The translations under genes and the position numbers were made by a program. This document shows positions 1 through 64,000 of a stretch of 64,000 nucleotides of DNA, one piece after another. The stretch is taken from positions 23,663-87,662 of the forward strand of contig CAYXJR010000001.1 of the NCBI GenBank assembly GCA_964465145.1, written 5' to 3'. Positions within the stretch are counted from its first letter, which is position 1. The number at the start of each line of letters is the position of its first letter. Source of the stretch: an uncultured Porphyromonadaceae bacterium. Lineage in GTDB: Bacteria; Bacteroidota; Bacteroidia; Bacteroidales; UBA12481. The notes beneath the pieces were generated by a model. It worked only from the letters and a program-made list of their open reading frames with translations. It was not told where the DNA came from and did no database searches.

Positions 1-1
1 A

Positions 2-2230
2 CACAAGGCTGCAACCATCCTTGATGTGGCAACACAAAGCGGTATCTACATTCCGTCGCTCTGTGCGCATCCGGAATTGACTCCGTACGGAGGTTGCAGA
101 TTATGTCTGGTCGAAATTGAAGGGAAAAAGGGATACCCAACGGCTTGTACCACATTCGTTGAGGAAGGCATGGTCATACGCACCGATACCAAAACCTTGA
201 AAGAGATGCGTACGGATCTGATACAGTTGATTTTAAGCGAACATCCGGCTGCATGCCTGATGTGTGAAGACGTGGATGGATGCTCCGGATACCAAGAAAC
301 AATTAGGAAAGTGGGAATTACAACCGGCTGCCGCTGGTGCCCGAAAGATAAGGATTGTGACTTTCAGCGGATCGTTGAACATCTTGATATCCATGAATTG
401 ACACTACCCGGGCTTTATCGGGACCTTCCCCTTGAAAAATATGATCCATTCTTTGACCGTGATTATAACCTATGTATTTATTGTGGAAGATGTGTCAGAA
501 TCTGTAACGAATCCCGTAAGAGTTCGGTTTTATCACTGAAACAACGGGGCAAGCAAACCATGATCGGGCCCGCCTTTGAAGCCACACATATTGATGCAGA
601 TTGTGAATTTTGTGGAGCCTGCGTTTCTGTCTGCCCAACCGGAGCCATGTCTGAGAAAAGCCGCAAATGGTGGGGCGTTCCTGAAGCTTATGAATCCACC
701 GTTTGTCCGCTCTGCAGCATGAATTGCGATTTGCAGGTACTCACCCTGAGGGACCGGGTGGTCGGGACAATACCACCGGGTAAACCGCACGAATCTGGTG
801 GTGAACTTTGCGTAAAAGGAAGGTTTTGCCTTACTGAACTGGTCAATCGTACCGAAAGGATACTGGAACCGGAATTCCGGTATGATGAAGGGTATGGAAT
901 TGTGTCGTGGGATGTGGCATTGGAAAAAGCAGGTGAGATATTGGAAGACTTAAAACCGAAACGTTCGGCCGTCTTATTATCACCCAGTTTAACATTACAG
1001 GAATTTGACCTGGCTAACCAATTTGCGCAAGAGATTTTAAAAACCCAACTGATTTCTGCCTCATACATTGATGAATCCCTGCTGGCTTATATGAGCCTGG
1101 CCCGTGAGTCCATTACGATGGATGAATTGAATAAAGCTGATTCCGTTGTTTCTGTTTTCCTTGACGGCAATTACAGATACGCTCCATTGACTTTGGCAAT
1201 TAAGGATCTCGCCTCTAAGGGAGTACCTTATTACCAGGCAGGGTGGATCCGTGATACAACCACAAGATTTGCCACCACGAAAATAGTCCCTTTACCCGGC
1301 CGGGAAACAGAGTGTTTTGATCAATTCCAACCCTATTTGAAAGAAAAAAATCATGGTGTCATCATTGTAGGTCCGGAAGTTATATCGCTCACGAACGGAT
1401 TGAAAATACTGGATGAAATCAAAAGGATTGCTCAACAGACCGATTCCGGGTTGATAATGCCCAATCCATTTGGCAACCTCGACGGGATGCTTTCAATAGT
1501 TAATTACCATCTTTACAAGGATGTAATCAATAGTATTGAAGCGGGTGAAATAGACCTACTCTACCTTATAGGAGATGCTCCCTTTAATGAAAGACCAAAA
1601 GTCGGTAAAATCATTTACCAGAATTCTTACCCAGCTCCGTCAGGTTTGGAACCTGATCTTATTTTACCAGCCACCCTGTGGAGTGAATCAGGAGGTAGCT
1701 ATCTCAATATCTTTGGTCAGATAAAAAATGCCAAATCGGTTGCCAAACCGCATGGATATGCATTATCCCATCAGGAAATATTCAAGCGGATTTCGAAGAA
1801 ACTGAATAAAGGGATACAAAAATCTTCTGAGAAGAACATTAAGGAATTGATAAAAAGCAGGAAGTCCATCAAAGTAAAAAGAAATGGAATTGACCACTTA
1901 TCAGGCTCTTCCGGCAAAGAATATCCTTTTGTGTTGATATGGCAAAAACCCCAACATGTACATCACAATCTTGACCTGAGTGAAGGGGTTGAGGGATTTG
2001 GGGAATTGGTTAAATCGGATCAGGTGATCCTGCATCCCATAGATGCCCGTAACATCGGCATCCAAAAAGGCGATATGGTTGAATTGGTTTCCGTAAAAGC
2101 CAGGCATCAATATCCTGTGACAATCAGAAATCTTGTCACTCCCGGATATGTTTTTCTGGTAACCTCAAACGGGAATCTGGAATTTGAAAGTAATCCTTGT
2201 CCTGTTAAAGTAAATACTGCCAATGTTTGA
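2..2230 (+). CDS. NuoG/FdhA-like Fe-S oxidoreductase subunit (2Fe-2S, 4Fe-4S clusters, molybdopterin-oxidoreductase fold); 5' end lies outside the window
   Basis: IPSLC..CRLCLVE..TAC (2Fe-2S), HPAACLMC, CIYCGRCVRIC / CEFCGACVSVCP ferredoxin motifs, CPLCSMNC..CVKGRF. Frame is open from position 2. Confidence 0.85.
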   Translation, partial: HKAATILDVATQSGIYIPSLCAHPELTPYGGCRLCLVEIEGKKGYPTACTTFVEEGMVIRTDTKTLKEMRTDLIQLILSEHPAACLMCEDVDGCSGYQETIRKVGITTGCRWCPKDKDCDFQRIVEHLDIHELTLPGLYRDLPLEKYDPFFDRDYNLCIYCGRCVRICNESRKSSVLSLKQRGKQTMIGPAFEATHIDADCEFCGACVSVCPTGAMSEKSRKWWGVPEAYESTVCPLCSMNCDLQVLTLRDRVVGTIPPGKPHESGGELCVKGRFCLTELVNRTERILEPEFRYDEGYGIVSWDVALEKAGEILEDLKPKRSAVLLSPSLTLQEFDLANQFAQEILKTQLISASYIDESLLAYMSLARESITMDELNKADSVVSVFLDGNYRYAPLTLAIKDLASKGVPYYQAGWIRDTTTRFATTKIVPLPGRETECFDQFQPYLKEKNHGVIIVGPEVISLTNGLKILDEIKRIAQQTDSGLIMPNPFGNLDGMLSIVNYHLYKDVINSIEAGEIDLLYLIGDAPFNERPKVGKIIYQNSYPAPSGLEPDLILPATLWSESGGSYLNIFGQIKNAKSVAKPHGYALSHQEIFKRISKKLNKGIQKSSEKNIKELIKSRKSIKVKRNGIDHLSGSSGKEYPFVLIWQKPQHVHHNLDLSEGVEGFGELVKSDQVILHPIDARNIGIQKGDMVELVSVKARHQYPVTIRNLVTPGYVFLVTSNGNLEFESNPCPVKVNTANV

Positions 2231-3053
2231 AATCCTTGAAAGAAAAATGATCGTACCGAACCTCCACCTCCTCGTGGTGCATGCTCCGGATGTTGTCGCA
2301 GAGATCCAGCCTGGACAATTCGTCATTGTGCATGCAGGTGAAGGCGCCGAAAGAATACCTCTTTCCGCGGCTGACTGGAACCGGGACAACGGTACCCTCT
2401 CCATTGTTTTTATGGAGGTGGGAACTTCCACCGGAAAACTTGCCGGTCTCGAACCGGGAGATCAGATTCCCACAGTAGTCGGGCCGCTGGGCAAACCGGT
2501 AGAAATTGATAATTTCGGCACCGTGATTTGTATCGGTGGTTGCTTTGGAATGGGCTCTATCTATCCAGTGGTCAGAGCCTTGAAAGAAAAAGGGAACCAG
2601 GTAATCACAATTCTCGAAGGCCGAAGTAAGAATCTGCTCTATTGGGAGGATAGACTGTCAGCATACAGCGACCGGGTGATCAAACTGACACGTGATGGGA
2701 GCTATGGGTATAAGGGCCATATAAAAAAGGGTAATGATATTATAAGGGAACTAGGTTTGGTTCCCAACAGGGTGATTGCCAATGGATGTACTACATTATC
2801 CTACATGACTACCCGGGAATATGCGCATTATAATATCCCTATCATCGTAACCCTGAACACCATCATGATTGATGGTACAGGCATGTGCGGGGTCTGTCGT
2901 TGCACTGTGGATGGGAAGATGAAATTTGCCTGTGTGGATGGTCCCAATTTCGACGGCCGTTATGTCGATTGGGAAGAATTGGCCAAGCGAAGGAAACAGT
3001 ATATCAGCGAGGAAGCCTTTCTTGTTCATCATTCAGGATGTGGAGGACATTGA
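2223..3053 (+). CDS. nfnA: NADH-dependent ferredoxin:NADP+ oxidoreductase small subunit (NfnA/SudB family)
   Basis: PGQFVIV..ERIPLS, GPLG and MIDGTGMCGVCRC..KFACVDGP motifs; directly upstream of a GltD-like gene. Confidence 0.9.
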   Translation: MFEILERKMIVPNLHLLVVHAPDVVAEIQPGQFVIVHAGEGAERIPLSAADWNRDNGTLSIVFMEVGTSTGKLAGLEPGDQIPTVVGPLGKPVEIDNFGTVICIGGCFGMGSIYPVVRALKEKGNQVITILEGRSKNLLYWEDRLSAYSDRVIKLTRDGSYGYKGHIKKGNDIIRELGLVPNRVIANGCTTLSYMTTREYAHYNIPIIVTLNTIMIDGTGMCGVCRCTVDGKMKFACVDGPNFDGRYVDWEELAKRRKQYISEEAFLVHHSGCGGH

Positions 3054-3054
3054 C

Positions 3055-4455
3055 ATGGCTGAGAAGAAAAAAATCAATTATGTCCGGATCGACATGCCCA
3101 AGCAACCTCCCTATATCAGGCGAAGAAATTTTAAAGAGGTTGCCCTGGGATACACTGAGGAAATGGCTGTTGAGGAAGCCAGCAGATGTCTGGATTGTAA
3201 AAAACCGTTTTGTGTGGAGGGTTGTCCTGTTGAGATCGACATTCCTGGCTTTATCAGGCGTATTGCGAGCCGGGATTTCACCGGTGCAATCAAAACCCTG
3301 AAAGAAAAAAACTGCCTACCGGCAGTATGCGGACGAGTTTGTCCCCAGGAAGAGCAGTGTGAAATTAAGTGCATATTGGGTAAAAAAGGTTCACCTGTGG
3401 CTATCGGACGCCTCGAACGATTTGCGGCAGAATGGGAAGCCGCACAACCTCATATGGACTTGCCTGAAATAATGAAGAGTACCGGGAAGAAAGTTCTGGT
3501 GATCGGTTCCGGCCCGGCCGGCATCACTGTGGCCGGCGACCTGATTTTACTCGGGCATGATGTAACTATGTATGAAGCTCTTCATGTACCTGGAGGAGTG
3601 CTGACTTATGGAATCCCGGAATTTCGCCTGCCCGGCAAAGTGGTTAATCAGGAAATCAACTACTTACAGCAACTCGGTATTAAATTGCGTTGCAATTATG
3701 TTGTTGGAAAAACCAAATCGCTTGACAAACTTCTCGACGAATACGATACGGCTTTCCTCGGCACCGGTGCCGGACTTCCATGGTTCATGGATATACCCGG
3801 TGAAAATCTTAATGGGGTCTATTCTGCCAATGAGTACCTGACCCGTGTAAACCTGATGAAAGGCTTTCAGTTTCCTAAGGCTTATACACCGGTAATACGA
3901 CATCGGAAAGTAGCCGTTGTAGGAGGTGGCAATGTAGCCATGGACTGTGCCCGGACTGCCCTTCGTTTGGGGGCCGAAGAGGTTTATATAGTCTACCGCA
4001 GGTCCCAAACTGAATTGCCGGCAAGATTGGAAGAGTTTGAAAATGCAGAGGAAGAAGGGGTTATTTTTCATTTCTTAACGCTGCCTGAAAAGTTGATCGG
4101 CAATGAGAATGGATGGCTTAAGGAAATGGAATGCTGTAAAATGGAACTGGGTGAACCAGACCAGTCGGGCCGAAGAAGGCCCATCCGTGTAGACCACTCT
4201 GAATTCCGGATGGAGATGGATGCCTGCATTGTTGCTATTGGGAACAGTCCCAATCCCATCATTCCGGATACAACTCCCGGCTTGGAAATATCCAGGAAGG
4301 GCACAATCGTTGTCGATGAAACTACCGGCAAAACATCCATCGACCGGGTTTGGGCAGGAGGGGATATCGTAACCGGAGCAGCAACCGTTATTCTGGCAAT
4401 GGGTGCCGGGCGAACTGCAGCCAAGGCTATGCATAAGTATTTAACGGAAATGTGA
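3055..4455 (+). CDS. nfnB: NfnB/SudA (GltD-like flavoprotein large subunit)
   Basis: EASRCLDC..CVEGCP, CGRVCPQEEQCE, GSGPAG, GGGNVAMDCAR, GGDIVTGAATVILAMGAG. Real start is the ATG at 3055, just after the nfnA stop. Confidence 0.92.
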   Translation: MAEKKKINYVRIDMPKQPPYIRRRNFKEVALGYTEEMAVEEASRCLDCKKPFCVEGCPVEIDIPGFIRRIASRDFTGAIKTLKEKNCLPAVCGRVCPQEEQCEIKCILGKKGSPVAIGRLERFAAEWEAAQPHMDLPEIMKSTGKKVLVIGSGPAGITVAGDLILLGHDVTMYEALHVPGGVLTYGIPEFRLPGKVVNQEINYLQQLGIKLRCNYVVGKTKSLDKLLDEYDTAFLGTGAGLPWFMDIPGENLNGVYSANEYLTRVNLMKGFQFPKAYTPVIRHRKVAVVGGGNVAMDCARTALRLGAEEVYIVYRRSQTELPARLEEFENAEEEGVIFHFLTLPEKLIGNENGWLKEMECCKMELGEPDQSGRRRPIRVDHSEFRMEMDACIVAIGNSPNPIIPDTTPGLEISRKGTIVVDETTGKTSIDRVWAGGDIVTGAATVILAMGAGRTAAKAMHKYLTEM

Positions 4456-4570
4456 TTTGCCACTTGGGGTTCAACCCGCACACCCGGTTCAATGGGAGGT
4501 GTAGGATTATCGGGGAAAGTGATCTCACCCCAATCCGGTAAGAGGCAGCAATCCTTTATCTTGACATTTT

Positions 4571-4723
4571 ATGAAAAAAACAACCTATTCTATCATCACC
4601 TTGGCCACTGTAGCCCTTTTAGTGATCTGTTTCGGATGTCAAAAAATCTTGTTCTTAAATTATTCAGATAAGATAAACCTGGAGTTTGTCAACGTAGCTG
4701 CTGGTACAATACAGCGGAAGTAA
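4571..4723 (+). pseudogene. 5' remnant of a lipoprotein gene (signal peptide only)
   Basis: MKKTTYSIITLATVALLVICFGCQK followed by a stop after 50 codons, next to an IS end. Confidence 0.4.
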
Positions 4724-4793
4724 CACAGTCTACCATGCTTACCATTTTTAGCGCCTTATTCGTGTGCAAGGCAAGTTAATTTTCTTTGGTAAG

Positions 4794-4844
4794 CTGTGCA
4801 GTTTTCAACCGGTGGACCTGTGCAATTTTCACCCGGTATTTACA
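4794..4844. mobile_element. Solitary IS21-family-like terminal repeat region
   Basis: Two 19-bp imperfect direct repeats, CTGTGCAGTTTTCAACCGG (4794-4812) and CTGTGCAATTTTCACCCGG (4818-4836), followed by terminal TTTACA (TGT.. on the minus strand). This is the architecture of IS21 ends. No istA/istB in the window. Confidence 0.6.
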
Positions 4845-5006
4845 TGCGGGCGAGTAACCCCAGTTTTCAATGAGACAATTATTGTAATAAGGAGGATTGT
4901 ACGGAGCCATGATTACAGGAGAAGGTGTAAATCCTTCCCCATTACAGGAAGTACAAACGACTCACCGCGTTCGTAATAGTTCTTTGATGGCAAAGCTAAC
5001 TTCTAT

Positions 5007-6643
5007 TTGGTAGATGCGATACAATTGGCTGTCAATCCATTAGCAGAGCAATTTGTTGTTATGTACAGAAATTCTAAGCCTTGGTTTCCGCCAATTAATT
5101 CAGCAGGTCTCAGTAAGTCAGGATCCGGGCGAATTTTCAACATCACCCTGCTTGAGAAATTGCGAGAAGCTGAACAATATGAATATGTTCAGAATAGGTA
5201 TCAAAATGCCATCTCGATTTATCAAAACTTGATAGAATTAACAAACGAAAAGAATGACCAGGCTCAGTTTTTAAACCATATTGCCCGAAATCAAATCAAA
5301 ATGAATGATTATACCCGGGCCATCACCAGCTATCAAAAAATAATATCCGATTATCCTGGAACCATTACAACCTCAGGCATTCCACTCTCTATTTCTGCCG
5401 GAATGGAATTGGGTCAATGCTATCAGAAAACAGGAAATGAGGATGGTGCCATTCAGGCTGACCTGGATGCTTTCAGGATAGTGCTTACCTCTTGGGGAAT
5501 TTTGACCATCGACCAATTCAATACCTACGCCATAGCCATACAAGAATCTTTTAATACGCTGCTTAAAGCTTTTCCTGAAGATAAATCAGAAAATGAAGAA
5601 TATAATAAGGAGTTTGAAAGGCTTAATACTGATTATAAGGATAAAATTGCAAAATGGAAGGTGATCAATATGTTGAAAGATGAGTGCATTCCTGACATGA
5701 GCAAAGAATTACAAATCTCAATGGCAGAATTATTTATGGAGATTCCAATGAATCCACGGATTTAACAAAAACCACCAGCTTTTTTGAAAACAATTTTCCT
5801 CCGTGGAGAATAGAACTCATGAATACTCAAGGCAGGGGAATAATTTTCTCAGCCATTTATAACAGTTTTTATTTCTGGACTATTATCACGCTGATTATCA
5901 TATTGGTTTTCGGAGTAACCCTGATAGGCAGGACTCTTTCGCATGAAATAGAGGTGCTGAAAATAAAATCAGAATTTGTCTCCTCTGTGTCTCATGAATT
6001 TAAAACCCCCATTACCTCCATTAAAGGATTAATTGAGCGTCTTATTGAAGGGAAAGTAAATGATCCAGAAAGAATGAAGGAATATTTTTCCGTGATCGCA
6101 CAGGATGCAGAGAATCTTAGCAGGCTGGTTGGCAATTTCCTGAATTTCGCAAAGATCGAAGAGGGAAAAGATCAGTATGATTTTATTGATACCGACCTTG
6201 GAAAATGGCTGAGAAATACGGTTGCGAATTTCAGAAAAGAGAGTATCTGGACGGGAATTAATTTTTCCACTCAGATCGCGTCAGATATTCCTTCTTTCCC
6301 GATCGATCAAAATCACATGACACTGGCTATTAATAACTTAATTGATAATGCAGTCAAATATTCAAGCGGAAAGATTGAAGTTAAAATCAAGCTTGAAAAG
6401 TGCGAGAACACTATACAGATTAAAATAGAGGATCATGGTATCGGGATTCCGAAAAAAGAATTGTCGAAAATATTCGAGAAATTCTACCAGGGGGATAATG
6501 CTGCTAGTCTTTCGGTCACGGGTACCGGTCTCGGATTGACGCTGGTTAAGCGTATCGTTGAAGCTCACGGAGGATTGGTGGAGGTAGAGAGCGAACCCGG
6601 AAAGGGAAGCACCTTTATTCTGACATTACCTATACAGAGTTAA
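5007..6643 (+). pseudogene. TPR-containing sensor histidine kinase, 5'-truncated and frameshifted near 5705
   Basis: TPR segment in 5007-5765. A second frame is open from about 5702 (ITNLNGRIIYGD..FENNFPPWRIEL) through a TM helix, H-box VSHEFKTP, N-box NLIDNAVKY and G-boxes DHGIG/GTGLGL. Confidence 0.75.
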
Positions 6644-6660
6644 ACCTAAAATATATCACT

Positions 6661-7350
6661 ATGGGCAAAAAAATTCTGATTGTCGAAGATAATGTAGGAA
6701 TTCAGATGAGCCTCAAAGATGAATTCGAATCCGAGGGATACCAGGTGAGTATTGCCATCAATGGGCAGGAGGGGTTGGATAAAGCAAAGGATGAGCATCC
6801 CGACCTGATCATTCTGGATATTATGCTTCCCCTGGTGAATGGTTATGAAGTATGCCAGAGGCTCAGGAAAGCAGGCGACCACGCCCCGATTATCATGCTG
6901 ACAGTGAAAGACAAAGAGATCGACAAGATACTGGGTTTGGAACTCGGCGCAGATGATTACGTCACCAAACCTTTCAGTTTGAGGGAGATGGTATCAAGAG
7001 TCAAGACCATTTTTCGCAGGATGGGAGAATATGCAGCTGGCAGCGACACCGGGCGTATTGGGGAAACCGAGCTCGATTTTAAACGGTATGAAGCAAAAAA
7101 GCAAGGACAACTCATCGAATTTACACCCCTGGAGTTTCAATTACTGCATTATATGGTAAACAATCAGGATCAGGTTCTAACCCGGAACGATATCCTGGAA
7201 AAGGTATGGGGGGAAAATAACACCGTGATCTCCCTGCGTACTATCGACAGTCATATTACCAATATCCGCAAGAAGCTTGAAGACGACCCCTCCAACCCGA
7301 AATTCATTTTGAACATTCGTGGTGTAGGTTATAAATTAATTAGCACTTAG
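6661..7350 (+). CDS. OmpR/PhoB-family response regulator
   Basis: KILIVED, DLIILDIMLP, GADDYVTKPF and winged helix RTIDSHITNIRKKLE..RGVGY. Confidence 0.95.
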   Translation: MGKKILIVEDNVGIQMSLKDEFESEGYQVSIAINGQEGLDKAKDEHPDLIILDIMLPLVNGYEVCQRLRKAGDHAPIIMLTVKDKEIDKILGLELGADDYVTKPFSLREMVSRVKTIFRRMGEYAAGSDTGRIGETELDFKRYEAKKQGQLIEFTPLEFQLLHYMVNNQDQVLTRNDILEKVWGENNTVISLRTIDSHITNIRKKLEDDPSNPKFILNIRGVGYKLIST

Positions 7351-7449
7351 ATCTGATACAAGTGGCAATATTCCACCATATCTCAACACTTCCTGAACCG
7401 TTCCCGGAAATGGGTCCGGTAATTTTACACTAAAAAATAGGAGGTTGCT

Positions 7450-10176
7450 ATGAAAACAATTAGAAACTCATTAAAACACTCATTTAGAACACTGCTGCTT
7501 ATTTTAGTATGCCTAATCTTCATCGGCACTGAAATCGTTTAACAAGATTATCAAAGATTTTCCCGGCAGCAATCTGGTGCCGGTAGCTGAATTGATGATT
7601 GGTCAGATTCAGCAACCCACAGCAATGAAGCCCCAAAAAAGTACTGCTGTAGTATTGGACGATAAATCAATTCTTGACACGGTTACAGGAATCAAGTACA
7701 CCAAAGTCAATACCTGGGCAGGGCAAAATGACGTTATAAAAACAGCAGGTTCAATAACAGGTATTTCACCTACAGGTAAATTCTTGCTGGCTGATCATAC
7801 GGTTGTCCTGTTTGATAATACAAATTTTCTTAAATTGTTTGACCCGCTTGATTCACCCATAAAAAGCAGATTGTCTCCTGATGGATCCCGGGTTGCATTC
7901 ATCACAGAAAATGGTATTTCTCAAATTCCGGTTTCTCCTGAAACAGGAAGACCCACAGGATCGGCTCAAAAGCTTTATACATTTGACCAGCTAATCTACA
8001 ATTCATATGATCTCAACTGGTCTCTAGACGGGAAAACCCTTATTTTTTCTTTGGTTGGAGAAGATCAAAAAGCAGGTTTATCGACACTTTCAATTAAGGA
8101 CGGCATATTGAAAAAGGTATTGAATTCTACTCAATACAATTCTTATCATCCTGTCTTTTCGAAGAATGGAATGAATAATCTTTATTTCGTAAACGGAAAC
8201 GTCATTTTAAAATCAAGTATAACAGGAAAGTCAGTTGTAATAATCGACTCGTTATACGGATATAAAATTAAGACAGCCATGTCACCAGATGACCAATGGT
8301 TGATCTACAATAAAACTACAGATGCACAGTACCTGTTCCGCTTGGAAGATAAACAAAAGTGCGAATTGTCTGCTCCGGAAGAAGTAGGAGAATTCGTTTC
8401 ATGGGCAAATGAAGCTAATAAAATCATCTATTATCATTCTTCGTATGACGATCAATCGTTGTTAAAAGTCATTTCAGTCTATGGCGGACCTTCTCTTGAA
8501 TATGGGATTCAATACGGGGATTATCCCAAAATCTGGACCCCTGATTGTAAATCAATCGTGGCTGTGAAAAGAGAAAACATTAAAGATTTCTTTGGTAAAA
8601 CAAGCTTGAATATGATCAATTTGTACGACCAGGAAGCAAAACCAATTGAAGGCATAACTGACTTTAATAACTTTACTATTTCTCCGGATTTCACCAAAAT
8701 ATTAGTCCATCATATTATTAAAGGAAAATTGACTCCTCTTTATGTATTGCCTTTTTCGTGGAAAAATTGCAGGGTAACTGGTAAAGCCATTTCAATTATT
8801 AAAGATTATTCCGGATTCCTTAAGGATGATATGTGGTCCCCCGATGGGAAAAAAATTGCTGCTGCTTTAAATGGAAACATCTGGATTTATGATGCAGAAG
8901 GAGAGGCCAGACAACAACTAACAAAAGGAAATACATTGGTCTGGTTTTTCAAATGGTCACCAGATGGTAATGCACTAGCAGTCAAATTTCGAAATACTAA
9001 TCAACTTCAAATTATTAAATCATCTAATGGTGAGGTTCTTCATACTTTTGATAAAATTGAAAGTTTTGACTGGACACGTGACGGGAAAGAAATCACGATT
9101 GCTTTTTCGGACGGTCAAATAAACTCTATTGTTCTTGCATCGGGTAAATCCCGAAAAATTGCCAATTGGAAAGAGATAAGTCGTTCCTTCTCCCTAAATG
9201 AGTTATCCTAGTCACCTGATGGCAAATGGTTAGGTTAGGGATTAACGGAGACGGAATTCATCTGATAAATGCTGCCGACGGAAAAGTAACAGAGTTGGAT
9301 GCAGATGATACAATGGACAAATACGGATTTATTTGGTCACCCGACAGTAAATGGGTATCCTATTATACCTACGATCCGAAAAAGGTTAGACCGGAGGGTA
9401 CATTATGGGAAGCTGACCTGACTGATTTTATGAAAAAAATCAAACCGGGGACTGAGAAAGGCTTTGCAGCAGATTTTGATTTCAAAACACTTGCGTTACC
9501 GGATGGTGGAATTGTTGCTGATGGTACATTCACCGATAGCCGTGACGGGCACGTTTATAAATACAAAAAAATAGGGACACAAACCTGGATGGCCGAAAAC
9601 CTGGCCTACCTGCCTAAAGTTCATCCGGACTCAGATACTTCTTCTGTTGATAAACGCTTTTATGTTTATGGATTTAAGGATATGGATGTTAATGTAGCGA
9701 AAAACACCGAAAATTATCAAAAATTTGGAGTCCTGTATAATTGGCCAGCTGCTGTAAATGGAGCATCTGGAAACAATTCAGTACTCAGCGACAAGCAGGG
9801 GGCCTGCCCGGCGGGTTGGCATGTGCCCAGCGATACAGAATGGATGCTTCTGGAAAAAAATCTGGGGATGAATGAAGCTGATTTAGTAAAAGAAGGTAAA
9901 CGTTACTCAGGTTATGTATATAAGAAATTGAAATCTCTCATAGGATGGGACGATGACGATATTTTCATCGGACAAAGTGGATTTAATGCGCTACCGGGCG
10001 GTTTAGAGTATCGCGGAGCAAGCGTAGCATTGAATCAAACAGTTTACTTTTGGACATCTACACCTTTTGATGATAGAAGAGCAGCATACCGTAATTTTTT
10101 CTATGGGACAGGCATTTATCGAACTCTGAAGGCTCCCATGGAAATGGGACTTTCTGTCCGCTGCGTGAAAAACTAG
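7450..10176 (+). pseudogene. Secreted TolB-like (PD40/WD40) beta-propeller protein with C-terminal Fibrobacter major paralogous (FISUMP) domain; disrupted
   Basis: Signal peptide from ATG 7450 and a frame break near 7540. Repeated WSPDG motifs, a TGG>TAG stop at 9209 inside (W)SPDGKW, and a 5-bp duplication at 9228-9237. FISUMP motifs TDSRDG..IGTQTWMAENL, LYNW, CPAGWHVPSD, SVRCVK. Confidence 0.75.
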
Positions 10177-10205
10177 CGGAATTTAGGCTGAGATGTTAAA
10201 TTTGT

Positions 10206-10241
10206 AAAGAGGAGCGTCTTTACTGACGCTTTCTTTTTTTT
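10206..10241 (+). terminator. Rho-independent terminator
   Basis: AAAGAGGAGCGTC-TTTACT-GACGCTTTCTTT hairpin plus T-run, 30 nt after the stop at 10176. Confidence 0.75.
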
Positions 10242-10631
10242 GGTTTTGTCGTGTCTGCGAAGCAAAATTTAAAGAAGACAATAGACCTGCTTTGTCAGCT
10301 AGCCAAGGAACAGAATGAATTGAACGGAGTTATCTTTACTTTAAGAACAACAACGTCCAATAGGTTTTGACTTTAAACACAGAGAAGACAATCCATTCGT
10401 AGCCAATATCAGTTTCGTTTGAGTTATCGTGATATCTTGACTTTGTTGATCACCGGTTTTTCATTTGCATATTGTCGGTGAACACCTCAATACACTTCCC
10501 TGATCAAACGGTGGAGCATTTTTCCTTTATGCCAGATTGGCGACAAAATAGTGTCAGGATTTTGGGATTCAGGTCGAAACACTTTGAGGATTTTTCGGTT
10601 AGATAATGTATAAATCTCAGTGATAATACCT

Positions 10632-10892
10632 TTAAAAAGACTTATTAAGCTTGGCAATAAGATTACGGGCTCTTTTTACTTGACCCTCAAGACCGATCGG
10701 GTCCTGGTTCGGGAACCATTTTTGAAAATCATTCAACCACCATTTACCTGAATTAGACTGAAACTGCTCTTCCAATGTCGTTGATGCAGATTTTAACTGT
10801 ACACAAATCGTTACATAATCCGAATCCAGTGGTATTTTGTAGAAAAAACGGATATGCTGACCAGTCCCTGCCGTTTTCAGGTAAAATATCAC
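10632..10892 (-). pseudogene. Probable 3' fragment of an unknown gene
   Basis: 86-codon ORF without a convincing start, in a region of gene remnants. Confidence 0.3.
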
Positions 10893-10963
10893 TTGCTTTC
10901 CAAAAGGAAACTCCTACTTTTAGATTTTAGGACCAATGGAACAAAAATTAGTAGAATTAATCA

Positions 10964-11743
10964 ATGACTTTTAAAGAGAGGTTTAAAAAATTAAGGGCGA
11001 TACTATTGGGGATCGATCCAGGCGTAATGAGTTTGTATTATCATTTTTTTTCCAAGCCTGCATCCCAGTCAATGGCCTATGTACTTGATCAAAAATTGCA
11101 ATCTATACAACCTTTTTATTTTCTTCAGGTAGGAGGCAACGATGGATTTATTAATGATCCTATTTTCAGGTTAGTAAAACGATACCCGTGTAAAGGAATT
11201 ATTGTTGAGCCCCAGGAAGAGGTGTTTAATGATCGACTAAAAAAAACCTACCGCTTTGAAAAAAAAGTAATCCTTGAAAACATCGCTATTTCCGACAAAG
11301 GTGGCATAAGGAAACTTTACAAACTTTCAATTAGCAATTCGCGCTGGGCTACAGGCCTGGCAAGCTTTAAACGATCCAGTCTGATAGATCAAATTGAAGG
11401 TGGCTATGTGACCGATAAGGCAAAAAAAGAAGGTATTACTCTTCCAGCCAATATAGATGACTGTATCACTTTTGAAGAAGTGAATTGCACAACAATTCAA
11501 GACTTACTCATAAAGCACCGATTTAAGACTTTGGATTTTCTGCAAATTGATACTGAAGGCTATGACTTCGATATAATTAAGACTATTGATTTTTTACGGC
11601 TAAAACCCTTAATCATTTCATATGAAAATATGCACCTGAGCGAACAAGATAAGCTGAGATGTGAGGAATTACTTATTGAAAATGGTTATCAGTTAGAACA
11701 CATAGGAGGAGATTCCATCGCTTTCAATAAGAATGAATCATAA
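10964..11743 (+). CDS. FkbM-family methyltransferase
   Basis: FLQVGGNDG..DP, GIIVEP, ENIAI, LDFLQIDTEGYD, IISYE motifs. Confidence 0.9.
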   Translation: MTFKERFKKLRAILLGIDPGVMSLYYHFFSKPASQSMAYVLDQKLQSIQPFYFLQVGGNDGFINDPIFRLVKRYPCKGIIVEPQEEVFNDRLKKTYRFEKKVILENIAISDKGGIRKLYKLSISNSRWATGLASFKRSSLIDQIEGGYVTDKAKKEGITLPANIDDCITFEEVNCTTIQDLLIKHRFKTLDFLQIDTEGYDFDIIKTIDFLRLKPLIISYENMHLSEQDKLRCEELLIENGYQLEHIGGDSIAFNKNES

Positions 11744-14700
11744 TTTTCCTGGCATACCTCCTATTCTGAGCATCAATAAGAACCACAATAATCAATGTGT
11801 CATCTGCAAGGAACGGAATTTTGCATAGGTTTGAAAAGGGATCATGCACCCTGGTTGATTTTATCAATTGTCCGTTGACATTATATAATTCAACACGCTG
11901 CAATTCGGCTGGAGGATTCTCCAGAATAATTTCTTCACCATTATAATAAAGATTTCCATTAAATTGATTTTCGAGAAAACTGACGGGGGCGGAGAGTAAT
12001 GTACCACTGTCAATGGCGAAATTATCAATGTACAATACCGTTGGTGCCGATTCATAATAACCGGGTCCATCCATCGAATTGAACCTGATTCCTTCAATGG
12101 CCAAAGGCTGATCAATTGAATGGATAAGGCTATTATCCAGAAACCATTTTAATCCCGTATTTGGATCAGAACGTATTTCCATCTCCATCCAGTTTCGCAA
12201 TTTATAAGTGAAAAACTTTATTCTGGTTTGATCATGGTAAACCTCACATATACCGGCACTGTAGAAATAAAAATAAAGGATGCTTCCATCACTCAGAGAA
12301 GTAAGTATTGTTCCCTGCCGGTTATTATCAACCAATATTTTGAAATTTGTCTCACAATAACCGTTTAGGTATTCAGAAATGGGGAATAATAAATCTGTTG
12401 TACTTGTAACTTTAATCGACTGATCGCCCTCAAAAGCGCGAGTACCGATCACAAAAGCATCCCTGGCAGAGCTTTGATCTTCTCCAAAAATTCGCCAGAA
12501 AGGTGATTGGGAACATAGTTGCTGGTTGGGGTTATAGATTTCAAAATCTTCGAAAAAAGGAATGGAAAATCCGCTGAATACCTTGAAGTTACCATAACCA
12601 CTATACAGGCTGTCACTATCAAGGCGGGCAATCGTAAACCATGAATAGTTGCCGGATTTGTCTACCCCAGTTTCAAAACTCCTGGTTGTGAGCCCACTTG
12701 CAATCTGTAAGAAAGCCTCCTCCTCATAGCGAAGAAACAGATCAAATTGATAGCCTTCATCCTGATAGTCGCCTTCCCATGATAGCTGAATAGTGCGGGT
12801 CATAATAACCGAATCCCTGCATGGTTTCAGGTAGCAGGGGCTTGCCGGATGGAACTTACCTGGAAAGTAAACAGCACCAGCAGCTTCAGAGATTTGGGAT
12901 TTATATTCAAGAAACGACTCTTTTGATATAGGATTATCTCTCAGGTCTATACGATCAAGCCCGCTGGAGTAGTTTTTATATAAAAGCGGCCAGAGATCAG
13001 TAATACGATTTCCCTGAAGATCGAGATCAACCACATAACCATAGTAATCGATGGGAGCCAGGTCGAACAGAAGGTTTTTGCTCAGATCAAGATTGACCAA
13101 ATGGTTATTTATTGACGGGATGGTATCTATCAGGTTGCCAGAAATATCCAGTTGAGTCAGCAATTCATTTTCTTCGAGGATATTTTGGAGCTTACGAATT
13201 TGATTATCAGCTATATTAATGGTATTGATTTTGGGCGAGTTGCTGGTGTTCAGCTGCTGAATCTGGTTGTTAGAAAGGGCCAGGGTTACGAGCTTAGAGA
13301 GCCCATCGAGATTTAACTCACCTGTCAGCTGATTACTACTTGCATCAAGATAACGAAGAGTCCTGTTTCCATTGATCCATTCGATATCCCTAATAGCGTT
13401 ATTTGATATATCCAGATATTCAACTCCATAAGTGTTTTCGAGTACATCAAAACTTTGTATATCACACCCTTCCAGGCATATCCATGTTAGTCGATCCAGC
13501 TCATTTAAAAAACCTATATCTTCTAGATGATTGTCTTTAATCTCAAGCTTGTACAAATCCTTTAAGCTTGACAAAAATCCCATATTACTTATAGAATTAT
13601 TGTTCAACATAAGCTCCTGCATTTTGGTCAATGATCCAATGGTTTCAGGACTTATAAGTTGGTATGCCGTAATTTTCAGGAGAGTAATATCCGTACATTC
13701 CTGGAGTTCGGAAAGGTCGATTTCAGCACTTGACCTCAATGAGAGCAGAATCAATTGGCGCAGGTTGGTACATTGACCGATTCCGCTTAAGTCCTCTGCA
13801 TTGGTGACATGAAGACTTCTTATGTCGAAGAGTTCTCCTTTTGTAGGTTCATGAGTACTGCGCTGGGATGATGGAACGCCGATACTTGTATTCATTGATA
13901 TACGGAGTTTTTCATCGCCAATGGGAAAAGGATCTCCATTACTGAAGTATGATGCAGGACCAATCCACCTGGATTCTCCATTTACATATTGGGCAGTAAC
14001 TCTCAGATGGTGGGAGCCGGGATGACAAGCATGCAGAAGGACGGTGTCTGTTGTTTCACCATAATAAATATCGTCGAGATAGATATTGTATCCAAGCAGT
14101 TCACTCCTGTCGCCTTCCGGGCCATTCCACGAGACTTCCATCTCAGTGCCACTCAGAATTCTTTTTTTTAGATTTCCCGGCAGCTTCAGGCTGTCTTCAG
14201 GAGAGGTATTAAAAATTGCCGACACCAGAGAATTGCTCACCACATTGGTGAGGGGGTAATACCCATTGGCAGCTCCTCCCCATCCAAGGTTAAAATGATA
14301 AAAACTGTTGCCATCGAATCCATCACAGACAAAGGCATGACCCGGATAGGTTGAGTATATAGGCTTATACTGGCTGAGGCTGGTATAAAATGCTTCCTGC
14401 GACCCATAAGGATCCTCATTCAGGTAGCCTCCGTCATAAATACGGCCAAAAAGACTGGCAGCATTTGATGATTGTGCCCCTGAGCTTGAGACACCGTATC
14501 CCATATTCACCAGAACACCACTGTGGTATAAGAGACGGGCCACTTCATTATTGATTCCCAAACAGTGGTCTTCCATAGATTGCCAATTATACTGGCCGGC
14601 AAAACAGGACAATGTTCCATAAACTTCATGTTCATACGAGTGCTGGATCTGAAAATTATTCCATTTATCATAATACCGAATGATCTGGCCCACAGCTACA

Positions 14701-15197
14701 GCAACACAACCAACCAGAGTGCGCTTATCTTCTTCTGGATCCACGGGGCAATAATAGTTATAGGGCCAGCCCTGATTCCAGGCTGTCTGGCATAATGGTT
14801 CAATCTCAATCCTTCCTGTTTTTAGTTTTGGAATAACTTTATCAGGATTGTATCCGGGCAATTCAGTGCTATTGGAAAAGGCATCGGCCCATGATTCAAC
14901 CACGCCGGTAGTATCAACAACAAAGGAGAATTGATCGGTGAAAGAGTAACCCATAATTTCCGAAACCTCGGATAAAGTCCTAACCATGACAAATCCTTTG
15001 GGGGAGCTAAAATTTACGATAGTCAGGTTTTTATATACCAGGGAGGTATCAATTGACAGATTGTCAAGATTATGTGCACTATATGGATAGTTCAATTCGT
15101 AAAAGGATCGGGCATTTTGCTCCTCGAACGAATAGTTTTGCGAATACAGACAAATAGTCAGGAACAAAAAAAATGATGTAATAAAACTTTTTCTCAT
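11724..15197 (-). CDS. Peptidase C10 (streptopain-like) with FN3, leucine-rich repeats and T9SS-type C-terminal domain
   Basis: WNQGWPYNYYCP..VGCVAVAVGQI (catalytic Cys), HAFVCDG..YHFNLGWGG (His), many LxxLxLxxNxI repeats, C-terminal VELYNVNGQLI..RKIMI. Start moved to MRKSF at 15197. Confidence 0.85.
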   Translation of the reverse strand: MRKSFITSFFLFLTICLYSQNYSFEEQNARSFYELNYPYSAHNLDNLSIDTSLVYKNLTIVNFSSPKGFVMVRTLSEVSEIMGYSFTDQFSFVVDTTGVVESWADAFSNSTELPGYNPDKVIPKLKTGRIEIEPLCQTAWNQGWPYNYYCPVDPEEDKRTLVGCVAVAVGQIIRYYDKWNNFQIQHSYEHEVYGTLSCFAGQYNWQSMEDHCLGINNEVARLLYHSGVLVNMGYGVSSSGAQSSNAASLFGRIYDGGYLNEDPYGSQEAFYTSLSQYKPIYSTYPGHAFVCDGFDGNSFYHFNLGWGGAANGYYPLTNVVSNSLVSAIFNTSPEDSLKLPGNLKKRILSGTEMEVSWNGPEGDRSELLGYNIYLDDIYYGETTDTVLLHACHPGSHHLRVTAQYVNGESRWIGPASYFSNGDPFPIGDEKLRISMNTSIGVPSSQRSTHEPTKGELFDIRSLHVTNAEDLSGIGQCTNLRQLILLSLRSSAEIDLSELQECTDITLLKITAYQLISPETIGSLTKMQELMLNNNSISNMGFLSSLKDLYKLEIKDNHLEDIGFLNELDRLTWICLEGCDIQSFDVLENTYGVEYLDISNNAIRDIEWINGNRTLRYLDASSNQLTGELNLDGLSKLVTLALSNNQIQQLNTSNSPKINTINIADNQIRKLQNILEENELLTQLDISGNLIDTIPSINNHLVNLDLSKNLLFDLAPIDYYGYVVDLDLQGNRITDLWPLLYKNYSSGLDRIDLRDNPISKESFLEYKSQISEAAGAVYFPGKFHPASPCYLKPCRDSVIMTRTIQLSWEGDYQDEGYQFDLFLRYEEEAFLQIASGLTTRSFETGVDKSGNYSWFTIARLDSDSLYSGYGNFKVFSGFSIPFFEDFEIYNPNQQLCSQSPFWRIFGEDQSSARDAFVIGTRAFEGDQSIKVTSTTDLLFPISEYLNGYCETNFKILVDNNRQGTILTSLSDGSILYFYFYSAGICEVYHDQTRIKFFTYKLRNWMEMEIRSDPNTGLKWFLDNSLIHSIDQPLAIEGIRFNSMDGPGYYESAPTVLYIDNFAIDSGTLLSAPVSFLENQFNGNLYYNGEEIILENPPAELQRVELYNVNGQLIKSTRVHDPFSNLCKIPFLADDTLIIVVLIDAQNRRYARKIMIHSY

Positions 15198-15282
15198 AAC
15201 CAGAGGTAAATCAAAATTAAAATTGACTTTAAAGTAAGATATTTTAATATCTTTCACCATCTAACATTTCAGAATTAATTTT

Positions 15283-18200
15283 ATGTCGACCAAGGCTTCT
15301 TTTTCCAGGTTTATCGCCCTTGCTGGATTGTTTGCAATTTCGTCACTCACGATCTTTGCCCAATCCAGCCTCTGGCAAATTGGCATTCCTGATAAAAACA
15401 ATTCGGAGTTTGCCTTTGCACCATCGAATTACCAGCATTTTCAAACCGATGGATTTTTTGTTGTTGGGGATTCGGATCCCTCAATTGATTGGCCTTATGT
15501 GCATCCGGGGCCACAAGATGGATGGGCAGGAAACCGTTCCCATACCTTTTCTGTGATATTTGGAATTTCCGATCTTGCCGGGAAAAATAATTTATCGGCA
15601 GGAAGGGAATCAGAGGAAAAATGCAAATTACTCATTTACATGGTGGACACCCATAAGAACAATCCCACCCTGCTCAATATCCTTATCAATGGCCATTCAT
15701 TTGAACAAAAATTACCTGAAGGCGCCGGGGATGAATCAATTTACGGTAGTCCTGAAAAAGGCAAACCTTATCGGTGTATTGTCGAATTTCCTTTCAATAT
15801 TCTTAAAAAGGGAAACAATGAGATTGATATTGTCAATATAAAAGGCAGTTGGTTCCTGTATGATGCTATAGAGCTTGAAACATCATCAGGCATTCAGACT
15901 GCACCTGTAGATAAATTTCTTGAAATTGGAAGTTGTGAGATTGAACCAGCTATTTTCGAATCGGATGGCTCTCTAGTCCAAAATCTCTCAATGAACATTA
16001 AATACGCTGGTGGCTCTAAAAAAGCAGACTGGTGGTTTAACGATGGCAGCATAATGACAATTACCTTGCTGCCAGGAATCCACCAGTACAAGTGTACAAT
16101 ACCTGAGGTAAAGGAAGAACAGTCTTTTACCTGCAAAATAAAGGCTAAGGATCAGATCCTCGCTTCCCATGACGGGCACGTCAGGCCCAGCGGTCATAAA
16201 ACCATTTATATCCTTCCCCATTCTCATACCGACATTGGATATACTGATATCCAGACAGCCATCGAAGAGAAACAGATCGAGAATCTACGCACTGGAATCC
16301 AATATGCTCAAGAAACAGCCGACTACCCTGAAGGTGCCAGATTTGTATGGAATATTGAAGTATCCTGGGCTGCCGATTTATATTTAAACCGATTGGGAAA
16401 AGAAGACCGCGATCTTTTCTTTGAAGCCATTGAAAAAGGATGGATCTCTCTTAACGGAATGTATCTTAATGAGTTAACCGGGCTATGCCGACCCGAAGAA
16501 CTGCTCCGCCTTTTCAGTTATTCTGCCCAAATGGCAAAAAAGACGGGAATATCAATAGATGCCGCGATGATCAGCGATGTGCCGGGATACACCTGGGGAA
16601 CTGTGACAGCCATGGCACAGGCTGGGATAAAATATTTCTCCGTTGCTCCCAACTATTTCGACCGGATCGGAGATATACTTTTGCAATGGGAAAACAAACC
16701 ATTTTACTGGGTCTCCCCTTCCGGGAAAGAGAAGGTACTGGTTTGGATCCCCTTCAAAGGTTATGCATGGTCGCACACCATCCCTGAACTGAATAATGAG
16801 AATGCGGGTGATTTCCTCGACCAGCTCGAAAAAATGAATTACCCATATGATATTTCTTATATGCGATGGAGCGGACATGGCGACAACGCCGTGCCGGAGA
16901 AACAAATCAGCGATTTTGTACGGGACTGGAACTCCAAGTACACCTGGCCCCGCTTTGTAATTTCTTCTACCAGTGAGGCTTTCAGTGCTTTTGAATCCCG
17001 ATATGGAGAGCTTATCCCGGAAGTGCATGGCGACTGGACTCCCTATTGGGAAGATGGAGCCGGATCCTCAGCCCGGGAAACGGCTATGAACCGCAATACA
17101 GCCGACCGGCTTACCCAGGCTGAAGCCCTGTTTGCAATGGGACATGCATCCTCTTTTCCAGTTGAAAAATTTGAAGAAGCATGGAAAAAGACATTGCTGT
17201 ATTCGGAACATACCTGGGGCGCATGGTGCAGCATTACAGACCCGGAAAACCAGATGACCACAGAACAGTGGGAGATCAAAAAGGGTTATGCCGATGAAGC
17301 GGCTAGTTTAAGCCGCGAACTGCTGAATATTAATTTGTTAAACGAAAAACCTGATAGGAATAAAAAAACAATTTCGCCCGCCGGGACAATTGAAATTGTC
17401 AATTCCACAGCCTGGGACCGCAGCGAACCAGTTATTCTGACAAAGGAGATATCTGAAGGAGCCCAAAGTATGCTCGACAATAACAACAATCCATTGCCCA
17501 GCCAGAGGCTTTCCACCGGAGAGATGATTTTCATACCCGAGAAAGTTCCTTCCTTATCAGTATCTACCTATAAGTTTTCATCCAAATCACATTTGCTTTC
17601 CGCAGACCAATCGCCAGTGAAAATCATAGAGAACAGAATCCTGGAAAACGGACTTATCCGTATAGGTATTGATCCATTATCAGGAGACATAGTCTCATTC
17701 CAGGGGAGGGGCATTGATGGCAACCTGGCTGATCCGGAATCAGAGCACAAACTGAACCAATATCTTTTCCTGGAGGGAGATGATCTTAAAAACCTTAAAA
17801 CAAGCAGCCCGGCAACTATTCGGGTCATTGAAGCAGGACCGGTATACGGCGTGATTGAAGTCGGATCGCAGGCACCCGGATGCAACTCCCTCACCAGGAG
17901 ATACAAGCTGGCTTTGGGAATGGATTATCTGGAAATTGAAAATATTGTGGATAAAAAACGTGTATCTATGCCTGAGAAAATCGGCGACTGGTACCTGGCC
18001 CAGAACGAGAATAAAGAGAGTGTGAACTTTGCTTTCCCCTTCGCTGTTCCTGAAGGCATAATGCAGCTGGATCTTCCTATCGGATCTATGGTCCCGTGGA
18101 TTGACCAGATCCCCAGTGCCTGCAAAAACTGGTACACCGTGGGCAGGTATGGAGATATATCTAATGAACGGTTCGGAGTCACCTGGTTTACCCTGGATGC

Positions 18201-18717
18201 TCCCCTGGTAGAGGTAGGGGAAATATCAGCCACACTAATTGGATCGCAGTCGAATCCGGGCGTATGGAGAAAGAGCCCGGAACCAACCCAAACTTTGTAT
18301 TCATGGGCGATGAACAATCACTGGGGCACCAATTACCGACAGCATCAGGAAGGGCAGGTAAAATTCAGGTATGCATTGAGGCCGCATAAAAAATTTGACC
18401 CCTCAGAAACCTATCGAATTGCAACCGGGATGACCCAGCCATTATTGGTAAGTTCCGGTGGGGCAACAACTTTCGAACCTCCTTTTCAGATACAGGGAGA
18501 AGGCATAGTTGTTCTCTCGGTTAAACCAGCCGACAAGGGCAAAGGGCTGATAGCCAGACTATACAATCCTTCTGCGTCAAGCCAAACAGGTAAACTGCTT
18601 CCACCGGATGTAGTTCTATGGCTAAGCAATACAGCAGAGGAAAAAGTTAATAAAATCGAAAACGAGATTGAATTGGGAGGGATGGAATTAATAACGGTCA
18701 GAATTGACCGGCAGTAA
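15283..18717 (+). CDS. GH38-like glycoside hydrolase with N-terminal PL4 domain-III-like module
   Basis: Signal peptide, LWQIG..DWPYVHPGP, PHSHTDIGYTD metal motif, DVPGYTWG, YSEHTWGA, MNNHWGTNY. Confidence 0.8.
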   Translation: MSTKASFSRFIALAGLFAISSLTIFAQSSLWQIGIPDKNNSEFAFAPSNYQHFQTDGFFVVGDSDPSIDWPYVHPGPQDGWAGNRSHTFSVIFGISDLAGKNNLSAGRESEEKCKLLIYMVDTHKNNPTLLNILINGHSFEQKLPEGAGDESIYGSPEKGKPYRCIVEFPFNILKKGNNEIDIVNIKGSWFLYDAIELETSSGIQTAPVDKFLEIGSCEIEPAIFESDGSLVQNLSMNIKYAGGSKKADWWFNDGSIMTITLLPGIHQYKCTIPEVKEEQSFTCKIKAKDQILASHDGHVRPSGHKTIYILPHSHTDIGYTDIQTAIEEKQIENLRTGIQYAQETADYPEGARFVWNIEVSWAADLYLNRLGKEDRDLFFEAIEKGWISLNGMYLNELTGLCRPEELLRLFSYSAQMAKKTGISIDAAMISDVPGYTWGTVTAMAQAGIKYFSVAPNYFDRIGDILLQWENKPFYWVSPSGKEKVLVWIPFKGYAWSHTIPELNNENAGDFLDQLEKMNYPYDISYMRWSGHGDNAVPEKQISDFVRDWNSKYTWPRFVISSTSEAFSAFESRYGELIPEVHGDWTPYWEDGAGSSARETAMNRNTADRLTQAEALFAMGHASSFPVEKFEEAWKKTLLYSEHTWGAWCSITDPENQMTTEQWEIKKGYADEAASLSRELLNINLLNEKPDRNKKTISPAGTIEIVNSTAWDRSEPVILTKEISEGAQSMLDNNNNPLPSQRLSTGEMIFIPEKVPSLSVSTYKFSSKSHLLSADQSPVKIIENRILENGLIRIGIDPLSGDIVSFQGRGIDGNLADPESEHKLNQYLFLEGDDLKNLKTSSPATIRVIEAGPVYGVIEVGSQAPGCNSLTRRYKLALGMDYLEIENIVDKKRVSMPEKIGDWYLAQNENKESVNFAFPFAVPEGIMQLDLPIGSMVPWIDQIPSACKNWYTVGRYGDISNERFGVTWFTLDAPLVEVGEISATLIGSQSNPGVWRKSPEPTQTLYSWAMNNHWGTNYRQHQEGQVKFRYALRPHKKFDPSETYRIATGMTQPLLVSSGGATTFEPPFQIQGEGIVVLSVKPADKGKGLIARLYNPSASSQTGKLLPPDVVLWLSNTAEEKVNKIENEIELGGMELITVRIDRQ

Positions 18718-18799
18718 GCCGGAAAGCCAAAAGCAAGCCCATTGGATTTGCCTGTTCGAAGAGCTGAAATCGGAAACAAGCAATTAAAAAACAATTCGA

Positions 18800-20425
18800 T
18801 TAATTAACGTTTCTGATTATCTGCTGGGCAATCAATTTCACCAGTTCAATTCCTCCAGGCCCGTAGCAATGCGGTTTTTCCCTTCCATATTCAATATGGC
18901 CGTCGAAATACGGGTCCTTAGTCTCTTTCAGGAATCCTTCAAGAAGTTCCATTGCATTGTTGAGATAAAACGAATCCATATCCCCGGTGTATAAGAATAG
19001 CTTTCCTTGCAAGTCTTTACCTATTATGGGCCAATTAGCCTCTAAATAAGCATGCAAATCATACTTCTTCCATTGCTCAGCCACTTTATGATCAATATCG
19101 CCAGTCAGCTTATCCCAAACTCGCATTGGGTATCCATCCGGGCCAATCGGGCTGAAGGCTGCTTCCCAGATATCCCATTGGCCGCCAGACCTGTTGTTAT
19201 CACCGACAACCAATTCATATAGATTTTCATTAGCCATGGTTGACCTGATATTCCCATCAGTTCTACGAGTATTCGGACGTTCGATCCGGTTCCACTCATT
19301 CTCCAGATAATAGGCATTATGATCATCATAAATATTGACAATCTGATAAGAATGAAAATCAACTGGGTCAGCGCACAAAGAGAATACCCCTCCATAGAAA
19401 TCTGGATGAAAGATTTGCTGGGCCAGGGCTATCCAGCCACCTGTTGATCCTCCTGATAATATGCGGGCATAAGGTTCTGAAATGATCCTGAATTCTTCTT
19501 CAATAAATGGTATAAGCTCCTGGTTAATCGCATCATCATAAGGCCCAACATTGGGGGAATTTACCGCATAGGAGTCATCATAATAGGGGCAGGGATGCAG
19601 GATCATTATCGCTATCATTCGAGGACAATCATCTGACATCCAGAAATCTGTAAAGCTTTGGTCCGATCGTCTTGAACTAGATGAGGGGCCGCTGGGATCC
19701 CGGAAACCAAAAGGCACTCCCAAACCAAAATGGCCGTGCTGATAGTTCACGGGATAGGAAACATCCTGATTCTCATCATAGCCTTTGGGCAGCAAAACAG
19801 TCGCTCCAAGATACATAGGCTGCCCCCAAAAATCAGACAACATTTTACTCTTGATCCTGATGCGCTTAACCATTTTCGTGTCTTTTGGTATTTCAACCGC
19901 AGGATTGGCATTTGTACAAACCAGATCAATGGTTTCGGCTTTGGCTGGATCGATGTAAACCTTTTTAACATCACTAAACAAATTTCCTTCTCCACGACGC
20001 CAATTTTGTCCCTCCCAATTATCTTTATGCATCCACAATGTATTACCGTCGGATCGCCTGAACTCAGTGTAAATATTGATGAATCCCTGAACATAATACT
20101 CTCCGGCCGGGATATCTTTTATACTCTCAAGCGGATATCCAAAAACTTCTTCACCAATAAGGGCTCCTTTGCCAGGAGCTAAGTCACTTACATTCATTCC
20201 CCAGAAAGGCACCCCGCTCATTCCCACCTGGTTTTTGGGCGGCCGATTATTGTTCCTTGATATCATCACATAAACACGGCCAGTTATGTCCGACTGATTG
20301 ACACTTTCATCAAATGATATGCTGAATTTCAATTCGCTGGTCTTCGATTGTCCGGTTTGCCCCTGAGTAAATGGTGAAAAACAAAAGAAAAACCCAATTA
20401 AAATAACTGATGCTTTTTTCATCAT
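18800..20425 (-). CDS. Secreted putative esterase (alpha/beta hydrolase fold)
   Basis: GGSTGGW nucleophile elbow, YYDDSYAVNS, GDMDSFYLN; paralogue at 56936-58678. Confidence 0.75.
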   Translation of the reverse strand: MMKKASVILIGFFFCFSPFTQGQTGQSKTSELKFSISFDESVNQSDITGRVYVMISRNNNRPPKNQVGMSGVPFWGMNVSDLAPGKGALIGEEVFGYPLESIKDIPAGEYYVQGFINIYTEFRRSDGNTLWMHKDNWEGQNWRRGEGNLFSDVKKVYIDPAKAETIDLVCTNANPAVEIPKDTKMVKRIRIKSKMLSDFWGQPMYLGATVLLPKGYDENQDVSYPVNYQHGHFGLGVPFGFRDPSGPSSSSRRSDQSFTDFWMSDDCPRMIAIMILHPCPYYDDSYAVNSPNVGPYDDAINQELIPFIEEEFRIISEPYARILSGGSTGGWIALAQQIFHPDFYGGVFSLCADPVDFHSYQIVNIYDDHNAYYLENEWNRIERPNTRRTDGNIRSTMANENLYELVVGDNNRSGGQWDIWEAAFSPIGPDGYPMRVWDKLTGDIDHKVAEQWKKYDLHAYLEANWPIIGKDLQGKLFLYTGDMDSFYLNNAMELLEGFLKETKDPYFDGHIEYGREKPHCYGPGGIELVKLIAQQIIRNVN

Positions 20426-20511
20426 AATTCTGAATTCTTAGATCGATAAAAGTAATACATCTTTTTTAGCAGCTTACAGAGCATATCGACGTCATGATTC
20501 ACTTTTCTATT

Positions 20512-22383
20512 TTATTTGCCGGTCAGCTTAGTCCTGTAATCCAGTAAAGCCGTTTGCCTGCCGAATGCAACTACCTCGTCACCAGTTTGAAGGTAATCAT
20601 CCCCATGGGGAACAAAATATTCCCCTTCCCTCTTTATCATCATAAGGAATCCTTCCTGGTGAAAAGGTATTTTTTTGATTTGATGACTAACTGCATTTTT
20701 ACTCGTTACTTTTATTATTTCTACACTGAATGACTCGAAACTTTCAAACATAGTATGATAGGTAGCTGGTCTGAAAATCAGGTTTTCAATAGCCGTTGCG
20801 GTTACCTGGGCCCCATCCAGTGAATCAATACCGATATGATCGAGCTTTTCCAGTTCACTCTTCTTGCTGGTAATGGTTAAAATGTTACCATGCTTCAATT
20901 TATCTTTCAGGATACTGGCAATTTTAAAATTTCTATCTTCAGAATGAGTAAGGATTACTATATAATCTTTGGGTCGAAGATTTAGTTTTTTATATATACT
21001 GGAATCGGTTGCATTCCCATGGATAGCCGTAATACCTTTTTCATTCAAGGCATCTACTTTATCCTTTTTTAAATCGATAATTACTGCTTCCCTGTTATGC
21101 ATCTTCAGGTTTTTTGCCAGGAAAACCCCAGTTCCCCCTCCGCCAATAATAATAATTCGCTCTTCTGCTCCCTCAGAATGCCTGTTTAATTTATTGAATA
21201 CCAAGGGTGATACAACACAAGTAACTACAGCCAGGATAATGAATGAAGTATTCAAAGCCGGGGTGATCACACCAAGATTTAATCCCACCTGTGCAGCCGC
21301 TATGATGAGGCTAAGTCGCGAAGCCATTAAAAATCCCCCCGAAAGAGCATTCCTCCATCCGAATACCCTTACCCAGATCATCGATGGGATAACTTTTATG
21401 GCAAATAATAATACCAGGAGAATTATCAGGAAAATTATCAATTCGCCTGATTCCCTGAATACTCCCAGATCAATCTTGGAACCAACAAGAATGAAAAAGA
21501 TCGGGATAAAAAAACCATGACCCATACCATCCAGCTTCATCATCAGGGAGGACCGTGTTTTATCCGAAAAATAAGATAACAGTATACCAGCCAGGAATGC
21601 CCCCAGAATAACTTCTGCATTTATGATTTGCGAAAGAATAAGGAATAGAAGCATCAATGCCAGAGCACCCCTGACACGGATCTGAGCTGAAGCATGTGAA
21701 AGCATGTTCAGTATTCGTTTGAGAAAGGACAGGCGGTTTAACAGCTTACCCAAACGGTAGAAAACAAAGAAGAGGACAAACAGTAAAATGATCAGAAAGA
21801 CTTCAAATCGTACTCCTTTCTCTATAATTGAGATGGTAAAGGTAAACAGCAGTATACTAAGGATATCCGCTACAGCAGCCGCCATTATCAGCATCTGTCC
21901 GTAATGCTGTTGTGTATAGCCTCTATCCTTTATTATCGGCATGATGATCCCAATAGAGGAAGTGGAAATGATAAGGGCAAAGTACCAGACATGGGTGATC
22001 TCCACAACCAGGTTAAGCATAATTGCGCTTCCTATAGCCAGTATCAGTGTAATAACATAAATAGTTATTGCTACTAACAAGGGATTGTTCACGTAACGGT
22101 CGATGGTAAGCTTCCTTCGTGGGAAAGAATTAACCACTTTTGCAACATTCACCTCCATACCGCTGAGGAACATCAGAAACACGAATCCCATTAACCCCAG
22201 GAATTCAAGGTAATTTGATTCTTTTAGGATATCCAGTACAAATGGACCAATCAGAACCCCGAGAGCTATCTCAATAATAACCGAGGGTATCCTGATAATC
22301 CGAATCTGTGATGTTATCAAAGGGGATAACCAGGCCAGGACCACCACAATAAACAAGGGCAAAAAGTCGGAGCTGAAGTCCAT
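20512..22383 (-). CDS. Monovalent cation:proton antiporter (CPA2) with TrkA-N/TrkA-C domains
   Basis: Multi-pass TM N-terminus (GAFLAG, FFIPIFFILVG), GGGGTG Rossmann motif, C-terminal VPHGDDYLQTGD. Confidence 0.9.
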   Translation of the reverse strand: MDFSSDFLPLFIVVVLAWLSPLITSQIRIIRIPSVIIEIALGVLIGPFVLDILKESNYLEFLGLMGFVFLMFLSGMEVNVAKVVNSFPRRKLTIDRYVNNPLLVAITIYVITLILAIGSAIMLNLVVEITHVWYFALIISTSSIGIIMPIIKDRGYTQQHYGQMLIMAAAVADILSILLFTFTISIIEKGVRFEVFLIILLFVLFFVFYRLGKLLNRLSFLKRILNMLSHASAQIRVRGALALMLLFLILSQIINAEVILGAFLAGILLSYFSDKTRSSLMMKLDGMGHGFFIPIFFILVGSKIDLGVFRESGELIIFLIILLVLLFAIKVIPSMIWVRVFGWRNALSGGFLMASRLSLIIAAAQVGLNLGVITPALNTSFIILAVVTCVVSPLVFNKLNRHSEGAEERIIIIGGGGTGVFLAKNLKMHNREAVIIDLKKDKVDALNEKGITAIHGNATDSSIYKKLNLRPKDYIVILTHSEDRNFKIASILKDKLKHGNILTITSKKSELEKLDHIGIDSLDGAQVTATAIENLIFRPATYHTMFESFESFSVEIIKVTSKNAVSHQIKKIPFHQEGFLMMIKREGEYFVPHGDDYLQTGDEVVAFGRQTALLDYRTKLTGK

Positions 22384-22430
22384 AAGGTTTAAAAATAGAG
22401 AATTTATCCAACACTTAAGCCTTGTTAAGG

Positions 22431-22630
22431 TCAGATCCCCCAGTTCAACATCTTCCTGATTTTCCTGAGCGTCTTAAGCAGCTCTCCTTGTTTTAGGTAT
22501 CCGGAAAGACGATTGAAGTGCTTTTTGTTCACAATACGAGTATAATCAGACTCCTCATTCTTCATGAATTCGGTTGTGTACTTCCCGAAAGATTCAATAA
22601 AATCCTCCTCCTTCTCTTTTGGAACTAAAT
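22431..22630 (-). pseudogene. Aldehyde dehydrogenase (ALDH3-like) remnant
   Basis: DYTRIVNKKHFNRLSGYLKQG matches the ALDH3-type segment, joined directly to a C-terminus-like LRKIRKML. The rest of the gene is missing. Confidence 0.55.
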
Positions 22631-22717
22631 TTATACCTTGACACACTTTTTAGGACACTACCAAAATCAACTAAATTCGCTATTCTGATCATCATTAGAT
22701 TCAATAATTTTATCAGC

Positions 22718-25208
22718 ATGACAGCCAATAACTTTTTACTCCGACTAATCACAATCCTATTCCTGATTCCTTCAATAGTATTTGCCCAGGAAAAATCCAA
22801 GCCTGTTGGCAGCTTTGAATCATTTGCCAATGGACAGATACAGGGGCACTGGCAATTTCACAAAACCTGGGATAAAGAAACTGATACATATGGTCATCGC
22901 GGTGACCATTCCATGTATAATCCCCAGACCAATAAACTATATGTTATTACATCCGGGAAAAACCTGGTTATGGGTAAACTGGAACATAATGGTTTTCTGG
23001 AGCTGCGAAATCAAAAGATCTATCTGCAGGGAAAGGTATTCCTGGGGCTCCGTAAACCATCAGGAGGATTCAGATTGATTGCCGGTGTGGCTGTTTCATC
23101 AGAGCAGTCAAACCTGCATTATTCCGATGATGATGGAATGAGCTGGAAGGAAAGTTTCGGCGGGCGATTCAACGGATCAGAGTCAATCTGGGGAACTGTA
23201 TTGGAGAATCAGGGAACCAGGACCGCGGGACATTTCACTGGACCAAAATCGGAAAGGACAGCTTACTCGCCAGGACAGCCCTCAAAGCCGACGGTTTACG
23301 GATCACTATTTCAAATAATGGTAAAGCCTACTGGTTCATTCATTACTGGCCGAGCATGTATCACCGGCATGCACCAATTACCGGTGATCCCAGGCTGGCC
23401 GATACCCAGCTTACTGACCGAACAGTTAAAAACTGGTATACTCCGCCAATGAAACCCTCATGGGTACCGGGGGAGGATGCAATTTACCTTACAGGTGAAC
23501 CAAAGTTGATCAAACTCATCTACAAATCTGATTCCAATAAGATCATCAGGAAAGATCTGGATTTTGATTTCAAAGCCGCATCGGGTGAGGTTAGTTACGG
23601 GATTGAAACTATATCTCTGGATACAAACCGGATGTATGTTGTTACTAAAAACGGCCAGTTTTACCATACAAGGGACGGGGGTAAAAACTGGAGCAAATCA
23701 GCCTATGTAGGGCCAGTTCCTTCGGCTACTCAAAGACGAACCTGGGGATTGGTAGGGCATGCTGTGGAAGCAGCTGATTTTAATCCCGACCTCGTTTATT
23801 GGTCAGGAATCGGGGGAAGTGGTTTGAGCCCTTTCCTGATATCAGAGGATGGAGGGGTCACTTTCAGATCTGCCACTAAAGGCTTACCAGCCAATACACG
23901 TATTGATGGTATTGCCGTAACACCTAATGGAGATTTTGTTTTTGGTACCAATGGATATGTATTTGTCAGGGCCATGGACAAATGGTTTGAAATGAAGGGG
24001 GATTCCTATCCCTTGGCCGGGAATATTAATGGGGTAGAATATCTTGCAGATAGTGAGATAGTTAGATAGTTAGACATTGCACCTATGGGCTCGGGGTAAT
24101 GGATTTCGTTCTTGAAAAACCTTTCAGAGGACTTATCCTTTCATATTTTGAAAACCCTGAACTTAAGGGCGAGCCAGTCAAATTCGCTAAATCATCTTCA
24201 ATAAACATGGAAGCCAGCCATTATGAGCCTGTATATAATTTCGGAAAAATCAACAATTTCGGACTTCGATGGACAGGACAATTGAAGGCTCCCGTATCAG
24301 GACAATATACTTTCAGCATCCAGGTAGCCGATGGGGTCAAATTCTGGCTGAATAATAAACTGCTTATCAATAGCTGGAAGGAGCAGGATTCAATAACCTA
24401 CTCTGCCCAGGTTAAGCTGGATTCCGCACAGGTTTATCCTTTTAGGCTTGATTATTATAATGGCAGGGGAGAGTCACTTGTTAAACTATTCTGGGAATAC
24501 CCGGGCAAGAAAAAACAACTTATCCCTGCAAGTGCATTTGTGCCTGAGGAATCCGGATTTTTACCAAAACAAGAGTATGTACCCTATGATTTCAGTGTCA
24601 TTTCAGATGGAAAAGGAGCGATTGTCGATTGGCGGGATCCTGAACTCCGGCATCCAGGAAATGGTAATAGCTTAAAAGCCAGCCATAAACCAGGAGATTT
24701 TTCCCCTGAAGGCCTTACAAAAGTGACTTATTCTGCTTCCACAGCCTCCAAATTAGAGCTCGAAAAATCCTTTGATGTATTAGTATATCAGGCCTCAAAA
24801 TTAAAAGCAACATATTTTGACACTATCCCTGGAGGAAAGGAGATCCTGTCGAGATATGAACCATTTATTGATTACGAATGGAAACGTGAGATCCCTGGTA
24901 CAGATCCATTGGTTCGCGACAGCTTTGCTACTCAATGGGAGGGAGAGGTTTTTGCTCCTGCCTCGGGTGAATATATTTTCAGTATCCGAGGCGACAATAA
25001 GGCCCGCCTTTATCTGAATGATTCTTTATTGATTGATGCCTGGGAAAAGAAATCCGGTTTATGGGAAAGCTCAAAGATTGATTTTGAAAAAGGAGAATCC
25101 ATTCGAATCCGCATGGACTATTATCATAATAACGACTTCATTGTTGCCAAACTGTATTGGAAAGTTCCGGGAACACGTTACCAGTTGATCCGTTTCAGGG
25201 AAAAATAG
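22718..25208 (+). pseudogene. Secreted BNR/Asp-box beta-propeller protein with two PA14 domains, split into three ORFs
   Basis: Signal peptide at 22718, Asp-boxes (YSDDDGMSW, TRDGGKNW, SEDGGVTF) and a frame switch near 23220. Removing the 8-bp duplication at 24058-24073 restores IVRHCTYGLGVMDF and joins the PA14 repeats (FGLRWTG..YTFS..DG). Confidence 0.75.
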
Positions 25209-25225
25209 ACCGAAAATGGGGAATG

Positions 25226-25280
25226 GTGGATCAGTGGATCAGTTGATCGGTGGATTGGAGAATTGGAGAATTGGAGAATC
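25226..25280. repeat. Intergenic 8-mer tandem repeats (GTGGATCA/GAGAATTG)
   Basis: gtggatca gtggatca gttgatcg gtggattg gagaattg gagaattg gagaatc. Confidence 0.7.
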
Positions 25281-26496
25281 AGTGACCCGGTAAAAATATT
25301 TCCACCGGAACACGTACAAACCTTGGCCGGTAGATTGAGGCATCGCCTGCCATATCCCAGAAACTGTTTGAGTTTATTATATAGCTTATAAGCAATTCCC
25401 CGTTACATGACAGATGCAGGTGTCCTTTAGCGGCATAGGTGAAATAGTCTTTGCCCCTGTCCAGGCCCGGGACTGTATAAACTGGTTCAGGATCTGACCA
25501 CGGACCTTCTGGATTGCTTGCAGTCCTCACCAGAATTCTCTTTCCGAACATAGGTTCGCTCTGGGTTAAAATGAGTGTCATTTTCCCATTTTCGGAATAT
25601 TCGTCAACCGACAATTCACTCACCATTCCGCCTGCAATGGAAATGGCATCGTCCATGCCAGACGACCACTCCTTTTCACCGGCATAATACTCCCACATGT
25701 CAAGTTTCTCAATATCCTCAGGTTTAACACGGGCCAGCAATAAATGCTTATCCCAGGGATTGGTGTCGTCTATGCCATATATGTAAAGTCTTCTTTCAGA
25801 TTCATTTTCAATTCCCCCTTCCGGCAGCCAGGTACTGACACCCCAATTGGTTATTCGCACAAGAGAATCTCCTGGCTGGGAACTAAAGCCGGCACCATAA
25901 GGGATCTCAACCTGCCTGACCTTCCATTTATCGGGTGGCACGGTAAAATTGTCGACAATTGCCATGGCACTTCCAATACCTTGAAAATTCCACGCACTTC
26001 CCTCTTCCCCTCTTGTGGTGAGTTTAAACAAGAACATTACCAGGCGATTTTGTCCCTCAGGACTGGGGATAACAACTCCGCTTCCATTAAACCAATACCA
26101 TGTTTTTTCAGGTTCGATCTCAGGAATAATCCAGGCAGTAGGCTTACCCTTTTTATCTGCCGGGCCCCAGTAAAAACTGATATCCTTATACCTTGGAACC
26201 CTGCAATTCCCCAGAAAAGAGCTGTCATGTACAGCAATCGCATTATTGATCATATGGGAACCGGGTGCATGTTTACCTTCGGCGACCCCGCCAATCCAGG
26301 AGTCGGCAAACATCCATAAAGTTCTACCGTTGCCCAGGTCAACAGATCCGGCGGCATCCCCTCCTGTCCAGCCTTCAGTACGGGTGAAAGCAGCATCCCA
26401 TTCTATATCTGGTATGGCCTGGGCAATCAGGCTGTTTGTATAAATTGACAGGAAGTACAGTCCGTTTATTATTAAAAATACTATTCCTTTTAGCAT
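25279..26496 (-). CDS. DUF5005/DUF4185-like secreted beta-propeller protein (putative glycosidase)
   Basis: Signal peptide, GWTGGD..SVDL..GRTLWMFADS, PEGPWS, TYAAKGH, LLISY..N, YRPRF. Confidence 0.7.
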   Translation of the reverse strand: MLKGIVFLIINGLYFLSIYTNSLIAQAIPDIEWDAAFTRTEGWTGGDAAGSVDLGNGRTLWMFADSWIGGVAEGKHAPGSHMINNAIAVHDSSFLGNCRVPRYKDISFYWGPADKKGKPTAWIIPEIEPEKTWYWFNGSGVVIPSPEGQNRLVMFLFKLTTRGEEGSAWNFQGIGSAMAIVDNFTVPPDKWKVRQVEIPYGAGFSSQPGDSLVRITNWGVSTWLPEGGIENESERRLYIYGIDDTNPWDKHLLLARVKPEDIEKLDMWEYYAGEKEWSSGMDDAISIAGGMVSELSVDEYSENGKMTLILTQSEPMFGKRILVRTASNPEGPWSDPEPVYTVPGLDRGKDYFTYAAKGHLHLSCNGELLISYIINSNSFWDMAGDASIYRPRFVRVPVEIFLPGH

Positions 26497-26535
26497 ATCT
26501 TCACAGTTACTTTTTAACTCAGCTACTCAATTCAT

Positions 26536-26614
26536 ATACTTATACTTACGCCATAAGCCCTAAGCCATAAGCCTTGCTATCCCTGTTAACTGTTCCCTGT
26601 TAACTGTTCCCTGT
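26536..26614. repeat. Short tandem repeats (6/7-mers and 14-mer CCCTGTTAACTGTT x2)
   Basis: tatact tatact; ccataag ccctaag ccataag; ccctgttaactgtt at 26581-26594 and 26595-26608. Confidence 0.65.
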
Positions 26615-27667
26615 AAATTCTTTCGCAGCCTCTACAATGGCTTTCAGATTCTCCCACGGCACCTCAGGCTCAACCATATGGGTGGGGCCAATTACAATGC
26701 CTCCCTGGGAACCGCATTTTTTCAGCCGTGATATAGTGGTGTCATGTACCTCTTTTGCGGTTCCGAAAGGAAGCAATTTCTGAGTACCAAGGGTTCCCCA
26801 GAAGGAGATCCTATCGCCATACTGATCATGGATCTCATCGAAATTCATGCATTCCGGCTGAACAGGATTCAGTATATCCACTCCTACCTCGATCAGCTGC
26901 TCGATAAATGGGGTAACATAGCCGCAGGAGTGATAGAAAATAAGCACGTCGGGGTTGATTTCACGGGCAGAATTGATAACCTTTCCCAGTCGGGGTTTTA
27001 ACCACCTCTCCCAGAATCCAACATCTATCATCGTAGAATTCTGCGTTCCTATGTCGTCGCCCAGTGATAAAATATCTGCCCCTGCCTTTGTATAGGTCGT
27101 TGCCTTTGAAACAGCAAATTCTGTTAATTTATCAAGGAGAACTTCAGCCCTCTCATCCTCCATCATCATGTCTATCATCAGTTCATCCATTGAACGGAGA
27201 TACCAGGATGCTTCCCAGACAGTCATCTGCATAAAGGCAAAAAATGCGAGGTTTTGAGCCTGGAGGGCCTCCATCCTTTTTTTCAATTTTGCCAGCTCCC
27301 CCTCAGCGACAGTTGGATACGAATAATCAATAATCTCATTCAGATCAGCCCCCTTCAGAGGATGGTGCATCCTGGTCATGTGGAAAGCTGCCTCAGAACC
27401 TTTTGAATGCCCTATACCATATTCGTCAAAAACAGTGCTGCCGGGCAGACTTTCCCTCGGATAAAGATCAGGGCCGAATGAATAATTTCTTTGGACGTTC
27501 ATCTCAACCGGACGGTGGCACATCCCTAAATATGACTCATAATCGTCATGCCCGAACCTTTCCCTGAATGCTTTTATCTGCGAATCGCAGAATACAAAAT
27601 CAACGGGGACAAAATCAAATCCCTGTCTTTTCAATGCCTTTATGATGTTTTCCCTGGGGGTAGGCAT
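26600..27667 (-). CDS. Uroporphyrinogen-decarboxylase-family (URO-D/MtaA-like) protein
   Basis: TPRENIIKAL, DEYG, GDDIGTQ, FYHSCG, NPVQPE, FWGTLGTQ, GPTHMV..VPWEN. Confidence 0.85.
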   Translation of the reverse strand: MPTPRENIIKALKRQGFDFVPVDFVFCDSQIKAFRERFGHDDYESYLGMCHRPVEMNVQRNYSFGPDLYPRESLPGSTVFDEYGIGHSKGSEAAFHMTRMHHPLKGADLNEIIDYSYPTVAEGELAKLKKRMEALQAQNLAFFAFMQMTVWEASWYLRSMDELMIDMMMEDERAEVLLDKLTEFAVSKATTYTKAGADILSLGDDIGTQNSTMIDVGFWERWLKPRLGKVINSAREINPDVLIFYHSCGYVTPFIEQLIEVGVDILNPVQPECMNFDEIHDQYGDRISFWGTLGTQKLLPFGTAKEVHDTTISRLKKCGSQGGIVIGPTHMVEPEVPWENLKAIVEAAKEFTGNS

Positions 27668-27767
27668 GGGTTCTATTTTCGTTTCTTTTCAGTATCCCAA
27701 AATAATCAATACAGTTCAGATTGTGGATGAAAACTTGAATAATTATTACCCATTCCTTCTTTACGTA

Positions 27768-27860
27768 CCCACCTCCTAGCCAGGGAGGAGGAACAAAGAT
27801 CTATGCCCCTCCTTGGTTAAGGAGGGCCTGCCCCGGACTCGATCCGGGGGGTTGGGGTGG
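27768..27860. repeat. REP-like palindrome cluster
   Basis: cctcct-agccag-ggagg, gcccctcctt-ggtt-aaggagggc and an inserted ccccgga-ctcga-tccgggg followed by ggttggggtgg. Confidence 0.55.
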
Positions 27861-27913
27861 ATGCGAAAACATCCAATTTTACTACCTTTGAATGTTACCT
27901 AAACCTGTAAAAA

Positions 27914-28141
27914 ATGCAAAAATCCAACCGAAACTGGAAGATATGCATAGTAATATTTATCTGCCTGACAGTGATTTCCTTCACACCTCTGATCATTCCG
28001 CAGGGGCAATTCAGACCAGAGTTATTGGGCGTACCCTATTCTTTATGGACCAGTTTCATAATCACACTATCTCTGGTAATTTTAACTTTTATAGGCAGCC
28101 ATGTCCATCCGGGCAGTAAAAAAGAGGAGGGTGAAAAATGA
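27914..28141 (+). CDS. Small two-helix membrane protein (symporter accessory, DUF3311-like)
   Basis: Two TM segments with PELLGVPYSLW; overlaps the start of the SSS gene (ATGA). Confidence 0.7.
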   Translation: MQKSNRNWKICIVIFICLTVISFTPLIIPQGQFRPELLGVPYSLWTSFIITLSLVILTFIGSHVHPGSKKEEGEK

Positions 28142-29544
28142 AAACCTGGATATGGATTTTGGGAGCCTTGTACATTGGATTGCTGCTGTTTGCATCCATA
28201 AAATCCTTTAAGAAAAACAGATCAGCAGAAGATTTCATGTTCGCCGGATCAAACCTTGGATTGATCCTGGGAGTTCTCACTTATGCAGCCGCATTATTCA
28301 GCACTTTTACCTTCCTTGGTATGCCCGATTTCTTTCGATTGCACGGAATCGGAGCTTGGATATTCCTGGCACTTTCAGATGGCATCATGGTCTTTTTCCT
28401 GGTATGGTTTGCCTACCACATAAGAAAAAGGGCAAAAGAATTAGGATTCAGAGGTGTTGCAGGATTGATAAGCAAAACTTTTGGAATAAAATACGCCGGC
28501 TATGTGATTTTCCTGAGTGCCTTTCTTTTCCTTATACCCTATGCAGGCATTCAAATCCAGGGGATAGCAATATTCATGCAGGCAGCCTTTCCAGATTCAT
28601 TGCCATCCTGGGCCTGGGCTTCCATAATAGTTGCTGTGATGTTGATATACAGTGAGCTTGGTGGATTTAAAGCAATTGTATTCAGCGATGCTATCCAGGC
28701 CTTGCTTTTACTGAGTGTAATCTGGATTATTGGAGCCGTTTGCCTTAATCATTTCGGCGGCGTAAAATCCATGTTCGAGGCAATCAAAGTAGTTGATGAA
28801 AAACTCTTGTCGACACCGGGCCCAAATGGCTTACTGACCCCCCAGTTTTTAATAGCTTCCATGATAGCTATTGTCATGATCCCAGTCACCCAGCCACAGT
28901 TTACTACAAGGGTGGTAGTGATGAAAAACCTGAAATCAACTCATTACATGGCGGTCACCCTGGGGTTCTTCGCTATCCTTGTAATCCTGCCAACATTATT
29001 TATTGGAATGTATGGAGCTCAACAATATCCGGATGCTACCAGGGATGATTTCTTTGCCAACGCCTTTCTGCATGACCAATCCGGTATAGTGGCAGCCCTG
29101 GCGGTAATAGGATTGATCGCGGCCGGACTTTCAACTACCAACGCTCAGATTTTTGCTCTTGGGAGTGAGCTGAGGGGCTTATTAAAGGGTGATGAAAAGA
29201 AGGTTTTCAGGATAACTAAAATCGGCATTTTTGTTTTTTCAATGATCGTCCTGGTTTTTTCTTTGATTGTAATAGACCAGATCGTGCTTCTGGCCAGGGT
29301 AAGCTTTGCCGGGACAGCCTTAATGGCTCCGATGATCCTGCTTGGTGTCCTGAGCAGGAAAGAGGTATCTTGGTTTATCATTCCTCTTTCGTTTATTGCT
29401 CTGGTCGTTTTTATTCTATCTCTCGCTAATGTGATCCCTAATGAATATTTCGGATTACGTTTGGACTTGTTGCTTTTCGTTATTCTTGGAATAACTGCTT
29501 TTATGAGCCATGTTTTTAGCAAACCGAAATCTGATATCGCATGA
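28138..29544 (+). CDS. Sodium:solute symporter family protein
   Basis: SAEDFMFAG, FSTFTFLG, YSELGGFKAIVFSDAIQ, AAGLST; multi-pass TM. Confidence 0.9.
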   Translation: MKTWIWILGALYIGLLLFASIKSFKKNRSAEDFMFAGSNLGLILGVLTYAAALFSTFTFLGMPDFFRLHGIGAWIFLALSDGIMVFFLVWFAYHIRKRAKELGFRGVAGLISKTFGIKYAGYVIFLSAFLFLIPYAGIQIQGIAIFMQAAFPDSLPSWAWASIIVAVMLIYSELGGFKAIVFSDAIQALLLLSVIWIIGAVCLNHFGGVKSMFEAIKVVDEKLLSTPGPNGLLTPQFLIASMIAIVMIPVTQPQFTTRVVVMKNLKSTHYMAVTLGFFAILVILPTLFIGMYGAQQYPDATRDDFFANAFLHDQSGIVAALAVIGLIAAGLSTTNAQIFALGSELRGLLKGDEKKVFRITKIGIFVFSMIVLVFSLIVIDQIVLLARVSFAGTALMAPMILLGVLSRKEVSWFIIPLSFIALVVFILSLANVIPNEYFGLRLDLLLFVILGITAFMSHVFSKPKSDIA

Positions 29545-31139
29545 GAAATAATTTATTAATACTACTGAGCTTTACCCTGATTTTCTCAGGTTGTACTAAA
29601 ACTGAGCCGGATCCCAAAATCATTAGCCAGACAAGTAAAAATGCCGAATTGGCCAATGAGGGATTTATCAGATGCAGGAATTTTGTTAATGGATGGCTGG
29701 AATATGCAGATTCCACTACTGGTCTAATTCCCAGAAATCTAACTTCCAGTATATCCATCTGGAACGCCCAGGATGCTGCTGCTGATAATTATCCTTTTAT
29801 GGTTTTGACAGCTGCCCTTACCGACCGTGAGTTATTTGAGGGAAAAATGTTGGATATCCTTAGAAAGGAGACGGAGCTGACCTCGCGGATCGGAGTCCTG
29901 CCTGATACCTGGTCGTTTGAAAAACAGGATTTCGCCACATCCGAGCCCGATATAAACAGTATTATGTTTGGTTCATCGGAATATATTAAGGATGGGCTTC
30001 TGCCATTGACAGAGTGGCTGGGGGAAAGCCCCTGGTCGGAAAGAATGATCAGCATACTGGATGATATGTGGGCCCGGGCTATGGTTGAAACAGAATTCGG
30101 GAAAATTGTTTCGAATAATATGGAGGTTAACGGGGAAATGCTCCAGGCCCTATCCAGGATTTACTGGATGGCCGGTGATCAGAAATACCTTGATTGGGCT
30201 ATTCGTCTTGGAGACTATTACTTACTCGGCGATCAGCATCCCACCAGAGATTTCGACAGGCTCAAGCTGCGAGATCATGGATGTGAAATCGTATCGGGTT
30301 TATGTGAATTATATGCAACACTAAGCGAGGTAAATCAATCTAAAAAATCAGAATATGAAACTCCAATTCATGAGATGCTGGATCGGATTCTGGAAGTTGG
30401 TCGTAACGAGGATGGACTTTTCTATAATGCCGTTAACCCTAAAACCGGAGAGATTTTAGATAAAAGGATGTCAGACAATTTTGGGTATAATCTAAATGGA
30501 TTATATACGGTATATTTAATAGATGGGACTGAGGAATATCACCAGGCAGCACTAAAAATACTAGGCTCATTGAAAGGTAAATACAATAATTTCCTATGGG
30601 AAGGAAGTTCCGGAACAGGAAGTGCCGATGGTTATGCAGATGCCATTGAAGGAGCAATGAATATCTATAACAGGGAACCGGTTCCGGCTGCTGCTGATTG
30701 GATCGATAGTGAAATGCAGGAAATGTGGACCAAACAGCAAAGTTCGGGGATAATTGAAGGCTGGCATGGGGACGGGAATTTTGCTCGTACCACCCTAATT
30801 TACTGCCTCTGGAAAACCCAGGGAATAAGCCTGGATCCATGGAAGGAAGACATCAGATTTGGAGCTGTTTCTGTGGATGGGACTATTTATCTATCTATTC
30901 AAACAGAATCCGACTGGGAAGGAAAAATTAAGTTCGATACTCCGCGTCATAAGGCAAATCTGCATATGCCTGCCGACTGGCCCCGAATAAACCAGATCCC
31001 GGAATGGTTCACCGTTGAAGAAAACCAGGTATATAAAATCAAACTAAACGGAAAATCAGAAAAACATAAAGGCTCGAAAATGGCCGATGGTTTAAAAATC
31101 AGCCTCTCAAAAGGAAAATATCTATTTACAATTCGCTGA
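29541..31139 (+). CDS. Uncharacterised lipoprotein, probable (alpha/alpha)-barrel glycosidase-like
   Basis: Lipobox FSGC, WNAQDAAADNYPF, LRDHGCE, EGWHGDGNFART; translationally coupled to the SSS gene. Confidence 0.55.
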   Translation: MRNNLLILLSFTLIFSGCTKTEPDPKIISQTSKNAELANEGFIRCRNFVNGWLEYADSTTGLIPRNLTSSISIWNAQDAAADNYPFMVLTAALTDRELFEGKMLDILRKETELTSRIGVLPDTWSFEKQDFATSEPDINSIMFGSSEYIKDGLLPLTEWLGESPWSERMISILDDMWARAMVETEFGKIVSNNMEVNGEMLQALSRIYWMAGDQKYLDWAIRLGDYYLLGDQHPTRDFDRLKLRDHGCEIVSGLCELYATLSEVNQSKKSEYETPIHEMLDRILEVGRNEDGLFYNAVNPKTGEILDKRMSDNFGYNLNGLYTVYLIDGTEEYHQAALKILGSLKGKYNNFLWEGSSGTGSADGYADAIEGAMNIYNREPVPAAADWIDSEMQEMWTKQQSSGIIEGWHGDGNFARTTLIYCLWKTQGISLDPWKEDIRFGAVSVDGTIYLSIQTESDWEGKIKFDTPRHKANLHMPADWPRINQIPEWFTVEENQVYKIKLNGKSEKHKGSKMADGLKISLSKGKYLFTIR

Positions 31140-34100
31140 CTATCTCCACTTTCAGTTTCTCCCCAGCTTCTATTTTTAGTTCGCTAAAACCTAATCGTAT
31201 TTTACTACCATCAACAGAAGAAACTTTAACCGGACGGAGTTTTTCCTGATGAAATAATTTGATCTGATCTGATGAAAAACCATTCGGTATCCTAAGTACT
31301 ATTTCACTCAGATTAAGCTGACCATGATTTAGATCGATCTGGTATTTAAATCTATTTTGATCTTTCTTTTGCGAATAGCTCCCCCATCCTTCAGCGGTAA
31401 CGAAAGGAGCCCGGAAATCCTCAGGTGTAAGTCGCGGATCAAATTCAATCATCCCTTTCGGACCATGATAGTTAAATCCGCAAACAGCCTGGAAAACGCC
31501 ATAACTGGCCATGGCCCGTGCGTAATGATCTGAACATTCTATTTCATTATAGGGATTTCTTAGCTGTGCATTATAGCGATCATGAATTGCCCTGCTGACA
31601 GCCAATCCATTCTGAAGAATATCTGGATTATCAATCCCTTCATAAACCATATGGGAGGCGGCCTGCCATTCAAATCCGCTCATGCACTCATTGAAATACA
31701 TGAACTGCCACTGATCTTCCCATTTATCCCGTTTTCCTCCCTTTGGCCAGGTGCACATAAGTAATCCTCCATCCCCGGCCATAGCATACCATCTCCCTGC
31801 TTTGAAATGTCTTCTGAAAGGTCCTACATCAGGAACAAAGTTGTATCTCCATAATGATCTTAAGGCCGACAATTGCTTCTCACGGTCAAAAATTGAACCC
31901 AGGCCTACCCAGTGAGCCCAGGATTGGCCAAAAATTTGATCGATATAACAACCGGCACCTACACCGATCACATCTTTATGCTCAGGATCCTCCAGCTGGA
32001 TAAAAAACTCTCCATTGAATAGCTCATTCATGTTTCCGGCGCCCTTTTCTGCAATTGAGGAGCATTCTCCGGCAAATTTAAAATCCTCCATTTCAGTTGC
32101 CATTTTCTCCCCGGCCCGCAAAGCGGATATGTAAAGGGAAGAAATAAAGCTGATCTTGCCATACCAGGATGCATCCAGTGTATTAGGCTGCGACCCTTCC
32201 AATATGCCATCAAGATCTGCATCCTGATCGATCATATATAGCAGCGACTTTTTTATTGCCGTCCAGTTTCTTTTCAAAAAAGAATCATCGGCCGACATCA
32301 GGTGTTCCCTGTAAGCGCCAAGAATCCGTCCGCACTGTCCGTCGAATGCCGGGCCCATGGAGGTCTCAAGTAAAGCCCGATAGCCAATCTCTCCATTTTC
32401 TTTAAGAGCCATTCCAAAATCAACCCTTTCCCGTTGATCACGCTCAATTTCAGGGAATAAGCGGCCAACAGCCTGGGCATAATGCCACACATGGGTACAT
32501 GTTCCGGTACAGCAGCCAATACCCTCCCAGGCCCAAAATCTACCATTCTCATGACGGTAACAGGTGGTGGTAGCCAGGGTTGACGTATTGGCCATGGATC
32601 GATCCAGAAGCCAGTACGGTAAACTTGAATCATACCAGGTTTTCACCCATGTGCGAGTGGCACCAAGAAGACTATCCTGATTCGAGGCAATATATCCTGC
32701 AACTTCCAGGGCTGAATCAAAACGGGCTGCATAGGAATGACCCACTTTCACTCCTCCAAAATCACGGCCGTAAAAATTCGGGAAATGCCAGGTGAAGGCG
32801 AAATCAACGTTTTTGTCCTGGCCTGGTTCCAGATTGGTATTAATGGCTATTTGGCCAATAAGGATATCAGATAACAGATTACGGATGGCCTTTTTCTTCC
32901 CTGTTGATTTAATATCGGCAGATGCCTCAGTATTTTTACCTTCCAGGACAGATAGACAGAATGTTCCGAAATCCCGAAGCTCTGAAATGGGTTTGCTCTC
33001 GGGAGGATTATCGGAAAATACAAAATGATCCACACCGATATTACCCCAGCCCTCACTAAAATTATCCACTATCTCCAGCTGAGCATTCTGGCCTTCCCAT
33101 TGTCTAACTTTTATCCCTTCCAGCTTCATCGCATTGCTATTCTTCCCGGTAATTGTGGCCTTGATCTCTCCATCTATCAGGAGGTTGACACAGGTTTTTT
33201 CCTTATTAGCACCACCACCAACATAGAAATTGATATACTCCCGCTCAATTTTAAAAACCGGACTGGTCAGAGTACCTGTCTGCTGATCTTTCTCTCCTAC
33301 CTCACTGCCTGAGGCTGAAGCATGACTATTCACTACACGATTTCCTTCACCGCCTACATTTCCCTGGTAATCCGGTATATCGCTCTTTAAAATCGGCCCC
33401 TCCCCGAAGGATTTTCCAGTTGTTTTCCACTCACCATACGACTCAGATTCAAAATCCTCGAAAAGGATATCCTTCCTGGCCTTGCTTTTCTCAACCGGGG
33501 CAGGGAGGGCTTCGCACAGCAGGGAGGTCAGCATTTTATTTCCCACCACTCTGTTTTGCCGGCGGCCCGGCTGGTCTGCAGCAGAATCTATGCAGACAGG
33601 ATTTTGAGTATATCCCCGTATGCTGCATTCAACAATTTTATCAGATTTATTGATGACTTTGTAGCTCATCACCGTTGCAGGAAGGGATGATTCATCAGCA
33701 TTCAGGGGGATAAAGGGTGAAAAAGCTTCCAATTCCACCTCCACAGGGCAGTCAGGATCGGAGAATTTGATACGAGCCATCGGGTACCGGCCATCAAACT
33801 CAATATTTTTAAAGCCCTTTTGGTTAATCGGCCTGACTTTATCTCCGATTATCAATTCAAATCCCTGTTTAAAAGGTGATTGAATTTTTGCTGGTTCTAT
33901 AAAATTCGCCCCACTTCTGGTATTAACCAGACTGCCGCCAAGCTCAACTTCCCGGGGCTGAATCCCTTCCTGGTCACGGTTAAAGATATCCCAAAGCCAA
34001 AGCTGGCCATCTCCTGAAAGATAAACCGTGCCAGCAAATAGTCCGCCTACAGGCATCCCAATATGTTTCAGGGCTTCAGGATCAGAATAGGTTTCCTTTT

Positions 34101-34320
34101 TCCCTCTTTCGAACAGTGATTTCACCCATGCAGGATCCAGTTTTTTATCCGCAGGAATATATTTAAGATATTCGTTTTCATCGAAAGGCCCTGCAAAAAC
34201 AGGCATTCCCGGAACCATCATTAATGAGGCTCCTATAGCAGAGGTTTTCAGAAATTCCCGACGGTTGATATTGTTTTTGTCGCTATTACACGAGCAGCTT
34301 TTGTCTTTGCAGTTTTCCAT
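31126..34320 (-). CDS. GH116-family glycoside hydrolase with Tat signal and inserted lectin-like domain
   Basis: NRREFLK Tat motif, IGMPVGG..G, AFSPFIP, WAWEG..CC.GTCTHVWHYAQ, NTLD, YNEIECSDHYARAMAS. Confidence 0.85.
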   Translation of the reverse strand: MENCKDKSCSCNSDKNNINRREFLKTSAIGASLMMVPGMPVFAGPFDENEYLKYIPADKKLDPAWVKSLFERGKKETYSDPEALKHIGMPVGGLFAGTVYLSGDGQLWLWDIFNRDQEGIQPREVELGGSLVNTRSGANFIEPAKIQSPFKQGFELIIGDKVRPINQKGFKNIEFDGRYPMARIKFSDPDCPVEVELEAFSPFIPLNADESSLPATVMSYKVINKSDKIVECSIRGYTQNPVCIDSAADQPGRRQNRVVGNKMLTSLLCEALPAPVEKSKARKDILFEDFESESYGEWKTTGKSFGEGPILKSDIPDYQGNVGGEGNRVVNSHASASGSEVGEKDQQTGTLTSPVFKIEREYINFYVGGGANKEKTCVNLLIDGEIKATITGKNSNAMKLEGIKVRQWEGQNAQLEIVDNFSEGWGNIGVDHFVFSDNPPESKPISELRDFGTFCLSVLEGKNTEASADIKSTGKKKAIRNLLSDILIGQIAINTNLEPGQDKNVDFAFTWHFPNFYGRDFGGVKVGHSYAARFDSALEVAGYIASNQDSLLGATRTWVKTWYDSSLPYWLLDRSMANTSTLATTTCYRHENGRFWAWEGIGCCTGTCTHVWHYAQAVGRLFPEIERDQRERVDFGMALKENGEIGYRALLETSMGPAFDGQCGRILGAYREHLMSADDSFLKRNWTAIKKSLLYMIDQDADLDGILEGSQPNTLDASWYGKISFISSLYISALRAGEKMATEMEDFKFAGECSSIAEKGAGNMNELFNGEFFIQLEDPEHKDVIGVGAGCYIDQIFGQSWAHWVGLGSIFDREKQLSALRSLWRYNFVPDVGPFRRHFKAGRWYAMAGDGGLLMCTWPKGGKRDKWEDQWQFMYFNECMSGFEWQAASHMVYEGIDNPDILQNGLAVSRAIHDRYNAQLRNPYNEIECSDHYARAMASYGVFQAVCGFNYHGPKGMIEFDPRLTPEDFRAPFVTAEGWGSYSQKKDQNRFKYQIDLNHGQLNLSEIVLRIPNGFSSDQIKLFHQEKLRPVKVSSVDGSKIRLGFSELKIEAGEKLKVEIVSEL

Positions 34321-34400
34321 GGCGATCAGGGCTGGTTTGAGATATCTAAAATACTTATTTATTTACTTTAACGAGCCAATCCCCCTAGCCCCCTTTCCCT

Positions 34401-34438
34401 CTTCACGCAATCTTCACAAAAATATATCATTCCTTCAC
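34401..34438. promoter_or_regulatory. Possible response-regulator binding direct repeats
   Basis: CTTCAC at 34401, 34412 and 34433 (11- and 21-bp spacing), next to two-component remnants. Confidence 0.35.
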
Positions 34439-34489
34439 ATTAGAGTGCTTGCGTATTACGATATTTGGATCAGTCTAAACTACTGAGTC

Positions 34490-35022
34490 GTGATTATCGA
34501 ACCAAAAATAGAAATGGAAACGAGCCTGCTAAGGAGTATGCTCATCAACGGATCTTTACACACGCAGGTCGGTAATGAGCTGGCCATTGTACCAGACTAT
34601 CTTGATTTGGAGAGAATCAGGATGGACGGGAAATTTTCCTATTATATCTCAGTTCCTAAATCCTTGAGGACCTTGTGCCTGTATTCCAAAGGCGCATCGC
34701 CGACGATGCTTTTGAACTTCAGCTGGAGATTGAAAAGCCCATACCGCAGATGATGCTAGACAAGGATGCTATGCTTCAGGTGTTTTTTAATCTGTTGGAT
34801 AATGCGTATAAATATTCGGGGCGGTCCAAAAGAATTAATGTCAAGATTTACCTCCCACCAGTCACCAGTCACTTGTCACTATTGCAATTCGTGATTATGG
34901 TATTGGAATTAGTGAGAAAGACAGGACGAGAATTTTTGAGCGCTTTTTCAGGGGCGACAGGCTCAGGACGGCGGGGATCAATAATTACAGTGATTTTACC
35001 GGAAAAAACCAATATATCATGA
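34490..35022 (+). pseudogene. Mosaic of histidine kinase fragments (LytS-type segment plus HATPase segment)
   Basis: ELAIVPDYLDLERIRMDGKFSYYISV (LytS-like), then DKDAMLQVFFNLLDNAYKYS and a frameshifted DYGIGI..ERFF. Confidence 0.65.
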
Positions 35023-35330
35023 CCAGAATTCTGATAATCGAAGACGACAAGGCCATCAGGATGGGTCTTGAAGATGATCTTAAGGCAGATGGATATGAGG
35101 TGGAATTTGCTTTTGACGGGCTGGAAGGCCTGAAAAAAGCACAAGAAGCGGGCTACGGCCTGATCCTGCTCGACCTGATGCTGCCGGGAATGGATGGGCT
35201 GGATGTGTGTAAGGAAATCAGGAGAAAAAATATTCCTACTCCAATCATTATGTTAACCGCTAAAAGTCAGGATTTTGATAAAGTTATAGGATTAGACTAT
35301 CCGGAATTAGCGATGATTCTTCCATATTGA
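35019..35330 (+). pseudogene. Truncated OmpR-type response regulator (receiver only)
   Basis: RILIIEDD..LLDLMLPGMDG..MLTAK..DKVIGL, then abruptly joined to inverted ORF6N sequence at about 35297. Confidence 0.8.
35284..35325 (-). pseudogene. 5' stub of a second ORF6N-family gene
   Basis: TCAATAATCAAT-ATG MEESSLIPD matches TCGATAATCAAT-ATG MGKSSLIPE at 41038 and is preceded by the same upstream motif. Confidence 0.7.
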
Positions 35331-35344
35331 TTATTGATCTTTCT

Positions 35345-35378
35345 TATATAGACGCAGAAAAGGGCTGGAAATGGAAAA
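35345..35378 (-). promoter_or_regulatory. Shared bipartite motif copy 1 (putative alternative-sigma promoter)
   Basis: Plus strand TATATAGACGC-N13-AAATGGAAAA, 19 nt upstream of the ORF6N stub ATG. Confidence 0.65.
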
Positions 35379-35390
35379 CCGCGCATGTAA

Positions 35391-35416
35391 TAGACCTGTC
35401 AGGTTTTCAAAGACCT
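35391..35416. repeat. REP-like element (degenerate right arm)
   Basis: TAGACCTGTCAGGTTTTCAAAGACCT; same family as 36225 and 38442. Confidence 0.65.
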
Positions 35417-35437
35417 CCGGTTTTATACAAAAAAAGG

Positions 35438-35454
35438 TATCACAAATTGTGATA
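35438..35454. promoter_or_regulatory. ORF6N-type palindrome, intergenic copy
   Basis: TATCACAA-A-TTGTGATA, identical to 40819-40835 inside the ORF6N gene. Confidence 0.6.
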
Positions 35455-35486
35455 GCAAGGAATTTATTGAATCAGTGATTCAATTT

Positions 35487-35858
35487 CTACTTCAACTCAT
35501 ATGCTCCAACCAAAGACCGGGCTGGAATACCCAGTCGCTCCGATAAATTCCTTATCATTTCCAAGGTTAACCGTCTTTTGCGGCTAAGCACTTCAGAAGC
35601 ACGGTTTTTTCCACCAAAAGCATCGGCTAAATCCACTTGTTTGAGGCTCATCTCCTCCATCCTGATCTTTATCATTTCAATTGGATCCGGGGGGTCAATT
35701 GGATAATGGCGATTCTCATAATCCTCAACCAGCAGGGCTAATACTTCAGCCTCATCACCTTCTTCTGTTCCGACAGGAGCATCAAATAATTCATACAGGC
35801 GATCCAAGGCAATCTGGTACTCTGCTTCTGTTTTTAATATCTTAAATTTCTGTCCCAT
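35487..35858 (-). CDS. higA: HigA-family antitoxin (HTH)
   Basis: KTEAEYQIAL..E..VLALLVEDYE..YPI.PPDPIE.IK.RME..LKQ.DL..SEVL..KR.LTLEMIR.L. Confidence 0.9.
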   Translation of the reverse strand: MGQKFKILKTEAEYQIALDRLYELFDAPVGTEEGDEAEVLALLVEDYENRHYPIDPPDPIEMIKIRMEEMSLKQVDLADAFGGKNRASEVLSRKRRLTLEMIRNLSERLGIPARSLVGAYELK

Positions 35859-35863
35859 AAGAT

Positions 35864-36160
35864 TCAAATAGTATTAGCATCAATCTTGTCATACTCTTCA
35901 TGGGTACCAATAAACCGGATAAATACCCATTGCCTTTCATAATTAATCTTCACAACAAGCCGAAAAGAATTTCCTTTTATGTTAAATACCGCTCTTCCAT
36001 TTTTCAATAAGCTTACCCCAGCAAATGTCTGCCTAACATCATTTGGTTTTGTCCAACCTGAAGCCATTGTATATGAGTACCAGGTTTTCAAATATTGCTC
36101 TGCTTCAGGGCATTCTCTCCAAAATTTCAATAATGTCCCTTTAGTAAAAATCCCTTTCAC
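35864..36160 (-). CDS. higB: HigB-family toxin (RelE-like mRNase)
   Basis: TL.KFW..P.AE..L.TWY..W..P.DV, RAVFNIKGN.FRLVVKINY..VFIRFIGTHEEYDKIDA. Probable GTG start at 36160. Confidence 0.9.
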   Translation of the reverse strand: MKGIFTKGTLLKFWRECPEAEQYLKTWYSYTMASGWTKPNDVRQTFAGVSLLKNGRAVFNIKGNSFRLVVKINYERQWVFIRFIGTHEEYDKIDANTI

Positions 36161-36172
36161 GATTTGGCATTT

Positions 36173-36204
36173 CAAAATTAATAAATAATTCCCATTTTGG
36201 GAAT
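36173..36204 (-). promoter_or_regulatory. higBA promoter (-7 TAATTTTG) and palindromic operator
   Basis: TAnnTTTG at 36173-36180 (minus strand); ATTCCCA-TTT-TGGGAAT at 36188-36204. Confidence 0.6.
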
Positions 36205-36224
36205 ATTTCTGTTTTAATTACTAA

Positions 36225-36261
36225 TAGACCTGTCAGGTCTTTCAGAAACCTGACAGGTCTA
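36225..36261. repeat. REP-like hairpin overlapping the DUF1016 stop
   Basis: TAGACCTGTCAGG-TCTTTCAGAAA-CCTGACAGGTCTA; supplies the terminal codons LDLSGF*. Confidence 0.8.
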
Positions 36262-37267
36262 ACCCACCTAGCCCCCTCTCAATCTGCTCAACCGATGGTA
36301 GTGACTTTTCATAATACTCGGGCAATTCTGGGCCAGTGCTGTAGCTGGCGATACCAATGGGATTTTTTGTGTTTTTGAGGGAATATTCAACTGTCAACCG
36401 GCTTTTGTTTTTACAAATAATGATTCCAATGGCTTCTTTTTCATGTGGCTTACGATAGAAATCATTCAGAACATTTAGATAAAATTCCATTTTCCCTTTA
36501 TATTCAGGTTTGTAATTACCTGTTTTTAGTTCAATAGCAACCAAGCATTGCAGATCCCTGTGAAATAAAAGAAGATCAATATAGAATTCCTCACTTCCCA
36601 AAGTGATTCTAAATTGACTCCCCATATAACTATAATCCCCACCGAACTCCAACAAAAATTGCTGCATGTTCCGTATTAGACCTTCTTCAAGCTCTCTTTC
36701 ACTATGTTTCTCTGATAATTCAAGAAAATCAAAAGTGTAATGATCTTTTACTGCCAGAGTTTTCTGATGCTGAAACTTATCAGCAAGCAAATCATCATAA
36801 TTAGTTTGGTTTAACAAATACTTCTCATAAGTTTTATTGTCAATCTGATGTTCAAGAACCCTTGTTGTCCAACCAAATTTTTGTGTTGCAACAATATAGA
36901 ATTGTCTTTCTTGGGGTGTTTTGCATTTTGTGAAAATTCTGATATTGTGTGTCCAACCAATTTCTCCAATCAATGATTGGAGATTTATATGTTGCTCATA
37001 TTCAATATAAAACTGAACCATCAGCCAGATATTTGTTGTTGAAAAACCTCTTTGTTCAGGGAATTCTGTGGAGAGATCTTTGGTAATAGTTTCCACTACA
37101 GATTTTCCCCACCCCAACTCCTTCTGCTTCTCGGATATCATCTTCCCAATATCCCAATAAAGCCCTACTAATTCTTTATTTACAGCTTTCAGGGCAGCAT
37201 ACTGTGCATTGCGGATCCGTTCCTTGACTGATCCTATAAAGTCTTTGTATTCTTTTGGTGCATCCAT
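36242..37267 (-). CDS. yhcG: DUF1016/YhcG-family PD-(D/E)XK nuclease-domain protein (copy 1, intact)
   Basis: VNKELVGLYWDIG..WGKSVV..GFS..N, GWTH, KDHYTFDFL, YIDLLLFH..LVAIELK, GKMEFYL, IGIIICK. Confidence 0.92.
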   Translation of the reverse strand: MDAPKEYKDFIGSVKERIRNAQYAALKAVNKELVGLYWDIGKMISEKQKELGWGKSVVETITKDLSTEFPEQRGFSTTNIWLMVQFYIEYEQHINLQSLIGEIGWTHNIRIFTKCKTPQERQFYIVATQKFGWTTRVLEHQIDNKTYEKYLLNQTNYDDLLADKFQHQKTLAVKDHYTFDFLELSEKHSERELEEGLIRNMQQFLLEFGGDYSYMGSQFRITLGSEEFYIDLLLFHRDLQCLVAIELKTGNYKPEYKGKMEFYLNVLNDFYRKPHEKEAIGIIICKNKSRLTVEYSLKNTKNPIGIASYSTGPELPEYYEKSLPSVEQIERGLGGLDLSGF

Positions 37268-37283
37268 AAATAGTAGTTTTATT

Positions 37284-37317
37284 TATATAGATGCGAATGA
37301 GGGCCGGAAATGGAAAA
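37284..37317 (-). promoter_or_regulatory. Shared bipartite motif copy 2
   Basis: TATATAGATGC-N13-AAATGGAAAA, 16 nt upstream of ATG 37267. Confidence 0.7.
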
Positions 37318-37330
37318 TAGCGCAACTTAA

Positions 37331-37351
37331 CATATCACATTTTGTGATATG
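37331..37351. promoter_or_regulatory. ORF6N-type palindrome variant
   Basis: CATATCACA-TTT-TGTGATATG, overlapping the stop of DUF1016 copy 2 and just upstream of motif copy 2. Confidence 0.55.
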
Positions 37352-38377
37352 CACCCAATTCTCCAGCCAGTTCCTTTTCTATTTCTTCAATTGTCGGAAG
37401 ATTTGGTTTCAGCTTGTCGGGTATTACTGTACTCAGTTCATACTCAGCAATACCAATCGGTTGTGACATTCCCCTTAGAGCATACTCGGCAATTATCTTA
37501 GACTTAGATTTACAAATTAACAATCCGATGGTTGGATTATCATTTTCTGTTCTGATGGAATCATCAACAGCAGAAAGATAAAGGTTCATCTTGCCTGCAA
37601 ATTCCGCCTTGAATTCCTTGGTTTTGAGTTCTATGACTACATAGCATTTTAATCTGATGTGGTAGAAAAGCAAATCAAGATAAAAATCCTTATTGTCAAT
37701 CTTTAGAATTACTTGCCGACCTACAAATGAGAATCCAGAACCCAATTCCAGAAGAAATGAAGTAATGTGGTTAATCAGTTGCTTCTCCAGGTCCTTTTCA
37801 AGAGCCTTATCCTGAAGACTGAGAAAATCAAATATATACGGGTCTTTAAAAGATTCATTAGCCAATTCCGAATGAGGCATAGACATTGTATGCTCAAAAT
37901 TTGTAACCGCTTTACCCTGTCTTAAAAAAAGGCCAGACTCAAATTGATGGATCAGGATTGAGCGAGACCAATTGTTTTCAATGGTTCTTTGACAATAAAA
38001 AAAGCCTCTCTAGCTGATTTAGACTTAGTTACAATAATAACGTTATGGCCCCATGGAATTTGTCCAACAAGTTGTTGGATTTTTTCGGGTTCGATGCGAG
38101 AGGATGAGAAAAACTCGTACCATTTCTTCATAGAGAAGAGGTTTGATCGGGAAAATCCTTTTTGATCCGGGAATTCCACCTTGAGGTCATTGGAGAGTTT
38201 CTCAACTACAGCTGAACCCCAATTTGATTTCGATATTTTAATAGAAATCGATTCCCCAATATCCCAATACAAAAACAGCAGCTCCCTGTTAATATTAGTA
38301 AAAGCTCTAATATGCGCTGTCCTAATTCTCCGTTTTAGTTCAACCAACCATTCTTTGTATTCTTTTGGTGCATCCAT
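37335..38377 (-). pseudogene. yhcG: DUF1016/YhcG copy 2, -1 frameshift in a T7 run
   Basis: One extra T at 37997-38003 gives EAFFYCQRTIENNWSRSILIHQFESGL..NF..ELA..KDPYIFDFL, continuous with the 37335-37886 ORF. Confidence 0.85.
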
Positions 38378-38394
38378 AAATTGTAGGTTTTATT

Positions 38395-38428
38395 TATATA
38401 GATGCAGATCAGGAGCCAAAATGGAAAA
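38395..38428 (-). promoter_or_regulatory. Shared bipartite motif copy 3
   Basis: TATATAGATGC-N13-AAATGGAAAA, 17 nt upstream of ATG 38377. Confidence 0.7.
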
Positions 38429-38441
38429 TCGCGTAGGTGCC

Positions 38442-38475
38442 AGACCTGTCAGGTTTTCAAAGGCCTGACAGGTCT
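38442..38475. repeat. REP-like hairpin
   Basis: AGACCTGTCAGG-TTTTCAAAGG-CCTGACAGGTCT. Confidence 0.8.
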
Positions 38476-38594
38476 AGCCTTCCATTCAAGGTTGTCGCAA
38501 ATTGCTACCAGTCTAGGCGAGGCAAGTTAACTGGAAATAAAAGAAAGCTTAATCAAAGATATACGTGTGATGACAAATGAATTGCGGGTCGGCC

Positions 38595-38798
38595 AAAACA
38601 GAACAGCGGGCCGGCGGGGGCTTTTGAGCGAAGCGAAATCCCGAGAGCGCAGCGAATCGGGAGTGGGTGGAAGCTTTGTTCTGTTTTTGATTTTTGGGCC
38701 ACCTTTTTCATCAAGGAAAAAGGTGGAAAGAATAAAAGGATTGGACTAAAGTCCAGGCCATTAGGCTAGACTGTAGGGCCAGTAGATAAATCTAGTGG
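38595..38798. repeat. Multi-hairpin non-coding element / REP cluster
   Basis: AAAACAGAACA (38595) pairs with TGTTCTGTTTT (38677), with inner TCCCGA/TCGGGA. CCACCTTTTTC-ATCAAG-GAAAAAGGTGG at 38699-38726, TGGAC-TAAA-GTCCA, and CCAGTAGAT-AA-ATCTAGTGG. Confidence 0.55.
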
Positions 38799-38801
38799 TA
38801 A

Positions 38802-39316
38802 CTATAATATGCTCCTTAGCTCTCTTTCACTGTGCTTTTCAGATAAACCAAGAAAATCGAAGGTGTAATGATCCTTGATAGCCAGGGTATTCTGATGCTG
38901 AAACTTATCAGCAGGCAAATCATCATAATTGGTTTGGTTGAGCAAATACTTTTCGTAGGTTTTGTTTTCGATTTGGTGCTCCAATACTCTTGTTGTCCAA
39001 CCAAATTCTCTAGTGGCAGTTATATAAAATTTGCGCTGTGATTTGTTTTCACACTTTTTAAGAATCATAATATTATGACTCCATCCAATTTCTGGAATCA
39101 ATGATTCCAGAAATATAACTCCCTGATATTCATTATATAATCGAACCATTAGCCATAGATTATAAGCTGAAAATCCATGTTCTAATGGGAACTCATGTTT
39201 TAAATCCCTGGAAAGATTTTCAACAACAGATTTTCCCCATCCCAACTCCTTTTGCTTATCCGAAATCATTTTCCCAATATCCCAATAAAGTCTTTGTATT
39301 CTTTCGGTGCATCAAT
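38802..39316 (-). pseudogene. yhcG: DUF1016/YhcG copy 3: start codon lost, internal deletion, nuclease domain missing
   Basis: ATG>ATT at 39316 (IDAPKEYKD), a 79-bp deletion relative to copy 1, and homology ending after HSEREL. Confidence 0.85.
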
Positions 39317-39332
39317 AAATAGTAGTTTTAAT

Positions 39333-39366
39333 AATATAGATGCAGAAATGGCCTTGAAATGGAAAA
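39333..39366 (-). promoter_or_regulatory. Shared bipartite motif copy 4
   Basis: AATATAGATGC-N13-AAATGGAAAA, 16 nt upstream of the mutated start. Confidence 0.7.
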
Positions 39367-39381
39367 TGCTTTTTTGGAAAA

Positions 39382-39412
39382 GCCAGGGGTCGGACCGAAG
39401 CCGACCCCTGGC
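39382..39412. repeat. GC-rich hairpin (REP-like or terminator)
   Basis: GCCAGGGGTCGG-ACCGAAG-CCGACCCCTGGC. Confidence 0.65.
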
Positions 39413-39416
39413 AAGT

Positions 39417-40460
39417 TTAATCCCTATTCCCTAATTCCCCAATAATATCCATCATCACCAGTACATTCTCCAGCGGGGTTTCGGGGAGGATATAGTCATG
39501 GGAGGCGCCGGCGATGAATCCCCCGCCGGGCTTCATGATCCGGATGGTTTCAATCGTTTTCTGTCTGACTTGTTCAGGCGTGCCTTCGATAAGGACCTTT
39601 TGTGAGTCAATGCAGCCATTGAAAACAATCTCTTTGCCGTATTTCTTTTTGAGGGTAGCCAGGTCCATCCCCCTGCAAGAAGGCTGGATGGCATGAAGGC
39701 CGTCGATACCGCATTCTATCAGGGCGGGGATCAGCTCTGCAAAACCCCCGCAGCAGTGAAGCATTATCTTCGATTCATATGAATGGGCCAGGCATGCCAG
39801 CTTTTTGAATTTCGGGAATAAGTATTCCCTGAAAAGATCTTCCCCTATCAGCGCACCCTGGTTTGAACCGAGGTCATTCCCGAAAAACAATATATCGATA
39901 AGGTCGCCCGCTTCAGCGAAAATCCTCTCATTGGCAGCAAAATAGAAATCGAAAACCTTATCCATCAGAGTATGCACCCATTTTGGATCGGTGTACATCC
40001 GAGTCAAAAGATTCTCCATCCCTGCCAGGTCGATCGCATCATGCCAGAAAGGCGACCAGTCGCCACCCAGTATCGCGTACTCATTGGCATAGGGGGTAAT
40101 TCCTTTTCGTAGATTACTGACATCAACCTTAGCAGGGTCGGGCCAGGGATAGGCTGTGATCCCGTCCAAACCTGCTTCGGACAGAGGATGGTTAAGCGCC
40201 ATGCCAACTCCCACTCCAGCCCGTAAAATACCAAATGGAGATACTGATGAATCACCGAAAGTCGCAGTACCGATATGATCAATAAAAGGTGCCTTAATCC
40301 AGCGAAAATCATCACCCAGGCGCTGCCTGAAGCCCTCATCATCCAATCCCAGCTGCTTTTTACCTGCTTCCCAGAACTCAGGCGAAGTACCGCACCAGCG
40401 TGGCACCCGGTCAGGTTCGATAAAATCAAAGGAAATTAATACCCGTTCTTTGGAGGTCAT
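39417..40460 (-). CDS. Uroporphyrinogen-decarboxylase-family protein
   Basis: MTSKERV..EPDRVP, YPWPDP, GNDLGSN, MLHCCG, FNGCIDSQ, GGGFIAGASH..ETPLEN. Confidence 0.85.
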   Translation of the reverse strand: MTSKERVLISFDFIEPDRVPRWCGTSPEFWEAGKKQLGLDDEGFRQRLGDDFRWIKAPFIDHIGTATFGDSSVSPFGILRAGVGVGMALNHPLSEAGLDGITAYPWPDPAKVDVSNLRKGITPYANEYAILGGDWSPFWHDAIDLAGMENLLTRMYTDPKWVHTLMDKVFDFYFAANERIFAEAGDLIDILFFGNDLGSNQGALIGEDLFREYLFPKFKKLACLAHSYESKIMLHCCGGFAELIPALIECGIDGLHAIQPSCRGMDLATLKKKYGKEIVFNGCIDSQKVLIEGTPEQVRQKTIETIRIMKPGGGFIAGASHDYILPETPLENVLVMMDIIGELGNRD

Positions 40461-40516
40461 GATAACTGGTAAAATAGAATCACCCAAATTTATTCAGATT
40501 TCAGCCCTTTTCAAAT

Positions 40517-41038
40517 CTATTTTTCCTTGTTGATTTTATATCCTATCATTCTTCTTGGCTCATTTTTCTTTCCCAGTAGTCGCTTGATAGTTTCAAAAAC
40601 AAACCTGAACTTTCCATCATAATTTCTTTCCAATTCCTCAATTTTCCTTCTCAGCTGAGCATTGGATTCCATCATTTTCCTGAGCTTGACAAATGTCCTC
40701 ATAATCGCAATATTTACTTCAATTGCTTTAGGAGATCTGAGTACAGATGATAACATAGCAACTCCTTGTTCAGTGAACGCAAATGGAGGAGAAGGTGAAA
40801 ATTTAAGATCCTTTAGCTTATCACAAATTGTGATAAGCTCTTGCCACTCCTTTTTGCCTAACCGAATTAAAAAGTCATCGGGAAACCTTTCGATATTCCT
40901 GCGGACTTGCTGTTTTAATACTCTGGTTTCAAGACCATAAAGCTGCGCAAGATGAAAATCCAAAATAACTTTCCGGCCCCGGATTAGGAGTATGGCCCTG
41001 TCAATTTGTTCTTCTGGGATTAATGATGATTTTCCCAT
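40517..41038 (-). CDS. ORF6N-domain DNA-binding protein
   Basis: ILLIRGRKVILDFHLAQLYG.ETRVLKQQVRRNIERFP.DF, PFAFTEQGVAMLSSVLRS..AIEVNIAIMRTFV, RRMIGY. Confidence 0.92.
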   Translation of the reverse strand: MGKSSLIPEEQIDRAILLIRGRKVILDFHLAQLYGLETRVLKQQVRRNIERFPDDFLIRLGKKEWQELITICDKLKDLKFSPSPPFAFTEQGVAMLSSVLRSPKAIEVNIAIMRTFVKLRKMMESNAQLRRKIEELERNYDGKFRFVFETIKRLLGKKNEPRRMIGYKINKEK

Positions 41039-41057
41039 ATTGATTATCGATATTTAT

Positions 41058-41091
41058 AATATAAATGCGGATCATCGGATAAAATGGAAAT
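41058..41091 (-). promoter_or_regulatory. Shared bipartite motif copy 5
   Basis: AATATAAATGC-N13-AAATGGAAAT, 19 nt upstream of ATG 41038. Confidence 0.65.
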
Positions 41092-41139
41092 ATTTCGAAA
41101 ATTTATTCGGAAATTTAACCGATACAAACTCAACCAGCC

Positions 41140-43646
41140 ATGAAACTTAAACTTTTCAACATCTCTATTATCTCTGTCATGATAATTATCTCACTGGGAC
41201 TATCCAGCTGCCAGGATCAGCAGGCGGCTGCAGGCGAAAGAAACCTGGCCCTGCTTGCCGTGGCAGACGGATCCATGAATTTTGGCGGCTATTTGGCCGG
41301 CCTGAATGACCGCCTCACTCCAACCGATTCCCTACCATGGAGCTCATCAGCGGACAATTTAATACAACCAGTTTTGATGAGGTTTCAACAAACCAGCTGC
41401 GTGTAGTCGTTGACTCGGCCAGGATGTTTGCGGCCTCTGTTATGGAATGGAAAGTGATACAGGCACCGGGATCAGCCAATGTACCGCCGGTAGTCACGGC
41501 GGGTATTGACAGGGATGTGATGGTGGGTGGTAATACTTACCTGTTAGGATCAGTAAAGAGCATGACAACACCTGTCAGTCCAAATTGGATCAAAAAATCA
41601 GGCCCGGGAAAAGTGATGTTCGAAAATGCCAACTCCCTGGAAGCAAAAGCCAGCTTCTCTGAACCGGGGGAATATGTCCTGGCATTAACTGCAAAAGAGG
41701 GCCGGTTAAAATCGTCCTCCACACTGAAAGTATGGGTTCACGATCCGCCACCCGCCAAACGGCTGGATGTAGTATATACAAAACACTACTCGATAGATAA
41801 CCCTCTCTGGAACGACAGGGCAAAAGCGATAATTACCGAATGGATCCCCTGGTGTATCAGCCAGATTGAACGCACCGATCTTACCGAGGGCCAGGGCGGG
41901 CTTGATAATTTTATCGAAGCAGCCAAGGCACTGCACGGTGAACCGCATGGACGGCAGCAGGGTTATGTTTTCTCCAATGCATGGGTGCACCAGACCATCG
42001 AATCGATGTGTATTGCACTGATGGTTGATCCACAAGGCGACCAGGAGATAATAGCTGCCCAGGAGAAAATGAAGGAAACCATTGAAAAGTGGATCCCGAT
42101 AATCCTGGCAGCCCAGGAGCCCGATGGATACCTCCAGACAGCCTACACCCTGCGCGACACCACCCGTTGGAAAGACAGATGGGAAGAGCGTAACCGTGGG
42201 TCACATGAGGGCTATGTAGCCGGCTATTTTATCGAATCTGCAATAAACCACTATACCCTTACCGAAGGTTCGGATACTCGTTTGTATGATGCGGCCAAGA
42301 AGCTTGCCGACTGCTGGGTTGACAATATCGGACCGGGAAAGAAGGCATGGTACGACGGCCACCAGGAGATGGAGCAGGCCCTGGTAAGGTTCGGCCGTTT
42401 TGTGAACGATATGGAAGGCAAGGGCCGGGGCGATAGTTATGTTGCTCTGGCAAAGTTCCTGCTGGATAACCGCGGCGGGGGTAGCAAATACGACCAGAGC
42501 CACCTGCCGGTACAAGAGCAGTACGAGGCTGTGGGACATGCAGTAAGGGCGGTTTACAACTATTCAGCTATGGCCGACGTGGCTGCAGAAACAGGGGATA
42601 CCGATTATCAGAGCGCAGTAATGTCGCTATGGAATAACATGGTGAACAAAAAATATTACCTTACCGGAGGTGTGGGCAGCGGAGAAACATCTGAGGGATT
42701 CGGGCCCAATTATTCACTTCGAAATAATGCTTATGCCGAGTCCTGTTCAAGCTGTGGATTGATATTCTTCCAGTACAAAATGAACCTGGCCTACCACGAT
42801 GCCAAATATGCCGATCTTTATGAGGAGACTATGTACAATGCGCTCCTGGGCTCACTGGACCTTGAGGGGGAACACTTTTACTATACCAATCCACTCAATT
42901 CAAGCCGCCCGCGGGATGCCTGGCATGTCTGCCCCTGCTGTGTGGGTAATATCCCCAGGACCTTGCTTATGATCCCCACCTGGACCTACGTAAAGGGGGA
43001 TGAGGGGGTATATGTCAACCTTTTCATAGGAAGTACCATTCAGGTGGAAGGAATTGCCGGAACAAAGGTTGAGATGGTTCAGCAGACAGATTATCCATGG
43101 AAAGGGGATGTTTCGATTACTGTAAATCCAGAAGAGGAGAAAGCTTTTACAATATTTGTGCGTGTTCCCAACCGCCATACCAGCTTGCTGTACACCGCAG
43201 TTCCTGAAGTCAGCGGGCTCAAATCCCTGTCGGTTAATGGTGATGAGGTTGAAATAAACATCGAGAAGGGCTACGTGTCTATTCACCGGACCTGGAAGAA
43301 AGGCGACCAGATCAAGCTGGAAATACCGATGGAAATTCAGCGAATAACGGCCAGTAATCTTATTGAAGCCGACAGGGGAAAGGTTGCACTCCGTTATGGC
43401 CCGCTGATCTACAATGTGGAACTGGTCGACCAGGCAGATATAAGTCAGGGCATTAGTCCTGAACAACTTAGCCTGAAATGGCGGCCAGACCTTTTACACG
43501 GGGTGATGGTAATAAAGGGTAAATGGGCCGATGGATCAGATCTTACTGCCATCCCTTACTGGACAAGAAATAACAGGCTGGATCAGGCTGATCCTGAGGT
43601 GAGGAACGGATCGGTGGTGTGGATTGGTGGATCAGGAGATCGGTAG
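41140..43646 (+). pseudogene. GH127 beta-L-arabinofuranosidase-family lipoprotein; signal/N-terminus out of frame (break near 41335)
   Basis: Lipobox LSSC in the 41140 frame; catalytic region in the 41337 frame with HEGYVAG, GHQEME, AVGHAVRA, ESCSSCG, CPCC, PYW..NR. Confidence 0.75.
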
Positions 43647-43752
43647 ACCAGTGGATCAGGAAAGGAATTTGTAAATATATTGTAGGGACAGGCCTTGTGC
43701 CTGTCCTTGACAGAATTAGTAGATTGGCGGATCTATAGATTGGTGGATTGGT
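43619..43752. repeat. 8-mer tandem repeats plus GTAG-type REP
   Basis: gtggattg gtggatca ggagatcg gtagacca gtggatca (same family as 25226); GTAGGGACAGGC-CTTGT-GCCTGTCC at 43682. Confidence 0.55.
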
Positions 43753-43767
43753 AATAATCTCAAGGCC

Positions 43768-45021
43768 ATGATTGGAAGCAGGACATTTGTTGTATGCAAT
43801 ATATTAATTCTGGGCCTTTCCGGATGCTTTGACAAGCCGGGAAGGAGCGATCCAAGCAATGCAATTGAAAATCCGGTAGTTAACTGGCAGGCTCAACCCG
43901 ATTCATCAAGAATCGATCTGGGGTTTCCTGTTCTGGAGGTTGAAACCACCATGCTTCTTGAGCCCGATGGCCAGACCGAAGGAATCGGCACCTATTCCCA
44001 TCACAGCCATATCAAATGGTGGAAACGGATGCTGGTTGCCACATGGAGCAATGCCCCCAGGGATGAGGATTCACCGGGACAGAGAGTATTGTTACGCCGG
44101 TCGGCCGACAGAGGGAAAACCTGGACACCGGTTGTCGAGGCCTTTCCTCCATTGCCGGACAGAGTTTTGAAAAACGGCGATACCATTTTCAGCAAAAGGT
44201 CGGACGGAGTGACCATGAATGCCAACGGTTATGCTGTTGTGGAAGGCCGCCTCTACCTTATCGCCGAATGTTTATACCTGCCCGGACAGAAAGGCCTGGG
44301 AAGACTGGCCCGGGAGATGAAGAAGGATGGTACGCTAGGCCCCGTATTCTGGCTTTATGAAGATCCGGTAATCACTACAATTGAAGGGGAGCCATTTTAC
44401 GCACTTATCAGGGATGAACTTTACAGGGATCTGGCCGGTGAAATCAATTCATATCTTGAGAGGCCAGAGGTATATCCCTCCTGGGAGTTCCTGAATTATT
44501 CCACACGGCCGATAGCAGAAGACGGGCATGTAATGTGCGAGCCCACCTATGGATGGCAGCTTGCGGATGGCACCTGGATGAGGCTTTACCGCGATCTTAG
44601 CAGGAGCGGATATAATTATTCATCCTTCAGTAAGGATGATGGTAAGACCTGGTCGGTCCCGGCAAGGACCAATTTCCCTGATGCCCCGGCACGTTCCAAT
44701 GCCGGAGTGCTTCCTGACGGCACAGTATATGTGATCAGCAATATCAGAAATACGGGCAACATGAAAGGGCCTTTATTTCCCAGGGATCCCCTGTCAATAT
44801 CACTTTCTGATGACGGCCTGAATTTCACCCGGGTAATGATAATCAGTTGCGGAGCAAAGCCGGCACGGTTCGCGGGAAGATTTAAGGATACCGGATTCGA
44901 ATATCCTTCATCAGTGGTAACCGGGAAGGAATTGTTTATAATGTATTCCGTTAATAAGGAAGATATCCGGGTTTCAAAAATCCGTATCAGGAATTTATCC
45001 GGCAATGCCCCTGATAATTAA
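43768..45021 (+). CDS. Sialidase-like BNR/Asp-box lipoprotein
   Basis: Lipobox LSGC, YSHH, SADRGKTW, SKDDGKTW, SDDGLNF, YPS, YSVNKEDI. Confidence 0.75.
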   Translation: MIGSRTFVVCNILILGLSGCFDKPGRSDPSNAIENPVVNWQAQPDSSRIDLGFPVLEVETTMLLEPDGQTEGIGTYSHHSHIKWWKRMLVATWSNAPRDEDSPGQRVLLRRSADRGKTWTPVVEAFPPLPDRVLKNGDTIFSKRSDGVTMNANGYAVVEGRLYLIAECLYLPGQKGLGRLAREMKKDGTLGPVFWLYEDPVITTIEGEPFYALIRDELYRDLAGEINSYLERPEVYPSWEFLNYSTRPIAEDGHVMCEPTYGWQLADGTWMRLYRDLSRSGYNYSSFSKDDGKTWSVPARTNFPDAPARSNAGVLPDGTVYVISNIRNTGNMKGPLFPRDPLSISLSDDGLNFTRVMIISCGAKPARFAGRFKDTGFEYPSSVVTGKELFIMYSVNKEDIRVSKIRIRNLSGNAPDN

Positions 45022-45023
45022 AA

Positions 45024-46223
45024 TTACGATCCTTTGTGATTTGACGGATGCAGCATATATTTCTGCCGGTCCTCCACCTTCGGCAAGGGTTGTTGCTTAA
45101 AGCTTCCGGGCTTATCCGAATACCAGTAAAAAACAGTTGCATAATCCACCCAACAGCCTCCTGCATCAACATGTTCAGGCCACTCGGGCCGCTGCGTAAA
45201 AAACGTTTCCTGGCTCCAGTTGATCGACCATTTTACCGACTTACTGAAACGGATCGGCATATGGTCATGAAACCGGTATATTGAAAGCTGGTTAAGGGTT
45301 GAATCCACGTAGCAATATTTCTCAACAAAAGGCATACCAGCCCTGAGCCCGGCAAATTCTTCAATAAATCCCCAGCTGAAAGTGAACGAATCCTCTGTTC
45401 CCAGATAGTCGAGCTTTCTCTCCTGGCCATCAATATCAACTTCATTATTGCCTTCCATAACAGTGCCGAAATCCCTGAAATACTTATCATCGGTAATTAC
45501 ACTAAACTGCCGCCCGATTATATGTCCCTTTCCCTCAGTTTCAAAAAAAGTTTCTTTTGTGTCCTTTGTCAGCTGAAAGGATTTTCTGGAATATGCAGCA
45601 TGAAAATATCCGAGCCCCTCGTCCCAGCGCAGCAGGCTTTCCCATTCTACATAACTGTAGTTCATGGCATCCTTGTCTGTATCATTTCTGAGGATCACCC
45701 TGGCCCGTGACTTAAAAGGCATGGTGAAGTAACAATTATAGCTCCAAGGGGCGCATTCTATCAACATCGCACTGAAATTCATGCTTTTACCATTACAACC
45801 ATCGCCAAAAAAATCAGCCAGGGGGCATTGTACGGCCGGTTTTGTGGCATCATCAAACCAAATCTCAAGGACAATACCCCTCGAAAATAGTTCCTCGGGT
45901 TTATGCCGTGTTGTATGAATATGCTTGATTACACCCGGGCCCTGCAGGTCGGCAATAACTATGGATGTATGAGCATCCAGTGATTCCAGATCTTTATACC
46001 TGTCGTACTTCCAGCCCCCGTTAGTAAAACCCGTGGATACATCAGTGCGGATACGTGCTGTTTCAAACCTTTTATCCTGACTGTAAAGATCCCCGGTTGA
46101 TAAAAGAACAAATGAAAAAATCAGAGCCCGCCCCAACTGCTTATTAGCCATGGATGAAAGGCCTGCTGATAAATTACTGCCTGGGTTAAGTATTTTCATC
46201 ATAACACTTGCTGTTTTATTCAA
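45024..46223 (-). CDS. GH172 (DUF2961) glycoside hydrolase; true start probably downstream of 46223
   Basis: GPGVIKHIH, P.ADFFG, NCYFTMPF, YFHA, MEGN, GTEDSF..SWGF, YRFH..PIRF, YWY. Confidence 0.85.
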   Translation of the reverse strand: MNKTASVMMKILNPGSNLSAGLSSMANKQLGRALIFSFVLLSTGDLYSQDKRFETARIRTDVSTGFTNGGWKYDRYKDLESLDAHTSIVIADLQGPGVIKHIHTTRHKPEELFSRGIVLEIWFDDATKPAVQCPLADFFGDGCNGKSMNFSAMLIECAPWSYNCYFTMPFKSRARVILRNDTDKDAMNYSYVEWESLLRWDEGLGYFHAAYSRKSFQLTKDTKETFFETEGKGHIIGRQFSVITDDKYFRDFGTVMEGNNEVDIDGQERKLDYLGTEDSFTFSWGFIEEFAGLRAGMPFVEKYCYVDSTLNQLSIYRFHDHMPIRFSKSVKWSINWSQETFFTQRPEWPEHVDAGGCWVDYATVFYWYSDKPGSFKQQPLPKVEDRQKYMLHPSNHKGS

Positions 46224-46396
46224 ATTTAATCATTATTGGCTTCAATTTTTCTGCCTGAGAAGGGAAATTTTTTTCACTATCCTTTTAACATTTTTTAATT
46301 AATGGATTCCCCACATATTGCATAATTTCGACTGTTTATAAATAATGATTTTATAGCTTCATTTTAAAGGATAATAAGTGCTTTCAAAAGCTGGAT

Positions 46397-47164
46397 ATGC
46401 CAGCTATAGAAACTGCCGGTTTAATGGGAGAAACTTTTATTACTCTGCTTTTCAAGGTTCTGGTATTTACCACCTTGATACCTGTGGTGGGATACTCCCA
46501 GGCACTTGTAAAACCTATTTCATCAAAGCAGGTTTTTGATCAATTCGATAAACTTTACCAGGTTGATGCAAGATTGGTGAATGGAGATTTCTATCAGACT
46601 CCCCTCATGAGTGAAGCAAGCGGCCATCCTTATTTTTTAGATTCCGACTGGAAAACAGGATCTGTTTCCCTCGAAGGGATAGTATTTGACAGCCTGCTAT
46701 TAAGATACGACATCAGCTCTAATCAGCTGATTATGAATACGGTTAACATTACTAATTCTTATCTTCAACTTGTGCTCAAAAAAGACCGTATACAATATTT
46801 CACATTGGATAAAAATCTTTTTCAGCCCTTCCCGGTCGATGACCCGGTGACAGGGCTCCGTTTTTGTCAGATCCTTGCTGAAGGTCAGATTGATTTTCTT
46901 TTGACGAAATCCAAAAGTCTGAAAGTCGAGCCTGGCGGATTTACCGACTTCAAATATCAGAGCTTGCGTCACAGAATTCTGCGAATAAATGCTGAGTTAA
47001 TACCATATAAGGGGCGGCACACACTTTTTAAGCAGTACCCTGACCTGAAACCCATGTTGCGTGATAAGCTTAAAAAGGGCCATCTGTTATTCCGGAGAAT
47101 GAGCCAGGATAATCACATTGAACTTATCCAATATTGCAATAGCCTTTTAGCCGGCAAGTCATGA
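46397..47164 (+). CDS. Conserved Bacteroidota hypothetical protein, first gene of TonB/DUF4249 operon
   Basis: LVNG.FY..GHPYF..W..GSV..LRYDI..QL pattern; coupled to the TonB gene. Confidence 0.65.
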   Translation: MPAIETAGLMGETFITLLFKVLVFTTLIPVVGYSQALVKPISSKQVFDQFDKLYQVDARLVNGDFYQTPLMSEASGHPYFLDSDWKTGSVSLEGIVFDSLLLRYDISSNQLIMNTVNITNSYLQLVLKKDRIQYFTLDKNLFQPFPVDDPVTGLRFCQILAEGQIDFLLTKSKSLKVEPGGFTDFKYQSLRHRILRINAELIPYKGRHTLFKQYPDLKPMLRDKLKKGHLLFRRMSQDNHIELIQYCNSLLAGKS

Positions 47165-49941
47165 AAAAGCTAATTCAAATACTGGCTGTCCTGATATTAA
47201 TTACCTCCCCTGTACTGGCGCAGGTGGTGGGAAAGCAATTTATTTCTTTAGAACTTAAGGACGTGGATTTTGATGAGTTTGCCCAAAAAATAAAATCCAA
47301 ATACAATATTCGAATTTATTATCTGCCGGAATGGGTAAAGGATGTGAGTGTGACTACCAACAGTGAACCTGCAGAACTGGAAAATTTACTTAAAGACCTA
47401 TTAGGCTCCTCTGATATTCATTTTATTATCAAAGGTAATTACCAGGTTTTTCTAACTGGCCCGGAGTCCCTTTCAGATCAACCGGATTTGATCCCCAGGG
47501 CTATTGCAGAAGCGGAAACTGACAGCACAAAAAAAACATCCGCAAAGGATCAGTTTGGAGCTCATTCTTATGAAAGAGCGGTGAGAAAAGTAGTTATCGG
47601 CTCTGAACAACCAACTCAGGTAATAGGCAAAGTTTACCTAAGCGGGAGGATCACTAATCTGGCTAATGGGGAACCTATTGTGGGCGCCACAGTAGTGGTT
47701 CCCGGAACGAGCATGGGAGCCATCTCAGATGGTGAAGGTGCCTATTCAGTGGCGCTGAGGCCTGGTGAATCCTATAATTTAAGAATATCCTGCCTCGGTA
47801 TGGAAAACGAGTTATACCTGGTAGATGTTAAAGGGGCTGGAATTCTGAATATTGAAATGGAAAGCCGGATGATAGATGTTAAAGAAGTGGTGGTTAAATC
47901 GGGGAAGAACCACAATGTACGGGGGATGCAGATGGGTTTCCAGAGAATCGGCATGAAAGATATTAAAAGCATTCCTGCAGTGATGGGCGAAAGGGATATA
48001 TTCAGAGTAGCTGCTTTAATGCCTGGAGTCCAAACCGTTGGAGAAGGTTCTGCCGGATTCAATGTCAGGGGATCAGCCTCCGACCAAAACCTATTCCTGT
48101 TAAATGAAATACCAATTCTAAATACAGGGCACCTCTTTGGTTTTTTCTCGGCTTTTAATCCGGATATGATCAGCGATTTTAAGCTCTATAAAAGCAACTT
48201 TCCCGTGGAATACGGAGGGCGACTTGCTTCTGTTTTCGATATATCCACCCGTAAAGGCAATAAGAAAGAGTTTGGTGCACGCGGCAGTATTAGTCCGGTT
48301 ACAGCTTCAGTCCTGGTGGAGACTCCCATCCAAAAGGATAAGAGTTCTTTTATTTTCAGCACACGATCAACATACTCCGACTGGATATTGGATCGACTTG
48401 ATGATGCTGATTTATTTAACAGAGAGGCCTCTTTTTATGATATAATGACTGGCGTCCACCTGGTTGACAAAAACAATGCTTCTACCCAAATTTTTGGATA
48501 TTACAGCAAGGATCAGTTTAAGTTGGCATCCAGTAATTCATATCGCTATGAAAATATTGGCACTTCCATTACATACGATCGTCCCCTTAGTGGAACGTGG
48601 ACCTTGAAAGCTGCCGGGGTTTTCAGTATGTATACAAATTATGAGGCCAATATGAATCAAGCCACCCGGGCTTTTGAACATGAATTCAATGTCAGGTCCC
48701 AGGAAATGAAAATCACTTTGTCCGGATACCCCTGGGTTGGACACAAGGTGGGTTTCGGAGGAAATGTTATTCTCCATAACCTTAATCAGGGTGAATTGAA
48801 ACCATTTGGTGAAGAGTCAATTATCTCCCCAATTGATTTTGGGCAGGAAAATGGACTGGAATATGCCTTGCATGCTTTTGATGAAATATCTTTCACTGAC
48901 CAGCTTAGCTTTTACGGAGGGATACGTTACAGCCTGTTTAATTACCTGGGACCCCAGAGTGTTTTTCAGTATTCAGACAACTCAGCATACGAACTCGAAA
49001 ATATCATTGATACCCTTAGTTACTCTGCTGGTAAAACAATAAAACACTATTCAGGTCCGGAGATCAGGGCAGCATTCAACTATACCTTTACAAAGGACTT
49101 TTCAGTTAAATGGAGTTACAATCGTATGAGGCAATATCTGTTTATGCTCTCAAACACTACATCAATTTCCCCAACCGACCGTTGGAAGCTCACTGATCCC
49201 TTCATCACTCCTCCCATCTCCGACCAGTTCAGTATTGGCCTTTATAAAAACCTCAACAATTCATCCATTGAAACTTCGGCTGAAATATATTATAAAAACG
49301 GAAAAAATATTATTGAATACAAAGATGGAGTGGATCTGACCTACAGCCCGGATATAGAAACCCTTGTATTGCAGGGACATCAAAAAGCCTGGGGTATGGA
49401 GTTTTTTGTCCGTAGAAATACCGGACGATTGAACGGCTGGATAAGCTATACATGGTCGAGGTCGATTATTCAGGTGAATGGATCAGAAAGCTGGCAGAAA
49501 ATCAACCTTGGTATGGCGTATCCTTCAAATTACGACAAACCCCATGCACTTAACCTCGTTGGTAATTATAAAATATCCCGCAGATTAAGTCTTTCGTCAA
49601 ACCTTGTATACAATTCCGGACGCCCCATAACCTATCCAACCGGTTATCTGTATACTAATGAATATCAGGTTGTAAATTACTCCTTAAGAAATGAGTACCG
49701 TATACCGGAATATTTCAGGATCGATTTATCCATAAACTTTGAAGGGAATCTTTTAAAGGAGAAAATAGGTCATAGCTCCTGGATGTTTTCGGTTTATAAC
49801 CTTACCGGAAGAAGAAATGCTTATTCCGTTTATTTCACCAATGACCGGGGAAGTATAAAGGGATACAAATTATCTATTTATGGTGAGCCTATTTTCACTA
49901 TCAGTTATAATTTCAAATTAGGGAATTATGCGGTTGATTAA
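47161..49941 (+). CDS. TonB-dependent receptor with carboxypeptidase-regulatory-like domain
   Basis: GEPIVGATV, GERDI..PGVQT.GEG..GFNVRG..DQNL, HLFGFFSAFN, YGGRLASV, YNLTGRRN. Confidence 0.9.
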   Translation: MKKLIQILAVLILITSPVLAQVVGKQFISLELKDVDFDEFAQKIKSKYNIRIYYLPEWVKDVSVTTNSEPAELENLLKDLLGSSDIHFIIKGNYQVFLTGPESLSDQPDLIPRAIAEAETDSTKKTSAKDQFGAHSYERAVRKVVIGSEQPTQVIGKVYLSGRITNLANGEPIVGATVVVPGTSMGAISDGEGAYSVALRPGESYNLRISCLGMENELYLVDVKGAGILNIEMESRMIDVKEVVVKSGKNHNVRGMQMGFQRIGMKDIKSIPAVMGERDIFRVAALMPGVQTVGEGSAGFNVRGSASDQNLFLLNEIPILNTGHLFGFFSAFNPDMISDFKLYKSNFPVEYGGRLASVFDISTRKGNKKEFGARGSISPVTASVLVETPIQKDKSSFIFSTRSTYSDWILDRLDDADLFNREASFYDIMTGVHLVDKNNASTQIFGYYSKDQFKLASSNSYRYENIGTSITYDRPLSGTWTLKAAGVFSMYTNYEANMNQATRAFEHEFNVRSQEMKITLSGYPWVGHKVGFGGNVILHNLNQGELKPFGEESIISPIDFGQENGLEYALHAFDEISFTDQLSFYGGIRYSLFNYLGPQSVFQYSDNSAYELENIIDTLSYSAGKTIKHYSGPEIRAAFNYTFTKDFSVKWSYNRMRQYLFMLSNTTSISPTDRWKLTDPFITPPISDQFSIGLYKNLNNSSIETSAEIYYKNGKNIIEYKDGVDLTYSPDIETLVLQGHQKAWGMEFFVRRNTGRLNGWISYTWSRSIIQVNGSESWQKINLGMAYPSNYDKPHALNLVGNYKISRRLSLSSNLVYNSGRPITYPTGYLYTNEYQVVNYSLRNEYRIPEYFRIDLSINFEGNLLKEKIGHSSWMFSVYNLTGRRNAYSVYFTNDRGSIKGYKLSIYGEPIFTISYNFKLGNYAVD

Positions 49942-51094
49942 TATTATTATTGTGATATCCCTGCTCTGGGTTTCATCGTGTATCGATCCTTTCATACCCG
50001 AAACCACCCGCTACGACAGTATTCTGTTCATTGAAGGCCTGTTGAGTAATGACACTGCAAGGACCCAGATAATAAAAATTTCACGCTCTGCCCCGATCAT
50101 CTCAGAATCAGATAATTCCGGAATGCTCGGGCCCGATAAACTTAGTGGTGCTCGGGTGAGAATAATCCGTGATGATCAGGTATTTTTTCCTTTTGCTGAA
50201 ACTGAACCAGGGGTGTATTCTGCCAGCCCTGATTTTTTCCCGGAAACCGGCAAAGCCTATAAATTAACGATCGAATATGGGGGTAATCTCTTTGAATCGG
50301 ATTTTGAGATTATGAAAGAGTCTCCGCCTATCGACAGCATAAGTTACAAGCACACCCTGGAAAAGCTGTCACAGTCGGGCACTATTTATCATGGCTATCG
50401 ATTTAATGTCAGTACGCATGATGATGGGGGTGGACCATTTTACTATCGTTGGGAATCAGATGCTACCTATCTGTTTAGATCCACGCACGAAGCCACTCAC
50501 ATCTGGACCGGATCAAGACAGGTGCCTGCTTCCAACAGGGACCTTATGTTTTGTTGGTCTTATAATTCCATTAAAGGCATTTATACAGGCAATACCGAAG
50601 GGCTGTCAGAAAACCGTATTACTGAGGCTCCCCTGCATTTTCAGTCTCAGTATGGAGATGCCTTATCCATCCGTTACAGTTTAAATGTCAAGCAGTTTGC
50701 GATTTCTAAGTCGGCATGGGAATTTTGGTCGGATATGGCCAGGCAGGTTAACCAGAATGGAGGCATGTATGACACTCAGCCATTCAGGATTCAGGGAAAT
50801 ATACGGTGCACAAGCGACCCTGAACTTTTTGTGGCTGGAATTTTTGAAATAGCCGGTTTTTCGGAGAAACGAATATACTTAAACAGGCCGACGGAGTTTG
50901 ATATTATCCCGATGGTTTGCCAATGGGATACCATAGGCACCATTGATCTGCCTTGGTACAGGATTCCTGTAGGATCCTTTATCACGCTGGATTTTTTTTC
51001 TGGGAAATATTTCTATTCATCACCCCAATGTTTCGATTGCACTCTTAAAAACGGTACAACACAAAAACCAGCATTTTGGGAAGATGGGCATTAG
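49928..51094 (+). CDS. DUF4249-family lipoprotein
   Basis: SSCIDPF..LFIEG, YYRWE, RYSLNVKQ..S..FW..GG.YD.QP..GNI, terminal CFDCT..KPAFW. Confidence 0.85.
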   Translation: MRLINIIIVISLLWVSSCIDPFIPETTRYDSILFIEGLLSNDTARTQIIKISRSAPIISESDNSGMLGPDKLSGARVRIIRDDQVFFPFAETEPGVYSASPDFFPETGKAYKLTIEYGGNLFESDFEIMKESPPIDSISYKHTLEKLSQSGTIYHGYRFNVSTHDDGGGPFYYRWESDATYLFRSTHEATHIWTGSRQVPASNRDLMFCWSYNSIKGIYTGNTEGLSENRITEAPLHFQSQYGDALSIRYSLNVKQFAISKSAWEFWSDMARQVNQNGGMYDTQPFRIQGNIRCTSDPELFVAGIFEIAGFSEKRIYLNRPTEFDIIPMVCQWDTIGTIDLPWYRIPVGSFITLDFFSGKYFYSSPQCFDCTLKNGTTQKPAFWEDGH

Positions 51095-53354
51095 AACACG
51101 CAGACATATTATAGTTATATTTTTCTGTTTTCTGGCAGCAGGAGCCAATTCTCAGAACCCTTCTCCTAAAGGTGTAAACAATTATCGTGAAACCGTTTGG
51201 CTGTCCAGCGATCGTCATTTATATCTTTCAGGTGAAGACATACGATTCGATGCAAAGGTATTAGAGCAAGATAGCTACCTGCGATCACAATTGAGTCACA
51301 ACCTAAGGATTGAACTCTTAGATTCAAAAGGGCTGCCTGTCAGCCTGCAAAACCTGATATTAAAAGACGCAGGGGTGACTGGCTCCTTTATACTTCCTAC
51401 TGAAGCTCAAACCGGATGGTATTATATCAGGGCATACACAAACTGGATGCGAAATAATCCATCTTCCGAATTTGGCCTGCTGGCTGTGAAAGTTGTTAAT
51501 CCCCAAAGCATGGACCTGGGTAAAATGCAACAAAAAGCTGAAAAAATCAGGATAAACCTGTATCCAAATGGAAGGGAAACAGGGCTTTTTGCAGGACCGG
51601 ATGAAAGCCATGGGGTTCAACTCAAAGGATGGCTAATCAATTCTATTGGCGACAGCCTGATTTCCTTTACAACACACCCATCCGGCTGGACTTACCTTGA
51701 AAAAAAATTAGCTGATAACGAGCAATATAGAATTAAGCTGGAAGGATTTTCCGGGGATCAATATTATGACCAAGCAATTATTAAAAAAAATGCTGCCACT
51801 ACTCTTGATCTTAATAAAAAAGGAGAATTTATAGAGGTAGAAATTTCCGGTGAAACACCTCCCGGATTAGATCCCATAAAACTCATAATACACCAGTCCT
51901 ATACCCTATACTGGGAATCGGAAGAAATCCAGCAGGGTCAGGCCCTGATACGAATCCCGGCCAACATCCTGCCTGTGGGAATTGTTCAATTCTCCCTCCT
52001 CGGTAAAAATGATCAACTAATCGCCAAAAGACTGTGGTCAGAATTTAACACCGATACCATAGATATCAATTTATCATCGATGGTGGAGGATTCCCTGGAA
52101 CTGAGAAATCCATATACCTTAAACTTCTCCGATTTGTCAGATTCGAATGACTTATGCATTTTTATTGGTCTTGATGAGCCAAATCATCCTTTGAAAAACT
52201 TTATCCCAGGCTTACCCGGATGGAATTGCACCTCAAGGATCCCAAATGATTTAAATGCTTTTAATGGCTGGTTACTCGGTAATTCCTACCCTGATGATGT
52301 AGTATATTCCATCCAGGAGGCCAATCGGGATGAAGCTCCAAAAGCGATAATATATTTACCGGAGACACGCTCAGGAGTCATCAGCGGCAAAGTGATCAAC
52401 CAACAAACCGGCGTTGGGATTGAAGATATTGGAATTTGCATTACTGTACTCAATAACAACTACTTTGAGGGCACAACAACGAATGAGGACGGAATCTTTC
52501 ATTTTGCTCTGCCTGGTCAAAACGGGGCTACCGATTACATACTTAATTTTACATCACAATCGGATTCGACTGCGCAAATAGTAGTAAGCCCAATGTTTGC
52601 ATCCCCTCTGGCGGAAACCCTTCCCTCCTTCAGTTTAAGCGAAAATGAGCTTGTGTATTTGCAGGGCCATAGTATAAACTTGCAACTTCAGAGAATTTAT
52701 AGGGTTCTGCCTGATTTCCCAGCGCCAATCATTGATTCGATTCTGGTTAGAAAGACATTCTTCCATCCTCCTGATTACACAATTGTTTTAGAAGATTTTA
52801 TTAAACTGGCCAATATTAAGGAGGTGATTTATGAGGTTGTTCCAAATGTGGCCGTCAGGAAGAGGAATGGCCATGAATACCTAAAAGTATTCAGTACTAA
52901 TCCATTTCCAGACGATTATGAAACACTTGTTCTTCTCGATGGAATACCACTCGGGAGCCAAAAAGATTTACTCGAACTTTCACCTGACCGGATTGAAAAA
53001 ATTGAAGTAAAAAATAAACTATATATCCATGGCAGGAACATTTACTCAGCTATCGTCAACTTTGTATCTCCAAACCGGGATTATGCAGGCTTGGATCTGC
53101 CTGAAAATTCCATTTTATCTACGCTAAACCTTCCCTCAAGAATGTCCCAGAGTGATCCCCCCGGAGAAATGGATTCTTCAACTCTTCCATTATTGGAGAA
53201 CACTCTTTATTGGAGATCCGACAATTATTCAAAAAGAGGGAAAGTCGATTTTTACACCAACGACCTTACCGACCCATTCCAAATATTGATTTATGGCTTT
53301 GATAAGCAGGGCAAATGGGTATTTGGAAGTCAAGAGATTCCTGTTGGGAAATAG
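51084..53354 (+). CDS. MG2/plug-like secreted protein of the DUF4249 operon
   Basis: ETVWLSSDR.LYLSGE.I.F, G.YYIRAYTNWMRN, LLDGIP, TLYW. Confidence 0.7.
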   Translation: MGIRTRRHIIVIFFCFLAAGANSQNPSPKGVNNYRETVWLSSDRHLYLSGEDIRFDAKVLEQDSYLRSQLSHNLRIELLDSKGLPVSLQNLILKDAGVTGSFILPTEAQTGWYYIRAYTNWMRNNPSSEFGLLAVKVVNPQSMDLGKMQQKAEKIRINLYPNGRETGLFAGPDESHGVQLKGWLINSIGDSLISFTTHPSGWTYLEKKLADNEQYRIKLEGFSGDQYYDQAIIKKNAATTLDLNKKGEFIEVEISGETPPGLDPIKLIIHQSYTLYWESEEIQQGQALIRIPANILPVGIVQFSLLGKNDQLIAKRLWSEFNTDTIDINLSSMVEDSLELRNPYTLNFSDLSDSNDLCIFIGLDEPNHPLKNFIPGLPGWNCTSRIPNDLNAFNGWLLGNSYPDDVVYSIQEANRDEAPKAIIYLPETRSGVISGKVINQQTGVGIEDIGICITVLNNNYFEGTTTNEDGIFHFALPGQNGATDYILNFTSQSDSTAQIVVSPMFASPLAETLPSFSLSENELVYLQGHSINLQLQRIYRVLPDFPAPIIDSILVRKTFFHPPDYTIVLEDFIKLANIKEVIYEVVPNVAVRKRNGHEYLKVFSTNPFPDDYETLVLLDGIPLGSQKDLLELSPDRIEKIEVKNKLYIHGRNIYSAIVNFVSPNRDYAGLDLPENSILSTLNLPSRMSQSDPPGEMDSSTLPLLENTLYWRSDNYSKRGKVDFYTNDLTDPFQILIYGFDKQGKWVFGSQEIPVGK

Positions 53355-53582
53355 GCCAAGCTTATCAAACAGATTTTATATGTATCATCGGGAATGAGAT
53401 TACTTCATCAGTGCATTTCACTGCTCTTAGGGTTAAAAACAACTTCTCTGCAAACAGTATAATTGAGGATTTCCAGGCAGGTAATTTAAAAGGCTATGAT
53501 CTGCCCAAACCGGTGTTTGCTGAATAGTTAATTTTTCAATATCTATTTGTACCTTTATGTTTTAATAATTAAGCCTAAACCC

Positions 53583-56381
53583 ATGAAAATCAAACTGAGT
53601 TTTTTATTTGCTGCAGCATTTCTATTTTTTGCAGCATGTTCCACAACAAAAAGTGATCTTAATATCCCTTTTGAAAAGTATACACTTGACAATGGCCTGG
53701 AAGTAATCCTGCACCAGGATCTTTCCGATCCCATCGTAGCATTGACAACCCAGTTCCATGTGGGATCCAACCGTGAGACAGTAGGCCGTACTGGTTTTGC
53801 CCATCTCTTTGAACATATTATGTTTCAACGATCGGAGAATGTGCCTGAAGACCAGTTTTTTAAGATTATTCAGGATGCTGGAGGGACGTTGAATGGCGGG
53901 ACAGGTAATGATGCGACCACTTATTTTGAGGTGGTTCCTAAAAATGCACTGGAGAAGATCCTCTGGCTTGAATCCGACCGTATGGGATTTCTGAGGAATA
54001 CCATCACACAGAAAACTTTTGCAATTCAGCAAAATGTTGTTCAGAATGAAAAACGCCAGAGTGTCGACAATTCCGCCTACGGATTCACCGGCATGGTTAT
54101 TGCCCAAAACCTCTATCCCAAGGGGCATCCATATAGCTGGACTGTTATCGGTGAGACAAGCGACCTGGCCAATGCCACCCTGGAAGATGTAAAAGCATTT
54201 CACAGCAAGTTTTATGTGCCCAATAATGCCACCCTGGTTTTAGCTGGTGACTTTGATGTTGCTGAGGCTAAAACTCTGATTGAGAAGTACTTTGGGGAGA
54301 TTCCGGCTGGTCCGGACCTGGAAGATCCCGTAGCCCTGCCGGTGAAGCTGGAACAGACAAAAAAACTCTTTCATGAAGATAATTTCGCACGTGCTCCCCA
54401 ATTACGTATGACTTGGCCAACCATAGAGGACTATACACCCGACAGCTACGCTCTTAGCTACCTTGGACAGTTACTCTCAAGCGGGAAAGATGCTCCCCTT
54501 TACAAAGTATTGGTTAAGGACAAAAAACTCACATCCTCCGCCCGTGCTTCTAACCGGAGCCAGGAAATTGCCGGCACGTTTGGCGTTTCTGTAACTGCCA
54601 ATGAAGGGGTCAGTCTCAAGGATGTTGAGAGTGCGGTATTTGAAGCTTTTGCGCTTTTTGAAAAAGAAGGTTTTTCTGATGAGGATGTTGAACGTATAAA
54701 GGCGGGATTGGAAACTTCTTTTTACAGCGGGATAGGCAGTATTCTTGGAAAATCAAGGCAATTGGCAACTTTCAATGAATATGCAGGATCTCCGGATTTC
54801 TATAAAACAGATATTGAGCGGATGAAAGCTGTCACCAGAGATGATATCCTTGGTGTTTATAAAAAATATATTCAGGATAAGCCCTACCTGGCAACCAGTT
54901 TTGTACCCAGGGGACAGATAGATCTTATTGCGGAAGGTTCTGTGAATGCCGGTGTTGTGGAGGAAGATATTATGCATGCATCGGAGGTGGCGATTGCCGG
55001 GGATACTGAGGAGGCTTTCGAAAGGACCCCCTACTCATTCGACCGGTCGGTTATGCCTGATTCAGGGCCTGACCCAGACATCAATCTGCCTGTGATCTGG
55101 AAGGATAAGCTGGATAATGGCATGGGTGTTTACGGAATTGAGCAGACTGAATTACCCCTGGTAAATTTCACAATTACTATTAGGGGCGGGCAATTTCTTC
55201 AGGATCCTGAAAAAGCAGGAGTAGCAAGCCTAACGGCACAATTGATGAATGAAGGGACTAAGAGCAAAACCCCGCTTGAGCTCGAAGAGGCAATCGACCT
55301 TTTGGGCGCCCGCATCAGGATTTCAGCTTCAAGCAACGAAATTATGGTTAGCGGTAATTCCCTGGTTCGCAATTTTGAAAAAACACTGGCCCTCGTTGAA
55401 GAAATGTTGCTTGAGCCCCGCTGGGACGCTGAAGAATTTGATCTGGCCAAAATGCAGGTACTGAATTCGCTGAAGCGAATGAAAGCCAGTCCGAATGTAT
55501 TAGCTTCACAAGAGTTACAAAAACTGGTGTACGGCGAAGGGCATATCTTTGCTATCAATGGCAGCGGCACTGAAGAATCGGTCAATGTAATCACGCTGGA
55601 TGACCTGAAGGCCTTTTACGGTGACAATTTCTCGCCCAGCGTGGCCAATTTCCATATTGCAGGACAAATTTCAAAGGATGAGGTAATGGCTTCACTCCAG
55701 GGCCTTTCTCAAAAGTGGATGGCCAAAGAGGTGATTTTCCCCGACTACCCAATGCCAATGGCGCCGGAAAAATCTGTTTTACACTTCATCGATGTTCCTG
55801 GCGCAAAGCAATCGGTCATCAATATAGGATGTGCCGGGCTTACCCGCTTCAATCCCGACTATTTTGCCTGCCAGGTGATGAACAACAAGCTGGGGGGATC
55901 TTTTAACGGATGGGTCAACATGGTGCTCCGTGAGGAGAAAGGGTTTACATACGGGGCCCGCACCGGGTTTTCAGGAAATTCCGTTGCAGGGATCTTTACT
56001 GCATCATCAAGTGTACGTTCATCTGCTACTGAAGAATCAGTGAAAATTTTCCACGACCTGATGGCCAAATACAGGGAGGGTATCACACAGGAGGATCTTG
56101 ATTTCACAAAAAACTCATTGTTGAAGTCTTATGCACGGCAGTTTGAAACCCTTCGTGCTCTAGTAGGCATGCTGGAGGACATCAGCATGTATGACCTGCC
56201 AAATGATTATGTAAGAACAGAGCAAACCACCATAAGAAATATGACCCTCGATGAGCACAAAAGACTAGCCCAAAAATACATTGATCCTGACAGGATGTAT
56301 TATGTAATTGCCGGCGATGCAGAAACTCAGGCAGGGACTTTGATGAAGATGGATTTTGCGGAGATAGTGGTGGAGAAGTAG
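53583..56381 (+). CDS. M16-family zinc metallopeptidase (pitrilysin/PqqL-like) lipoprotein
   Basis: GRTGFAHLFEH inverted zinc motif, LESDRMG, LREEKGFTYG; lipobox FAAC. Confidence 0.92.
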   Translation: MKIKLSFLFAAAFLFFAACSTTKSDLNIPFEKYTLDNGLEVILHQDLSDPIVALTTQFHVGSNRETVGRTGFAHLFEHIMFQRSENVPEDQFFKIIQDAGGTLNGGTGNDATTYFEVVPKNALEKILWLESDRMGFLRNTITQKTFAIQQNVVQNEKRQSVDNSAYGFTGMVIAQNLYPKGHPYSWTVIGETSDLANATLEDVKAFHSKFYVPNNATLVLAGDFDVAEAKTLIEKYFGEIPAGPDLEDPVALPVKLEQTKKLFHEDNFARAPQLRMTWPTIEDYTPDSYALSYLGQLLSSGKDAPLYKVLVKDKKLTSSARASNRSQEIAGTFGVSVTANEGVSLKDVESAVFEAFALFEKEGFSDEDVERIKAGLETSFYSGIGSILGKSRQLATFNEYAGSPDFYKTDIERMKAVTRDDILGVYKKYIQDKPYLATSFVPRGQIDLIAEGSVNAGVVEEDIMHASEVAIAGDTEEAFERTPYSFDRSVMPDSGPDPDINLPVIWKDKLDNGMGVYGIEQTELPLVNFTITIRGGQFLQDPEKAGVASLTAQLMNEGTKSKTPLELEEAIDLLGARIRISASSNEIMVSGNSLVRNFEKTLALVEEMLLEPRWDAEEFDLAKMQVLNSLKRMKASPNVLASQELQKLVYGEGHIFAINGSGTEESVNVITLDDLKAFYGDNFSPSVANFHIAGQISKDEVMASLQGLSQKWMAKEVIFPDYPMPMAPEKSVLHFIDVPGAKQSVINIGCAGLTRFNPDYFACQVMNNKLGGSFNGWVNMVLREEKGFTYGARTGFSGNSVAGIFTASSSVRSSATEESVKIFHDLMAKYREGITQEDLDFTKNSLLKSYARQFETLRALVGMLEDISMYDLPNDYVRTEQTTIRNMTLDEHKRLAQKYIDPDRMYYVIAGDAETQAGTLMKMDFAEIVVEK

Positions 56382-56439
56382 GGAGGTGGGGACTTAGGGA
56401 CGACATAAGTTACTTAAATATGATTTCTCCTGAGTCTTT

Positions 56440-56776
56440 CTTAATGAGCACAAGGTTGGTGCTCTTGTTTGCCGGCTGGCTGTACTAGATGATTCTCAAC
56501 TGGTGGCCTTGAATTTGCCTGATAGGGAACTTGATATAGAAAAAGCTTCGGTCCAATTCCTGGATCAGGATGGCAAGATCACCAAAGAAATCCCATTGGT
56601 GATCAAACTGCTGCCTTAAAGTGTTTAACGCCCAACGTTTCATCGACATGACCAATGGAAAAATCAAGTACTATTATACTGAACAAAACAATCCGATATC
56701 GGATAAGTTAAAAAATCTCACCCATCAACTTACACCAGAGGATAACCCGGTGATTATGCTTGTAAAACTTAGGTGA
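56440..56776 (+). pseudogene. 3' remnant of an unknown gene
   Basis: Two abutting protein-like frames (DSQLVALNLP.. and VFNAQRFIDMTNGKIKYYY..MLVKLR*) without a start. Confidence 0.35.
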
Positions 56777-56935
56777 TTTTTACTATTTCAATCAAAAAAT
56801 ATAATATCAGTTTTTGAAAGATTTACGATCCAGGACTCACAATTCACGATCTACCGAGTATCCGAGTCACTGAATCACAGAGTATCCGAGTCTCCCCTCT
56901 CCGCGTCCCTACGGCCCCCGTGTCCCTCCTTCCCT

Positions 56936-58678
56936 TCAAATTCCCCAATTGACCAGTCGATTATCTTTTGGAGCGGTTTTCCTTAACCGCTCCCTTATTT
57001 TATCATTATACATCCAGTTATAACGTAATCTTGAAATGGCATTGGGCTGGTCATGGTCGCCATTCCAGCAGTGCTCGCATCTGTCGCCGTAGTCGACCTC
57101 ACCACCGTAATAGGGATCAGTTGTGCTTTCCAGAAATTCCTCCATCAGCATAACAGCATTATTCAGGTAGTAATTATCCATATCACCGCAGTAAATATGA
57201 ATCTTACCTTTCAGCTTGGGCCCAAGGGTTTCCCAATCACGTTCCAGGATATACCTGAGATCATAATTCTCCTTCCAATATTCAGCAACTTCCTTATCAA
57301 TCTCTCCTGATAATTTATCCCATATCGGTTTTGGATATCCATTATCATCCATAGGGCTGTAAACGGCCTGCCAGATATCCCATTGTCCTCCCGAGCGGCT
57401 GTTGGTGCCAAGCACTAGTTCCATGATATTTGAATCCTCGATAGTCGAACTGACATGTCCCAGGTAATTGCGATGGCCTGGCCTTGCAGTTCGCTTAAAC
57501 TCGCTGTCGAGATAGTAGGCATTGTTATCTTCGTATATATCTACTACCGTATAAGCTCTGAAATCTATGGGGTCCGGGCAAGCAGCAAAGCAAGCATTAA
57601 ACTCATCCGGGTAGAGAACCTGAACAGCCAGAGCTTCCCAACCACCTGTTGAGCCCCCGTAGGTAAAGCGTCCCCAACCTTCACCAACACAATTGAACTT
57701 ATCTTCAATTACCGGCAGAAGTTCATACATTATGGCATCACCATATGGGCCGATATTGGCTGAATTAACAGCATAGGAGTCATCATAATAAGGATTCTGG
57801 TGCTGAATCTCAATGATCACATAACGGGGAAAATCAGGAGAGATCCAATTCTGATAAAACCCGAAAGCTTCTTTTTGCTGAATATAACTATAACCGGTTA
57901 TGCCAAACCTCGAATTGAAGATTGTATCATTAGGATCAGCATCGGGAGGGGCAGTCCGGAACCCACCGAATGAATAAGGAAAATGTCCTTGAAAAACAAA
58001 CAATGGATATTGGGTTTCAGAGTCAGGATCAAATCCAAAAGGGGCTAAAACATTGGCTTGCAAGTACATTGGCCTGCCCCAGAATTCAGATAATTTTTCA
58101 CTTTTAATTTTAATGTGCTGAATAAATTCGGTGTCTTCAGGCGGCTCTATCGGAGGGATGACCTGATCCAGTTCCAAATTTATTGTTGGTTGTGACCCTG
58201 ATTCTACACTAATCGCTATTGGTTCAGAAAAAAGGTTCCCGGGCGAGCTATTCCACTGCTGCCCCTCCCCCTGGTCCATATGCATTTTTACAGTATGACC
58301 TGTTGACAGATTAAAAGTTTCATATAGGTTGAGAATAACCTGTACATAATATTCTCCTGGGGGAATCTCAGAAAGGTCCCTGATCGGATATCCCAGGCTG
58401 GAACAGTCAAAATCGATGGATCTACCAGGTTTCCATGCTTCAACATCCATTCCAAATACCAATTGAGTTCCTGCCCCGTCGGAGATCTGGAAACGTGGCT
58501 CCTGGCGATCATTGGAAGAGAGAAGGAATATCAGGCGGCCATCAATTGTTTCGGCATCGACTGATTCCGGTAGAAGAACTGAAATTTGCCATTTCTCCTC
58601 TGAGCTGGTGCAAGAGTTCAAAGACAAGGATATCAAAACAAAAGGAAGAATAATTGGGATAATTCGGAAAAATTTCAT
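56936..58678 (-). CDS. Putative esterase (alpha/beta hydrolase) lipoprotein
   Basis: GGSTGGW, YYDDSYAVNS, GDMDNYYLN. Start moved to MKFFR at 58678, because the upstream extension is a translated tandem repeat. Confidence 0.8.
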   Translation of the reverse strand: MKFFRIIPIILPFVLISLSLNSCTSSEEKWQISVLLPESVDAETIDGRLIFLLSSNDRQEPRFQISDGAGTQLVFGMDVEAWKPGRSIDFDCSSLGYPIRDLSEIPPGEYYVQVILNLYETFNLSTGHTVKMHMDQGEGQQWNSSPGNLFSEPIAISVESGSQPTINLELDQVIPPIEPPEDTEFIQHIKIKSEKLSEFWGRPMYLQANVLAPFGFDPDSETQYPLFVFQGHFPYSFGGFRTAPPDADPNDTIFNSRFGITGYSYIQQKEAFGFYQNWISPDFPRYVIIEIQHQNPYYDDSYAVNSANIGPYGDAIMYELLPVIEDKFNCVGEGWGRFTYGGSTGGWEALAVQVLYPDEFNACFAACPDPIDFRAYTVVDIYEDNNAYYLDSEFKRTARPGHRNYLGHVSSTIEDSNIMELVLGTNSRSGGQWDIWQAVYSPMDDNGYPKPIWDKLSGEIDKEVAEYWKENYDLRYILERDWETLGPKLKGKIHIYCGDMDNYYLNNAVMLMEEFLESTTDPYYGGEVDYGDRCEHCWNGDHDQPNAISRLRYNWMYNDKIRERLRKTAPKDNRLVNWGI

Positions 58679-58740
58679 GGCGACAAGGATTTGATTTTCA
58701 AATAAAGATAAGAAAAGACGGGGAAAACACCAGCACCTTA

Positions 58741-58789
58741 CAACCAACAACCTGCAACCAACAACCTGCAACCAACAACCTGCAACCTG
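58741..58789. repeat. 14-bp tandem repeat CAACCAACAACCTG x3
   Basis: Three exact copies at 58741-58782 plus a partial copy. Confidence 0.85.
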
Positions 58790-58890
58790 ATAATCTTCCT
58801 AAAAACTAGTGACAGAACAATATTTTCTTTATTATTTTTGTTTAGCTCATATTATGAGGTAAAGAACTGTCTAACTCAATTTAAGAAAAT

Positions 58891-59550
58891 ATGAAGAATC
58901 CTAAGAAGTTCTTTTATAATTGCATGTCTTTCTGTTTCCTATTTACCATTGCATCTATAATACTATTAGTGGATAGTTCCTGTGAAAAAAATGGTTTACT
59001 CGAGTCAAACAATCCAGAAAAATACTATCCACTCTCGGTAGGAAATTTCTGGGTTTACGAATCCTCTTATACGACGAATGGAGGGAACAAAGCATCAATT
59101 GGAACAGATAGTATTGTGGTAAAAAAAGACACCATTATGAGGGGTCAAACTTATTACCTTGTTGAAGGGACCTTTTTGGGCAACAGGCCATATAAGGAGT
59201 ATCTGACCTATGTAAAACAGCGGGTAATTAGTATAAATGGGAAGGTTTGGTTTGAAGGTACAGATTTCGGTAGTATTGTCAATTCCTATGCCTCAGTGAT
59301 CGGACAAGATACAAGTTATAGCGAGAAATTCTATATGGAGAGGCCAGGGTTAGGAGTAAGTGTACCGGCCGGAAAATTTGAAACATTGGCTTTGGTTGGG
59401 ATCTATAAGAACCCCACTGTTTCTGACCAGGTTAATATACATGCTGAATGGCATTATGCCAAGGATATTGGTCTTATTAGAGTATTTTCAGACTATATCA
59501 CCGCCAAATACATAATTGAGATGGATCTGGTTGAATATCATGTTGAGTGA
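58891..59550 (+). CDS. Hypothetical lipoprotein
   Basis: SSCEK, YYPLSVGNFWVY, VSVPAGKF, YAKDIGLI; TAnnTTTG at 58833. Confidence 0.7.
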   Translation: MKNPKKFFYNCMSFCFLFTIASIILLVDSSCEKNGLLESNNPEKYYPLSVGNFWVYESSYTTNGGNKASIGTDSIVVKKDTIMRGQTYYLVEGTFLGNRPYKEYLTYVKQRVISINGKVWFEGTDFGSIVNSYASVIGQDTSYSEKFYMERPGLGVSVPAGKFETLALVGIYKNPTVSDQVNIHAEWHYAKDIGLIRVFSDYITAKYIIEMDLVEYHVE

Positions 59551-59706
59551 TGAGTAAAAAGACGTAGGGCACCCAATCGAGTCGGGATCTCCACTTTGCT
59601 CCAACAAGACGTAAGACACTTCTTCCAGCATCAGATATCAGAGTCTCCGGGTATATGAGGTTCCTTGTCCCCTTTTTCCCCTGTCCCATGTCCAGTGTCC
59701 CCGCTA

Positions 59707-60477
59707 TTAAAACCTCAACGACAAACAACTTAAGCCGCCATCCAATTTGCGAAATTCTGATACATCAACTTCGATGATATCATAGCCGGCATCAATAATC
59801 TTTTGCCGTGATTCGGGATAGCCCTCTGGTATTATAACTTTATCATTGACCCAGATGCAATTGGCCGCATAGCTTTCATCCTCAGTGATTTCAACAATAT
59901 TGAACCTGCTGAACTCCTGATTATCAAGAAATTCCCCGCAAACGAGCAGGTTGCTATTTTCCAAATAGGACATGCCTGTCTTTAAGTGCAGCACCTTTTC
60001 AAGCTTTATCATGGAGCCTGTCATTCCATGCTTGTTTAAAATCCCAATGACTTGCCCTGCCCCGTGTAAATTGGTCCGCTCTGATAAACCAATGTAATAA
60101 TGATTCCCAGCCATCATAATATCTCCCGCTTCAATAGTCCCGGGGGAAATAATTTCTTCAATATCAGTATAGAATTCCTGGATTACTGTCTTCATTCCAG
60201 CGATTTCACCCCTCCTGGATAAGGCTCCTGGATTTGTGATAATCGCACAATAAGGAGTTAATAAGGCCGTGTCTTCAACAAAAACTGAATCAGGGAAAGA
60301 CTCATCTGCCGGCAATACCCTGACATCAAGCCCACAGCTTATTAATGCATTGATATATTCTTTATGCTGAACCACTGCTTTATCGTAATCGGGGATGCCC
60401 AGATTAGCTTCAGTAAGGCCATTTATCATGCTCTCTCCCGGTTTCCTGACTATAGCTTTTGAAAACATTTTGTCCAT
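59707..60477 (-). CDS. ddaH: Dimethylarginine dimethylaminohydrolase (amidinotransferase family)
   Basis: AIVRKP, FPDSVFVED, SRRGE, LHLKTG, YAANC, SEFRKLDGGLSCLSLRF. Confidence 0.9.
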   Translation of the reverse strand: MDKMFSKAIVRKPGESMINGLTEANLGIPDYDKAVVQHKEYINALISCGLDVRVLPADESFPDSVFVEDTALLTPYCAIITNPGALSRRGEIAGMKTVIQEFYTDIEEIISPGTIEAGDIMMAGNHYYIGLSERTNLHGAGQVIGILNKHGMTGSMIKLEKVLHLKTGMSYLENSNLLVCGEFLDNQEFSRFNIVEITEDESYAANCIWVNDKVIIPEGYPESRQKIIDAGYDIIEVDVSEFRKLDGGLSCLSLRF

Positions 60478-60657
60478 CAATAAAATTCCTAATCTTGGTA
60501 AACCTTAGTGTGTACTTTGTATTCCTTTGTGTAAATAATTCTTAACAAAAAGGGCTCTATGTATTTCACAAAGGTACACAATGGACTTATTATCCAAATT
60601 GGCAATAAACAGGACATTTTGGAGATTAAAGTTATTATAGCCTGAATTATTAAATAT

Positions 60658-60665
60658 TAAATTTG
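60658..60665 (+). promoter_or_regulatory. Bacteroidota -7 promoter element
   Basis: TAAATTTG, 27 nt before ATG 60693. Confidence 0.45.
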
Positions 60666-60692
60666 ATAGATTATAAATCAAACTTGAATTCT

Positions 60693-63122
60693 ATGAAGCG
60701 GCTATTATATTTTTCGATAATTTGCTCAATTCTAATTTTACCTACCGCCTGTAATGGCATCAAGAACAACGAAAGGTCGGAGGGGTTGAACTCTGAAAGC
60801 AAGGCACTCTGGATTTCCGACAGGATCGAACAGCCGGCCAGCGATTCATTGTTCTATCTGGATAATCCCTCACCGCTGTTCCGTAAAGAGTTCATTCCAC
60901 AAAACCCTCTAAAAAAGGCAACCCTTTATATCACAGCAGCCGGGTATTATAAAGCTACAATTAACGGCAAAAGGGTTGGCGATCATCTTCTTGATCCCGC
61001 CTGGACCAACTTCAGCAAAAGAATCTACTACTCTGAATATGATTTAACCTCCGCTATACTGGAAAGCGAAAATTGTATTGGTGTGACCCTGGGAAACGGC
61101 TTTTATAACCCTCTGCCGTTAAAGATGTGGGGGGGCAGGAATATCAGGGAAGAACTGCCGGTTGGAAGGCCGTCATTCATTGCCAGCCTTGTTTTAGAAT
61201 ACGAAAATGGAAAAACAGAAGAAATAGTATCTGATAATTCATGGAAATACGCCTATGGCCCGATGTTAAAAAATAATGTTTACCTGGGTGAAGTTTATGA
61301 TGCCCGGCGTGAGGTTAAGGGATGGGATAAACCAGATTTTGAAGAGAAAAACTGGAAACAGGCAATTATAGCCAAGAACCCGGGCGGAGAGCTGCAAGAA
61401 TCTTTTTTCCCACCTATACAGGTCACAAAAAAGATTGTTCCAAAAGAAATATATTCACCTGAAGAGGGCTTATATATTGTGGACATGGGAATAAATATCA
61501 CCGGGGCCTATAAAATAAAACTGTCGGGTAATACAGGCGATACCATAACTTTCAGGTTCGGGGAAAGGATTTATGATGACGGCAGCCTTAATCCCATGAC
61601 AACTGTTTGCGGACAAATCAAAAGAGGAGGGGTTGGCGGGCCGGGAGCTCCGGCAATAGCCTGGCAAACTGATAGTTATATTATCGGAGACAACAATGGA
61701 GGCTGGTACCGTCCCGAATTTACCTTCCACACTTTCAGGTATATGGAAATAGCAGGATTGCAGGAAAAACCAATGGTTTCTGATATCGAAGGCCTGGCAT
61801 TTAACACAAATGTTCCCAACAACAACAGCTTTTCCTGCTCATCTGATCTGATCAATTCCATTCAGGCAGCTGTTGAAAGAACCTTCCTGAATAACCTCAT
61901 CAGTGTGCAATCTGATTGCCCGGCCAGGGAAAAGTTCGGCTATGGCGGCGACCTAAATGCCACAAGTGAAGCCTTCATTTACAATTTTGATATGCAGTAT
62001 TTTTATCGTAAAACGATATACGATTGGGTAGATGCTATCAGAGATTCAACATTCATAGATACTGCTCCTTTTGTTGGAATAAAATATTGCGGCTTAAGCT
62101 GGGAATCGGCCTGGATAATAACTCAATATTATCTCTATTTATATTACAATGACACAGATATTATTGAAGAACTGTACGAATTAGATAAAAAATGGATGGA
62201 CAAAGTGGCGAGAATTCATCCTGAAGGTATTGTAGCCGAAGGTTTAAGCGATCATGAATCCCTGGAGCCTGTACCTGTTCGGTTAACAGGCACAAGCCAT
62301 TACTATCAGTGTGCCGGCATAATGCAGGAATTCGCCTCGGTGATGGGCGACAAAGAAAATGAGGAGAAATATGGCAATCTGGCAGATAAGTTGAAAAATC
62401 TGATAAAAGAAGAATTTTGGGATAAGCCTGTGGAAGGAAAAATAAACAGGCAGACATTATTTGCCACGCTTCTATATCATGGCATAGTGCCTGAGGATGA
62501 GATCCCCGCTGCTAAAGACTCTCTACAGAAAGCTGTCCAGTATGGGATTTCAGGACATTTTACAACCGGGATATTCGGGACCAAGTATGTACTTGAGACT
62601 TTGTCGGAATATTCATCTGCACAGAATGTTTTTGATATTGTTAACAGCACAGCATTCCCCGGCTGGGGATTTATGATCGACCATGGGGCAACAACAATCT
62701 GGGAAACATGGAAAGAGAGCGATAACACCTTTTCCAATTGCCATCCAATGTTTGGCATGGTATCAGAGTGGTTCTACAGATGGCTGGGCGGGATCAGACC
62801 GGATCCGGAACATCCCGGCTTTAAGGTATTTACTTTAGCACCAAACACTCCCGAAGGCCTTAGTTTCAGCAACTGCACCTACCAATCCCCACAGGGAGAG
62901 ATCGTATCGAACTGGAAGCTTCAGGAATCCGGCTGGTACACTTTTGAAATGACCATCCCTGATGGATCACTTGCCAATGTTTCTTTGCCTGGGGGTGAAT
63001 CCAGTGAGGTTTCCATCGAAAAGAATGGGAAAAAGATTGATGCCGGGAAAATCAAGGGCTTGGAATCTGGGAAGTTTGAGTTGAGGGCGGGGGAATATCT
63101 TATTAGGCTGAAGCCTTTATGA
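60693..63122 (+). CDS. GH78 alpha-L-rhamnosidase family lipoprotein
   Basis: PLFRKEF, GEVYDAR, FTFHTFRY, SDCPAREKFGYGGD, GATTIWETW..SNCHPMFG. Confidence 0.92.
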   Translation: MKRLLYFSIICSILILPTACNGIKNNERSEGLNSESKALWISDRIEQPASDSLFYLDNPSPLFRKEFIPQNPLKKATLYITAAGYYKATINGKRVGDHLLDPAWTNFSKRIYYSEYDLTSAILESENCIGVTLGNGFYNPLPLKMWGGRNIREELPVGRPSFIASLVLEYENGKTEEIVSDNSWKYAYGPMLKNNVYLGEVYDARREVKGWDKPDFEEKNWKQAIIAKNPGGELQESFFPPIQVTKKIVPKEIYSPEEGLYIVDMGINITGAYKIKLSGNTGDTITFRFGERIYDDGSLNPMTTVCGQIKRGGVGGPGAPAIAWQTDSYIIGDNNGGWYRPEFTFHTFRYMEIAGLQEKPMVSDIEGLAFNTNVPNNNSFSCSSDLINSIQAAVERTFLNNLISVQSDCPAREKFGYGGDLNATSEAFIYNFDMQYFYRKTIYDWVDAIRDSTFIDTAPFVGIKYCGLSWESAWIITQYYLYLYYNDTDIIEELYELDKKWMDKVARIHPEGIVAEGLSDHESLEPVPVRLTGTSHYYQCAGIMQEFASVMGDKENEEKYGNLADKLKNLIKEEFWDKPVEGKINRQTLFATLLYHGIVPEDEIPAAKDSLQKAVQYGISGHFTTGIFGTKYVLETLSEYSSAQNVFDIVNSTAFPGWGFMIDHGATTIWETWKESDNTFSNCHPMFGMVSEWFYRWLGGIRPDPEHPGFKVFTLAPNTPEGLSFSNCTYQSPQGEIVSNWKLQESGWYTFEMTIPDGSLANVSLPGGESSEVSIEKNGKKIDAGKIKGLESGKFELRAGEYLIRLKPL

Positions 63123-63140
63123 AAAAACGCTGGTACATCA

Positions 63141-63231
63141 CCAGATTCCTGCATTCGCAGGAATGACACTCACTTTTGCGAACAATAGCAATGATGGCAA
63201 CTATTAGTGTCATCCCCGCGCAGGGGGATCG
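63141..63231. repeat. Inverted pair of REP-like elements
   Basis: CCAGATTCCTGC-ATTC-GCAGGAATGACA and TGTCATCCCCGCGCAGGGGGATC. Confidence 0.55.
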
Positions 63232-63309
63232 GATTGTTAACGTAAAATGAATATCCAAGGACCATTTTTTATACTAATTTTATCCACCAAACAGCCCAAA
63301 CCAAAACAC

Positions 63310-64000
63310 ATGAAATCATTAAATGTGCTCCTTACCTTAATCACGGTACTGCTTTTCTCGTCCTGCAGCACCACAAAGACTCCCTCCTGGGAATCCATCG
63401 CCAACGGCGTATGGAAATATTCTGTCGGGGACCCGGATGCTGTGAATCTTCTTGATGCTGCAAAGGCAGTTCCTGATATCACCAGGCTTAATGATTTCAA
63501 ACTTTCTGACTTTCCTTTTGATAAGGATCTTGTAGAAATAAACGAGCTGGATGGCAAACTGTACATCAAGTTCCCCCTGGAAAAGGAAGAGCAGATTTAT
63601 GGCCTTGGATTACAGTTCAATAGCATCAATAGAAGAGGGAAAATATACAATCTACATGTCGACCATTACGGAGGAAAAGATAATGGCAGAACCCATGCCC
63701 CGGTTCCATTCTATGTTTCCAGTAAAGGTTACGGGGTATTAATCAATTCGGCCAGGTATATGACTGTATATGTGGGCTCGGCCAATCGTGTTGACAGCCC
63801 TAATCCTCCCGAAGTTTACGATCGCAATACAGATAGAAATTGGTCTGCTCAGCCTGAATCGGATATGGTGGAAATCCTGATTCCTGATACGAATGCTGAA
63901 ATAATTGTATTCCAGGGTGATTCACCCCTTGAAGCTGTTAGCAAATACAATCTCTACTGCGGAGGAGGATGTTTACCTCCCAAATGGGGTTTAGGTTTTA
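63310..64000 (+). CDS. GH31-family glycoside hydrolase lipoprotein (partial, runs off the window; absent from the ORF track)
   Basis: MKSLNVLL..FSSC, EQIYGLGLQF, GRTHAPVPFYVSSKGYGV, GGGCLPPKWGLGF. Confidence 0.85.
   Translation, partial: MKSLNVLLTLITVLLFSSCSTTKTPSWESIANGVWKYSVGDPDAVNLLDAAKAVPDITRLNDFKLSDFPFDKDLVEINELDGKLYIKFPLEKEEQIYGLGLQFNSINRRGKIYNLHVDHYGGKDNGRTHAPVPFYVSSKGYGVLINSARYMTVYVGSANRVDSPNPPEVYDRNTDRNWSAQPESDMVEILIPDTNAEIIVFQGDSPLEAVSKYNLYCGGGCLPPKWGLGF

What the first reader, a model, noticed from the sequence alone, without database searches (positions are those of the whole stretch)
35284..41091. Cassette-like array of palindrome-bearing nuclease/DNA-binding genes under one shared upstream motif (candidate undescribed system)
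Seen: co-oriented units ORF6N, [URO-D], DUF1016-3, DUF1016-2, DUF1016-1, higBA and an ORF6N stub. Five units are built as hairpin/palindrome (in four of the five), then a fixed bipartite motif, then a 16-19 nt leader and the gene. All three DUF1016 genes and the intact ORF6N gene have an internal perfect dyad. There is no integrase or transposase. Known: DUF1016 is a PD-(D/E)XK protein of unclear role, ORF6N is a phage-antirepressor-related DNA-binding domain, and HigBA is a type II TA system. Inference: a modular, repeatedly acquired stress/defence regulon or selfish mini-cassette family, in which palindromes inside the coding sequence act as self-recognition or mobility sites. I know of no characterisation of this arrangement but could not search the literature.
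Basis: partly seen in the sequence, partly recalled or inferred. Interest (0 to 1): 0.85.

Follow-up and report, generated by a model that had tools for sequence, protein, structure and literature searches.

The report
Competence-type promoter drives palindrome-bearing defence genes
The shared motif is the promoter of a genome-wide DNA-uptake and recombination regulon in a freshwater Bacteroidota family, and the palindromes inside the DUF1016 and ORF6N genes are a conserved, unexplained feature of those gene families across bacteria and archaea.

Summary
In detail: five co-oriented units on the minus strand carry TTTTTCCATTT-N13/14-tGCATCTATAt about 17-20 nt before the start codon. The motif is not private to the array. 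About 45-50 sites occur genome-wide. They precede recA, ssb, dprA, comM, radC, comEC, topA and, less directly, comF and comEA. They also precede some 25 small accessory genes: DUF1016, ORF6N, toxin-antitoxin pairs, RAYT transposases, 23S-IVS four-helix proteins and GIY-YIG.

The exact motif is in 24/24 genomes of the same family and 0/16 sister families. A divergent ECF-type sigma factor has nearly the same distribution. It sits directly after ftsZ and is followed by a motif-driven zinc anti-sigma-like gene.

The array is a variable, partly decayed islet of regulon members. It holds one intact DUF1016, two DUF1016 pseudogenes, one ORF6N plus a stub, and higBA and URO-D without the motif. The upstream hairpins look like terminators or local repeats.

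The internal dyads are real. They lie at a fixed codon position in DUF1016/YhcG genes, and 73 of 80 diverse bacterial and archaeal loci keep at least 8 of 9 stem pairs. E. coli K-12 yhcG has one too. ORF6N genes show the same feature. Arms change by compensatory substitution; the function is unknown. No integron-like mobility was found.

The parts
41059..41090 (-). Regulon promoter motif upstream of ORF6N; weakest copy, PWM 24.4 bits
40517..41038 (-). Intact ORF6N gene (173 aa); matches PADLOC PDC-S05
   Evidence: Pfam PF10543, E 8.2e-27; PDC-S05, E 1.2e-53
40815..40839 (.). Internal perfect palindrome of ORF6N (arms 12 nt, centre 1 nt), at the family's conserved dyad site
39417..40487 (-). 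URO-D family gene. It has no motif and starts 30 nt after the ORF6N stop. It is adjacent to ORF6N in congener G001 as well.
39382..39412 (-). GC-rich hairpin followed by a T run, directly after the URO-D stop; likely the URO-D terminator
   Evidence: read from the sequence
39334..39366 (-). Regulon promoter motif upstream of DUF1016-3 (36.6 bits)
38802..39269 (-). DUF1016-3 pseudogene. The start codon reads ATT, an N-terminal stretch is missing, and the nuclease domain is cut after 26 of 157 profile positions.
39088..39114 (.). Internal perfect palindrome of DUF1016-3 (arms 13 nt)
38480..38800 (.). Filler that replaces the 3' part of DUF1016-3. It holds a short dispersed repeat (about 38662-38745) that gives about 8 partial matches in the genome.
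38439..38478 (.). Hairpin (15-nt arms, 93% complementary). Copies of it lie at 36225-36261 and, degenerate, at 35391-35416; an array-local repeat.
38396..38428 (-). Regulon promoter motif upstream of DUF1016-2 (36.5 bits)
37335..38377 (-). DUF1016-2 pseudogene, split by a frameshift into an N-terminal part (37952-38377) and a nuclease part (37335-37886)
   Evidence: One contig from another sample spans the break (36900-38695) with 0 differences.
38063..38079 (.). Internal perfect palindrome of DUF1016-2 (arms 8 nt)
37333..37352 (.). Palindrome of the ORF6N type, overlapping the DUF1016-2 stop and lying 16 nt upstream of the next motif
37285..37317 (-). Regulon promoter motif upstream of DUF1016-1 (36.6 bits)
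36242..37267 (-). Intact DUF1016/YhcG gene (341 aa; DUF1016_N plus YhcG_C PD-(D/E)XK); matches PADLOC PDC-S02
36963..36983 (.). Internal perfect palindrome of DUF1016-1 (arms 10 nt), encoding LQSLIGE
35487..36175 (-). higB-higA toxin-antitoxin pair. It has no regulon motif. It has its own palindrome at 36188-36204.
35438..35454 (.). 17-nt palindrome identical to the core of the ORF6N internal dyad, followed by a T run on the minus strand; likely the higBA terminator
   Evidence: sequence read
35346..35378 (-). Regulon promoter motif of the ORF6N stub (32.3 bits)
35300..35330 (-). ORF6N stub (about 10 codons), joined to the truncated response-regulator gene at 35019-35330 (+)
   Evidence: repeat D5: 78 nt, 73% identical to 41013-41090; contigs bridge the junction

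Best explanation
The bipartite motif is the promoter class of one regulon in this freshwater Bacteroidota family. It is most likely read by a divergent ECF-type sigma factor of 249 aa that is encoded directly after ftsZ. That sigma is probably held in check by a zinc-binding (H-x3-C-x2-C) membrane anti-sigma whose own gene carries the motif.

The core of the regulon is the DNA-uptake and recombination set: comEA, comEC, comF, dprA, comM, radC, ssb, recA and topA. It therefore works like the competence regulons of other phyla. The same promoter also drives roughly 25 small accessory genes:
- the defence candidates DUF1016 and ORF6N;
- hicAB and higBA toxin-antitoxin modules;
- RAYT transposases;
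- 23S-IVS four-helix proteins;
- GIY-YIG nucleases.

The array in the window is a variable, decaying islet of such accessory members. It was built partly by tandem duplication of DUF1016 together with its promoter. It is not a cassette system with its own mobility. The hairpins in front of the motifs are the terminators of the preceding genes, or local repeats.

The palindromes inside DUF1016 and ORF6N belong to those gene families everywhere, not to this regulon. They are Watson-Crick dyads kept by compensatory change. I favour a DNA-level hairpin or cruciform element. It could be a structure-specific site for the encoded nuclease, which was predicted to resemble Holliday-junction resolvases, for example for autoregulation. 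Replication template switching would keep the arms perfect.

What is shown and what is inferred:
- Shown: the motif, its gene set, its phyletic range, the gene decay, and the conservation and covariation of the dyads.
- Inferred: promoter function, the sigma assignment, the competence phenotype and what the dyads do.
For: Motif and its gene set in G000:
- PWM sites against a reversed-genome control: 54 to 1 at 20 bits or more, and 43 to 0 at 24 bits or more.
- 35 of 49 sites at 22 bits or more have an ATG ORF within 200 nt, and 23 have one within 30 nt.
- Pfam on 30 downstream proteins outside the window gave RecA, SSB, DprA, ComM-type Mg_chelatase, RadC, ComEC and TopA.
- The same scan also gave DUF2851, LTD, 23S_rRNA_IVP, GIY-YIG, Y1_Tnp, HicA, an integrase, DUF1016 and ORF6N; 24 of the 30 proteins had a family.

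Relatives:
- The exact motif is in 24/24 family genomes and 0/16 other families, with 0 backward-control hits.
- In relatives it precedes ComF and ComEA-like genes.
- 21 of 30 downstream proteins in relatives have a homologue among the G000 set.
- Upstream of dprA, 23/24 family loci score 14 bits or more. The scores are 0/24 inside the gene and 0/6 in other families.

Sigma and anti-sigma:
- The sigma scores 51.6 bits on TIGR02937 (cut-off 42.9) and 28 bits on Sigma70_r2 (cut-off 24).
- It is present in 23/24 family genomes and 1/16 other families.
- An H-x3-C-x2-C ORF lies directly downstream in 12/12 loci.
- A motif-like box precedes that ORF in 8/12 loci.
- Complex prediction for the sigma with the anti-sigma N-terminus scored 0.89 against a best control of 0.00. 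That mark was reached by 58 of 80 solved complexes and 2 of 110 mismatched pairs. Runs agreed in at least 89% of contacts, and the partner pLDDT was at least 75.

Array decay.

Dyads:
- Among 22 distinct homologue ORFs from relatives, 19 have the dyad at the same place.
- Among 80 diverse loci, 45 have 9/9 stem pairs and 28 have 8/9.
- 84.6% of cells are paired against 63.1% in shuffles. 173 cells show changes on both sides against 62 in shuffles, and 0 of 500 shuffles reach that figure.
- Mismatches are G-T 15 and A-C 17, so there is no wobble bias on the sense strand.
- ORF6N: 13 of 30 loci have arms of at least 9 nt, and 6 more have arms of 7-8 nt at the same site.
- E. coli K-12 yhcG has arms of 15 nt.
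Against: - There are no RNA or transcription-start data. No listed sequencing run is RNA.
- The PWM was trained on the same genome it counts, so its counts are inflated.
- All 24 motif-bearing genomes form one clade, so the co-occurrence of sigma and motif amounts to a single evolutionary event.
- Pfam detected no region 4 in the sigma.
- The motif precedes the anti-sigma gene, not the sigma gene. The first box also lacks the AAC that I recall as typical of ECF -35 elements.
- Sigma/zinc-anti-sigma complexes have been solved (recalled), so the complex prediction pass may reflect likeness to them.
- Competence has never been shown for this lineage.
- Toxin-antitoxin modules and defence genes under a DNA-uptake promoter are unusual.
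- G000 comEA has only a weak site (19.7 bits). comF lies about 280 nt behind its site, with a gene fragment in between.
- Template switching alone could keep perfect inverted repeats without any function (PMC5941160, passages read).
Confidence: 0.6

Rival explanations
1. The motif is the binding site of a transcription activator that works with the housekeeping sigma, as with Sxy/CRP-S or ComK boxes. It would not be the -35/-10 of an alternative sigma. The ECF-like protein after ftsZ would then be unrelated or only one member of the regulon.
For: The regulon content resembles activator-controlled competence regulons. PMC1635313 was seen only as a search listing and abstract start. The motif precedes the anti-sigma gene rather than the sigma gene. 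No region 4 was detected in the sigma.
Against: The motif is asymmetric. Its two blocks sit at a fixed spacing of 13-14 nt and a fixed short distance from start codons. That geometry is what -35/-10 elements show. The sigma and the motif also share nearly the same phyletic range.
Confidence: 0.15
2. It is a DNA-damage (SOS-like) or general stress regulon rather than a DNA-uptake regulon.
For: recA, ssb, topA and radC are typical damage-response genes. Nucleases and toxin-antitoxin modules fit a stress response.
Against: dprA, comEC, comF, comEA and comM are DNA-uptake and processing genes. The motif is not a palindromic repressor operator. I did not see uvr, lexA-like or translesion polymerase genes among the 35 downstream ORFs, though I did not search for them specifically.
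Confidence: 0.12
3. The array is a mobile cassette system of the integron or shufflon kind. The motif or the hairpins would be recombination sites, and the internal dyads would be mobility sites.
For: The units are co-oriented and built alike. The region varies between congeners. DUF1016 copy number ranges from 0 to 20 matches per genome, with many fragments.
Against: Pfam found no recombinase among the ORFs scanned in the interval. The motif sits at conserved positions before core genes in 23/24 genomes. The similarity between units extends into the DUF1016 coding sequence, as ordinary tandem duplication would give. The hairpins are of three unrelated sequences.
Confidence: 0.04
4. The internal dyads have no function. 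A quasi-palindrome arose once in each family. It then persists because replication template switching turns mismatched arms back into perfect ones, while protein selection only filters which arm sequences are tolerated.
For: Template switching is reported to conserve perfect inverted repeats in Proteobacteria (PMC5941160, passages read). It is also reported to homogenise arms within coding sequences in yeast (PMC8604942, abstract start only). G-T and A-C mismatches are equally frequent (15 and 17). The pseudogenes DUF1016-2 and DUF1016-3 still have perfect arms.
Against: The dyad is kept at one codon position across bacteria and archaea down to about 26-30% protein identity. Two unrelated defence-candidate families both have one. 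Of 30 regulon genes, dyads with arms of at least 8 nt turned up in only four: one DUF1016, one ORF6N, one LTD gene and RecA. Coding palindromes are described as rare (PMC6649704, abstract start only).
Confidence: 0.35

Closest known systems
Competence regulons under a dedicated sigma factor (ComX/sigma-X of streptococci, sigma-H-like factors of other Firmicutes)
   Same: One short promoter box is shared by dprA, comEC, comF, comEA, radC, ssb and recA. Accessory genes are drawn into the same regulon.
   Different: The phylum is different. The box is bipartite with another sequence. The candidate sigma is ECF-like (TIGR02937), not ComX/sigma-H, and is paired with a zinc anti-sigma. No transformation phenotype is known. 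Many defence-candidate, toxin-antitoxin and transposase genes are members.
ECF sigma / ZAS anti-sigma pairs (for example SigR-RsrA and RpoE-ChrR; names recalled)
   Same: A small sigma with region 2 sits next to an adjacent gene that carries H-x3-C-x2-C plus an upstream His. The predicted complex scores 0.89 against a control of 0.00. A cognate-type promoter lies within the pair.
   Different: The sigma is 249 aa, with a long divergent C-terminal half and no region 4 detected by Pfam. The promoter lies before the anti-sigma gene only, and the sigma gene follows ftsZ after a gap of a few bases. The -35 block lacks the usual AAC (recalled).
PADLOC phage-defence candidates PDC-S02 (DUF1016/YhcG) and PDC-S05 (ORF6N), proposed by 'guilt by embedding' in Type I RM, BREX and DISARM systems (bioRxiv 10.1101/2024.01.29.577857, passages read)
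   Same: The HMM matches are strong (E 7.5e-136 and 1.2e-53). Among 114 neighbours of diverse DUF1016 loci, 14 carry N6_Mtase, 10 HsdM_N and 8 Methylase_S.
   Different: Here the genes are not embedded in an RM system. They stand in a tandem array under a DNA-uptake-type promoter. Two of the three DUF1016 copies are pseudogenes. I saw no experimental test of these two candidates in the passages read.
Conserved perfect inverted repeats maintained by template switching (PMC5941160) and coding palindromes (PMC6649704)
   Same: The arms are perfect, evolve in concert and keep their position over long evolutionary times.
   Different: Those studies cover non-coding repeats in Proteobacteria and mitochondrial genes of Nematomorpha. 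Here a single dyad sits at one codon position of a prokaryote-wide nuclease family and of a DNA-binding family. My searches found no mention of this.

Membership tests
Alternative-sigma competence regulon | A common promoter box upstream of the late DNA-uptake and processing genes | tested here: met
   In G000 the box precedes dprA, comM, radC, comEC, ssb and recA. In relatives it precedes comF and comEA. dprA upstream scores 14 bits or more in 23/24 family loci.
Alternative-sigma competence regulon | A sigma factor shown to read the box | tested here: inconclusive
   Only phyletic co-occurrence and adjacency of a box to the sigma/anti-sigma pair are available.
Alternative-sigma competence regulon | The sigma belongs to the ComX/sigma-H family | tested here: not met
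   The best NCBIfam match is the general ECF superfamily TIGR02937. All equivalog models score far below their cut-offs.
Alternative-sigma competence regulon | Natural transformation of the organism | not testable with these tools
   The genome comes from an uncultured lake-water population.
ECF sigma / ZAS anti-sigma pair | Sigma regions 2 and 4 | tested here: inconclusive
   Region 2 scores 28 bits (cut-off 24) and TIGR02937 scores 51.6 bits (cut-off 42.9). Pfam found no region 4.
ECF sigma / ZAS anti-sigma pair | An adjacent gene with the H-x3-C-x2-C zinc motif | tested here: met
   Found in 12/12 loci. H16, H43, C47 and C50 are invariant.
ECF sigma / ZAS anti-sigma pair | An autoregulatory promoter upstream of the sigma gene | tested here: not met
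   The box lies between the sigma and anti-sigma genes. The sigma gene starts a few bases after the ftsZ stop.
Integron-like gene cassette array | A site-specific recombinase and recombination sites at the unit boundaries | tested here: not met
   No recombinase domain was found among the ORFs scanned in 35284-41091. The motif also precedes core genes at conserved positions.
DUF1016/YhcG (PF17761 + PF06250; PADLOC PDC-S02) | An N-terminal helical domain plus a C-terminal PD-(D/E)XK domain | tested here: met
   DUF1016-1 has both domains (E 1e-43 and 8.9e-56). DUF1016-2 is split and DUF1016-3 is truncated. PDC-S02 matches at 7.5e-136.
PD-Lambda-2 defence system | Both proteins at full length | tested here: not met
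   HigB matches PD-Lambda-2_A. HigA (126 aa) covers only positions 3-121 of the 402-position B profile.
HigBA type II toxin-antitoxin | A HigB toxin domain next to an HTH antitoxin | tested here: met
   HigB_toxin scores E 1.9e-30. HTH_3 scores 21 bits, just under its 23-bit cut-off. The two genes overlap by 4 nt.
LexA-type SOS regulon | A palindromic repressor operator | tested here: not met
   The motif is an asymmetric two-block element.

The most novel reading that the evidence does not exclude
A Bacteroidota lineage has a natural-competence regulon switched by its own sigma/anti-sigma pair, which has not been described. Dozens of defence-candidate and selfish genes have adopted that promoter, so that they are expressed exactly when foreign DNA enters the cell. 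Independently of this, DUF1016/YhcG and ORF6N genes throughout prokaryotes carry a functional DNA hairpin or cruciform inside their coding sequence. That element would be recognised by structure rather than by sequence, for example by the resolvase-like nuclease itself, for autoregulation or to tell self DNA from foreign DNA.
Probability: 0.25. Interest if true: 0.9.

Novelty: new variant of a known kind. Interest (0 to 1): 0.78.

Why it matters
How competence is regulated in Bacteroidota appears not to be described. My full-text searches returned only gene-level studies of Riemerella and general reviews. A defined promoter box with a candidate sigma/anti-sigma pair would make the question directly testable. 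It also points to new candidates for the unknown outer-membrane DNA-uptake step: lamin-tail-domain proteins with a T9SS sorting tail, DUF2851 and a conserved secreted 257-aa protein.

The regulon ties widespread 'filler' genes of Bacteroidota genomes to DNA uptake. These are DUF1016, ORF6N, four-helix 23S-IVS proteins, GIY-YIG nucleases and RAYT transposases. That suggests when and why they are expressed.

The conserved coding palindrome is a separate result. It is present even in E. coli K-12 yhcG. It gives a handle on the uncharacterised DUF1016/YhcG candidate defence nucleases. It is also a clean case for separating selection on DNA structure from template-switch homogenisation.

Tried and rejected
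- Rfam scan of 33000-43000 at E up to 1: only three sub-threshold chance hits and no known RNA family, including Pedo-repair.
- The look-up of sequencing runs: no RNA holder was listed, so expression and transcription starts could not be examined.
- Read laying with four other lake-metagenome runs. Contigs matched the array without differences and bridged the response-regulator/stub junction and the DUF1016-2 frameshift. One 'joint' (36986 to 39265, side 23) is best explained by paralogue similarity, and I do not count it as a deletion variant.
- A crude count of the recalled Bacteroidota housekeeping consensus (TTTG-N17-21-TANNTTTG) gave 190 hits against 143 in the reversed genome. This was uninformative.
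- Shared 7-mers between dprA and DUF1016 upstream regions in three genomes of other families gave nothing convincing. Whether sister families have a diverged version of the regulon stays open.
- ORF6N next to DUF1016 is not general: 2 of 80 loci.
- The terminator scan flagged two internal dyads as terminator-like on the antisense strand. The third dyad and most homologues lack a T tail, so I dropped this reading.
- An RNA-hairpin reading of the dyads is disfavoured by the equal G-T and A-C mismatch counts, but it is not excluded.
- The AlphaFold model of DUF1016-1 (mean pLDDT 65, pTM 0.42) places the dyad-encoded residues in a short helix of the helical N-domain. It was not used further and no fold search was run.
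- No match to solved structures by sequence.
- Complex prediction was used once, for the sigma/anti-sigma pair only.
- Supplementary files of papers were closed. The PADLOC PDC tables (bioRxiv 10.1101/2024.01.29.577857, Tables S3-8) may hold details on PDC-S02 and PDC-S05 that I could not see.

Full report
**What is in the interval.** All genes between 35284 and 41091 lie on the minus strand. Pfam gives the following:
- ORF6N, 40517-41038.
- A URO-D family gene, 39417-40487.
- A truncated DUF1016, 38802-39269.
- A DUF1016 split by a frameshift into an N-terminal part (37952-38377) and a nuclease part (37335-37886).
- An intact DUF1016/YhcG gene, 36242-37267.
- higB, 35864-36175, and higA, 35487-35867.

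A 78-nt stretch at 35300-35377 is 73% identical to the start of ORF6N together with its upstream region (repeat D5). It abuts a response-regulator gene that is cut inside its receiver domain (35019-35330). Contigs from four other lake-water metagenome runs match these junctions without differences, so the decay is not an artefact of this assembly alone. Those runs may, however, belong to one campaign.

**The motif.** On the minus strand the five units share TTTTTCCATTT, 13-14 variable bases, then tGCATCTATAt.
- A first pattern found four copies, against 0.10 expected.
- The ORF6N copy appeared with a regex.
- The three DUF1016 copies are part of an 86-nt repeat that runs into the first codons, so they reflect tandem duplication (repeat D2).
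- The ORF6N and stub copies are a second pair.
- higBA and URO-D have no copy.

**The motif is genome-wide.** The window's genome has 184 contigs, 4.62 Mb and 41% G+C.
- A loose regex gave 40 hits against 7 in the reversed genome.
- A weight matrix with 24 informative positions gave 54 sites against 1 at 20 bits or more, and 43 against 0 at 24 bits or more. The matrix was trained on this genome, which inflates these counts.
- Of 49 sites at 22 bits or more, 35 have an ATG ORF of at least 45 aa within 200 nt, and 23 have one within 30 nt.
- Several of the other sites precede hicAB, higBA or a MazE-like gene with other start codons, or lie at contig ends.

**Genes behind the sites.** Pfam scans of 30 downstream proteins outside the window found a family for 24:
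- DNA uptake and recombination: RecA, SSB, DprA, a ComM-type Mg-chelatase ATPase, RadC, ComEC and topoisomerase I.
- Unknown or surface proteins: DUF2851, and three or four lamin-tail-domain proteins, one with a T9SS sorting tail.
- Accessory genes: three 23S-rRNA-IVS four-helix proteins (a fourth by NCBIfam), a GIY-YIG nuclease, two IS200-like (RAYT) transposases, HicA, a tyrosine integrase, another DUF1016, another ORF6N, and fragments of DUF559 and PDDEXK_3.
- comEA has a weak site (19.7 bits). comF lies behind a site and a gene fragment.

This is the gene set of a competence regulon, with many small accessory genes added.

**Conservation in relatives.**
- The exact pattern TTTCCATTT-N14/15-CATCTATA is present in all 24 other genomes of the same family, at 1-12 copies each. 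It is absent from one genome each of 16 other families of the order. The backward control gave 0 hits in all 41 genomes.
- In 30 loci from relatives the downstream genes include ComEC, RadC, TopA, DUF2851, LTD proteins, HicA, RAYT, four-helix proteins, DUF1016 and ORF6N. They also include ComF and a ComEA-like HHH protein.
- 21 of 30 downstream proteins have a BLASTP homologue among the G000 set.
- One relative has ORF6N followed by DUF1016, each with its own motif (L052).
- Upstream of orthologous dprA, 23 of 24 family loci score 14 bits or more and 21 score 20 or more. The figures are 0 of 24 inside the gene and 0 of 6 in other families.

The motif is therefore a conserved regulatory element of core genes, not a cassette boundary.

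**A candidate sigma factor.** Among 18 Sigma70_r2 matches in the genome, the weakest belongs to a 249-aa ORF that starts a few bases after ftsZ. It passes the general ECF-superfamily model (51.6 bits, cut-off 42.9) and Sigma70_r2 (28 bits, cut-off 24). No region 4 was found.
- The protein is present in 23 of 24 family genomes. The one miss is 80% complete. It is present in 1 of 16 other families, at 28% identity.
- In 12 of 12 loci the next gene encodes a protein with invariant H16, H43, C47 and C50, the zinc anti-sigma signature. It is 251-301 aa long, but only 73 aa in G000, which lies near a contig end.
- In 8 of 12 loci a motif-like box lies 6-29 nt after the sigma stop and 7 nt before this gene.
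- Complex prediction scored 0.89 against a best control of 0.00. That mark was reached by 58 of 80 solved complexes and 2 of 110 mismatched pairs. Runs agreed in at least 89% of contacts, and the partner pLDDT was at least 75. Similar complexes have been solved, so this shows likeness rather than proof.
- Atlas clusters of this protein are labelled 'hypothetical' and are mostly Bacteroidota.

Assigning this sigma to the motif is an inference from co-occurrence and position.

**The array as an islet.**
- DUF1016 occurs at 0-20 matches per genome among 41 relatives, with many fragments and tandem clusters.
- In congener G001 the conserved flanking gene (84% identical) is followed by another gene. 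Then come an ORF6N that lacks its first ~39 codons and the URO-D gene directly beside it, with no DUF1016 or higBA between them.
- In G002 the whole array is absent from the orthologous place.
- PADLOC models match DUF1016 as PDC-S02 (E 7.5e-136) and ORF6N as PDC-S05 (E 1.2e-53). They match HigB and the first third of the B profile as PD-Lambda-2.
- PDCs are candidates proposed because they are embedded in RM, BREX or DISARM loci (bioRxiv 10.1101/2024.01.29.577857, passages read).
- DUF1016 is reported as enriched beside inversion-targeted RM genes (PMC9881135, passages read).
- Among 114 of the 134 immediate neighbours of diverse DUF1016 loci, 14 carry N6_Mtase, 10 HsdM_N and 8 Methylase_S.

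**The upstream hairpins.**
- 39382-39412 is a GC-rich stem followed by a T run, directly after the URO-D stop.
- 35438-35454 is followed by a T run after higA.
- 37333-37352 overlaps the DUF1016-2 stop.
- 36225-36261, 38439-38478 and the degenerate 35391-35416 are copies of one local repeat that is rare elsewhere in the genome.

I read them as terminators or local repeats that happen to precede the next promoter.

**The internal dyads.** This part of the observation turned out stronger than expected.
- In homologues from relatives, 19 of 22 distinct full-length ORFs have a perfect palindrome with arms of 9-14 nt at the same place, about nt 285-305. Other dyads in these genes are sporadic.
- In 80 loci drawn from GTDB species across many bacterial phyla and several archaea, the nine stem pairs around a 1- or 3-nt centre are all Watson-Crick in 45 loci. 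They are 8 of 9 in 28, 7 of 9 in 5 and 6 of 9 in 2.
- Arm sequences differ widely and the encoded peptide co-varies, for example LQSLIGE, VQPLVAQ and LAPMARE.
- On the alignment, 84.6% of cells pair, against 63.1 +/- 1.0% in shuffles and 31-40% with slid partners. 173 cells carry changes on both sides against 62 +/- 5, and 0 of 500 shuffles reach that figure. The windows were placed by best pairing within 20 nt of the homologous codon, which favours the structure somewhat.
- Non-Watson-Crick pairs are G-T 15, A-C 17 and other 12. There is no sense-strand wobble bias, which argues for a DNA-level or strand-symmetric constraint.
- E. coli K-12 yhcG has a dyad with 15-nt arms at nt 377-410.
- ORF6N genes carry a dyad at the conserved LRSQIxTS motif. 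Six of 9 local homologues have it. In 30 loci from 150 genomes of the phylum, 13 have arms of 9-17 nt and 6 more have arms of 7-8 nt at that site.
- Among 30 regulon genes outside the window, dyads with arms of at least 8 nt occur only in DUF1016, ORF6N, one LTD gene and RecA (arm 8). The genome has 99 perfect dyads with arms of at least 10 nt, against 19 after shuffling, and about a fifth of them are REP-like elements.

The dyads belong to these two gene families, not to the regulon.

**What the dyads might do.** The YhcG nuclease domain was predicted to resemble archaeal Holliday-junction resolvases (PMC1189080, passages read). A palindrome can extrude a four-way structure. This makes structure-specific self-binding a reasonable hypothesis, but nothing here tests it. 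Template switching can conserve perfect repeats without function (PMC5941160, passages read), and this is the main rival. My searches found no report of these dyads.

**Verdict.** The array is an ordinary, decaying cluster of accessory genes, but two of its features lead to larger findings. The first is a family-wide competence-type regulon with a candidate sigma/anti-sigma switch that also drives defence-candidate and selfish genes. The second is a prokaryote-wide coding palindrome in DUF1016/YhcG and ORF6N genes. Promoter function, the sigma assignment, the competence phenotype and the function of the dyads are all inferred.

Noticed in passing
window 34490-35330: A two-component system in decay. 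The histidine-kinase region has multiple stops in frame. The response regulator is cut at position 89 of the 111-position receiver profile and abuts the ORF6N stub.
   Followed up: partly
window 38662-38745: A short dispersed repeat gives about 8 partial matches in the genome. One match lies next to the other DUF1016 gene on contig C99 and another lies near the motif site on C39. Metagenome contigs show many loose ends here.
   Followed up: partly
window 35438-35454, 37333-37349, 40819-40835: The palindrome TCACA-3 A/T letters-TGTGA occurs five times in the whole genome, three of them in this array. The copy after higA is letter-for-letter the 17-nt core of the ORF6N internal dyad. It may be an operator or a reused terminator.
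   Followed up: partly
G000 contigs C15, C23, C54, C68, C77, C103, C123, C124 and others: A REP-like palindrome family (GTAGAGAC...GTCTCTAC) makes up about a fifth of the genome's 99 long perfect dyads. The RAYT transposase genes that usually go with such elements are themselves behind the regulon motif.
   Followed up: no
L264 (E. coli K-12 NC_000913.3), yhcG nt 377-410: The model-organism gene yhcG carries a perfect 15-nt-arm dyad at the family's conserved site, so the phenomenon can be tested in E. coli K-12.
   Followed up: partly
G000 loci L004, L005, L010, L014, L026: Regulon members of unknown role: DUF2851, a conserved 257-aa protein with a signal-peptide-like start, DUF4493-LTD, and LTD proteins, one with a T9SS tail. 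They are candidates for the unknown outer-membrane DNA-uptake step of Bacteroidota.
   Followed up: no
G000 C14:27783-28664: comF lies behind a PDDEXK_3 (GxxExxY-type) gene fragment. The fragment sits between the regulon promoter and comF, as if an accessory gene had inserted into the leader.
   Followed up: no
relatives G026, G028, G029, G032, G033, G039 (table): In more distant DUF1016 homologues the match is split at about residues 90-103. The two pieces lie in one longer open frame, which implies an insertion of roughly 35-45 aa at the dyad site. N-terminal-only fragments ending there are also common.
   Followed up: no
loci L151-L230: DUF1016 proteins are 50-59% identical between this Bacteroidota genome and Thermodesulfobacteriota, Geobacter, Planctomycetota, Cyanobacteria and methanogenic archaea. 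This points to frequent horizontal transfer.
   Followed up: no
window 36188-36204: A perfect 7+7 palindrome (ATTCCCA...TGGGAAT) lies just upstream of higB. It is likely the operator of the higBA module. Similar operator-like palindromes sit between the regulon motif and the hicA or higB genes on contigs C10, C79 and C125.
   Followed up: no

Follow-up and report, generated by a model that had tools for sequence, protein, structure and literature searches.

A palindrome conserved in the codons of ORF6N genes is probably a DNA site of the ORF6N protein itself

Gene content of the island

The window analysed here, a stretch of 64,000 nucleotides from the genome of an uncultured Porphyromonadaceae bacterium, holds an island with an intact ORF6N gene, the truncated start of a second one, a HigB-like toxin gene beside an HTH gene, and intact as well as broken DUF1016 genes (Table 1). 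ORF6N proteins are very common among bacteria and phages, yet hardly studied, and Iyer et al. are said to have described their kinship with KilA-N in 2002. The ORF6N protein of the window matches the PF10543 profile with 93.8 bits against a curated cut-off of 27.8 (E 8e-27, residues 15-99) and the PADLOC PDC-S05 models (E 1.2e-53, residues 1-167), a label that in PADLOC naming denotes a candidate defence gene only. Its AF2 model (pLDDT 83.5) has helices at residues 27-34 and 38-47 and presents a predicted helix-turn-helix with a long C-terminal helix, which is compatible with a DNA binder. The closest structural neighbours of the model are the winged-helix domains of Ski/Dachshund, a weak match (E 0.18, TM ~0.5); the solved structures, searched by sequence, gave no match, and the homodimer prediction scored 0.17 against a mark of 0.42.

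The truncated ORF6N gene belongs to a repeat (D5) in which positions 35300-35377 are 73% identical to 41013-41090, and PADLOC labels the HigB-like/HTH pair PD-Lambda-2_A and PD-Lambda-2_B. The motif shared by the units of the island, TTTTCCATTT-N14-GCATCTATAT, is promoter-like and occurs genome-wide (24 nhmmer hits at E<1), where it also precedes, for example, recA- and radC-like genes. A scan for sigma-70 promoters and terminators gave no more hits than shuffled sequence did. Copies of the hairpin repeat listed in Table 1 are also present in the genomes of relatives.

Table 1. Features of the island, by position in the window
Feature	Position	Strand	Remarks
Response-regulator gene, 3'-truncated	35019-35330	plus	Response_reg profile positions 1-89 of 111; fused to truncated ORF6N
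Second ORF6N gene, truncated 5' end (MEESSLIP...)	35300-35325	minus	repeat D5
Shared promoter-like motif, copy P5	35344-35378	minus	
Shared motif, further copies	~37283-37317, 38394-38428, 39332-39366, 41057-41091		
Hairpin repeat TAGACCTGTCAGGT...ACCTGACAGGTCTA	36225-36261; second copy 38439-38478; half copy 35391-35416		I21, I22, D9
Free-standing exact 17-nt core TATCACAAATTGTGATA	35438-35454		~115 nt upstream of truncated ORF6N start (35325)
Free-standing palindrome ATTGAATCA-g-TGATTCAAT	35466-35484		resembles DUF1016 type; 12 nt from ORF6N-type site
HTH gene beside HigB-like toxin gene	35487-35867	minus	
HigB-like toxin gene	35864-36175	minus	Pfam HigB_toxin E 2e-30; PADLOC
Intact DUF1016/YhcG gene	36242-37267	minus	PADLOC PDC-S02
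Internal palindrome of intact DUF1016 gene, TCTCCAATCA-a-TGATTGGAGA	36963-36983		
Free-standing site CATATCACA-TTT-TGTGATATG	37331-37351 (core 37333-37349)		half-sites and spacing as in the ORF6N internal site
Broken DUF1016 paralogue, split	37335-37886 and 37952-38377		
Internal palindromes of broken DUF1016 paralogues	38063-38079 and 39088-39114		
Decayed site GTCGCAA-A-TTGCTAC	38494-38508		TCGCA type; one arm mismatch; upstream of split DUF1016 gene
Broken DUF1016 paralogue, N-terminal remnant	38802-39269		
ORF6N gene, 173 aa	40517-41038	minus	Pfam PF10543; PADLOC PDC-S05
Perfect 25-nt palindrome AGCTTATCACAAATTGTGATAAGCT	40815-40839		inside minus-strand ORF6N ORF; 12-nt arms, 1-nt centre
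Predicted recognition helix of ORF6N, ETRVLKQQVRRN	residues 37-48		

The ORF6N palindrome and its copies in the genome

The intact ORF6N gene contains a perfect 25-nt palindrome which, as an earlier note on this DNA had described and as both sequence and translation confirm, encodes ELITICDKL. It comprises the half-sites TATCACA-N3-TGTGATA (core 40819-40835) and is translated in the family's minority reading frame. Direct reading of the sequence likewise bears out the exact repeat of the 17-nt core at 35438-35454 and the near-identical copy at 37331, which shares bases with the stop codon of ORF 37335-37886 (split DUF1016) and precedes the promoter-like motif of the intact DUF1016 gene by ~10 nt. 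The third copy proposed, at 38494, is present as described, but with one arm mismatch it is a decayed site; it aligns with the 35438 site within a homologous upstream module. That every copy stands upstream of the shared motif is true on the minus (coding) strand, although the 35438 copy does not precede a DUF1016 gene. Near the promoter of the intact ORF6N gene itself, the scan of the window with the 17-mer found no upstream site.

Chance is ruled out as the source of the window copies by their number: the 17-mer with at most three mismatches gave 6 strand-matches, corresponding to 3 places (0.46 expected; 6 reached in 0/100 shuffles), and RTCRCAANTTGYGAY with at most one mismatch gave 4 matches (0.14 expected; 4 reached in 0/100 shuffles). 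A scan of the whole genome (4.62 Mb), as the note had proposed, returned just 4 places at up to two mismatches, 3 in the window and 1 within another ORF6N gene (contig C38), that is, all in ORF6N genes or in this island. In five other genomes (2.2-11.6 Mb), 15/15 places at the same threshold fell within ORF6N genes or fragments or next to them, whereas the pattern reversed as a control gave 0 places.

The sites might instead serve another factor, either a CRP-type global regulator or a recombinase or transposase for which they would be crossover or target sites. The pentamers TGTGA and TCACA are indeed those of CRP/FNR-type half-sites, tyrosine integrases adjoin 4/80 ORF6N genes (L014, L015, L019 and L084, among the best 80 of 587 candidate loci), and the inner CA...TG resembles transposon ends. 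However, the arms are oriented opposite to those of CRP sites and spaced by N3 instead of N6, the neighbours of ORF6N genes are mostly unrelated housekeeping genes, and the sites are not accompanied by any other protein family. A CRP-like global regulon was rejected because the motif, confined to ORF6N genes, their flanks and this island, was found nowhere else in the six genomes, and we regard the service of any such other factor as highly improbable.

Conservation of the palindrome across the family

The genome loci compared were the best 80 of 587 candidates, ranked by likeness to the query, and the pooled set comprised 133 distinct ORF6N genes or proteins from many phyla and from viral contigs. 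A perfect palindrome with arms of at least 6 nt is present at the same codons in 108/133 of the pooled set. Among the genome-derived genes, the arms reach at least 6 nt in 75/85 and at least 9 nt in 55/85, and arms of at least 9 nt occur anywhere else in these coding sequences in 1/85 only; the mean arm is 10.3 nt, versus 3.4 nt when synonymous codons are shuffled. The viral set has arms of at least 6 nt in 35 of its 53 distinct coding sequences. Arms can extend to 20 nt, which is longer than one HTH dimer requires, and some members carry the site in tandem (L077, L085 and L087).

The same site is translated in two ways, with 92 genes in frame 0 (SQ[IF]VT type) and 24, including the gene of the window, in frame 1 (VTNCD or ITICD type); the TCGAAA variant was likewise seen in both frames. 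The centre of the palindrome is always 1 or 3 nt, giving half-site-N3-half-site in every case, and dyad symmetry with such an invariant spacing is what would be expected of the operator of a dimeric HTH protein. Identity correlations between gene quarters, examined as a test of recombination at the palindrome, were near zero, even within one half of the gene.

A residue-to-base code in the recognition helix

Half-site bases and residues of the predicted recognition helix vary together, as expected of a cognate operator. An unbiased mutual-information scan of columns 14-59 linked residue 47 to base -3, residues 43/40 to -4/-5 and residue 39 to -7/-8, and these columns lie on one face of the helix, colinear with the DNA. 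Q43 pairs with A(-4) in 82/85 genes, E43 with G(-4) in 16/17 and R43 with GC in 7/7, while R at position 40 goes with the CG type in 16/17. Likewise, K39 is found with G(-7) in 43/44 genes and R39 with A(-7) in 39/41, in both frames, and R47 with C(-3) in 104/105; N47 is found with A(-3) in 10/10, an association that rests on a single evolutionary contrast. Independent pairs, taken from a FastTree tree of ~110 columns and proteins ~50% identical, gave the same direction for Q43 and CA at -5/-4 in 8.2 of 9 pairs (median p 0.008), for Q43 and A(-4) in 6.7 of 8 (p ~0.016) and for K39 and G(-7) in 6.8 of 8 (p ~0.016), with 0 pairs in the opposite direction each time. A gene from outside the sample (C44) obeys the code, with K39/E43/N47 and the site GTCGAA; L039, with Q43 but an internal TCGCA site, is an exception.

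The protein of the window has R39/Q43/R47, for which the predicted half-site is TATCACA, and this is the half-site of its internal palindrome and of both good free copies; because the helix code predicts these sites, ORF6N most likely reads them as double-stranded DNA. The type of the 38494 site suits K39/E43/R47 proteins, and no such ORF6N is encoded in this genome.

Alternatively, the palindromes could form hairpins or cruciforms, in mRNA or in single-stranded or supercoiled DNA, that are recognised by shape or affect transcription, translation or RNA decay, rather than being a duplex operator of ORF6N. Long perfect arms with paired changes (up to 20 nt in ORF6N, up to 26 nt in DUF1016) would suit such structures, the variable 3-nt centre could make a triloop, and a minus-strand T-run, CCTTTTTTTG, that comes after the 35438 copy resembles a weak terminator serving the higBA-like pair; furthermore, DUF1016 shares the feature without a known sequence-specific DNA binder. 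We nevertheless consider this unlikely, given that G-U pairs are not tolerated (G-T is not enriched at the stem ends, GT and TG making up 15/78 first mismatches), that the centre never exceeds N3, and that base identity varies together with three helix residues of the protein itself, a link that in both frames follows the DNA rather than the peptide it encodes. In addition, the 35438 and 37333 copies lie upstream of promoter-like motifs and would therefore be absent from the transcripts of those genes. A structured RNA or intrinsic terminator was rejected on the same absence of G-T enrichment and fixed centre, together with the Rfam scan of 34000-42000 (E up to 1), which gave three chance-level hits, none at the sites, and a T-run at the 35438 copy alone among those of the window. 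A hairpin stem is also a duplex, and ORF6N may bind an extruded stem. Overall, the comparison favours a double-stranded dyad over an RNA hairpin, as the earlier note had argued.

Free sites at other loci and the origin of the symmetry

Up to 1.5 kb from ORF6N genes we found 23 free non-coding sites, of which 17 are upstream. A free site within 150 nt is present at 12/82 loci (genome loci being the best 80 of 587), the constant site being the intragenic one, and exact or near-exact free copies of the resident internal site occur only in the window and at L031, L059 and L086. Of the free sites, 19/24 fit residue 43 of the resident protein and 5/24 do not. The co-variation with the resident internal palindrome for which a test had been suggested was not seen in detail in general, as the internal site of the own gene was no closer to the free sites than internal sites from elsewhere were (n=21, median percentile 0.34). 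Free upstream copies retain the family consensus, outer arms included. Their reading as remnants of ORF6N coding sequence was rejected because stop codons abound on either side of them and motifs of the family are absent there.

The symmetry itself might be a mutational by-product, in which the conserved SQIVT peptide seeds a short quasi-palindrome that replicative template switching perfects and lengthens, the free copies being leftovers of dead genes. Such an origin would agree with the abrupt arm ends and widely variable arm lengths, with the broken ORF6N and DUF1016 genes of the island, and with the long palindromes that occur sporadically, unrelated to ORF6N, in housekeeping genes of this genome. 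Yet the palindrome persists through a frame change that abolishes the seeding peptide, mutation bias would not yield a helix-to-base code, free copies surrounded by stop codons and lacking ORF6N coding similarity still keep the consensus, and the motif is missing from the rest of the six genomes, so that we judge this explanation very unlikely.

DUF1016 genes and their own palindromes

The earlier note had read the locus as an ORF6N operator within its own coding sequence that also co-regulates the DUF1016 units. The first part receives strong comparative support, from conservation in two frames, fixed spacing, strict symmetry, restriction to ORF6N loci and helix co-variation, all of which point to a probable operator, but the second is plausible only locally. 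The 37333 site matches the predicted half-sites perfectly just before a promoter-like motif, whereas the 35438 site belongs to the truncated ORF6N gene, and the 38494 type is predicted to be read by none of the ORF6N proteins that this genome encodes. At other DUF1016 loci, a free ORF6N-type site was found in 0/37 and an ORF6N neighbour in 1/37, and DUF1016 was found among the neighbours of ORF6N genes in 0/141 (genome loci from the best 80 of 587). Co-regulation of DUF1016 by ORF6N is hence possible in this island and no general rule.

DUF1016, a family unrelated to ORF6N, carries a separate coding palindrome of the same kind, with arms of up to 26 nt and paired changes, so that part of the arm length may stem from a process independent of ORF6N, for instance hairpin-templated symmetrisation. 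Searches of the published literature on ORF6N, on DUF1016/YhcG and on coding or intragenic palindromes found nothing covering the palindromes of either family; in the accessible part of PMC9881135, DUF1016 is named only as a neighbour of inversion loci, and that of PMC7967276 reports an antisense RNA at yhcG.

Discussion

From the sites, their conservation in the family and the residue-to-base code, we infer that the palindrome probably serves ORF6N as its own cognate site on double-stranded DNA, with binding, dimerisation and an effect of binding as the expected consequences. ORF6N would be a winged-helix-type binder acting as a symmetric dimer, whose recognition helix (38-47) would sit in the major groove of each half-site of TATCACA-N3-TGTGATA. 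Its primary site would be written in its own codons, ~200 nt past the start, and would therefore travel with the gene wherever the gene lands, and extra copies would arise beside ORF6N genes. In the window, the intact protein is predicted to dock at 40819-40835, 35438-35454 and 37333-37349. Self-recognition would be the likely consequence, taking the form of autoregulation (through a roadblock or a loop) or of a self-immunity mark like that of BstA/aba, and one DUF1016 gene might also become coupled locally to ORF6N.

The closest known system to such a self-site seems to be BstA with its aba element (Owen et al. 2021, PMC8585504). According to the accessible part of that paper, BstA is a phage-defence abortive-infection protein with a KilA-N-like helix-turn-helix domain, the cognate element overlaps its own gene and acts as DNA, and each BstA variant has its own element; aba measures 63 bp, of which 29 bp lie upstream and 34 bp are the start of the coding sequence, and it is non-palindromic, with direct CCCGCC repeats at its ends. 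As far as this part of the source goes, ORF6N would be alike in being a candidate defence gene with the element inside the gene and, judging from co-variation, with type-specificity; it differs in that its site is a dyad ~200 nt inside the gene and in that its defence role is a candidate one only.

Binder sites within the binder's own gene are also found in parS in spo0J/parB and in the ori-lambda iterons in gene O. These are symmetric sites in the binder's own codons too, and tandem copies in some ORF6N members add to the likeness, but they serve chromosome segregation or replication initiation, whereas ORF6N genes are solitary and their contexts unrelated. Dimeric HTH regulators (MerR-type architecture; Ski/Dachshund winged-helix fold) resemble ORF6N in an N-terminal HTH followed by a long helix and in a dyad of fixed spacing, although the fold is matched weakly (E 0.18 or worse) and the putative ORF6N operator is intragenic, not at a promoter. 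Translated inverted repeats are known from the Rickettsia palindromic elements, which lie in many genes of one genome. In Nematomorpha mitochondria, as the accessible part of PMC6649704 describes them, perfect inverted repeats are translated within proteins as well, but there they are numerous and spread over many genes of a single genome, whereas ORF6N has one fixed site per family across phyla, apparently tied to the reading helix.

As a candidate single-gene defence family, ORF6N comprises several putative specificity types. More speculatively, and with considerable doubt on our part, own-codon sites might be a device in general use among mobile single-gene defence candidates: the self-site of ORF6N (PDC-S05) would be portable and read by a three-residue code (39/43/47 with -7, -4/-5 and -3), by which the family divides into specificity groups resembling immunity groups, the coding palindrome of the YhcG/DUF1016 nucleases (PDC-S02, including E. 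coli yhcG), an unrelated family, would be analogous, and ORF6N-type sites before DUF1016 promoters would wire both into one circuit here.

If ORF6N does read its own gene, this would provide a first testable function for the family and a natural collection of orthogonal protein-site pairs, and would add, after BstA/aba, a second case in which a defence-type protein puts a mark on the gene that encodes it. Since one and the same site is translated in two frames, such reading would further mean that a DNA signal can dictate a protein segment. For the window, it predicts the promoters that would be within reach of the resident ORF6N.

The ORF6N palindrome and its copies in the window

On reading nucleotides 35200-41200, every element described in the earlier note, namely the palindrome and its recurring copies, was found to be present (Table). 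The ORF that carries the 25-nt palindrome encodes an ORF6N protein (PF10543, E 8e-27), in which the palindrome is translated as ELITICDKL. A search with the 17-nt core, allowing up to 3 mismatches, returned 6 strand-matches (3 places) as compared to 0.46 expected from shuffles, with 6 or more in 0/100 shuffles. In the organism's own 4.62-Mb genome only 4 places lie within 2 mismatches of this 17-mer, 3 of them in the window and one on contig C38, where the copy occupies the homologous codons of another ORF6N gene, in a different reading frame (KSQIVIS). In the third ORF6N gene of this genome, this place is taken by another perfect palindrome, AAGTCGAAA-A-TTTCGACTT.

The sites at 35438 and 38494 are at homologous positions of an upstream module common to both, in which the palindrome is followed by a GACCTGTCAGG hairpin and then by a promoter-like motif. 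A truncated ORF6N start is found about 115 nt downstream of the 35438 site, and DUF1016 genes are located downstream of the 37331 and 38494 sites.

Table. Palindromes, motif copies and genes of the island
Feature	Position	Remarks
25-nt palindrome AGCTTATCACAAATTGTGATAAGCT	40815-40839	inside minus-strand ORF 40517-41038; sequence read of 35200-41200
Exact repeat of the 17-nt core	35438-35454	sequence read
CATATCACA-TTT-TGTGATATG	37331-37351	sequence read
Imperfect GTCGCAA-A-TTGCTAC	38494-38508	sequence read
DUF1016 internal palindromes	36963-36983, 38063-38079, 39088-39114	
Motif TTTTCCATTT-N14-GCATCTATAT, copies	about 35344-35378, 37283-37317, 38394-38428, 39332-39366, 41057-41091	
Intact ORF6N gene, PADLOC candidate PDC-S05		first in minus-strand order of the island
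MtaA/CmuA-like URO-D gene		second, after the intact ORF6N gene
DUF1016 remnant, then split DUF1016 gene, then intact DUF1016 gene (PDC-S02)		after the URO-D gene
HigB-like toxin gene and HTH gene, PD-Lambda-2 A/B-like	35487-36175	after the DUF1016 genes
Start of a second ORF6N gene (its first eight codons), in fusion with a truncated response-regulator gene		last element

The coding palindrome in the ORF6N family

We analysed 85 ORF6N genes, using 80 loci from many phyla that were the best 80 of 587 candidates. At the alignment position of the palindrome, perfect arms of at least 6 were present in 75/85 genes and arms of at least 9, reaching up to 20, in 55/85, while arms of at least 9 elsewhere in the same genes occurred in only 1/85. 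Shuffling of synonymous codons reduced the mean arm from the observed 10.3 to 3.4. Among 53 distinct ORF6N coding sequences from viral contigs, 35 had arms of at least 6 and 9 had no arm of at least 4, and when distinct ORF6N proteins were pooled, arms of at least 6 were seen in 108/133. The palindrome is read in frame 0 in 92 of the 116 genes with arms of at least 5 and in frame 1 in the other 24, among them the window gene.

In the variants TCGCA/TGCGA, TGCCA/TGGCA and TCGAA/TTCGA, paired changes preserve the symmetry and alter the encoded peptide. We consider an RNA hairpin unlikely; G-T is not preferred among the first mismatches at the arm ends (15/78), the commonest being A-C (17/78), at the wobble base opposite a fixed threonine codon. 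Every palindrome at this position has a centre of 1 or 3 nt and hence, the geometry half-site-N3-half-site is constant.

At three loci (L037, L025 and L065), solitary ORF6N genes are inserted amid housekeeping genes, for instance between two NADH-quinone oxidoreductase subunit genes, which suggests that they are small self-contained mobile genes.

A residue-to-base code in the ORF6N helix

ORF6N genes were grouped by half-site and the N-terminal domain was inspected for each group, with residues numbered as in the window ORF6N and bases by their half-site position in TATCACA-N3-TGTGATA. Residue 43, located in the helix ETRVLKQQVRRN, predicts bases -5/-4: Q43 goes with CA in 82/85 genes, E43 with CG in 16/17, R43 with GC in 7/7 and K43 with TC in 2/4, and 16/17 genes with R at position 40 are of this CG type. 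A mutual-information scan of columns 14-59 pointed to column 39 for bases -7/-8, to columns 43 and 40 for -4/-5 and to column 47 for -3. K39 occurs with G(-7) in 43/44 genes and R39 with A(-7) in 39/41, and R47 occurs with C(-3) in 104/105 and N47 with A(-3) in 10/10. Residues 39, 43 and 47 are spaced one helical turn apart, in the same order as bases -7, -4/-5 and -3, and their helix is the second of a helix-turn-helix in the AF2 model (pLDDT 83.5). The rules apply in either reading frame and thus follow the DNA and not the encoded peptide; it is possible that ORF6N binds this DNA as an extruded stem.

Phylogenetically independent pairs were compared on a tree built without the helix and palindrome columns. 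For position 43 and CA at -5/-4, 8.2 of 9 pairs changed the same way and 0 the opposite way (median p 0.008); the corresponding values were 6.7 of 8 and 0 for position 43 and A(-4), and 6.8 of 8 and 0 for position 39 (p about 0.016 each), while the position 47 association comes from one phylogenetic contrast only. A gene outside the sample, the C44 gene, combines K39/E43/N47 with the site GTCGAA, matching the prediction of the code. For the window ORF6N, R39/Q43/R47 predicts TATCACA, and this half-site is present in its internal palindrome and in the copies lying free at 35438 and 37333. The site at 38494 belongs to the K39/E43/R47 type, for which the organism's own genome encodes no protein.

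Free copies and the reader of the site

A search of five other genomes (2.2-11.6 Mb) with the 25-nt consensus gave 15 places at up to 2 mismatches, every one of them within or next to an ORF6N gene or fragment, and the reversed consensus, used as a control, gave no match in the same five genomes. Free copies, all outside coding DNA, are concentrated around ORF6N genes, with 23 within 1.5 kb in 82 non-window loci (17/23 upstream) and a copy within 150 nt of the gene at 12/82 loci; the control class (complement) gave 2 rows versus 35. The flanks of free copies contain stop codons in every frame and no ORF6N motifs. Upstream copies are also present at two genes that lack an internal palindrome (L053 and L076). 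Of the free sites, 19/24 match residue 43 of the resident protein, but they are no nearer to the internal site of their own gene than to those of other loci.

These comparative data fit the first half of the proposal in the earlier note, that ORF6N binds an operator within its own coding sequence, with the gene being read by its own protein as double-stranded DNA. A global regulator was also considered as the reader of the site and is excluded. The closest experimental precedent for an ORF6N self-site is BstA, a KilA-N-like abortive-infection protein for which the cognate DNA element, aba, overlaps the 5' end of the BstA gene and confers self-immunity (PMC8585504). Unlike the ORF6N site, aba is not a palindrome. 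Besides self-immunity, the other obvious reading would be autoregulation, either through a roadblock or through a loop that joins the upstream and internal sites. Our literature searches found no description of the coding palindrome of ORF6N or of that of DUF1016/YhcG.

DUF1016/YhcG genes

DUF1016/YhcG genes (window genes, loci L089-L125 and E. coli yhcG, L126) also carry a perfect coding palindrome at a fixed position, a parallel that the ORF6N model leaves unexplained. In 27/39 genes the longest palindrome (arms 6-26) has its centre at residue 99 of the window DUF1016 protein, with proteins often only about 30% identical, and a CA-N-TG core is the sole part common to these palindromes. The yhcG gene of E. 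coli K-12 has a 33-nt perfect palindrome and two shorter ones in tandem. The flanking DNA of 28 genes contained no free copy of a DUF1016-type palindrome. The coding palindromes of the two families may reflect a strategy that both share, or a mutational process, common to both, by which arms are lengthened. In the window, a DUF1016-like free palindrome, ATTGAATCA-g-TGATTCAAT, is present at 35466-35484, 12 nt from the ORF6N-type site at 35438, both being just past the HTH gene of the HigB-like pair.

Co-regulation of the DUF1016 units by ORF6N, as suggested in the earlier note, is possible locally only, as a free ORF6N-type site was found at 0/37 other DUF1016 loci. Only 1/37 of these has an ORF6N neighbour, and DUF1016 genes account for 0/141 neighbours of ORF6N genes, among which are nuo genes as well as restriction systems and integrases.

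Neighbouring elements of the island

The motif TTTTCCATTT-N14-GCATCTATAT precedes five gene starts in the island. A profile built from these five copies found 19 additional matches elsewhere in the genome at E<1, and the motif sits 15-25 nt before the starts of unrelated genes (recA-, radC-, hicA- and GIY-YIG-like, Y1 transposase). Given its matches elsewhere, it is a promoter-like element of general occurrence rather than one that marks the island, and it may be the promoter for a particular sigma factor or stress regulon.

The HigB-like toxin and HTH genes match components A and B of PADLOC PD-Lambda-2, the B match being limited to profile positions 1-121 of 402. The response-regulator gene at 35019-35330 breaks off after about 100 residues, at a junction with the first ORF6N codons that looks like a rearrangement scar at the island edge. 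A GC-rich stretch with no ORF family match (38510-38800) separates the DUF1016 remnant from the split DUF1016 gene, and Rfam returned nothing over 34000-42000. A hairpin repeat, TAGACCTGTCAGG...CCTGACAGGTCTA, is found at 36225-36261, 38439-38478 and 35391-35416 and recurs in the genomes of relatives, about ten times in one of them (G009). Elsewhere in the genome, REP-like palindromes GTAGAGAC...GTCTCTAC are present on contigs C6, C11, C14, C15, C23, C46, C51, C68, C77, C83, C103, C105 and C123-C125, and contig C25 carries a Y1 (RAYT-like) transposase gene.
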